Source of the DNA: Escherichia coli | GTDB lineage: Bacteria; Pseudomonadota; Gammaproteobacteria; Enterobacterales; Enterobacteriaceae | Reading direction: 5' to 3' (one strand) | NCBI RefSeq assembly: GCF_003334385.1 | Contig: NZ_QOWN01000026.1 | Length of the DNA stretch: 64,000 nucleotides | Part shown: one piece after another, positions 1-64,000 of the stretch | How positions within the stretch are numbered: position 1 is the stretch's first letter | How the letters are laid out: each line of letters begins with the position of its first letter | Position numbers and translations under genes: made by a program | The notes under the pieces: model-generated | The model's database searches: none | Told to the model about the DNA's origin: nothing | Seen by the model: the letters and a program-made list of their open reading frames with translations, nothing else

Positions 1-2067
1 AATGTTGAAGACATCCGGATGCGCTTTTTCCACTTCATCCAGCAGGATGACGGAATACGGACGACGACGCACCGCTTCGGTCAGGTAGCCACCTTCTTCA
101 TAACCGACATATCCCGGAGGCGCACCAACCAAACGAGACACCGAGTGTTTCTCCATAAACTCGGACATATCGATACGGACCATCGCCTCGTCGCTATCAA
201 ACATAAAGTTCGCCAGCGCCTTACAAAGCTCTGTTTTCCCCACACCAGTTGGGCCGAGGAACAGGAATGAACCAATCGGGCGATTTGGATCCGCCAGCCC
301 CGCACGGCTACGACGAATAGCGTTAGATACCGCATCAACCGCTTCGTTCTGACCAATTACGCGATGGTGCAGTTCTTGCTCCATACGCAGCAGTTTTTCG
401 CGCTCGCTTTCCATCATGCGAGAAACCGGAATCCCCGTCCAACGCGCCAGCACTTCAGCAATTTCGGCGTCGGTCACTTTATTACGCAACAGACGCATAG
501 TTTTGCCTTCGAGCTGCGTTGCGGCTTCCAGTTGCTTTTCCAGTTCCGGGATTTTGCCGTATTGCAGTTCAGACATCCGCGCCAGGTCCCCCACACGGCG
601 AGCCTGTTCAATAGCGATTTTCGCCTGTTCCAGTTCCGCTTTAATGGTCTGCGTACCAGAAAGCGATGCCTTCTCTGCTTTCCACTCTTCTTCTAACTCG
701 GAGTACTGACGTTCTTTGTCGCTCAGTTCTTCGTTGAGCATATCCAGACGTTTTTTACTGGCTTCATCAGACTCTTTCATTAACGCCTGTTGTTCCAGTT
801 TGAGCTGGATGATACGACGATCGAGTCGGTCGAGTTCTTCTGGTTTTGAGTCAATCTGCATACGAATGCTGGATGCTGCTTCATCGATCAGGTCGATGGC
901 TTTATCCGGCAGCTGACGGTCAGCAATGTAGCGATGAGACAACGTCGCCGCTGCAACAATTGCCGGGTCAGTAATTTGCACATGGTGGTGCAATTCGTAA
1001 CGTTCTTTCAGGCCACGCAGAATCGCAATGGTATCTTCAACAGAAGGCTCGGCAACAAACACTTTCTGGAAACGACGTTCCAGCGCAGCATCTTTTTCAA
1101 TGTACTGGCGATATTCGTCAAGCGTCGTGGCACCTACGCAGTGCAATTCACCACGCGCCAGCGCCGGTTTCAGCATGTTTCCGGCGTCCATTGCGCCATC
1201 GGCTTTACCCGCGCCGACCATGGTATGTAATTCGTCGATAAATAGGATGACGTTGCCTTCCTGTTTGGCAAGATCGTTAAGCACGCCTTTTAAACGTTCT
1301 TCAAACTCACCGCGATATTTCGCCCCAGCCACCAGCGCGCCCATATCCAGCGCCAGTACCCGGCGGCCTTTCAACCCTTCCGGCACTTCGCCGTTGATAA
1401 TACGCTGCGCCAGACCTTCAACGATGGCAGTTTTACCGACGCCGGGTTCACCAATCAGTACCGGGTTATTTTTAGTACGACGTTGCAGCACCTGAATGGT
1501 ACGGCGAATTTCTTCATCACGACCAATCACCGGATCGAGTTTGCCCTGTTCGGCTCGTTCGGTAAGGTCGATGGTATATTTTTTCAAAGCCTGACGTTGG
1601 TCTTCAGCACCTTGATCGTTCACGCTTTCACCTCCACGCATTTGTTCAATCGCTTGAGTAATGTTGGCGGTGGTCGCCCCTGCTGCTTTCAGGATGTCGG
1701 CCAGCGTGCCGCGAGACTCAAGTGCCGCCAGAACGAACAGTTCTGACGAGATAAAGTTATCACCACGTTTTTGCGCCAGCTTGTCGCAAAGATTAAGAAC
1801 GCGCACCAGATCCTGTGATGGCTGGACATCACCACCAGTACCTTCAACCTGCGGTAAACGATTTAATGCCTGATTGATATCTGTGCGCAACTGGCCAGCA
1901 TTTATGCCAGCGGATGTTAATAAAGGACTAACCGAACCCCCTTCCTGATTCAGCAGGGCGCTCATTAAATGAAGTGGTTCGATAAATTGGTTGTCGTGCC
2001 CGAGTGCAAGTGATTGGGCATCGGCAAGAGCAAGCTGGAATTTATTAGTAAGACGATCCAGACGCAT
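1..2067 (-). CDS. clpB: ClpB disaggregase (Hsp100), N-terminal ~689 codons; C-terminus lies beyond the window start
   Basis: Minus-strand frame 2067..1 translates from [11 protein letters not shown] with two AAA+ Walker motifs ([16 protein letters not shown]); not in the ORF track because the ORF runs off the window edge. Confidence 0.93.
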
Positions 2068-2103
2068 AACTCCTCCCATAACGGATCAAAGTTGCTACTG
2101 GAG

Positions 2104-2137
2104 ATTAAATGAGGTCATCCCTCAATTATTCAAGGTT
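2104..2137 (-). promoter_or_regulatory. Candidate sigma32 heat-shock promoter of clpB
   Basis: Minus-strand CTTGAAT, 14-nt spacer, CTCATTTA, ~40 nt upstream of the clpB start; resembles the sigma32 consensus CTTGAA-N13-15-CCCCATnT. Confidence 0.4.
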
Positions 2138-2196
2138 ATTGACCAGATTAATGTGAAAAGAAAATCACGCGTACCGGATCGTCTTGATTCTTTAGG

Positions 2197-2928
2197 TTAT
2201 ATCAGCCAAATGAAACTTGCCATACGACCGGTGGTCTTGTCGCGACGATAAGAGAAGAAAGTCTCATTTTCCGTATATGTACAACGGTCGCCGCCGAAAA
2301 TTTGCTCAACACCCACGTTCGCCAGACGCTGCCGGGCAAGCTGATAAATATCCGCCAGATACTTATCACCATGCTGAATGAAAGCTGCACTTGCTTTAGC
2401 GTCTACTGCCATAAACGCCTCGCGAACCTCCCCCCCCACTTCGAACGCGCGTGGACCAATTGCCGGCCCTAACCAGGCGAGAATATTTTCCGGATTATCA
2501 GCAAAACAGGAAACCGTCTCTTCCAGCACGCCTGCGCACAGTCCACGCCAGCCAGCATGAGCGGCGGCGACTTCCGTTCCCGCTCGATTGCAAAACAGCA
2601 CAGGGAGGCAGTCGGCAGTCATCACTGCGCAAACCGTGCCGGGCGTATTGCTATAAGAGGCATCCGCCCGTTTTGAGGCATAAGGTTCGCCAGTGAGCTT
2701 AAGCACATCTTTGCCGTGTACCTGCTCAAGCCAGACCGGTTTAGAAGGCAAATTGCCCGCAGCAAAAAGTCGCTTGCGATTCTCCTCAACGTGATCCGGG
2801 TTATCGCCACAATGGGCACCGAGGTTGAGTGAGTCATACGGGGGCAAGCTCACGCCGCCGATACGAGTGGAGCTACAGGCCGCAACACCTTTTGGCTGCG
2901 GCCACTGCGGGACAATCAGCTTACTCAT
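2197..2928 (-). CDS. yfiH: YfiH/PgeF family protein (purine nucleoside phosphorylase / laccase-domain protein)
   Basis: 243-aa ORF in the conserved position between clpB and rluD; 4-bp overlap with rluD. Confidence 0.85.
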   Translation of the reverse strand: MSKLIVPQWPQPKGVAACSSTRIGGVSLPPYDSLNLGAHCGDNPDHVEENRKRLFAAGNLPSKPVWLEQVHGKDVLKLTGEPYASKRADASYSNTPGTVCAVMTADCLPVLFCNRAGTEVAAAHAGWRGLCAGVLEETVSCFADNPENILAWLGPAIGPRAFEVGGEVREAFMAVDAKASAAFIQHGDKYLADIYQLARQRLANVGVEQIFGGDRCTYTENETFFSYRRDKTTGRMASFIWLI

Positions 2929-3905
2929 AACCAGTCCACTTCATCCTTATGTTCTTCGAAATCGGCGCGCATCACCTCAATCAGCTCCACCATATCTTGT
3001 GGAATAGGCGCATGCCATTCCATTTCGATGCCGGAGATCGGGTGATAAAGACGCAGCATGGTTGCATGTAGCGCCTGGCGGTCAAACTTACGCAGCGTGG
3101 AGATAAATGCTTCCGAAGCACCTTTTGGCGGACGCGGACGGCCACCATAAACCGGATCGCCCACCAGCGGATGAGTGATATGGGCCATATGCACGCGGAT
3201 CTGGTGCGTACGTCCAGTTTCCAGACGCAACCGCAGACGCGTGTGCACACGGAAGTGTTCCATGATGCGATAGTGAGTCACCGCTGGTTTGCCCATCGGA
3301 TGCACCGCCATATGGGTACGTTTGGTCGGGTGGCGACTGATTGGCTCGTCCACCGTGCCACCTGCGGTCATATGACCAATCGCCACCGCTTCATACTCAC
3401 GAGTAATTTCACGCCGTTGCAAAGATTCGACTAAACGCGTCTGAGCCGGAACGGTTTTTGCCACAACCATCAGGCCAGTGGTGTCTTTATCCAGACGATG
3501 GACGATGCCCGCACGCGGTACATCGGCAATGGGTGGATAGTAATGAAGCAACGCATTCAGTACCGTGCCATCCGGGTTACCCGCGCCAGGATGTACCACC
3601 AGGTCGCGCGGTTTATTAATGATAATAATGTCTTCATCTTCATAGACGATATCCAGCGGGATATCCTGCGGTTCAAAACGCGCTTCTTCTTCAATCTCAG
3701 CGTTGATGGCAACCTGCTCGCCACCCAATACTTTTTCTTTCGGCTTATCACAAACTTTGCCGTTAACCAGCACTCGCTGGTCGAGGATCCATTCTTTTAT
3801 TCGCGAACGTGAATAATCCGGGAACATTTCGGCCAAAGCCTGATCTAAGCGTTGACCGAGTTGGTTTTCGGACACCGTTGCAGTGAGCTGTACTCGTTGT
3901 GCCAT
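2925..3905 (-). CDS. rluD: 23S rRNA pseudouridine synthase RluD
   Basis: 326-aa ORF with N-terminal S4-like region and a pseudouridine synthase core (HRLDKDTTGLMVVAK). Confidence 0.92.
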   Translation of the reverse strand: MAQRVQLTATVSENQLGQRLDQALAEMFPDYSRSRIKEWILDQRVLVNGKVCDKPKEKVLGGEQVAINAEIEEEARFEPQDIPLDIVYEDEDIIIINKPRDLVVHPGAGNPDGTVLNALLHYYPPIADVPRAGIVHRLDKDTTGLMVVAKTVPAQTRLVESLQRREITREYEAVAIGHMTAGGTVDEPISRHPTKRTHMAVHPMGKPAVTHYRIMEHFRVHTRLRLRLETGRTHQIRVHMAHITHPLVGDPVYGGRPRPPKGASEAFISTLRKFDRQALHATMLRLYHPISGIEMEWHAPIPQDMVELIEVMRADFEEHKDEVDWL

Positions 3906-4039
3906 ATATACTGCTTCTTCGTTTATCGTTGGGGTTTTACGGCTTTGCCGTTTAATATAGTGTGCTATTGTAGCTGGTCTTAACCGGGAGCAGGAACAGA
4001 GAATCTCCCGTATTACATTTTGAGGAAAGTCAAAACGTC

Positions 4040-4777
4040 ATGACGCGCATGAAATATCTGGTGGCAGCCGCCACACTAAGCCTGTTTTTGGCGGGTTGCT
4101 CGGGGTCAAAGGAAGAAGTACCTGATAATCCGCCAAATGAAATTTACGCGACTGCACAACAAAAGCTGCAGGACGGTAACTGGAGACAGGCAATAACGCA
4201 ACTGGAAGCGTTAGATAATCGCTATCCGTTTGGTCCGTATTCGCAGCAGGTGCAGCTGGATCTCATCTACGCCTACTATAAAAACGCCGATTTGCCGTTA
4301 GCACAGGCTGCCATCGATCGTTTTATTCGCCTTAACCCGACCCATCCGAATATCGATTATGTCATGTACATGCGTGGCCTGACCAATATGGCGCTGGATG
4401 ACAGTGCGCTGCAAGGGTTCTTTGGCGTCGATCGTAGCGATCGCGATCCTCAACATGCACGAGCTGCGTTTAGTGACTTTTCCAAACTGGTGCGCGGCTA
4501 TCCGAACAGTCAGTACACCACCGATGCCACCAAACGTCTGGTATTCCTGAAAGATCGTCTGGCGAAATATGAATACTCCGTGGCCGAGTACTATACAGAA
4601 CGTGGCGCATGGGTTGCCGTCGTTAACCGCGTAGAAGGCATGTTGCGCGACTACCCGGATACCCAGGCTACGCGTGATGCGCTGCCGCTGATGGAAAATG
4701 CATACCGTCAGATGCAGATGAATGCGCAAGCTGAAAAAGTAGCGAAAATCATCGCCGCAAACAGCAGCAATACATAA
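4040..4777 (+). CDS. bamD: Outer-membrane assembly lipoprotein BamD (YfiO)
   Basis: 245-aa ORF with lipoprotein signal (LFLAGC lipobox) and TPR-like repeats; divergent from rluD. Confidence 0.92.
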
Positions 4778-4794
4778 CAGAAACCTGAAACACA

Positions 4795-4827
4795 AAACGG
4801 CAGCCCTTGAGCTGCCGTTTTTTTATT
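4795..4827 (+). terminator. Rho-independent terminator after bamD
   Basis: GC-rich hairpin AACGGCAGC...GCTGCCGTT followed by a T7 run. Confidence 0.7.
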
Positions 4828-4993
4828 CTGTCAGTTGTGAAACTGAAGCGATTTAGTCGCTATCGATCTCATCAAATATGGCTCGCTTTGAGATATTCCT
4901 CAAGTAAAAAAACATCTCTTCCTGCGATTTCTCACAAAAAAGATTCGTTGACAAAAAGTGACAAAATTATGAGATTTTCATCACACATTTTGA

Positions 4994-5389
<396 letters not shown>

Positions 5390-5415
5390 TCCTTTATATT
5401 GAGTGTATCGCCAAC

Positions 5416-5438
5416 GCGCCTTCGGGCGCGTTTTTTGT
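5416..5438 (+). terminator. Rho-independent terminator after raiA
   Basis: Hairpin GCGCCTTCGGGCGCG followed by TTTTTTG. Confidence 0.7.
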
Positions 5439-5472
5439 TGACAGCGTGAAAACAGTACGGGTACTGTACTAA
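5437..5472 (+). promoter_or_regulatory. Candidate pheLA promoter
   Basis: TTGACA at 5437-5442 with a -10-like TACTGT ~18 nt downstream, ~50 nt upstream of pheL. Confidence 0.4.
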
Positions 5473-5492
5473 AGTCACTTAAGGAAACAAAC

Positions 5493-5540
5493 ATGAAACA
5501 CATACCGTTTTTCTTCGCATTCTTTTTTACCTTCCCCTGA
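5493..5540 (+). CDS. pheL: pheA attenuator leader peptide PheL
   Basis: 15-codon [18 protein letters not shown] with 7 Phe codons, directly upstream of pheA. Confidence 0.9.
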
Positions 5541-5586
5541 ATGGGAGGCGTTTCGTCGTGTGAAACAGAATGCGAAGACGAACAAT

Positions 5587-5616
5587 AAGGCCTCCCAAAT
5601 CGGGGGGCCTTTTTTA
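5587..5616 (+). terminator. pheA attenuator terminator
   Basis: Hairpin AAGGCCTCCC...GGGGGGCCTT followed by TTTTTT between pheL and pheA. Confidence 0.8.
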
Positions 5617-5638
5617 TTGATAACAAAAAGGCAACACT

Positions 5639-6799
5639 ATGACATCGGAAAACCCGTTACTGGCGCTGCGAGAGAAAATCAGCGCGCTGGATGAAAAATT
5701 ATTAGCGTTACTGGCAGAACGGCGCGAACTGGCCGTCGAGGTGGGAAAAGCCAAACTGCTCTCGCATCGCCCGGTACGTGATATTGATCGTGAACGCGAT
5801 TTGCTGGAAAGATTAATTACGCTCGGTAAAGCGCACCATCTGGACGCCCATTACATTACTCGCCTGTTCCAGCTCATCATTGAAGATTCCGTATTAACTC
5901 AGCAGGCTTTGCTCCAACAACATCTCAATAAAATTAATCCGCACTCAGCACGCATCGCTTTTCTCGGCCCCAAAGGTTCTTATTCCCATCTTGCGGCGCG
6001 CCAGTATGCTGCCCGTCACTTTGAGCAATTCATTGAAAGTGGCTGCGCCAAATTTGCCGATATTTTTAATCAGGTGGAAACCGGCCAGGCCGACTATGCC
6101 GTCGTACCGATTGAAAATACCAGCTCCGGTGCCATAAACGACGTTTACGATCTGCTGCAACATACCAGCTTGTCGATTGTTGGCGAGATGACGTTAACTA
6201 TCGACCATTGTTTGTTGGTCTCCGGCACTACTGATTTATCCACCATCAATACGGTCTACAGCCATCCGCAGCCATTCCAGCAATGCAGCAAATTCCTTAA
6301 TCGTTATCCGCACTGGAAGATTGAATATACCGAAAGTACGTCTGCGGCAATGGAAAAGGTTGCACAGGCAAAATCACCGCATGTTGCTGCGTTGGGAAGC
6401 GAAGCTGGCGGCACTTTGTACGGTTTGCAGGTACTGGAGCGTATTGAAGCAAATCAGCGACAAAACTTCACCCGATTTGTGGTGTTGGCGCGTAAAGCCA
6501 TTAACGTGTCTGATCAGGTTCCGGCGAAAACCACGTTGTTAATGGCGACCGGGCAACAAGCCGGTGCGCTGGTTGAAGCGTTGCTGGTACTGCGCAACCA
6601 CAATCTGATTATGACCCGTCTGGAATCACGCCCGATTCACGGTAATCCATGGGAAGAGATGTTCTATCTGGATATTCAGGCCAATCTTGAATCAGCGGAA
6701 ATGCAAAAAGCATTGAAAGAGTTAGGGGAAATCACCCGTTCAATGAAGGTATTGGGCTGTTACCCAAGTGAGAACGTAGTGCCTGTTGATCCAACCTGA
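5639..6799 (+). CDS. pheA: Bifunctional chorismate mutase / prephenate dehydratase PheA
   Basis: 386-aa ORF with N-terminal chorismate mutase region and C-terminal ACT-like domain. Confidence 0.95.
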
Positions 6800-6809
6800 T
6801 GAAAAGGTG

Positions 6810-6833
6810 CCGGATGATGTGAATCATCCGGCA
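6810..6833. terminator. Bidirectional hairpin between convergent pheA and tyrA
   Basis: Inverted repeat GCCGGATGATG...CATCCGGC between the two stop codons. Confidence 0.55.
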
Positions 6834-6841
6834 CTGGATTA

Positions 6842-7963
6842 TTACTGGCGATTGTCATTCGCCTGACGCAATAACACGCGGCTTTCACTCTGAAAACGCT
6901 GTGCGTAATCGCCGAACCAGTGCTCCACCTTGCGGAAACTGTCAATAAACGCCTGCTTATCGCCCTGCTCCAGCAACTCAATCGCCTCGCCGAAACGCTT
7001 ATAGTAACGTTTGATTAACGCCAGATTACGCTCTGACGACATAATGATGTCGGCATAAAGCTGCGGATCCTGAGCAAACAGTCGCCCGACCATCGCCAGC
7101 TCAAGGCGGTAAATCGGCGAAGAGAGCGCCAGAAGTTGCTCAAGCTGAACATTTTCTTCTGCCAGGTGCAGCCCGTAAGCAAAAGTAGCAAAGTGGCGCA
7201 GTGCCTGAATAAACGCCATATTCTGATCGTGCTCGACGGCGCTAATACGATGCAGTCGAGCGCCCCAGACCTGAATTTGCTCCAGAAACCATTGGTATGC
7301 TTCCGGTTTACGTCCATCACACCAGACCACAACTTGCTTTGCCAGGCTACCGCTGTCCGGACCGAACATCGGGTGTAGCCCCAGCACCGGACCATCATGC
7401 GCCACCAGCATGGCCTGTAATGGCCCATTTTTCACTGATGCCAGATCGACCAGAATACAATCTTTCGGTAAAGGCGGTAATTTGCCAATAACTTGCTCAG
7501 TAACGTGGATTGGCACACTAACAATCACCATTCCGGCATCGGCAACAATATCAGCCGCTCGATCCCAGTCATGTTGCTCCAGAATCCGCACCTGATAACC
7601 CGAGAGGGTCAGCATCTTCTCGAACAGGCGTCCCATCTGACCGCCACCGCCGACGATAACCACCGGACGCAGTGACGGACAAAGTGTTTTAAATCCTTTG
7701 TCGTTTTCACTGGAGTAAGATTCACGCATCACCCGACGCAAAACATCCTCAATCAGATCTGGCGGTACACCCAGAGCTTCCGCCTCTGCACGACGCGAGG
7801 CCAACATAGATGCCTCGCGCTCCGGAACATAAATAGGCAGTCCAAAGCGGCTTTTCACCTCGCCCACTTCAGCAACCAGTTCCAGACGCTTCGCTAATAA
7901 ATTCAGCAGCGCTTTATCGACTTCATCAATTTGATCGCGTAATGCGGTCAATTCAGCAACCAT
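6842..7963 (-). CDS. tyrA: Bifunctional chorismate mutase / prephenate dehydrogenase TyrA
   Basis: 373-aa [32 protein letters not shown]... Confidence 0.95.
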
Positions 7964-7973
7964 AATAAACCTC

Positions 7974-9044
7974 TTAAGCCACGCGAGCCGTCAGCTGCCC
8001 GTTCAGATCCTGATGAATTTCACGCAGCAAGGCATCGGTCATTTCCCAGCTAATGCAGGCATCGGTTACGGATACACCGTATTTCATTTCACTGCGCGGT
8101 TGCTCGGAAGACTGATTGCCCTCGTGGATATTACTTTCGATCATCAGACCAATAATTGAGCGATTGCCATCTTTGATTTGAGCAACCACGGATTCTGCCA
8201 CCGCAGGCTGACGGCGATAATCTTTATTGGAATTACCGTGGCTGCAATCTACCATCAGAGACGGGCGCAGTCCCGCCTGTTCCATCTCTTTTTCACATTG
8301 CGCAACATCCGCAGGGCTATAGTTCGGCGCTTTACCACCGCGCAGGATCACATGGCCGTCCGGATTCCCCTGAGTTTGTAGCAACGCAACCTGCCCTGCC
8401 TGGTTAATGCCAACAAAACGGTGCGGCTGGGCGGCGGCGCGCATAGCGTTAATTGCTGTTGCCAGACTGCCGTCGGTGCCGTTTTTAAAACCAACCGGCA
8501 TGGAAAGCCCGGAGGCCATTTCACGGTGAGTTTGCGATTCCGTTGTACGAGCACCAATTGCTGACCAGCTAAACAGATCGCCCAGGTATTGCGGGCTATT
8601 CGGATCTAACGCTTCCGTCGCCAGTGGCAGTCCCATATTCACCAGCTCAAGCAGCAATTTACGCGCGATCTGCAGCCCGGCTTCTACATCAAAAGAGCCA
8701 TCCATATGGGGATCGTTAATTAACCCTTTCCAGCCGACAGTGGTACGGGGTTTTTCAAAATAGACGCGCATTACCAGATAGAGGCTATCGCTGACCTCTG
8801 CGGCAAGGGCTTTAAATCGACGAGCATATTCCAGAGCAGTTTCCGGATCATGAATGGAACAAGGACCACATACTACCAGCAGACGAGGATCGCGCCCGGC
8901 GATAATATCTGAAATGCTTTTACGCGAGTCAGCAATCTGGGCTTCTTGTTGCAGGCTCAATGGAAAAGCGGCCTTCAGTTGTTCCGGAGTCATTAAAACC
9001 TGTTCGTCGGTAATATGTACGTTATTCAGCGCGTCTTTTTGCAT
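7974..9044 (-). CDS. aroF: Tyr-sensitive DAHP synthase AroF
   Basis: Track ORF is 379 aa from an upstream alternative start; I take the start at [15 protein letters not shown] (356 aa), immediately upstream of tyrA. Confidence 0.9.
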
Positions 9045-9138
9045 GATGGCGATCCTGTTTATGCTCGTTTGCGATAGTTGATCCTCAGCGAGGATGACGT
9101 AACGATAACACATAAAGTAAAGTTTTCAATCCATATTT

Positions 9139-9208
9139 CGTACACTTTTATTTACACAGGCAATTTAGTCGCGCTTTCAACCCTTACCTCTGTATAGATA
9201 AATTTACA
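9139..9208 (-). promoter_or_regulatory. Candidate TyrR boxes in the aroF control region
   Basis: Two 18-bp palindromes matching TGTAAA-N6-TTTACA: minus-strand TGTAAATAAAAGTGTACG (9139-9156) and TGTATAGATAAATTTACA (9191-9208). Confidence 0.5.
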
Positions 9209-9253
9209 CTCCCTTTGAAAACAATCCGCTATGCTTTGAAAAAGGAGAAAGAA

Positions 9254-9619
9254 ATGATGAAAAAGTTTATCGCCCCCTTGTTGGCTTTACTGGTTAGCGG
9301 ATGTCAGATTGATCCTTATACTCACGCGCCAACCTTGACCAGCACCGACTGGTATGATGTCGGTATGGAAGATGCGATATCGGGCAGCGCCATAAAAGAT
9401 GACGATGCATTTAGCGATTCACAGGCGGATCGCGGTCTATACCTTAAAGGATATGCCGAAGGACAAAAGAAAACTTGCCAGACCGATTTTACTTATGCCC
9501 GAGGACTTTCCGGTAAAAGCTTTCCTGCCAGCTGCAACAATGTTGAAAATGCCAGCCAACTGCATGAAGTATGGCAAAAAGGGGCTGATGAAAATGCCAG
9601 CACAATACGATTAAATTAA
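9254..9619 (+). CDS. yfiL: Lipoprotein YfiL
   Basis: 121-aa ORF from MMKKFIAPLLALLVSGCQ (lipobox); the track start 9215 is an upstream extension. Confidence 0.8.
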   Translation: MMKKFIAPLLALLVSGCQIDPYTHAPTLTSTDWYDVGMEDAISGSAIKDDDAFSDSQADRGLYLKGYAEGQKKTCQTDFTYARGLSGKSFPASCNNVENASQLHEVWQKGADENASTIRLN

Positions 9620-9768
9620 TTAAAACCCCACAAATAAATTAAACATAAGATTTTACTCATTGTGTTTTATTTCTCACATTGATGACGGTCGCATGAAAAA
9701 ATGATATTTTAATGAGCATTCTGAAAAAATATCGATGCATTTCGAGCGAAGATGGTGGGGATCCCTGA

Positions 9769-10287
9769 ATGCGTTTTTCTCACCGACTGTTCTTACTTCT
9801 GATTCTCCTGCTGACGGGAGCACCAATACTCGCTCAGGAGCCTTCTGACGTTGCGAAAAACGTGCGTATGATGGTTTCCGGTATTGTCAGTTACACCCGC
9901 TGGCCTGCGCTATCAGGGCCACCAAAGTTATGTATCTTTTCATCTTCACGTTTTAGTACCGCCCTACAAGAGAATGCCGCGACATCTTTGCCTTATCTGC
10001 CTGTCATCATTCACACTCAACAAGAGGCGATGATTTCAGGCTGCAATGGTTTTTATTTTGGCAACGAGTCACCGACATTCCAGATGGAATTAACCGAACA
10101 ATATCCGTCAAAGGCGTTATTATTAATTGCCGAACAAAATACCGAGTGCATTATTGGTAGCGCCTTTTGTCTGATCATCCACAATAATGACGTCAGATTT
10201 GCCGTAAACCTGGATGCCTTATCGCGTAGCGGTGTAAAGGTCAACCCGGATGTCTTAATGCTCGCACGGAAGAAAAATGATGGATAA
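9769..10287 (+). CDS. yfiR: Periplasmic repressor YfiR of the YfiN diguanylate cyclase
   Basis: 172-aa ORF with signal peptide, first gene of the yfiRNB cluster. Confidence 0.85.
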
Positions 10288-11503
10288 CGATAATTCTCTT
10301 AATAAGCGCCCCACGTTTAAAAGAGCATTACGCAACATCAGTATGACCAGCATATTTATCACTATGATGCTGATCTGGTTGCTGCTTTCCGTGACCTCGG
10401 TGCTGACCCTGAAACAGTACGCGCAAAAAAACCTGGCACTGACAGCAGCAACAATGACTTACAGTCTGGAAGCAGCTGTCGTTTTTGCCGATGGCCCTGC
10501 AGCAACTGAAACACTGGCAGCGCTGGGCCAGCAAGGGCAATTTTCAACTGCAGAAGTACGTGATAAGCAGCAAAATATTCTGGCATCCTGGCATTACACC
10601 CGTAAGGATCCAGGCGATACTTTCAGTAATTTCATAAGCCACTGGCTCTTCCCTGCCCCCATCATTCAGCCGATTCGTCACAATGGTGAAACCATTGGCG
10701 AAGTACGCTTAACCGCTCGCGACAGTTCAATCAGCCATTTTATCTGGTTTTCGCTCGCCGTACTGACCGGTTGTATTCTGCTGGCATCAGGCATCGCAAT
10801 TACCCTCACCCGCCATTTGCACAATGGCCTGGTAGAAGCGCTGAAAAATATCACCGATGTCGTACATGATGTGCGTTCCAACCGCAATTTTTCCCGACGA
10901 GTTTCGGAAGAACGTATCGCTGAGTTTCACCGCTTCGCTCTCGACTTCAACAGTCTGCTGGATGAAATGGAAGAGTGGCAACTTCGTTTACAGGCTAAAA
11001 ATGCGCAGCTTCTACGTACCGCGCTACATGACCCATTAACCGGGCTGGCTAACCGCGCAGCGTTTCGTAGCGGCATCAACACGTTGATGAACAATTCCGA
11101 TGCCCGAAAAACGTCGGCGTTACTATTTCTTGATGGCGATAATTTCAAATACATCAATGATACCTGGGGTCATGCGACGGGCGATAGAGTCTTGATTGAA
11201 ATCGCAAAACGGTTAGCTGAATTTGGCGGGCTGCGACATAAAGCATACCGCCTGGGCGGCGATGAATTCGCTATGGTGCTCTATGATGTACAGTCGGAAT
11301 CTGAAGTGCAGCAGATATGTTCAGCACTGACACAAATCTTTAATCTCCCGTTTGATCTTCATAATGGCCATCAGACCACCATGACATTAAGCATTGGTTA
11401 CGCGATGACCATTGAGCACGCCTCTGCGGAAAAATTACAAGAGCTTGCCGATCACAATATGTATCAGGCCAAACACCAGCGTGCCGAAAAGCTGGTGAGA
11501 TAA
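10277..11503 (+). CDS. dgcN: Membrane diguanylate cyclase YfiN/DgcN
   Basis: 408-aa ORF with N-terminal TM/periplasmic domain, HAMP region and a GGDEF motif (RLGGDEF). Confidence 0.9.
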
Positions 11504-11518
11504 CAAGGATATATCGAT

Positions 11519-12001
11519 ATGATAAAGCACCTGGTAGCACCCCTGGTTTTCACCTCACTAATACTGACTGGCTGCCAGTCCCCTCAGGGAAAGTTTACTC
11601 CTGAGCAAGTCGCCGCTATGCAATCTTATGGATTTACTGAATCCGCCGGCGACTGGTCGCTGGGCTTATCAGATGCCATTCTGTTCGCAAAAAATGACTA
11701 CAAATTGCTCCCGGAAAGCCAGCAACAGATCCAAACCATGGCAGCTAAATTGGCCTCGACAGGGCTAACACATGCCCGTATGGATGGACACACCGATAAC
11801 TATGGTGAAGACAGTTACAACGAAGGCTTATCATTGAAACGGGCGAATGTCGTGGCCGATGCATGGGCTATGGGTGGACAAATTCCACGCAGCAATCTCA
11901 CCACACAGGGTTTAGGAAAAAAATATCCCATAGCCAGTAACAAGACCGCCCAGGGCCGCGCCGAGAACCGCCGCGTCGCAGTGGTGATTACTACCCCTTA
12001 A
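11519..12001 (+). CDS. yfiB: OmpA-family outer-membrane lipoprotein YfiB
   Basis: 160-aa ORF with lipobox LTGCQ and OmpA-like C-terminal domain (NRRVAVV). Confidence 0.88.
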   Translation: MIKHLVAPLVFTSLILTGCQSPQGKFTPEQVAAMQSYGFTESAGDWSLGLSDAILFAKNDYKLLPESQQQIQTMAAKLASTGLTHARMDGHTDNYGEDSYNEGLSLKRANVVADAWAMGGQIPRSNLTTQGLGKKYPIASNKTAQGRAENRRVAVVITTP

Positions 12002-12020
12002 AACACCAGCAAACAGATAA

Positions 12021-12050
12021 AAAAGGGCCAGCCAATTGGCCAGCCCTTCT
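12021..12050. terminator. Bidirectional terminator between yfiB and rplS
   Basis: Hairpin AAGGGCCAGCCAATTGGCCAGCCCTT flanked by A- and T-rich runs. Confidence 0.65.
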
Positions 12051-12076
12051 TAACAGGATGTCGCTTAAGCGAAATC

Positions 12077-12427
<351 letters not shown>

Positions 12428-12465
12428 TTAATCTCTTATCCTGGGTAAACTGATATCTCGGGGGC

Positions 12466-13233
12466 TTACGCCATCCCATCATGTTTATGTTGCTGTTGTG
12501 CGTGTTCCGTTTTGAACTCCGCCAGCAACCTTGCTTGCTCTTCAGTCAGAGCCAGGTTTTCCAGAAGTTCAGGTCTTCTAAGCCAGGTACGGCCCAGCGA
12601 CTGTTTCAAACGCCAGCGACGTATCTCGGCATGGTTGCCCGACAGTAACACTGGCGGAACTTCCATCCCTTCTAACACCTCAGGCCGCGTATAGTGCGGG
12701 CAATCCAGCAATCCTTCAGCAAAGGAATCTTCCGTTGCCGAGGCTTCATGTCCCAGTACTCCCGGAATAAACCGGGAAACGGAGTCAATCAGCGTCATTG
12801 CTGGTAACTCACCACCACTGAGAACGTAATCGCCGATTGACCATTCTTCGTCAATTTCGGTTTGGATCACGCGCTCATCTATACCTTCGTAGCGACCGCA
12901 CACCAGAATCAATTTTTGATTCGTTGCCAGTTCGCTGACGCCCGCTTGATCAAGCTTGCGTCCCTGTGGTGACAGATAAATCACCTTTGCGCCTTCACCC
13001 GCCGCGGCTTTTGCTGCATGAATGGCGTCCCGCAAGGGTTGCACCATCATTAACATCCCCGGTCCGCCGCCGTAAGGACGATCGTCCACGGTACGGTGCC
13101 GGTCATGCGTGAAGTCGCGAGGACTCCAGCTCTGGATGCTCAGCAGGCCATTTTTAACTGCCCGGCCAGTTACCCCGTAATCGGTAATTGCGCGGAACAT
13201 TTCAGGAAACAGGCTAATTATGCCAATCCACAT
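12466..13233 (-). CDS. trmD: tRNA (guanine37-N1)-methyltransferase TrmD
   Basis: 255-aa [32 protein letters not shown]... Confidence 0.96.
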
Positions 13234-35845: not shown

Positions 35846-37114
35846 ATGTATGATTTTGTGATTATTGGCGGCGGCATCATCGGCATGTCGACCGCCATGC
35901 AACTGATTGATGTCTATCCGGACGCCCGCATTGCGTTGCTGGAAAAAGAGTCCGGCCCGGCCTGTCACCAGACGGGCCACAACAGCGGCGTGATCCATGC
36001 CGGGGTCTATTACACGCCCGGCAGCCTGAAGGCGCAGTTTTGCCTGGCGGGAAACCGCGCCACCAAAGCCTTTTGCGATCAAAACGGCATTCGCTACGAC
36101 AACTGCGGCAAGATGCTGGTTGCCACGTCCGATCTCGAAATGGAACGGATGCGCGCCTTATGGGAACGCACAGCGGCGAACGGTATCGAGCGCGAATGGC
36201 TTAACGCCGACGAACTGCGCGAGCGCGAACCGAATATCACCGGGCTCGGCGGCATTTTTGTGCCGTCCAGCGGCATTGTCAGCTACCGCGACGTGACGGC
36301 GGCGATGGCAAAAATCTTCCAGTCCAGAGGCGGTGAAATTATCTATAACGCCGAAGTCAGCGGGCTTAATGAGCATAAAAACGGCGTGGTGATACGTACC
36401 CGTCAGGGCGGCGAATATGAAGCATCAACGCTGATTAGCTGTTCCGGGCTGATGGCTGACCGGCTGGTGAAAATGCTCGGACTCGAACCGGGCTTTATCA
36501 TCTGCCCGTTCCGTGGCGAGTATTTCCGCCTTGCGCCGGAGCATAACCAGATTGTTAACCACCTGATTTACCCCATTCCCGACCCGGCAATGCCGTTTTT
36601 GGGCGTTCATCTCACCCGCATGATCGACGGCAGCGTGACCGTCGGGCCAAACGCGGTGCTGGCTTTCAAACGCGAAGGCTATCGCAAGCGCGACTTCTCA
36701 TTTAGCGACACGCTGGAGATTTTGGGCTCGTCGGGGATTCGCCGGGTGCTGCAAAACCATCTACGCTCAGGACTGGGCGAGATGAAAAACTCGCTGTGCA
36801 AAAGCGGCTATCTGCGGCTGGTGCAAAAGTATTGTCCCCGGCTTTCGTTAAGCGATCTCCAGCCCTGGCCCGCCGGTGTGCGGGCGCAGGCGGTATCGCC
36901 GGACGGCAAGCTGATTGACGATTTTCTGTTTGTCACCACCCCGCGCACGATCCACACCTGCAATGCGCCCTCCCCGGCAGCGACATCAGCAATTCCTATT
37001 GGTGCGCATATTGTCAGCAAGGTACAAACGCTGTTGGCAAGCCAGAGTAACCCCGGACGCACGCTGCGAGCGGCACGTAGTGTGGATGCCTTACACGCCG
37101 CATTTAATCAATAA
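35846..37114 (+). CDS. lhgO: L-2-hydroxyglutarate oxidase/dehydrogenase LhgO (YgaF)
   Basis: FAD-binding N-terminus MYDFVIIGGGIIGMSTA; start taken 22 codons inside the track ORF (422 aa). Confidence 0.9.
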   Translation: MYDFVIIGGGIIGMSTAMQLIDVYPDARIALLEKESGPACHQTGHNSGVIHAGVYYTPGSLKAQFCLAGNRATKAFCDQNGIRYDNCGKMLVATSDLEMERMRALWERTAANGIEREWLNADELREREPNITGLGGIFVPSSGIVSYRDVTAAMAKIFQSRGGEIIYNAEVSGLNEHKNGVVIRTRQGGEYEASTLISCSGLMADRLVKMLGLEPGFIICPFRGEYFRLAPEHNQIVNHLIYPIPDPAMPFLGVHLTRMIDGSVTVGPNAVLAFKREGYRKRDFSFSDTLEILGSSGIRRVLQNHLRSGLGEMKNSLCKSGYLRLVQKYCPRLSLSDLQPWPAGVRAQAVSPDGKLIDDFLFVTTPRTIHTCNAPSPAATSAIPIGAHIVSKVQTLLASQSNPGRTLRAARSVDALHAAFNQ

Positions 37115-37136
37115 CCTTTGAAAACAGGATGTAGCG

Positions 37137-38585
37137 ATGAAACTTAACGACAGTAACTTATTCCGCCAGCAGGCGTTGATTAACGGGGAATGGCTGGACG
37201 CCAACAATGGTGAAGCCATCGACGTCACCAATCCGGCGAACGGCGACAAGCTGGGTAGCGTGCCGAAAATGGGCGCGGATGAAACCCGCGCCGCTATCGA
37301 CGCCGCCAACCGCGCCCTGCCCGCCTGGCGCGCGCTCACCGCCAAAGAACGCGCCACCATTCTGCGCAACTGGTTCAATTTGATGATGGAGCATCAGGAC
37401 GATTTAGCGCGCCTGATGACCCTCGAACAGGGTAAACCACTGGCCGAAGCGAAAGGCGAAATCAGCTACGCCGCCTCCTTTATTGAGTGGTTTGCCGAAG
37501 AAGGCAAACGCATTTATGGCGACACCATTCCTGGTCATCAGGCCGATAAACGCCTGATTGTTATCAAGCAGCCGATTGGCGTCACCGCGGCTATCACGCC
37601 GTGGAACTTCCCGGCGGCGATGATTACCCGCAAAGCCGGTCCGGCGCTGGCAGCAGGCTGCACCATGGTGCTGAAGCCCGCCAGTCAGACGCCGTTCTCT
37701 GCGCTGGCGCTGGCGGAGCTGGCGATCCGCGCGGGCGTTCCGGCTGGGGTATTTAACGTGGTCACCGGTTCGGCGGGCGCGGTCGGTAACGAACTGACCA
37801 GTAACCCGCTGGTGCGCAAACTGTCGTTTACCGGTTCGACCGAAATTGGCCGCCAGTTAATGGAACAGTGCGCGAAAGACATCAAGAAAGTGTCGCTGGA
37901 GCTGGGCGGTAACGCGCCGTTTATCGTCTTTGACGATGCCGACCTCGACAAAGCCGTGGAAGGCGCGCTGGCCTCGAAATTCCGCAACGCCGGGCAAACC
38001 TGCGTCTGCGCCAACCGCCTGTATGTGCAGGACGGCGTGTATGACCGTTTTGCCGAAAAATTGCAGCAGGCAGTGAGCAAACTGCACATCGGCGACGGGC
38101 TGGATAACGGCGTCACCATCGGGCCGCTGATCGATGAAAAAGCGGTAGCAAAAGTGGAAGAGCATATTGCCGATGCGCTGGAGAAAGGCGCGCGCGTGGT
38201 TTGCGGCGGTAAAGCGCACGAACGCGGCGGCAACTTCTTCCAGCCGACCATTCTGGTGGACGTTCCGGCCAACGCCAAAGTGTCGAAAGAAGAGACGTTC
38301 GGCCCCCTCGCCCCGCTGTTCCGCTTTAAAGATGAAGCTGATGTGATTGCGCAAGCCAATGACACCGAGTTTGGCCTTGCCGCCTATTTCTACGCCCGTG
38401 ATTTAAGCCGCGTCTTCCGCGTGGGCGAAGCGCTGGAGTACGGCATCGTCGGCATCAATACCGGCATTATTTCCAATGAAGTGGCCCCGTTCGGCGGCAT
38501 CAAAGCCTCGGGTCTGGGTCGTGAAGGTTCGAAGTATGGCATCGAAGATTACTTAGAAATCAAATATATGTGCATCGGTCTTTAA
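37137..38585 (+). CDS. gabD: Succinate-semialdehyde dehydrogenase (NADP+) GabD
   Basis: 482-aa aldehyde dehydrogenase family ORF (ELGGNAP, catalytic Cys region). Confidence 0.95.
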   Translation: MKLNDSNLFRQQALINGEWLDANNGEAIDVTNPANGDKLGSVPKMGADETRAAIDAANRALPAWRALTAKERATILRNWFNLMMEHQDDLARLMTLEQGKPLAEAKGEISYAASFIEWFAEEGKRIYGDTIPGHQADKRLIVIKQPIGVTAAITPWNFPAAMITRKAGPALAAGCTMVLKPASQTPFSALALAELAIRAGVPAGVFNVVTGSAGAVGNELTSNPLVRKLSFTGSTEIGRQLMEQCAKDIKKVSLELGGNAPFIVFDDADLDKAVEGALASKFRNAGQTCVCANRLYVQDGVYDRFAEKLQQAVSKLHIGDGLDNGVTIGPLIDEKAVAKVEEHIADALEKGARVVCGGKAHERGGNFFQPTILVDVPANAKVSKEETFGPLAPLFRFKDEADVIAQANDTEFGLAAYFYARDLSRVFRVGEALEYGIVGINTGIISNEVAPFGGIKASGLGREGSKYGIEDYLEIKYMCIGL

Positions 38586-38598
38586 CTGGAGAATGCGA

Positions 38599-39879
38599 AT
38601 GAACAGCAATAAAGAGTTAATGCAGCGCCGCAGTCAGGCGATTCCCCGTGGCGTTGGGCAAATTCACCCGATTTTCGCTGACCGCGCGGAAAACTGCCGG
38701 GTGTGGGACGTTGAAGGCCGTGAGTATCTTGATTTCGCGGGCGGGATTGCGGTGCTCAATACCGGGCACCTGCATCCGAAGGTGGTGGCCGCGGTGGAAG
38801 CGCAGTTGAAAAAACTGTCGCACACCTGCTTCCAGGTGCTGGCTTACGAGCCGTATCTGGAGCTGTGCGAGATTATGAATCAGAAGGTGCCGGGCGATTT
38901 CGCCAAGAAAACGCTGCTGGTTACGACCGGTTCCGAAGCGGTGGAAAACGCGGTAAAAATCGCCCGCGCCGCCACCAAACGTAGCGGCACCATCGCTTTT
39001 AGCGGCGCGTATCACGGGCGCACGCATTACACGCTGGCGCTGACCGGCAAGGTGAATCCGTACTCTGCGGGCATGGGGCTGATGCCGGGTCATGTTTATC
39101 GCGCGCTTTATCCTTGCCCGCTGCACGGCATAAGCGAGGATGACGCTATCGCCAGCATCCACCGGATCTTCAAAAATGATGCCGCGCCGGAAGATATCGC
39201 CGCCATCGTGATTGAGCCGGTTCAGGGCGAAGGCGGTTTCTACGCCTCGTCGCCAGCCTTTATGCAGCGTTTACGCGCTCTGTGTGACGAGCACGGGATC
39301 ATGCTGATTGCCGATGAAGTGCAGAGCGGCGCGGGGCGTACCGGCACGCTGTTTGCGATGGAGCAGATGGGCGTTGCGCCGGATCTTACCACCTTTGCGA
39401 AATCGATCGCGGGCGGCTTCCCGCTGGCGGGCGTCACCGGGCGCGCGGAAGTAATGGATGCCGTCGCTCCAGGCGGTCTGGGCGGCACCTATGCGGGTAA
39501 CCCGATTGCCTGCGTGGCTGCGCTGGAAGTGTTGAAGGTGTTTGAGCAGGAAAATCTGCTGCAAAAAGCCAACGATCTGGGGCAGAAGTTGAAAGACGGA
39601 TTGCTGGCGATAGCCGAAAAACACCCGGAGATCGGCGACGTACGCGGGCTGGGGGCGATGATCGCCATTGAGCTGTTTGAAGACGGCGATCACAACAAGC
39701 CGGACGCCAAACTCACCGCCGAGATCGTGGCTCGCGCCCGCGATAAAGGCCTGATTCTTCTCTCCTGCGGCCCGTATTACAACGTGCTGCGCATCCTTGT
39801 ACCGCTCACCATTGAAGACGCTCAGATCCGTCAGGGTCTGGAGATCATCAGCCAGTGTTTTGATGAGGCGAAGCAGTAG
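38599..39879 (+). CDS. gabT: 4-aminobutyrate aminotransferase GabT
   Basis: 426-aa class-III PLP aminotransferase from MNSNKELMQRRSQAIPRGV. Confidence 0.95.
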   Translation: MNSNKELMQRRSQAIPRGVGQIHPIFADRAENCRVWDVEGREYLDFAGGIAVLNTGHLHPKVVAAVEAQLKKLSHTCFQVLAYEPYLELCEIMNQKVPGDFAKKTLLVTTGSEAVENAVKIARAATKRSGTIAFSGAYHGRTHYTLALTGKVNPYSAGMGLMPGHVYRALYPCPLHGISEDDAIASIHRIFKNDAAPEDIAAIVIEPVQGEGGFYASSPAFMQRLRALCDEHGIMLIADEVQSGAGRTGTLFAMEQMGVAPDLTTFAKSIAGGFPLAGVTGRAEVMDAVAPGGLGGTYAGNPIACVAALEVLKVFEQENLLQKANDLGQKLKDGLLAIAEKHPEIGDVRGLGAMIAIELFEDGDHNKPDAKLTAEIVARARDKGLILLSCGPYYNVLRILVPLTIEDAQIRQGLEIISQCFDEAKQ

Positions 39880-39889
39880 CGCCGCTCCT

Positions 39890-39968
39890 ATGCCGGAGGC
39901 GACGCTGCGCGTCTTGTCCGGCCTACGGGGATCCAGGTCGGATAAGGCGTTTACGCCGCATCCGACAA
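39890..39968. repeat. REP/BIME elements between gabT and gabP
   Basis: Two REP-like palindromic units (TGCCGGAGGCGACGCTGCGCGTCTTGTCCGGCCTAC and GGATAAGGCGTTTACGCCGCATCCGACA). Confidence 0.8.
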
Positions 39969-40116
39969 TCTGTACGTGAACAGGAAGAAATCTATGTTGG
40001 CCGGGTAAGGCGGAGCCGCTCTCCGGCAAAAAGAATCAATAACAATTATACGCGTGACCCGGCGCGGGAAATGTCGGGGCGCTCTCCCAAGTGACACACT
40101 TTCGAGAGGATTCAGG

Positions 40117-41517
40117 ATGGGGCAATCATCGCAACCACATGAGTTAGGCGGCGGGCTGAAGTCACGCCACGTCACCATGTTGTCTATTGCCGGTGTTATC
40201 GGCGCAAGTCTGTTTGTCGGTTCCAGCGTCGCCATCGCCGAAGCGGGCCCGGCGGTATTACTGGCCTATCTGTTCGCCGGGCTACTGGTGGTTATGATTA
40301 TGCGGATGTTGGCGGAAATGGCGGTTGCCACGCCCGATACCGGTTCGTTTTCCACCTATGCCGATAAAGCCATTGGTCGCTGGGCGGGCTATACCATCGG
40401 CTGGTTGTACTGGTGGTTTTGGGTACTGGTTATCCCGCTGGAAGCCAACATCGCCGCCATGATCCTGCACTCATGGGTTCCAGGCATTCCCATCTGGTTA
40501 TTTTCCCTCGTCATTACCCTCGCCTTAACTGGCAGTAACTTATTAAGCGTTAAAAACTACGGCGAATTTGAGTTCTGGCTGGCGCTGTGCAAAGTCATCG
40601 CTATCCTGGCCTTTATTTTCCTTGGTGCAGTCGCAATTAGCGGTTTTTACCCGTATGCCGAAGTGAGCGGGATCTCAAGATTGTGGGATAGCGGCGGCTT
40701 TATGCCCAACGGTTTCGGTGCGGTATTAAGCGCGATGTTGATCACCATGTTCTCGTTTATGGGCGCAGAAATTGTCACCATTGCCGCCGCGGAATCCGAC
40801 ACGCCGGAAAAACATATTGTCCGCGCCACCAACTCGGTTATCTGGCGTATTTCTATCTTCTATTTATGTTCTATTTTTGTCGTCGTGGCATTAATTCCGT
40901 GGAATATGCCCGGACTAAAAGCCGTCGGTTCTTATCGCTCGGTACTGGAATTGCTCAATATTCCCCATGCGAAATTAATCATGGACTGCGTGATATTACT
41001 TTCCGTAACCAGTTGCCTGAACTCGGCGCTGTATACCGCGTCAAGGATGCTCTACTCCTTAAGTCGTCGCGGTGATGCTCCCGCGGTAATGGGTAAAATC
41101 AACCGCAGTAAAACCCCGTACGTGGCGGTGTTACTCTCCACCGGCGCGGCATTCTTAACGGTGGTGGTGAACTATTACGCGCCTGCGAAGGTATTTAAAT
41201 TTCTGATCGACAGCTCCGGCGCTATCGCCCTGCTGGTTTATTTAGTCATCGCCGTTTCACAGTTGCGGATGCGCAAAATTCTGCGAGCAGAAGGAAGCGA
41301 AATTCGCTTGCGAATGTGGCTTTATCCGTGGCTCACCTGGCTAGTCATCGGCTTTATTACCTTTGTGTTGGTAGTGATGCTATTCCGTCCGGCGCAACAG
41401 TTAGAAGTGATCTCCACCGGCTTATTAGCGATAGGGATTATCTGTACCGTGCCAATTATGGCTCGCTGGAAAAAGCTGGTATTGTGGCAAAAAACACCCG
41501 TTCATAATACGCGCTGA
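40117..41517 (+). CDS. gabP: GABA permease GabP (APC family)
   Basis: Start taken at MGQSSQPHELGGGLKSRHVTM (466 aa); the track ORF has a 21-codon upstream extension. Confidence 0.93.
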   Translation: MGQSSQPHELGGGLKSRHVTMLSIAGVIGASLFVGSSVAIAEAGPAVLLAYLFAGLLVVMIMRMLAEMAVATPDTGSFSTYADKAIGRWAGYTIGWLYWWFWVLVIPLEANIAAMILHSWVPGIPIWLFSLVITLALTGSNLLSVKNYGEFEFWLALCKVIAILAFIFLGAVAISGFYPYAEVSGISRLWDSGGFMPNGFGAVLSAMLITMFSFMGAEIVTIAAAESDTPEKHIVRATNSVIWRISIFYLCSIFVVVALIPWNMPGLKAVGSYRSVLELLNIPHAKLIMDCVILLSVTSCLNSALYTASRMLYSLSRRGDAPAVMGKINRSKTPYVAVLLSTGAAFLTVVVNYYAPAKVFKFLIDSSGAIALLVYLVIAVSQLRMRKILRAEGSEIRLRMWLYPWLTWLVIGFITFVLVVMLFRPAQQLEVISTGLLAIGIICTVPIMARWKKLVLWQKTPVHNTR

Positions 41518-41537
41518 TCATGATCAGGAGTCACACC

Positions 41538-42200
41538 ATGACCATTACGTCTCTGGATGGCTATCGCTGGCTGAAGAACGATATTATTCGCGGTAATTTT
41601 CAACCGGATGAAAAATTACGAATGAGTTTGCTGACATCGCGTTATGCACTTGGCGTTGGGCCGTTACGGGAAGCTCTTTCGCAACTGGTGGCGGAACGGC
41701 TGGTCACGGTGGTGAATCAAAAAGGGTATCGGGTGGCGTCTATGTCAGAGCAGGAGCTGCTCGATATTTTCGACGCCCGCGCCAATATGGAAGCGATGTT
41801 AGTGAGTCTGGCGATTGCCCGCGGTGGCGATGAGTGGGAGGCAGACGTTCTCGCAAAAGCGCATCTGCTGAGTAAGCTTGAGGCCTGTGACGCCAGCGAG
41901 AAAATGCTTGATGAGTGGGATCTGCGTCATCAGGCGTTTCATACGGCAATTGTGGCGGGCTGTGGTTCTCACTATTTGCTGCAAATGCGTGAACGGTTGT
42001 TTGATCTGGCGGCGCGTTATCGATTTATCTGGCTGCGGCGAACGGTGCTTTCGGTGGAAATGCTGGAGGATAAACACGATCAGCACCAGACCCTGACTGC
42101 GGCGGTACTGGCGCGAGATACCGCGCGCGCCAGTGAGTTAATGCGCCAGCATTTACTGACGCCAATTCCCATTATCCAGCAGGCGATGGCTGGCAATTAA
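41538..42200 (+). CDS. csiR: GntR-family repressor CsiR (YgaE/GabC)
   Basis: 220-aa ORF from MTITSLDGYRWLKNDIIRGNF with N-terminal HTH and FCD domain. Confidence 0.88.
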   Translation: MTITSLDGYRWLKNDIIRGNFQPDEKLRMSLLTSRYALGVGPLREALSQLVAERLVTVVNQKGYRVASMSEQELLDIFDARANMEAMLVSLAIARGGDEWEADVLAKAHLLSKLEACDASEKMLDEWDLRHQAFHTAIVAGCGSHYLLQMRERLFDLAARYRFIWLRRTVLSVEMLEDKHDQHQTLTAAVLARDTARASELMRQHLLTPIPIIQQAMAGN

Positions 42201-42650
42201 CTACTCTTCCGGAATACGCAACACTTGCCCCGGATAAATTTTATCCGGGCTTTTTAGCATCGGTTTATTCGCTTCGAAGATTTTATTGTACAGATTAGCG
42301 TTACCGTAGACCTGTTTGGAAATGGCACTCAGAGTGTCGCCAGACTTAACGGTATAAAACTGGCTGGCAGTGGCTGGTGTCGCCGTTTTCACCTGATCAT
42401 CGACACTGGCAATACCGGAAATATTCCCCACCGCAACAAGGATTTTCTCCTTCGCCTCCTGACTCAGGCCGTCACCAGTGACCGTCGCTTTGCCGTCGGC
42501 AATTTGAATATTCACTTTATCGGCATCCGGTATACCGGTTTTGTTCAGATGCTCCTGCACCTTCTTCGCCTGATCGTCTTTATCGTGCTGACCTGTAACC
42601 GCGTCCCAGAGTTTTTCTCCGGCATCTTTCACAAAATTGAACAGACCCAT
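42201..42650 (-). CDS. ygaU: Potassium-binding protein Kbp (YgaU), BON + LysM domains
   Basis: 149-aa ORF from [17 protein letters not shown]-terminal LysM ([18 protein letters not shown]). Confidence 0.9.
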
Positions 42651-42733
42651 AGCTACCTCATTCGTTAACGGAAACACTCAGAAAGTGTAGCAGAGGAACG
42701 CGGCGCGTTAACGCCGCGGGGATGAGCACAGGT

Positions 42734-42892
42734 TTAATCGCGGGTTTGCACCCAGAACGCGTGAATCAAACCGGGGATATACCCAAGCAGTGTCAACAGA
42801 ATATTAATAATGAACGCCCAACCGAACCCTTTACCGAGCAGCACGCCGAGCGGCGGCAGAATGATGGTGATGACGATTCTCCAGAAACCCAT
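42734..42892 (-). CDS. yqaE: Small membrane protein YqaE (UPF0057/Pmp3 family)
   Basis: 52-codon minus-strand ORF MGFWRIVITIILPPLGVLLGKGFGWAFIINILLTLLGYIPGLIHAFWVQTRD, hand-translated; not in the ORF track. Confidence 0.85.
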   Translation of the reverse strand: MGFWRIVITIILPPLGVLLGKGFGWAFIINILLTLLGYIPGLIHAFWVQTRD

Positions 42893-43074
42893 ATGTACTC
42901 CCTATAAGAAAATTACTCATTGTTTAAAAAGAGATTTTATCTCTTAAGCGTAGTAATTTTAGCGGAGCCTGCCAGTTTCAGCTTACGCTTTTACTCTCAT
43001 TTACGCTGCTGAGGCTGGTATATGTTGCATTTTTAGTTTAGAGTTTACTTAATTTAGAAAATACTTAAATAAAT

Positions 43075-43374
43075 ATGACTGAACTCGCGCAATTACAGGC
43101 CAGTGCCGAACAGGCAGCGGCCTTATTGAAAGCAATGAGCCACCCTAAACGATTGCTGATTCTGTGCATGCTTAGCGGTTCCCCCGGCACCAGCGCGGGA
43201 GAGCTGACGCGCATTACCGGACTGAGTGCCTCTGCGACATCACAGCATCTCGCTCGTATGCGGGACGAAGGGCTTATCGACAGCCAACGGGATGCCCAAC
43301 GCATTCTATATTCCATTAAAAATGAGGCGGTAAATGCCATTATCGCCACCCTGAAAAATGTCTATTGTCCGTAA
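43075..43374 (+). CDS. ygaV: ArsR-family transcriptional regulator YgaV
   Basis: 99-aa ORF with wHTH (LCMLSGSPGTSAGELTRITGLSASATSQHLARMRDEGLI). Confidence 0.9.
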   Translation: MTELAQLQASAEQAAALLKAMSHPKRLLILCMLSGSPGTSAGELTRITGLSASATSQHLARMRDEGLIDSQRDAQRILYSIKNEAVNAIIATLKNVYCP

Positions 43375-43383
43375 GGAGTCACT

Positions 43384-43908
43384 ATGGCTTTGACAACCAT
43401 TTCGCCGCATGATGCACAAGAATTAATCGCACGCGGCGCAAAGTTAATCGATATTCGTGATGCTGATGAATATCTTCGTGAACATATTCCTGAAGCAGAT
43501 CTGGCTCCATTATCCGTGCTGGAACAGTCAGGTCTTCCGGCTAAATTACGTCACGAGCAAATTATATTCCACTGCCAGGCAGGTAAACGCACCAGTAATA
43601 ATGCCGATAAATTAGCAGCGATTGCCGCCCCCGCAGAAATCTTTTTACTCGAAGATGGGATTGATGGCTGGAAAAAAGCAGGATTGCCAGTAGCGGTAAA
43701 TAAATCTCAACCCTTGCCGTTAATGCGCCAGGTGCAGATCGCTGCGGGTGGTTTAATATTAATCGGCGTTGTACTGGGTTATACCGTAAATAGCGGTTTC
43801 TTCTTATTAAGTGGCTTTGTTGGTGCCGGGTTACTGTTTGCAGGAATCAGCGGTTTTTGTGGAATGGCAAGGTTGTTAGATAAGATGCCGTGGAACCAAC
43901 GAGCTTGA
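43384..43908 (+). CDS. ygaP: Membrane-anchored rhodanese-domain sulfurtransferase YgaP
   Basis: 174-aa ORF with rhodanese active-site region (FHCQAGKR) and C-terminal TM helices. Confidence 0.9.
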
Positions 43909-43954
43909 GAAGCGACGCCGGACGCGCCCTAGCAGCGACATCCGGCCTCAGTAA

Positions 43955-44359
43955 TTAGATCAGGAAATCGTCGAGAGATTTACCTTCTGCCAGCGCCTGA
44001 GCAATTGGCTTCGGTGTACGGCCCTGACCGGTCCAGGTTTTAGTTTCACCGTTAACATCGGTGAATTTATATTTCGCCGGACGCGGCTGGCGTTTTTTAC
44101 CAGCGCGTGGTGCAGCAGCAGAGCTATTACCCAATAACTCTTCCGGGTTAATTCCGTCAGCTTTCATCAGCTCCAGCCAGGTGCTAATTTTTTCCTGGCG
44201 CTCTGCCAGTTCACGCTGCTGCTGTTCTTCTTCTTCACGTCTTTCTTTAGTGACAACCCTGAATTTTTCGAGCATTTCTTCAAGAACGTCAATGGAGAAT
44301 TCGCGAGCCATCGCACGGAGGGTGCGAATGTTATTTAAACTTTGTAACATTACGGACAT
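43955..44359 (-). CDS. stpA: H-NS paralogue StpA
   Basis: 134-aa [36 protein letters not shown]... ending [14 protein letters not shown]. Confidence 0.96.
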
Positions 44360-45027
44360 AATAAAGAAAACCTTTTAACGCCAAAACAAAAAAAGTATTT
44401 CGTCGCGTAGTGTAAGCGATCACTTATTATATTTCCACAAAATTTAATCTATTTACAGTCCTGCGCGAGATTATTTCAGCTGTTATTTTCTGAAACTCTC
44501 AGAATAATTTCAAGATTATATATTAGCCATTTTGATGAGTAATTTAGATTATTGGTGAACAGAGCGGCGCTCTCTGCTCGCTAATTCCGCAAGCCTGACA
44601 AAATCAAAGTGAATAAAAATGCAATATAACAGAATAAAAGAAAACATCCATCACTGGTGCTTTCTGCTGTTAATGTACATTGTCTGGCATAAAAAATGCT
44701 GAAAATGACCCAGCTACTACATACACCGAATTCTCTACGCTTATAGCGTTACCTCACCCCCAAACTTTCATTAGTGATATTAAAGGTAAGGCCATATCTA
44801 ATTGATTTAATTAAAAATAAATCATATCGGCATGTAAAAATCCACAATGTACAAAAAACGAGCCGTTACGGAATATTTTATCTACAAAAACTGACTAAAT
44901 AAAAATTTTTCACTAATTGATTAGTCATAGCCAGCGATATACGCTATGCGAAAATGCAGATGGCAATGAGATCCACTGCTTTCATCTCCATTAACATCCC
45001 ATTACGCTTTTATTAAGGAGCATTAGC

Positions 45028-45477
45028 ATGTTCTCACCGCAGTCACGCTTGCGTCATGCAGTTGCAGATACGTTCGCGATGGTTGTTTACTGTTCTGTCG
45101 TGAACATGTGTATTGAAGTTTTCCTCTCCGGAATGAGCTTCGAACAGTCTTTTTATTCCAGATTGGTAGCGATTCCGGTGAACATCTTAATTGCATGGCC
45201 ATACGGTATGTACCGTGATCTGTTTATGCGCGCGGCACGCAAAGTTAACCCGTCGGGCTGGATAAAAAATCTGGCGGATATCCTGGCTTATGTGACGTTC
45301 CAGTCACCGGTGTATGTGGCGATCTTGTTAGTGGTGGGCGCAGACTGGCATCAGATTATGGCGGCGGTCAGTTCAAACATCGTTGTTTCGATGTTGATGG
45401 GGGCGGTTTATGGCTACTTCCTCGATTATTGCCGCCGACTGTTTAAAGTCAGCCGTTACCAGCAGGTAAAAGCCTGA
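45028..45477 (+). CDS. alaE: L-alanine exporter AlaE (YgaW)
   Basis: 149-aa membrane ORF. Confidence 0.88.
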
Positions 45478-45513
45478 CTCTTCTTTTCGCGACTGGCATC
45501 GCCAGTCGCGTCT

Positions 45514-45858
45514 TTAACTGGCTTCGCCAAATAAACCATTCAAATAACGTTCAAGCGCAACACGCGAACTAAAGCCATGCGGGATACCGTAATGCTCGTG
45601 TCGCTCGCCTGCTAAATAGAGCGGAAATTGCTGGTAATGATCGCAAGTTTTAATATCGGAAGCGGGTTCAGCCAGTGTCGAACTGCGTTCTTTTAATGTT
45701 GGATGAATTACCAGAGCGGTACGTCCCATTCGCGCTTCGCGATTAACATAGACATAATTTTCCCCACGGCGGTAACCATACGCTTTCTGGGTTACCACAT
45801 CGACAGTAAAACCGACTTTTTCAAGTACGCGCGCCACCTCGTCTGGTCGTAAATACAT
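45514..45858 (-). CDS. ygaC: Uncharacterized protein YgaC
   Basis: 114-aa ORF convergent with alaE. Confidence 0.85.
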
Positions 45859-46009
45859 ATTTGATCCTCGTTATTATCAACCGCGGGCCTACCTTACCTG
45901 ATTGCGCATTCACAACGCTTTCAGAAAAGTCCATAAAGCCGCGATGAACCTCAGTTAAGAAAATTATGGTCTACACTGAAAATTACATCGAATTCTAATG
46001 GGGGATCAT

Positions 46010-46339
46010 ATGTTTAACCGACCGAACCGCAACGACGTTGATGATGGCGTGCAGGATATCCAGAATGATGTCAATCAATTAGCTGACAGCCTCGAATCTG
46101 TATTGAAGTCCTGGGGCAGCGACGCCAAAGGGGAAGCTGAAGCCGCACGCAGTAAAGCTCAGGCATTGCTGAAAGAAACCAGGGCGCGAATGCATGGTCG
46201 TACTCGCGTCCAGCAAGCCGCGCGCGATGCCGTTGGCTGCGCGGATTCTTTTGTTCGTGAAAGACCCTGGTGTAGCGTGGGTACAGCAGCTGCGGTAGGT
46301 ATTTTTATCGGCGCACTGTTAAGCATGCGCAAATCGTAG
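46010..46339 (+). CDS. ygaM: ElaB/YqjD-family membrane-anchored protein YgaM
   Basis: Start taken at MFNRPNRNDVDD; C-terminal TM anchor AAAVGIFIGALL; the track start 45998 is 4 codons upstream. Confidence 0.85.
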   Translation: MFNRPNRNDVDDGVQDIQNDVNQLADSLESVLKSWGSDAKGEAEAARSKAQALLKETRARMHGRTRVQQAARDAVGCADSFVRERPWCSVGTAAAVGIFIGALLSMRKS

Positions 46340-46368
46340 TGCAAAAATGATAATAAATACGCGTCTTT

Positions 46369-46400
46369 GACCCCGAAGCCTGTCTTCGGGGTTTCTTTTT
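46369..46400 (+). terminator. Rho-independent terminator after ygaM
   Basis: Hairpin GACCCCGAAGCCTGTCTTCGGGGTT followed by TCTTTTT. Confidence 0.75.
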
Positions 46401-46586
46401 GCCTGGTGAATCACAAAAATCCCCCTACCCCGTCACGCTCATATCCAGGGTAATTTCGACCACTATTTGCTATATATTGTGTGGTTGAATCTTTTTTCAA
46501 CTACATCTAGTATCTCTGTATCAACAGAGAGACAACCCGACGCGTATCATCGCGCCGTATCTTCATTTTAAACGGAAATACGAATC

Positions 46587-46832
46587 ATGCGCATTACTAT
46601 TTACACTCGTAACGATTGCGTTCAGTGCCACGCCACCAAACGGGCGATGGAAAACCGGGGCTTTGATTTTGAAATGATTAATGTCGATCGCGTTCCTGAA
46701 GCGGCAGAAGCGTTGCGTGCTCAGGGCTTTCGTCAGTTGCCGGTAGTGATTGCTGGCGATCTTAGCTGGTCTGGTTTCCGTCCGGACATGATTAACCGTC
46801 TGCATCCAGCGCCACACGCGGCCAGTGCATGA
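46587..46832 (+). CDS. nrdH: Glutaredoxin-like protein NrdH
   Basis: 81-aa ORF with CVQC redox motif. Confidence 0.95.
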
Positions 46833-47239
46833 GCCAGCTCGTCTACTTCTCCAGCAGCTCCGAAAACACGCAGCGTTTTATCGAACGTTTAGGTCTGCCC
46901 GCGGTGCGCATCCCGCTCAATGAGCGGGAACGGATTCAGGTAGACGAGCCTTACATCCTGATCGTGCCCTCTTACGGCGGCGGCGGTACGGCTGGCGCGG
47001 TGCCACGACAGGTAATTCGCTTTTTAAACGACGAGCACAACCGGGCGTTGCTTCGCGGCGTTATTGCTTCTGGTAATCGCAACTTTGGTGAGGCGTATGG
47101 CCGCGCCGGAGATGTGATTGCCCGGAAATGCGGCGTGCCGTGGCTGTACCGTTTTGAACTCATGGGTACGCAAAGCGATATCGAAAACGTTCGTAAAGGA
47201 GTAACCGAATTTTGGCAACGACAACCGCAGAATGCCTGA
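46829..47239 (+). CDS. nrdI: Flavodoxin-like protein NrdI
   Basis: 136-aa ORF overlapping the nrdH stop by 4 bp. Confidence 0.95.
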
Positions 47240-49356
47240 CGCAGGAAACGATGGATTACCACGCGCTGAATGCGATGCTTAACCTCTACGATAGCGCAGG
47301 TCGCATTCAGTTCGATAAAGACCGCCAGGCCGTTGACGCCTTTATTGCGACGCATGTGCGTCCGAACAGTGTGACCTTCAGTAGCCAGCAGCAGCGCCTG
47401 AACTGGCTGGTCAACGAAGGTTACTATGATGAAAGCGTTCTTAATCGCTACTCTCGCGACTTTGTCATTACGCTGTTTGCCCACGCACACACCAGCGGTT
47501 TTCGTTTCCAGACATTCCTCGGGGCATGGAAGTTTTACACCAGCTATACGTTGAAGACATTCGACGGTAAACGTTATCTGGAAGATTTTGCCGATCGAGT
47601 AACGATGGTGGCGCTGACGCTGGCACAAGGCGATGAGACGCTGGCGTTGCAACTGACCGATGAAATGCTGTCAGGACGCTTTCAGCCAGCCACGCCAACA
47701 TTCCTCAACTGCGGTAAGCAGCAGCGCGGCGAACTGGTTTCCTGTTTTTTGCTGCGTATTGAAGACAATATGGAGTCGATTGGTCGGGCGGTAAATTCCG
47801 CACTGCAGCTGTCGAAACGCGGCGGCGGCGTAGCATTTTTGCTGTCGAATCTGCGAGAAGCGGGCGCGCCAATTAAACGTATTGAAAATCAATCTTCTGG
47901 CGTAATTCCGGTGATGAAAATGCTGGAAGACGCATTTTCCTATGCCAACCAACTCGGCGCTCGTCAGGGGGCTGGTGCAGTCTATTTACATGCTCATCAT
48001 CCCGATATTCTGCGTTTTCTCGACACGAAACGGGAAAATGCCGACGAAAAAATCCGCATTAAAACACTGTCGCTTGGCGTGGTGATCCCGGATATCACTT
48101 TCCATCTGGCAAAAGAGAATGCGCAGATGGCGCTGTTTTCGCCTTATGACGTAGAGCGAGTTTATGGCAAGCCGTTTGCCGATGTGGCCATCAGCCAACA
48201 CTATGACGAACTGGTTGCCGATGAACGCATTCGCAAAAAATACCTCAACGCCCGTGATTTCTTCCAGCGACTGGCAGAAATCCAGTTTGAGTCCGGCTAT
48301 CCCTACATCATGTATGAAGACACGGTAAACCGTGCTAACCCTATCGCCGGGCGCATAAATATGAGTAATCTCTGCTCAGAAATTTTGCAGGTTAACAGCG
48401 CCTCAGAGTATGACGAGAATCTCGACTATACCCGCACAGGCCATGATATTTCCTGCAATTTAGGTTCGTTGAATATTGCGCACACCATGGATTCCCCCGA
48501 TTTTGCCCGCACGGTAGAGACTGCCGTGCGCGGTTTAACGGCAGTATCAGATATGAGTCATATCCGCAGCGTGCCGTCCATCGAAGCCGGAAATGCCGCC
48601 TCGCACGCCATCGGACTGGGGCAGATGAATTTACACGGCTATCTGGCGCGAGAAGGCATCGCTTATGGTTCGCCGGAAGCACTGGATTTCACCAATCTCT
48701 ATTTCTATGCCATCACCTGGCATGCACTGCGTACCTCGATGTTGCTGGCACGCGAACGCGGTGAAACCTTCGCCGGGTTCAAACAGTCACGCTATGCCAG
48801 TGGTGAATATTTTAGCCAATATCTGCAAGGGAACTGGCAGCCGAAAACGGCGAAAGTTGGCGAACTGTTTACCCGTAGCGGTATTACGTTACCTACCCGT
48901 GAGATGTGGGCGCAGCTGCGCGACGACGTGATGCGCTACGGCATATACAACCAGAATCTTCAGGCGGTGCCGCCAACCGGTTCTATCTCTTATATCAACC
49001 ATGCTACGTCGAGTATTCATCCGATTGTGGCGAAAGTAGAGATACGCAAAGAGGGCAAAACAGGACGCGTTTACTACCCTGCCCCGTTTATGACTAACGA
49101 GAATCTGGCGCTGTATCAGGACGCTTACGAAATTGGCGCAGAAAAGATCATCGACACCTACGCGGAAGCGACTCGCCATGTCGATCAGGGGCTGTCGCTG
49201 ACGCTTTTTTTCCCCGATACCGCCACCACTCGCGATATCAACAAAGCGCAGATTTACGCCTGGCGCAAGGGTATCAAAACGCTCTATTACATCCGCCTGC
49301 GTCAGATGGCGCTGGAAGGCACTGAAATTGAAGGCTGCGTCTCCTGTGCACTTTAA
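47212..49356 (+). CDS. nrdE: Class Ib ribonucleotide reductase alpha subunit NrdE
   Basis: 714-aa ORF from a TTG start that overlaps the nrdI 3' end. Confidence 0.95.
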
Positions 49357-50325
<969 letters not shown>

Positions 50326-50583
50326 GGGTGTTATTTTCAAAAATATCACTACCCGCAGCAGGGAAATAATTCCCGCCAAATAGCTTTTTATCACGCAAAT
50401 AATTTGTGGTGATCTACACTGATACTCTGTTGCATTATTCGCCTGAAACCACAATATTCAGGCGTTTTTTCGCTATCTTTGACAAAAAATATCAACTTTC
50501 TCGATTTGCTCTCAGCCCTTATATCACGGGAAATTCCGGCGATTTGCTCGCATCAATATTCATGCCACATTTGCCATCAGGGG

Positions 50584-50611
50584 TTGCCTCAGATTCTCAG
50601 TATGTTAGGGT
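50584..50611 (+). promoter_or_regulatory. Candidate proU (proVWX) sigma70 promoter
   Basis: TTGCCT (50584-50589), 16-nt spacer, TAGGGT (50606-50611), ~70 nt upstream of proV. Confidence 0.6.
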
Positions 50612-50678
50612 AGAAAAAAGTGACTATTTCCATTGGGTAATATATCGACATAGACAAATAAAGGAATCTTTCTATTGC

Positions 50679-51881
50679 ATGGCAATTAAATTAGAAATTA
50701 AAAATCTTTATAAAATATTTGGCGAGCATCCACAGCGAGCGTTCAAATATATCGAACAAGGACTTTCAAAAGAACAAATTCTGGAAAAAACTGGGCTATC
50801 GCTTGGCGTAAAAGACGCCAGTCTGGCCATTGAAGAAGGCGAGATATTTGTCATCATGGGATTATCCGGCTCGGGTAAATCCACAATGGTACGCCTTCTC
50901 AATCGCCTGATTGAACCCACCCGCGGGCAAGTGCTGATTGATGGTGTGGATATTGCCAAAATATCCGACGCCGAACTCCGTGAGGTGCGCAGAAAAAAGA
51001 TTGCAATGGTCTTCCAGTCCTTTGCCTTAATGCCGCATATGACCGTGCTGGACAATACTGCGTTCGGTATGGAATTGGCCGGAATTAATGCCGAAGAACG
51101 CCGGGAAAAAGCCCTTGATGCACTGCGTCAGGTCGGGCTGGAAAATTATGCCCACAGCTACCCGGATGAACTCTCTGGCGGGATGCGTCAACGTGTGGGA
51201 TTAGCCCGCGCGTTAGCGATTAATCCGGATATATTATTAATGGACGAAGCCTTCTCGGCGCTCGATCCATTAATTCGCACCGAGATGCAGGATGAGCTGG
51301 TAAAATTACAGGCGAAACATCAGCGCACCATTGTCTTTATTTCCCACGATCTTGATGAAGCCATGCGTATTGGCGACCGAATTGCCATTATGCAAAATGG
51401 TGAAGTGGTACAGGTCGGCACACCGGATGAAATTCTCAATAATCCGGCGAATGATTATGTCCGTACCTTCTTCCGTGGCGTTGATATTAGTCAGGTATTC
51501 AGTGCGAAAGATATTGCCCGCCGGACACCGAATGGCTTAATTCGTAAAACCCCTGGCTTCGGCCCACGTTCGGCACTGAAATTATTGCAGGATGAAGATC
51601 GCGAATATGGCTACGTTATCGAACGCGGTAATAAGTTTGTCGGCGCAGTCTCCATCGATTCGCTTAAAACCGCGTTAACGCAGCAGCAAGGTCTTGATGC
51701 GGCGCTGATTGATGCGCCGTTAGCAGTCGATGCACAAACGCCTCTTAGCGAGTTGCTCTCTCATGTCGGACAGGCACCCTGTGCGGTGCCCGTGGTCGAC
51801 GAGGACCAACAGTATGTCGGCATCATTTCGAAAGGAATGCTGCTGCGCGCTTTAGATCGTGAGGGGGTAAATAATGGCTGA
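50679..51881 (+). CDS. proV: Glycine betaine/proline ABC transporter ATPase ProV
   Basis: 400-aa ORF from [14 protein letters not shown] with Walker [10 protein letters not shown], signature LSGGMRQR and C-terminal CBS domains; the track ORF has a 91-codon upstream extension. Confidence 0.95.
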
Positions 51882-52938
51882 TCAAAATAATCCGTGGGAT
51901 ACCACGCCAGCGGCGGACAGTGCCGCGCAATCCGCAGACGCCTGGGGTACACCGACGACTGCACCGACTGACGGCGGTGGTGCTGACTGGCTGACCAGTA
52001 CGCCTGCGCCAAACGTCGAGCATTTTAATATTCTCGATCCGTTCCATAAAACGCTGATCCCGCTCGACAGTTGGGTCACTGAAGGGATCGACTGGGTCGT
52101 TACCCATTTCCGTCCCGTCTTCCAGGGCGTGCGCGTTCCGGTTGATTATATCCTCAACGGTTTCCAGCAATTGCTGCTGGGTATGCCCGCACCGGTGGCG
52201 ATTATCGTTTTCGCTCTCATCGCCTGGCAGATTTCCGGGATCGGAATGGGTGTGGCGACGCTGGTTTCGCTGATTGCCATCGGCGCAATCGGTGCCTGGT
52301 CGCAGGCAATGGTGACTCTGGCGCTGGTGTTAACCGCCCTGCTGTTCTGTATCGTCATCGGTTTGCCGTTGGGGATATGGCTGGCGAGAAGTCCGCGAGC
52401 GGCGAAAATTATTCGTCCACTGCTTGATGCCATGCAGACCACGCCAGCGTTTGTTTATCTGGTGCCAATCGTCATGCTATTTGGTATCGGTAACGTGCCG
52501 GGCGTGGTGGTGACGATCATCTTTGCTCTGCCGCCGATTATCCGTCTGACCATTCTGGGGATTAACCAGGTTCCGGCGGATCTGATTGAAGCCTCGCGCT
52601 CATTCGGTGCCAGCCCGCGCCAGATGCTGTTCAAAGTTCAGTTACCGCTGGCGATGCCGACCATTATGGCGGGCGTTAACCAGACGCTGATGCTGGCCCT
52701 TTCTATGGTGGTCATCGCCTCGATGATTGCCGTCGGCGGGTTGGGTCAGATGGTACTTCGCGGTATCGGTCGTCTGGATATGGGGCTTGCCACCGTTGGC
52801 GGCGTCGGGATTGTGATCCTCGCCATTATCCTCGATCGTCTGACGCAGGCCGTTGGGCGCGACTCACGCAGTCGCGGCAACCGTCGCTGGTACACCACTG
52901 GCCCTGTTGGTCTGCTGACCCGCCCATTCATTAAGTAA
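51874..52938 (+). CDS. proW: Glycine betaine/proline ABC transporter permease ProW
   Basis: 354-aa multi-TM ORF overlapping the proV stop by 8 bp. Confidence 0.95.
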
Positions 52939-52995
52939 CTCTGCACTTGCCCGGTGACGCCGGGCATTATCACCCTGCCAAAAAAAGGAATAACA

Positions 52996-53988
52996 ATGCG
53001 ACATAGCGTACTTTTTGCGACAGCGTTTGCCACGCTTATCTCTACACAAACTTTTGCTGCCGATCTGCCGGGCAAAGGCATTACTGTTAATCCAGTTCAG
53101 AGCACCATCACTGAAGAAACCTTCCAGACGCTGCTGGTCAGTCGTGCGCTGGAGAAATTAGGTTATACCGTCAACAAACCCAGCGAAGTAGATTACAACG
53201 TTGGCTACACCTCGCTTGCTTCCGGCGATGCAACCTTCACCGCCGTGAACTGGACGCCACTGCATGACAACATGTACGAAGCTGCCGGTGGCGATAAGAA
53301 ATTTTATCGTGAAGGGGTATTTGTTAACGGCGCGGCACAGGGTTACCTGATCGATAAGAAAACCGCCGACCAGTACAAAATCACCAACATCGCACAACTG
53401 AAAGATCCGAAGATCGCCAAACTGTTCGATACCAACGGCGACGGAAAAGCGGATTTAACCGGTTGTAACCCTGGCTGGGGCTGCGAAGGTGCGATCAACC
53501 ACCAGCTTGCCGCGTATGAACTGACCAACACCGTGACGCATAATCAGGGGAACTACGCAGCGATGATGGCCGACACCATCAGTCGCTACAAAGAGGGCAA
53601 ACCGGTGTTTTATTACACCTGGACGCCGTACTGGGTGAGTAACGAACTGAAGCCGGGCAAAGATGTCGTCTGGTTGCAGGTGCCGTTCTCCGCACTGCCG
53701 GGCGATAAAAACGCCGATACCAAACTGCCGAATGGTGCGAATTATGGCTTCCCGGTCAGCACCATGCATATCGTTGCCAACAAAGCCTGGGCCGAGAAAA
53801 ACCCGGCAGCAGCGAAACTGTTTGCCATTATGCAGTTGCCAGTGGCAGATATTAACGCCCAGAACGCCATTATGCATGACGGCAAAGCCTCAGAAGGCGA
53901 TATTCAGGGACACGTTGATGGTTGGATCAAAGCCCACCAGCAGCAGTTCGATGGCTGGGTGAATGAGGCGCTGGCAGCGCAGAAGTAA
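52996..53988 (+). CDS. proX: Glycine betaine-binding periplasmic protein ProX
   Basis: 330-aa ORF from [26 protein letters not shown] (signal peptide); the track start is 14 codons upstream. Confidence 0.95.
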
Positions 53989-53996
53989 TTTTTATT

Positions 53997-54078
53997 CGGG
54001 CGGATAAGGCGTTTTTGCCGCATCCGCCGTTCTGTGCACAATGCCTGATGCGACGCTGGCGCGTCTTATCATGCCTAC
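53997..54078. repeat. REP/BIME elements downstream of proX
   Basis: Two REP units (CGGGCGGATAAGGCGTTTTTGCCGCATCCGCC and GCCTGATGCGACGCTGGCGCGTCTTATCATGCCTAC). Confidence 0.8.
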
Positions 54079-54179
54079 AAACCACATCGCACATTTCAAC
54101 AATCTATCTTTCATCCCATATTCATCAACATCCGCTATTATTGATTTCCAGCTTAATCATCACCTGATGAACAAAAATA

Positions 54180-55364
54180 ATGACTAAACCTAATCATGAG
54201 CTTAGCCCGGCGCTGATCGTGCTGATGTCTATCGCCACCGGTCTGGCGGTAGCCAGTAACTATTACGCCCAGCCATTGCTCGACACCATCGCGCGTAACT
54301 TTTCCCTTTCCGCCAGTTCGGCAGGCTTTATTGTTACCGCCGCGCAGTTGGGCTATGCCGCAGGTCTACTGTTTCTTGTTCCCCTCGGTGATATGTTTGA
54401 ACGCCGCCGCCTGATTGTCTCGATGACCTTACTGGCGGCATGCGGCATGTTGATTACCGCCAGCAGTCAGTCGCTGGCGATGATGATCCTCGGTACGGCA
54501 TTAACCGGTTTATTCTCAGTCGTGGCACAAATTCTGGTTCCGCTGGCAGCGACGCTGGCTTCACCGGATAAACGCGGCAAAGTGGTTGGCACTATTATGA
54601 GCGGTCTGCTGTTGGGGATCTTGCTGGCACGGACAGTTGCCGGATTGCTGGCGAATCTCGGCGGCTGGCGCACCGTCTTTTGGGTTGCTTCGGTGTTAAT
54701 GGCACTGATGGCGCTGGCATTATGGCGTGGTCTGCCACAAATGAAATCAGAAACCCACCTCAACTACCCACAGTTGTTGGGTTCCGTTTTCAGTATGTTT
54801 ATCAGCGATAAAATTCTGCGTACCCGCGCGTTGCTGGGCTGCCTGACCTTTGCCAATTTCAGCATTCTCTGGACCTCAATGGCCTTTTTGCTTGCCGCTC
54901 CACCTTTTAACTACAGCGATGGTGTCATTGGTCTGTTTGGACTTGCGGGAGCTGCCGGAGCGTTGGGCGCTCGTCCGGCGGGCGGTTTTGCCGATAAGGG
55001 CAAATCGCACCACACCACAACTTTCGGTCTGCTGCTGCTATTACTTTCATGGCTGGCGATCTGGTTTGGTCACACTTCCGTACTGGCGTTGATTATCGGA
55101 ATCCTGGTGCTGGATCTCACCGTGCAGGGCGTGCATATCACTAACCAGACGGTAATTTATCGGATACATCCTGATGCGCGCAATCGCCTGACCGCAGGTT
55201 ACATGACTAGCTACTTTATTGGCGGTGCCGCCGGTTCGCTAATTTCAGCCTCAGCCTGGCAACATGGCGGTTGGGCTGGCGTTTGTCTGGCTGGCGCGAC
55301 GATTGCCCTGGTTAACTTACTGGTCTGGTGGCGAGGTTTTCATCGTCAGGAAGCCGCAAATTAA
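54180..55364 (+). CDS. ygaY: MFS-family transporter YgaY (12-TM), intact
   Basis: Uninterrupted 394-aa ORF with TM-rich composition. Confidence 0.8.
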   Translation: MTKPNHELSPALIVLMSIATGLAVASNYYAQPLLDTIARNFSLSASSAGFIVTAAQLGYAAGLLFLVPLGDMFERRRLIVSMTLLAACGMLITASSQSLAMMILGTALTGLFSVVAQILVPLAATLASPDKRGKVVGTIMSGLLLGILLARTVAGLLANLGGWRTVFWVASVLMALMALALWRGLPQMKSETHLNYPQLLGSVFSMFISDKILRTRALLGCLTFANFSILWTSMAFLLAAPPFNYSDGVIGLFGLAGAAGALGARPAGGFADKGKSHHTTTFGLLLLLLSWLAIWFGHTSVLALIIGILVLDLTVQGVHITNQTVIYRIHPDARNRLTAGYMTSYFIGGAAGSLISASAWQHGGWAGVCLAGATIALVNLLVWWRGFHRQEAAN

Positions 55365-55487
55365 GCAATCAGCAACCGTTTTCGTGGCTTTACACTTATA
55401 AGGGTGTTAAGAAGCCCATCAGTCTGATAAGGTTAAGATATTCATTCAGTCTATTTATAATATTAACAATCGTTAAGCGTACACTCT

Positions 55488-56225
55488 ATGGAAAGCCCTA
55501 CTCCACAGCCTGCTCCTGGTTCGGCGACCTTCATGGAAGGATGCAAAGACAGTTTACCGATTGTTATTAGTTATATTCCGGTGGCCTTTGCGTTCGGTCT
55601 GAATGCGACCCGTCTGGGATTCTCTCCTCTCGAAAGCGTTTTTTTCTCCTGCATCATTTATGCAGGCGCGAGCCAGTTCGTCATTACCGCGATGCTGGCA
55701 GCCGGGAGTAGTTTGTGGATTGCTGCACTGACCGTCATGGCAATGGATGTTCGCCATGTGTTGTATGGCCCGTCACTGCGTAGCCGTATTATTCAGCGTC
55801 TGCAAAAATCGAAAACCGCCCTGTGGGCGTTTGGCCTGACGGATGAGGTTTTTGCCGCCGCAACCGCAAAACTGGTACGCAATAATCGCCGCTGGAGCGA
55901 GAACTGGATGATCGGCATTGCCTTCAGTTCATGGTCATCGTGGGTATTTGGTACGGTAATAGGGGCATTCTCCGGCAGCGGCTTGCTGCAAGGTTATCCC
56001 GCCGTTGAAGCTGCATTAGGTTTTATGCTTCCGGCACTCTTTATGAGTTTCCTGCTCGCCTCTTTCCAGCGCAAACAATCTCTTTGCGTTACCGCAGCGT
56101 TAGTTGGTGCCCTTGCAGGCGTAACGCTATTTTCTATTCCCGTCGCCATTCTGGCAGGCATTGTCTGTGGCTGCCTCACTGCGTTAATCCAGGCATTCTG
56201 GCAAGGAGCGCCCGATGAGCTATGA
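55488..56225 (+). CDS. ygaZ: AzlC-family branched-chain amino-acid exporter subunit YgaZ
   Basis: 245-aa membrane ORF overlapping ygaH by 11 bp. Confidence 0.9.
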
Positions 56226-56550
56226 GGTTCTGCTGCTTGGGTTACTAGTTGGCGTGGCGAATTATTGCTTCCGCTATTTGCCGCTGCGCCTGCGTGTGGG
56301 TAATGCCCGCCCAACCAAACGTGGCGCGGTAGGTATTTTGCTCGACACCATTGGCATCGCCTCGATATGCGCTCTGCTGGTTGTCTCTACCGCACCAGAA
56401 GTGATGCACGATACACGCCGTTTCGTGCCCACGCTGGTCGGCTTCGCGGTACTGGGTGCCAGTTTCTATAAAACACGCAGCATTATCATCCCAACACTGC
56501 TTAGTGCGCTGGCCTATGGGCTCGCCTGGAAAGTGATGGCGATTATATAA
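56215..56550 (+). CDS. ygaH: AzlD-family exporter subunit YgaH
   Basis: 111-aa membrane ORF. Confidence 0.9.
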
Positions 56551-56640
56551 CCCACAAGAATCATTTTTCTAAAACAATACATTTACTTTATTTGTCACTG
56601 TCGTTACTATATCGGCTGAAATTAATGAGGTCATACCCAA

Positions 56641-57171
56641 ATGGATAGTTCGTTTACGCCCATTGAACAAATGCTAAAATTTCGCGCCAGCCGCCACGAA
56701 GATTTTCCTTATCAGGAGATCCTTCTGACTCGTCTTTGCATGCACATGCAAAGCAAGCTGCTGGAGAACCGCAATAAAATGCTGAAGGCTCAGGGGATTA
56801 ACGAGACGTTGTTTATGGCGTTGATTACGCTGGAGTCTCAGGAAAACCACAGTATTCAGCCTTCTGAATTAAGTTGTGCTCTTGGATCATCCCGTACCAA
56901 CGCGACGCGTATTGCCGATGAACTGGAAAAACGCGGTTGGATCGAACGTCGTGAAAGCGATAACGATCGCCGCTGCCTGCATCTGCAATTAACGGAAAAA
57001 GGTCACGAGTTTTTGCGCGAGGTTTTACCACCGCAGCATAACTGCCTGCATCAACTCTGGTCCGCGCTCAGCACAACAGAAAAAGATCAGCTCGAGCAAA
57101 TCACCCGCAAATTGCTCTCCCGTCTCGACCAGATGGAACAAGACGGTGTGGTTCTCGAAGCGATGAGCTAA
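56641..57171 (+). CDS. mprA: MarR-family repressor MprA (EmrR)
   Basis: 176-aa ORF upstream of emrAB. Confidence 0.95.
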
Positions 57172-57297
57172 CGCGTCATCTCGCTCAAAAATCCAGATTT
57201 ATAAAAGAAAAAATGACTGGCCAGCATCGCAACATGCTGGCCTTTTTGGCAAGCAGGTCGGCTCAGCCGATGAGTTAAGAAGATCGTGGAGAACAAT

Positions 57298-58470
57298 ATG
57301 AGCGCAAATGCGGAGACTCAAACCCCGCAGCAACCGGTAAAGAAGAGCGGCAAACGTAAGCGTCTGCTCCTCCTTCTCACCTTGCTCTTTATAATTATTG
57401 CCGTAGCGATAGGGATTTATTGGTTTTTGGTACTGCGTCACTTCGAAGAAACCGATGACGCATACGTGGCAGGGAATCAAATTCAAATTATGTCTCAGGT
57501 GTCTGGCAGCGTGACGAAAGTCTGGGCCGATAACACCGATTTTGTAAAAGAAGGCGACGTGCTGGTCACTCTCGACCCGACAGATGCTCGCCAGGCGTTT
57601 GAAAAAGCCAAAACTGCACTGGCTTCCAGCGTTCGCCAAACCCACCAGCTGATGATTAACAGCAAGCAGTTGCAGGCGAATATTGAGGTGCAGAAAATCG
57701 CCCTCGCGAAAGCACAAAGCGACTACAACCGCCGTGTGCCGCTGGGCAATGCCAACCTGATTGGTCGCGAAGAGCTGCAACACGCCCGCGACGCCGTCAC
57801 CAGTGCCCAGGCGCAACTGGACGTCGCGATTCAACAATACAATGCCAATCAGGCGATGATTCTGGGGACTAAACTGGAAGATCAGCCAGCCGTGCAACAG
57901 GCTGCCACCGAAGTACGTAACGCCTGGCTGGCGCTGGAGCGTACTCGTATTATCAGTCCGATGACCGGTTATGTCTCCCGCCGCGCGGTACAGCCTGGGG
58001 CGCAAATTAGCCCAACGACGCCGCTGATGGCGGTCGTTCCAGCCACCAATATGTGGGTGGATGCCAACTTTAAAGAGACGCAGATTGCCAATATGCGTAT
58101 CGGTCAGCCGGTCACTATCACCACGGATATTTACGGCGATGATGTGAAATACACCGGTAAAGTGGTTGGTCTGGATATGGGCACAGGTAGCGCGTTCTCA
58201 CTGCTTCCAGCGCAAAATGCGACCGGTAACTGGATCAAAGTCGTTCAGCGTCTGCCTGTGCGTATCGAACTGGACCAGAAACAGCTGGAGCAATATCCGC
58301 TGCGTATCGGTTTGTCCACGCTGGTGAGCGTCAATACCACTAACCGTGACGGTCAGGTACTGGCAAATAAAGTACGTTCCACTCCGGTAGCGGTAAGCAC
58401 CGCGCGTGAAATCAGCCTGGCACCTGTCAATAAACTGATCGACGATATCGTAAAAGCTAACGCTGGCTAA
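57298..58470 (+). CDS. emrA: Multidrug efflux membrane fusion protein EmrA
   Basis: 390-aa ORF from MSANAETQTPQQPVKKSGKRKR with single TM and coiled coil; track start is 4 codons upstream. Confidence 0.95.
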   Translation: MSANAETQTPQQPVKKSGKRKRLLLLLTLLFIIIAVAIGIYWFLVLRHFEETDDAYVAGNQIQIMSQVSGSVTKVWADNTDFVKEGDVLVTLDPTDARQAFEKAKTALASSVRQTHQLMINSKQLQANIEVQKIALAKAQSDYNRRVPLGNANLIGREELQHARDAVTSAQAQLDVAIQQYNANQAMILGTKLEDQPAVQQAATEVRNAWLALERTRIISPMTGYVSRRAVQPGAQISPTTPLMAVVPATNMWVDANFKETQIANMRIGQPVTITTDIYGDDVKYTGKVVGLDMGTGSAFSLLPAQNATGNWIKVVQRLPVRIELDQKQLEQYPLRIGLSTLVSVNTTNRDGQVLANKVRSTPVAVSTAREISLAPVNKLIDDIVKANAG

Positions 58471-58486
58471 TCCAGAGGTGCGTGTG

Positions 58487-60025
58487 ATGCAACAGCAAAA
58501 ACCGCTGGAAGGCGCGCAACTGGTCATTATGACGATTGCGCTGTCACTGGCGACATTCATGCAGGTGCTGGACTCCACCATTGCTAACGTGGCGATCCCC
58601 ACTATCGCCGGGAATCTGGGCTCATCGCTCAGCCAGGGAACGTGGGTAATCACTTCTTTCGGGGTGGCGAATGCCATCTCGATCCCGCTTACCGGCTGGC
58701 TGGCAAAGCGCGTCGGGGAAGTGAAACTGTTCCTTTGGTCCACCATCGCCTTTGCTATTGCGTCGTGGGCGTGTGGTGTCTCCAGCAGCCTGAATATGCT
58801 GATCTTCTTCCGCGTGATTCAGGGGATTGTCGCCGGGCCGTTGATCCCGCTTTCGCAAAGTCTATTGCTGAATAACTACCCGCCAGCCAAACGCTCGATC
58901 GCGCTGGCGTTGTGGTCGATGACGGTGATTGTCGCGCCAATTTGCGGCCCGATCCTCGGCGGTTATATCAGCGATAATTACCACTGGGGCTGGATATTCT
59001 TCATCAACGTGCCGATTGGCGTGGCGGTGGTGTTGATGACACTGCAAACTCTGCGCGGACGTGAAACCCGCACCGAACGGCGGCGGATTGATGCCGTGGG
59101 GCTGGCACTGCTGGTTATTGGTATCGGCAGCCTGCAGATTATGCTCGACCGCGGTAAAGAGCTGGACTGGTTTTCATCACAGGAAATTATCATCCTTACC
59201 GTGGTGGCGGTGGTGGCTATCTGCTTCCTGATTGTCTGGGAGCTGACCGACGATAACCCGATAGTCGATCTGTCGTTGTTTAAGTCGCGCAACTTCACCA
59301 TCGGCTGCTTGTGTATCAGCCTCGCGTATATGCTCTACTTCGGCGCTATTGTTCTGCTGCCGCAGTTGTTGCAGGAGGTCTACGGTTACACGGCGACCTG
59401 GGCAGGTTTGGCCTCTGCGCCGGTAGGGATTATTCCGGTGATCCTGTCGCCGATTATCGGCCGCTTCGCGCATAAACTGGATATGCGGCGGCTGGTAACC
59501 TTCAGCTTTATTATGTATGCCGTCTGCTTCTACTGGCGTGCCTATACCTTTGAACCAGGTATGGATTTTGGCGCGTCGGCCTGGCCGCAGTTTATCCAGG
59601 GGTTTGCGGTGGCCTGCTTCTTTATGCCGCTGACCACCATTACGCTGTCTGGTTTGCCACCGGAACGACTGGCGGCGGCATCGAGCCTCTCTAACTTTAC
59701 GCGAACGCTGGCGGGGTCTATCGGCACGTCGATAACCACGACCATGTGGACCAACCGCGAGTCAATGCACCATGCGCAGTTGACTGAGTCGGTAAACCCG
59801 TTCAACCCGAATGCCCAGGCGATGTACAGTCAACTGGAAGGGCTTGGGATGACGCAACAGCAGGCATCAGGCTGGATTGCCCAGCAGATCACCAATCAGG
59901 GGCTGATTATTTCCGCCAATGAGATCTTCTGGATGTCAGCCGGGATATTCCTCATCCTGCTGGGGCTGGTGTGGTTTGCTAAACCGCCATTTGGCGCAGG
60001 TGGCGGCGGAGGCGGTGCGCACTAA
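58487..60025 (+). CDS. emrB: Multidrug efflux MFS transporter EmrB (14-TM)
   Basis: 512-aa ORF from MQQQKPLEGAQLVIMTIALSLATF; the track starts at GTG 58478. Confidence 0.95.
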   Translation: MQQQKPLEGAQLVIMTIALSLATFMQVLDSTIANVAIPTIAGNLGSSLSQGTWVITSFGVANAISIPLTGWLAKRVGEVKLFLWSTIAFAIASWACGVSSSLNMLIFFRVIQGIVAGPLIPLSQSLLLNNYPPAKRSIALALWSMTVIVAPICGPILGGYISDNYHWGWIFFINVPIGVAVVLMTLQTLRGRETRTERRRIDAVGLALLVIGIGSLQIMLDRGKELDWFSSQEIIILTVVAVVAICFLIVWELTDDNPIVDLSLFKSRNFTIGCLCISLAYMLYFGAIVLLPQLLQEVYGYTATWAGLASAPVGIIPVILSPIIGRFAHKLDMRRLVTFSFIMYAVCFYWRAYTFEPGMDFGASAWPQFIQGFAVACFFMPLTTITLSGLPPERLAAASSLSNFTRTLAGSIGTSITTTMWTNRESMHHAQLTESVNPFNPNAQAMYSQLEGLGMTQQQASGWIAQQITNQGLIISANEIFWMSAGIFLILLGLVWFAKPPFGAGGGGGGAH

Positions 60026-60033
60026 GTACAACT

Positions 60034-60062
60034 AAGCCAGTTCATTTGAACTGGCTTTTTTC
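60034..60062 (+). terminator. Rho-independent terminator after emrB
   Basis: Hairpin AAGCCAGTTCATTTGAACTGGCTT followed by TTTTTT. Confidence 0.75.
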
Positions 60063-60088
60063 AATTAATTGTGAAGATAGTTTACTGA

Positions 60089-64000: not shown

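Follow-up and report, generated by a model that had tools for sequence, protein, structure and literature searches.

The long AT-rich spacer between stpA and alaE of Escherichia coli is very probably a shared control region of two divergent genes

Why do the divergent genes stpA and alaE of E. coli lie so far apart, and what does the DNA between them do? The product of stpA is a paralogue of H-NS and the product of alaE is the L-alanine exporter. In the stretch of DNA analysed here (64,000 nucleotides; hereafter, the window), the gap between their divergent start codons, as read from the list of open reading frames (ORFs), extends from 44360 to 45027 and is 668 bp long. The original prediction described it as an unusually long, AT-rich gap between these two genes with no ORF of at least 60 amino acids on either strand, and this description is accurate. 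The coordinates are exact. The GC content of the spacer is 33.8%, as against 49.6% for the whole window, and only 2.3% of 668-bp windows within the 64 kb are equally AT-rich. Its length is unusual locally: among the gaps between intact protein-coding genes in a 40.7-kb annotated neighbourhood it ranks first, followed by the nrdF-proV gap (353 bp). The longest ORF fully internal to the spacer has 42 amino acids. Two further ORFs only overlap its margins, one antisense to stpA (44061-44378, plus strand, 105 amino acids) and the other antisense to alaE (45023-45202, minus strand, 59 amino acids). The lack of long ORFs is uninformative in itself, since 75% of composition-matched shuffles also contain no ORF of at least 60 amino acids (mean longest ORF, 52 amino acids) and the spacer is thus within chance. 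Elsewhere in the window, at approximately 29700-34800, several 668-bp stretches (28.6-35.8% GC) match or exceed the spacer in AT-richness; judged by position, they match the ypjA / ypjCB pseudogene / tRNA-Ile neighbourhood of an annotated relative.

The spacer is identical at 668 of 668 positions to nucleotides 2,798,496-2,799,163 of E. coli MG1655 (NC_000913.3), so that a window coordinate equals the NC_000913.3 coordinate minus 2,754,136. The MG1655 record has no annotated feature within this interval. The AlaE protein of the window differs from that of MG1655 at one residue only, residue 74 (45247-45249; N74 in the window, S74 in MG1655), so the window derives from a strain closely related to K-12 and not from the MG1655 reference itself. 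In Table 1, we list the features of the spacer and of its borders.

Table 1. Positions of features in and around the stpA-alaE spacer (window coordinates)
Feature	Position	Strand	Basis or remarks
stpA coding sequence (left boundary)	43955-44359	-	ORF list; annotated as stpA in MG1655 and in strain CY708
stpA 5' UTR, 42 nt	44360-44401	-	Start at 44401 (G, minus strand), SMRT-Cappable-seq (PMC6131387)
stpA core promoter	44409-44437	-	-35 TGGAAA (44432-44437), 17 bp, -10 TACACT (44409-44414)
Variable AT-rich centre, ~370 bp	44461-44834		Between the mapped starts
Weak terminator-like hairpin and T-run	44698-44714	-	Consensus scan; -6.4 kcal/mol, z = -2.0
alaE upstream control block	44790-44949	+	Ungapped; conserved in 59 species
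Probable alaE core promoter	-35 TTGATT 44917-22; -10 TACGCT 44940-45 or TATACG 44938-43	+	Placed from the published start
alaE 5' UTR, 78 nt	44950-45027	+	Start at 44950 (G); Shine-Dalgarno AAGGAG at 45015-45020
20-codon upstream ORF	44954-45016	+	Stop overlaps the alaE Shine-Dalgarno sequence; unsupported as a gene
alaE coding sequence (right boundary)	45028-45477	+	ORF list and MG1655 annotation
ygaC	45514-45858	-	Read-through region to stpA, 44360-45514

We consider it very probable that the 668 bp constitute a shared AT-rich control region of stpA and alaE, with promoters at both ends, and a platform for H-NS and Lrp. Published experiments supply the protein binding, the DNA bridging, the effects on regulation and both transcription starts. 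In genomic SELEX, both RpoD holoenzyme and H-NS bind the spacer (Shimada et al. 2014, PMC3946193). H-NS silences stpA, and Lrp activates stpA and is needed for its expression in minimal medium (PMC4668568). Lrp together with alanine or leucine activates alaE, according to the part of PMC6801825 that cites Ihara 2017. Matches to the Lrp and H-NS consensus sequences in the spacer are no more frequent than in composition-matched shuffles, so these binding claims rest on the published experiments and not on motifs. The original prediction of a large control region bound by H-NS and StpA therefore stands in respect of H-NS (SELEX and silencing), and is widened by Lrp and RpoD. Its StpA part does not stand in the same way: direct StpA-binding data (ChIP) for the spacer were not found in the literature examined.

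The most detailed evidence concerns Lrp. The stpA-alaE region was the model in a study of DNA bridging by Lrp, which used lacZ reporters, qRT-PCR, ChIP-seq and atomic force microscopy (AFM) (PMC10127797). Lrp gives a double ChIP-seq peak, with one peak in the stpA-alaE spacer and the other inside ygaP (Ziegler et al. 2023, PMC10127797), and removal of the ygaP peak lowers the Lrp-dependent activation of stpA more than 5-fold. By AFM, Lrp bridges the stpA-alaE fragment, and the bridge is abolished by leucine. A PalaE-lacZ fusion shows slight repression in minimal medium and strong activation once leucine, isoleucine and valine (LIV) are supplied. With in vivo occupancy and Lrp-dependent expression both on record (PMC10127797), the spacer qualifies as an Lrp-regulated operator.

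These observations suggest a simple scheme. The AT-rich DNA would be a platform for H-NS, and presumably StpA, to silence stpA, and Lrp oligomers would use it too. In minimal medium, the Lrp on the spacer would bridge to the ygaP Lrp site more than 1 kb away, and stpA would be activated. Leucine would break the bridge, and the Lrp remaining on the alaE operator would then activate alaE.

Are the promoters themselves visible? The stpA transcript was mapped from 2,798,537 to 2,798,047 (window 44401 to 43911) in both the M9 and the rich-medium lists of SMRT-Cappable-seq (PMC6131387), and its 3' end is confirmed by Term-seq at 2,798,048 (PMC7815308). The alaE transcript runs from 2,799,086 to 2,799,651 (window 44950 to 45515; SMRT-Cappable-seq, PMC6131387). 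The two starts, at 44401 on the minus strand and 44950 on the plus strand, are separated by 548 bp; with conserved and plausible hexamers upstream, they make the spacer a divergent promoter region. The DNA next to both promoters is under purifying selection. Identity to other Escherichia species is 92-97% in the stpA-proximal block (44360-44460) and 88-89% in the alaE-proximal block, as compared with 66-73% at the four-fold sites of the flanking genes, which we take as neutral. From these comparisons we infer a pattern of constraint in three parts, two conserved ends and a variable centre, in which the centre probably has no sequence-specific function beyond that of AT-rich DNA of suitable length.

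The first part (approximately 100 bp) would consist of a sigma-70-type stpA promoter of the form TGGAAA-17-TACACT followed by the short stpA leader. Both hexamers were read from the sequence relative to the published start, and their assignment is our inference. Over 59 species, the best-kept columns of this promoter are CTGGAAAT and the TA...T of the -10 element. A perfect TATAAT lies on the minus strand at 44426-44431, inside the spacer between the -35 and -10 elements; Escherichia, Salmonella and some Citrobacter share it (GGAAATATAAT). Judged by its sequence, it could be a second stpA promoter with a predicted start near 44419. The published start tables examined contain no start near that position.

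The part next to alaE (approximately 240 bp) would comprise conserved A/T-rich operator motifs, phased and spread between approximately -230 and -80, a TTGATT-17-TACGCT promoter and the 78-nt leader that ends in AAGGAG. The conserved motifs of this block include AAATAAAAAT (44897-906), CTAnTTG and CAGnnnnATAnnCTA, which stand at a constant distance from the alaE ATG in 43-50 of 53 species outside Escherichia. Most species in which alaE has no adjacent stpA have these motifs as well, which indicates that the control block belongs to alaE. Two sites resembling the Lrp consensus, with 3 mismatches each, are found at 44883-97 and 44932-46. A published ChIP-seq peak of sigma-S RNA polymerase, reported as alaE, covers approximately 44942-45091 when converted from an older coordinate system. 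In strain 2017-02-1CC of E. coli, an IS1 (2035-2801 of the locus) is inserted at 44885-44893 with a 9-bp target duplication; it lies within the conserved control block, and 57-65 bp separate it from the alaE transcription start downstream.

The leader of alaE was examined for regulatory RNA structure. The GGAG of its Shine-Dalgarno sequence is invariant in 59 species, and 5 nearly invariant pairs join the Shine-Dalgarno sequence with the start region, with one-sided G-C/G-U changes only. Apart from this 5-bp pairing, RNAalifold on 23 species gives no conserved structure and no covariation (consensus -2.97 kcal/mol). We rejected a riboswitch or attenuator in this leader, given that it contains neither a covarying structure nor a conserved leader peptide. 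The leader does contain a 20-codon upstream ORF (Table 1). The E. coli strains, Escherichia sp. MOD1-EC7003 (the closest relative of E. coli) and E. albertii have it in full. In three further Escherichia lineages only 5 codons are left of it, and the other genera shown lack its ATG. Of its 20 residues, 9 differ between E. coli and E. albertii (counted by eye). The ORF begins 4 nucleotides from the 5' end of the mRNA and is not preceded by a Shine-Dalgarno sequence. Just within the start of alaE there is a weak PhoB ChIP site (AGTCACGCTTGCGTCATG, 45038-45055, centre 2,799,166; PMC10294691); the same study lists it as intragenic and finds many such sites to be transcriptionally inert.

How old is this arrangement? 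The spacer occurs once per genome in 5,420 of 5,426 complete E. coli genomes. In a scan with one genome per species we found alaE in 80 loci, and in 58 of them stpA lies divergently upstream, across a spacer of 475-789 bp with 31-43% GC. The lengths fall in discrete classes across genera. The occurrence of a long AT-rich spacer in 58 other species points to an ancestral feature of the Enterobacteriaceae. This distribution bears on one alternative, namely that H-NS simply silences what is left of horizontally acquired or mobile DNA, or of a decayed gene. Low GC content and H-NS binding speak for this reading, and two strains do carry IS1 elements inserted in the spacer. A remnant, however, would hardly be kept as a single copy in nearly all E. 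coli genomes, at the same position and between the same flanking genes in species of many genera. Moreover, no repeat family was detected, the sequence being confined to one site per genome, the orthologous spacers share no ORF remnant, and conserved native promoters stand at both ends. We therefore give this reading next to no chance, and retain that of a native control region. In the second of the two strains, E. coli QL57EC, the IS1 (3343-4110 of the locus) replaces 44702-45168; the associated deletion takes away the alaE promoter together with codons 1-47.

The middle part (approximately 370 bp) behaves in a very different manner from the two ends. Its identity to other Escherichia species is 53-57%, as against 66-73% at four-fold sites; it is rich in insertions and deletions, and it cannot be aligned in other genera. 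Among E. coli strains its identity is 93-96%, the same as at the four-fold sites of the flanking genes (93-96%). Because divergence within E. coli equals that of synonymous sites, the fast divergence of the centre is not evidence for diversifying selection. In the proposed control region, this AT-rich DNA would drift in a roughly neutral manner and contain no mapped RNA start. A small GC-rich patch is found at approximately 44555-44600.

The centre is not entirely featureless within Escherichia. Short invariant islands are present (for example ATTATTTC at 44470-77, ATGCTGAA at 44696-703 and ATTCTCTAC at 44730-38), and six Escherichia lineages have whole spacers of 661-669 bp, with 1-4 gap columns in each pairwise alignment. 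As far as alignments can tell, the islands and the near-constant length suggest some constraint beyond our main model. It is tempting to hypothesize that the centre acts in Escherichia as a scaffold of fixed length and fixed phase, independent of its sequence, for a bridged complex of Lrp and H-NS through which stpA and alaE are coupled; we regard this as unlikely. If true, selection would act on spacing and not on sequence. As a full alternative, the centre might be an architectural scaffold whose length and phased islands are selected for H-NS/Lrp bridging while the rest is free to change. The length of the spacer does hold in the six lineages despite a divergence of approximately 45% in the centre, the islands remain in register, conservation over 44460-44955 is periodic at approximately 35.5 bp, barely attaining the 95th percentile when compared with a block-shuffle null, and Lrp bridging on stpA-alaE DNA is published (PMC10127797). 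Yet this periodicity is a marginal one that loses significance when the spacer is taken as a whole, the length varies across genera (475-789 bp), and the islands are absent outside Escherichia. The centre also diverges exactly like synonymous sites within E. coli, and the constancy of length comes from six lineages only, with no calibrated expectation for the ratio of indels to substitutions. Altogether we find this alternative very unlikely, and we keep to a centre that is mostly plain AT-rich DNA within a shared control region.

Could the spacer instead hide a gene? The original prediction held that it could host an unannotated small RNA or small protein, and proposed a covariance-model scan and the mapping of transcription starts as checks. 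There are several reasons to look. The spacer is long, and it includes several ORFs of 15-27 codons that begin with ATG. Start codons at 44619, 44696, 44847 and 44954 recur in most, or in all, of nine other Escherichia sequences. On the minus strand, 100-nt windows have fold z-scores as low as -2.6 and -2.95, and a weak terminator-like hairpin can be drawn at 44714-44698.

For a small RNA, none of the lines of evidence that we followed is favourable. At a permissive E-value, the Rfam covariance models give nothing above threshold in the window (the best score is 18 bits, with a gathering score of 53), and eight orthologous loci give no match at the gathering score. Fold z-scores over 68 overlapping 100-nt windows on both strands have a mean of -0.75 and a minimum of -2.95, with nothing notable among them, and the windows with the lowest values come from the non-conserved centre. 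Nor does anything stand out when the GC-rich patch, the terminator-like hairpin and the two leaders are folded individually. The hairpin is probably not functional: its stem is not kept in other Escherichia species (alignment read by eye), and no Term-seq 3' end maps to it. A consensus scan for promoters and terminators missed both real promoters, and its hits are near chance. In published transcript maps, which represent few growth conditions, the only starts within the spacer in the SMRT-Cappable-seq lists are those of stpA and alaE, with no other internal coordinate in the supplementary tables (PMC6131387). The Term-seq tables (PMC7815308) give 3' ends at 2,798,048 and 2,798,243 and then none until 2,800,533. 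In the literature we found nothing relevant on a small RNA linked to stpA, ygaW or alaE. With no extra start and no internal 3' end in these maps, no Rfam family and only one weak and non-conserved hairpin, a small RNA gene was rejected as a candidate.

For a small protein, we compared 16 internal ORFs of at least 12 amino acids with nine Escherichia sequences (four E. coli strains and five other lineages). Every one of the 16 is truncated, extended or without a start in at least one of the nine. As examples, an ORF of 27 amino acids is cut to 7 in O157:H7 and to 2 in MOD1-EC7003, and an ORF of 15 amino acids varies from 15 to 27 among the Escherichia sequences compared. By eye, no Shine-Dalgarno sequence precedes any of the small internal ORFs, and a conserved one is seen only at alaE. 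The longest ORFs across 59 orthologous spacers look mutually unrelated and chance-like. The ribosome-profiling supplement of small ORFs from Stringer et al. 2021 has no entry for the gene names of the locus or for the coordinate prefixes tried. Among the matches listed (20 E. coli records), the only annotation under a spacer match is an IS1. A small protein gene was rejected as well, as no ORF is kept across the Escherichia sequences compared and none has, by eye, a Shine-Dalgarno sequence. Thus, the part of the original prediction that concerned a hidden gene finds no backing, and we judge a small RNA or small-protein gene in the spacer to be most improbable. The length of the gap needs no such gene, which makes the spacer a low priority for small RNA or small-protein discovery.

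Longer transcripts may cross the spacer at times. In Supplementary Data 3 of the SMRT-Cappable-seq study, the stpA operon is extended to b2671|b2669 (ygaC and stpA; PMC6131387). Such a co-transcript would imply occasional read-through on the minus strand across the whole spacer, antisense to alaE. The start assigned to ygaC, 2,800,694 (window 46558, PMC6131387), would give a leader of approximately 700 nucleotides antisense to ygaM. Between the convergent genes alaE and ygaC lies a 36-bp gap (45478-45513) with a GC-rich hairpin, GCGACTGGC-ATC-GCCAGTCGC, and the mapped end of the alaE transcript (45515) is just beyond it. On the minus strand no U-run comes after this hairpin, a possible reason for the read-through from ygaC.

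How does the locus compare with known systems? With respect to the stpA-alaE (ygaW) region of E. coli K-12 (PMC10127797, PMC3946193), we find no difference: the sequence, the promoters, the occupancy by H-NS and Lrp and the bridging to ygaP are the same. The spacer is an ordinary divergent control region that has already been characterised. The K-12 region is reportedly also described by Free & Dorman 1997 and by Ihara et al. 2017. Like fadR-ycgB-dadAX, ilvIH and the pap pili switch, the stpA-alaE region has multiple A/T-rich Lrp sites spread over hundreds of base pairs, with cooperative binding of oligomers or bridging and with modulation by leucine or alanine. Unlike those systems, the region has one Lrp platform for two divergent genes that respond to leucine in opposite directions, its matches to the Lrp consensus are weak, and the literature examined gives no footprinted individual sites. 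The promoter regions of proV, bgl and hns also resemble it in their low GC content, in H-NS binding over the promoter, and in the relief of silencing by environmental signals or competing regulators. In contrast to them, the stpA-alaE spacer is ancestral core-genome DNA that was not horizontally acquired, and the silenced gene, stpA, encodes the paralogue of H-NS itself.

What our analysis adds to the earlier descriptions is the comparative dissection of the spacer into three parts and the negative evidence on hidden genes. On the reading that we favour, stpA-alaE would exemplify the control of a divergent gene pair by the nucleoid-associated proteins H-NS, StpA and Lrp through a long AT-rich spacer.

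Follow-up and report, generated by a model that had tools for sequence, protein, structure and literature searches.

An uninterrupted ygaY transporter gene in an Escherichia coli close to K-12, and the probable loss of one heptamer unit from its K-12 counterpart

We analyzed a 64,000-bp stretch of Escherichia coli DNA (the window), in which the transporter gene ygaY, of the Major Facilitator Superfamily (MFS), occupies positions 54180–55364 on the + strand. In the ORF listing, this gene appears as an open frame of 394 codons, running from ATG to TAA without interruption and placed in the order proX, ygaY, ygaZ. The ORF listing and the comparison of annotations showed that the neighbors on both sides are intact and are also encoded on the + strand. 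Upstream is proX (52954–53988), the listed frame of which opens with a GTG that precedes the annotated start. Downstream are the genes of the L-valine exporter subunits, ygaZ-ygaH (55488–56550), of which ygaZ takes up 55488–56225 and is followed by ygaH. The wider setting consists of proVWX on one side and ygaZH-mprA-emrAB on the other. The DNA of the window ygaY is 100% identical to that of the 'MFS transporter' gene WP_000165680.1, which is annotated in many complete E. coli genomes. The copy in E. coli SCU-104 (HHJ22_RS19255) is the same allele as that of the window, with DNA, synteny and length all equal. An open frame of 394 codons is no chance ORF.

The intergenic region between proX and ygaY (53989–54179) contains a multi-copy REP-like palindromic sequence at 53989–54100. 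A query that included 54000–54179 matched at a median of 8 and at up to 28 places per genome, compared with a single place for the ygaY ORF alone. Scanning the region upstream of ygaY revealed no strong sigma-70 consensus and no convincing promoter, and the counts from the promoter and terminator scans around the gene were not above the shuffled expectation.

Next, we looked at the protein family of YgaY. The Pfam profile MFS_1 (PF07690) matched both halves of the protein, at residues 17–273 (8.5e-32) and 218–385 (3.2e-11), which places YgaY in the Major Facilitator Superfamily by profile; Sugar_tr and MFS_4 gave weaker Pfam matches. A crude Kyte-Doolittle scan showed six clear hydrophobic segments in the N-terminal half and three above the threshold in the C-terminal half. 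Motif A was sought as G-x-x-x-D-R/K-x-G-R-R/K in the TM2-TM3 loop; this regular expression had no match, and residues 69–77 (LGDMFERRR), which are in the right place, resemble the motif by eye.

All the similarities to more specific families were weak. In NCBIfam, all of the 25 families listed scored below their curated cut-offs, the best reaching 78.5 bits against 418.55. The best full-length similarities, also sub-threshold, were to the 'sugar transporter' PRK03545, with 64 bits against a cut-off of 401, and to Cmx/CmrA (54 bits); EmrD (39 bits) and two Bcr/CflA models (52 bits) gave partial matches of ∼240–300 residues. The PDB sequence relatives, namely GlcP (N-terminal half only), EmrD and the sugar efflux transporter 6kki, were likewise all weak. 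Among these, the 12-TM efflux-type MFS proteins PRK03545, Cmx/CmrA and 6kki can be aligned with almost the whole of YgaY; however, with 39–64 bits against cut-offs of 200–480 bits, YgaY is a member of none of the named efflux families. The putative MFS transporter YnfM (b1596) aligned over the full length (26% identity, E = 6e-21) and has the same MFS architecture, but it is a distant paralogue at a different locus. As these similarities are those of a generic MFS protein, assignment of YgaY to a specific functional family was dropped. The profiles predict that YgaY is a generic MFS_1 inner-membrane transporter. It is probably a proton-coupled secondary transporter, with export the more likely direction, a biochemical role that we infer from the sequence.

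The initial annotation had reported the intact 394-codon frame at these very coordinates, which the ORF listing bore out exactly, and had stated that ygaY is an interrupted pseudogene in K-12. This statement was correct. In K-12 MG1655 (NC_000913.3), ygaY is b2681, a pseudogene of 1178 bp at 2808316–2809493, also located in the interval between proX and ygaZ. A pairwise alignment with the K-12 locus, which had been proposed as the way to identify the lesion, gave a clear answer: the lesion is a 7-bp deletion of one tandem heptamer unit, causing a frameshift. In this global alignment, the sole difference was 7 bp (window 54435–54441) that are absent from K-12, the remaining 1178 of 1178 aligned bases being the same at the same locus. 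The pairwise and multiple alignments placed the missing bases in a perfect tandem repeat, GCGGCAT GCGGCAT, at 54435–54448 on the + strand, of which K-12 retains one unit. The local sequence is CTG GCGGCAT GCGGCAT GTTG in the window and CTG GCGGCAT GTTG in K-12. Thus, MG1655 has one unit and a broken frame, whereas the window copy, with two units and all 394 codons open, is not an allele of the K-12 type. Because the loss of 7 bp shifts the frame, the K-12 sequence reads ...LLAAC and then TGA right after codon 88, leaving an 88-residue stub, and the remainder of the protein is encoded downstream of this TGA in another frame. The K-12 gene was formerly split as b2680 and b2681. In the crude hydropathy scan, the break falls within the third hydrophobic segment (residues 78–96).

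We then compared nine intact alleles, the window copy among them, at the site of the repeat. Codon 88 (54441–54443, + strand) is TGC (Cys) in the window and in NCTC10444 only; it is GGC (Gly) in the seven others, as in most E. coli. In the seven GGC alleles, the heptamer site reads GCGGCAG·GCGGCAT or GCAGCGG·GCGGTAT. The repeat is therefore perfect in this sub-lineage because of a G-to-T substitution that changes GGC to TGC (Gly88Cys). The comparison indicates that Cys88, which lies in the predicted TM3, is a derived, non-conservative change. Since the rest of the ORF does not differ between K-12 and the window, the window allele is exactly the one that preceded the deletion in K-12. The ygaY of NCTC10444 does not differ from that of the window in its first ∼360 nt, where both the perfect repeat and the TGC codon lie, and thereafter is like those of the divergent lineages, which suggests that it may be an intragenic recombination mosaic.

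From these comparisons, we consider it highly probable that the window ygaY is an ordinary functional wild-type allele and that the K-12 pseudogene arose by a lineage-specific loss of one heptamer unit. In this scheme, the Gly88Cys substitution in a sub-lineage first made the GCGGCAT·GCGGCAT repeat perfect. Subsequently, a K-12 ancestor with exactly the window allele lost one unit; the structure of the repeat, from which alone the cause is deduced, makes replication slippage the most likely one. The resulting −7 frameshift inside the predicted TM3 brought a TGA into frame straight after codon 88. There is also a slim chance that the substitution itself had consequences. It may have made ygaY a slippage-prone and potentially reversible on/off gene in a phylogroup-A sub-lineage, or Cys88 may have impaired the protein before the loss in K-12; in the latter case, the loss would have followed relaxed selection.

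The distribution of the two alleles was monitored in a set of 5,426 complete E. coli genomes, using junction-specific queries built such that the alternative allele cannot give a 28-base megablast seed. The one-copy junction (43-mer) was present in 353 of the 5,426 genomes, and among the matches listed (120 in all, the top 60 and an evenly spaced 60), every carrier read as a K-12 derivative, as judged by strain names and not by phylogeny. The named carriers include MG1655, BW25113, W3110-type strains, C600, J53, DH1, DH5alpha, JM109, MC4100, S17-1 and O16:H48. The perfect two-copy 44-mer was found exactly in 685 of the 5,426 genomes, a count that leaves out lineages with SNPs inside the query, and the query for a three-copy allele had no match in the same set. 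Going by the matches listed, the one-copy allele is restricted, within the complete-genome set, to the laboratory K-12 lineage.

These data bear on the possibility that the two heptamers act as a contingency switch, by which ygaY is turned off and on through reversible slippage, K-12 being a captured 'off' variant. A perfect tandem repeat located at the exact site of the lesion, with a unit length that is not a multiple of 3, would suit such a device. However, a one-copy allele seen, among the matches listed, only in apparent K-12 derivatives fits a single event, and the lack of a three-copy allele in the 5,426 genomes also speaks against a switch. Furthermore, known phase-variable loci have repeat tracts far longer than the two units present here. 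The recurrent, independent changes of unit number that define a phase-variable locus were not found at ygaY, and we regard the switch as very improbable.

Another way of reading the open frame is as a decaying relic that is open by chance or recency, with K-12 displaying the general trend. This would be in line with the normal growth of K-12 without ygaY and with the lack of a known phenotype. It would also be in line with the independent losses: 7 of the 5,426 genomes have no ygaY match, and PCP06021 (NZ_CM129877.1) has only the first 158 bp of the gene, in a match that overlaps a feature annotated as ygaH. Rare independent losses of ygaY do occur outside K-12. In contrast, 5414 of the 5426 complete genomes have ygaY at a coverage of at least 80%, and the length does not vary among the intact copies that were sampled. 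Among 40 records sampled at even spacing, all 36 of the full-length copies outside K-12 were exactly 1185 bp, the other four being three K-12-type records of 1178 bp and the one genome with 158 bp. By its position between proX and ygaZ-ygaH, by nucleotide identities of 95.9–100% and by the conserved length of 1185 bp, the window gene belongs to the E. coli ygaY orthologue group. ygaY is a core E. coli gene.

The pattern of substitutions is also not that of a relic. We aligned eight divergent alleles (99.0–95.9% identity), all annotated as intact CDSs and none flagged as a pseudogene, with the window copy. The first stop was at codon 395 in all nine. By the Nei-Gojobori method, the mean dS was 0.12 and the mean dN 0.0033, a ratio of 0.028, at dS values of up to 0.157. 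A dN/dS of ∼0.03 means that strong purifying selection acts on the intact ygaY within the species, and we therefore hold it very unlikely that the open frame is a relic.

The initial annotation had also proposed that the strain is not identical to K-12, and the window as a whole supports this proposal. Window positions 17894–64000 are 99.93–99.98% identical to K-12 2,750,000–2,818,129, with 20 SNPs over this K-12 interval and 4 more in the first 18 kb, 24 in total against MG1655. The alignment to K-12 skips from 2,755,956 to 2,777,964, and therefore CP4-57, a 22-kb cryptic prophage of K-12 (2,755,941–2,777,971), is absent from the window. Its attachment site at the window ssrA is unoccupied; ssrA itself is intact (23487–23849) and encodes the normal tag peptide ANDENYALAA. 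In other wild genomes, two-piece matches showed different islands at the site of the ssrA 3′ end. The wild isolate SCU-104, a human commensal, is collinear with the whole 64,000-bp window, without gaps and with 20 SNPs. No complete genome was identical to the window, the best 25-kb matches being slightly below the perfect score. The end of the window (63519–64000) is inside the tandem tRNA-Arg(ACG) array (argQ/Z/Y/V), where internal repeats match at 91–100% identity. Thus, the source of the window is a wild-type-like E. coli strain that is close to K-12 and not K-12 itself. The idea that the window belongs to a K-12 derivative whose ygaY regained the 7 bp by duplication, through reversion or engineered repair, could draw on an ORF that is 100% identical to that of K-12 bar the 7 bp and on 46 kb of flanking DNA at 99.93% identity, but it is effectively refuted by the missing 22-kb prophage at an intact ssrA site, the 24 SNPs (one of which makes a ypjA amber that K-12 is without), the gapless collinearity with a wild isolate and the exact occurrence of the two-copy allele in 685 genomes.

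Relative to both K-12 and SCU-104, the window has 14 private SNPs, at positions 7256, 9145, 16938, 26848, 28518, 30095, 30486, 33932, 34704, 45248, 51005, 52240, 59764 and 61826, and 12 of the 14 are G-to-A or C-to-T changes. None creates a stop, several are synonymous, and the coding changes in proteins that K-12 annotates as intact are alaE S74N, proW V123I and gshA A162E. When 11 of the private alleles were tested, no complete genome was found to have more than one of them. On the terminal branch of SCU-104, 5 of 6 changes follow this bias. Because this branch is biased alike, we read the private SNPs as very recent mutations with the AT bias that is usual for them. Chemical mutagenesis or a DNA-damage artefact was considered and is an unnecessary explanation, given the equal bias of the SCU-104 branch, the lack of new stops and the synonymous changes.

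The intact ygaY had been set against neighboring island genes that carry ambers. Five in-frame TAG codons are indeed present in the island genes beside tRNA-Ile(CAU): at codon 232 of ypjA (27895–27897; CAG in K-12, the change being at window 27897), at codon 161 of ypjCB (30393–30395) and at codons 111, 346 and 614 of ygaQ (32591–32593, 33296–33298 and 34100–34102). These genes, however, lie 20–30 kb upstream of ygaY, and the immediate neighbors are intact. TAG at all five stops, with no TAA and no TGA, is mildly unexpected. All five ambers are also present in SCU-104, where the genes are flagged 'internal stop' in RefSeq. K-12 is the same as the window at the ypjCB and ygaQ codons, which fits its split ypjB/ypjC and its ygaQ pseudogene. 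As four of the five are common to K-12, the ambers are mostly older than the split between K-12 and the window, and we rejected the view that they are lesions specific to this strain.

In GF66.2 (3979–11103 of its locus), ypjCB and the ygaQ homologue carry IS1 and IS3 insertions together with internal stops. This genome was considered as an intact reference for the ancestral ypjCB and ygaQ codons and was set aside, since its copies are broken too. The disruptions in GF66.2 appear to show that decay of the island is ongoing in several lineages.

The initial annotation had further offered ygaY as a contrast case for the lesion spectrum. A contrast does exist, between an apparent slippage deletion in K-12 ygaY and point nonsense mutations in the island genes. 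It says little about a common spectrum, because the lesions differ in lineage and in age.

In the literature, ygaY is handled as a pseudogene. Its Keio deletion served as a pseudogene control (Price et al., bioRxiv 10.1101/072470), and, in metabolic engineering, the gene was used as a chromosomal integration site together with other loci, among them ybeM, yncI, ycgH, ilvG, ycjV, yghX and ylbE (PMC11731478). Therefore, the pseudogene status in K-12 is common knowledge. Rashid et al. (Nat Commun 2023, PMC10656529) described a NAP-mediated bridge that links ygaY with the downstream regulatory element of proVWX, attributed this bridge to H-NS, and measured ygaY transcripts in the K-12 strain NT331. 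The difference between an intact ygaY and that of K-12 is thus an already known, ordinary strain difference, to which the present analysis adds only the exact mechanism of the lesion and the substitution that made the repeat. The overall weight of the finding is small. The allele is a correct strain marker that separates the window from K-12, and ygaY, which is widely employed in K-12 as a 'neutral pseudogene' for controls or for integration, is in other hosts an intact gene under purifying selection that an insertion at this site disrupts.
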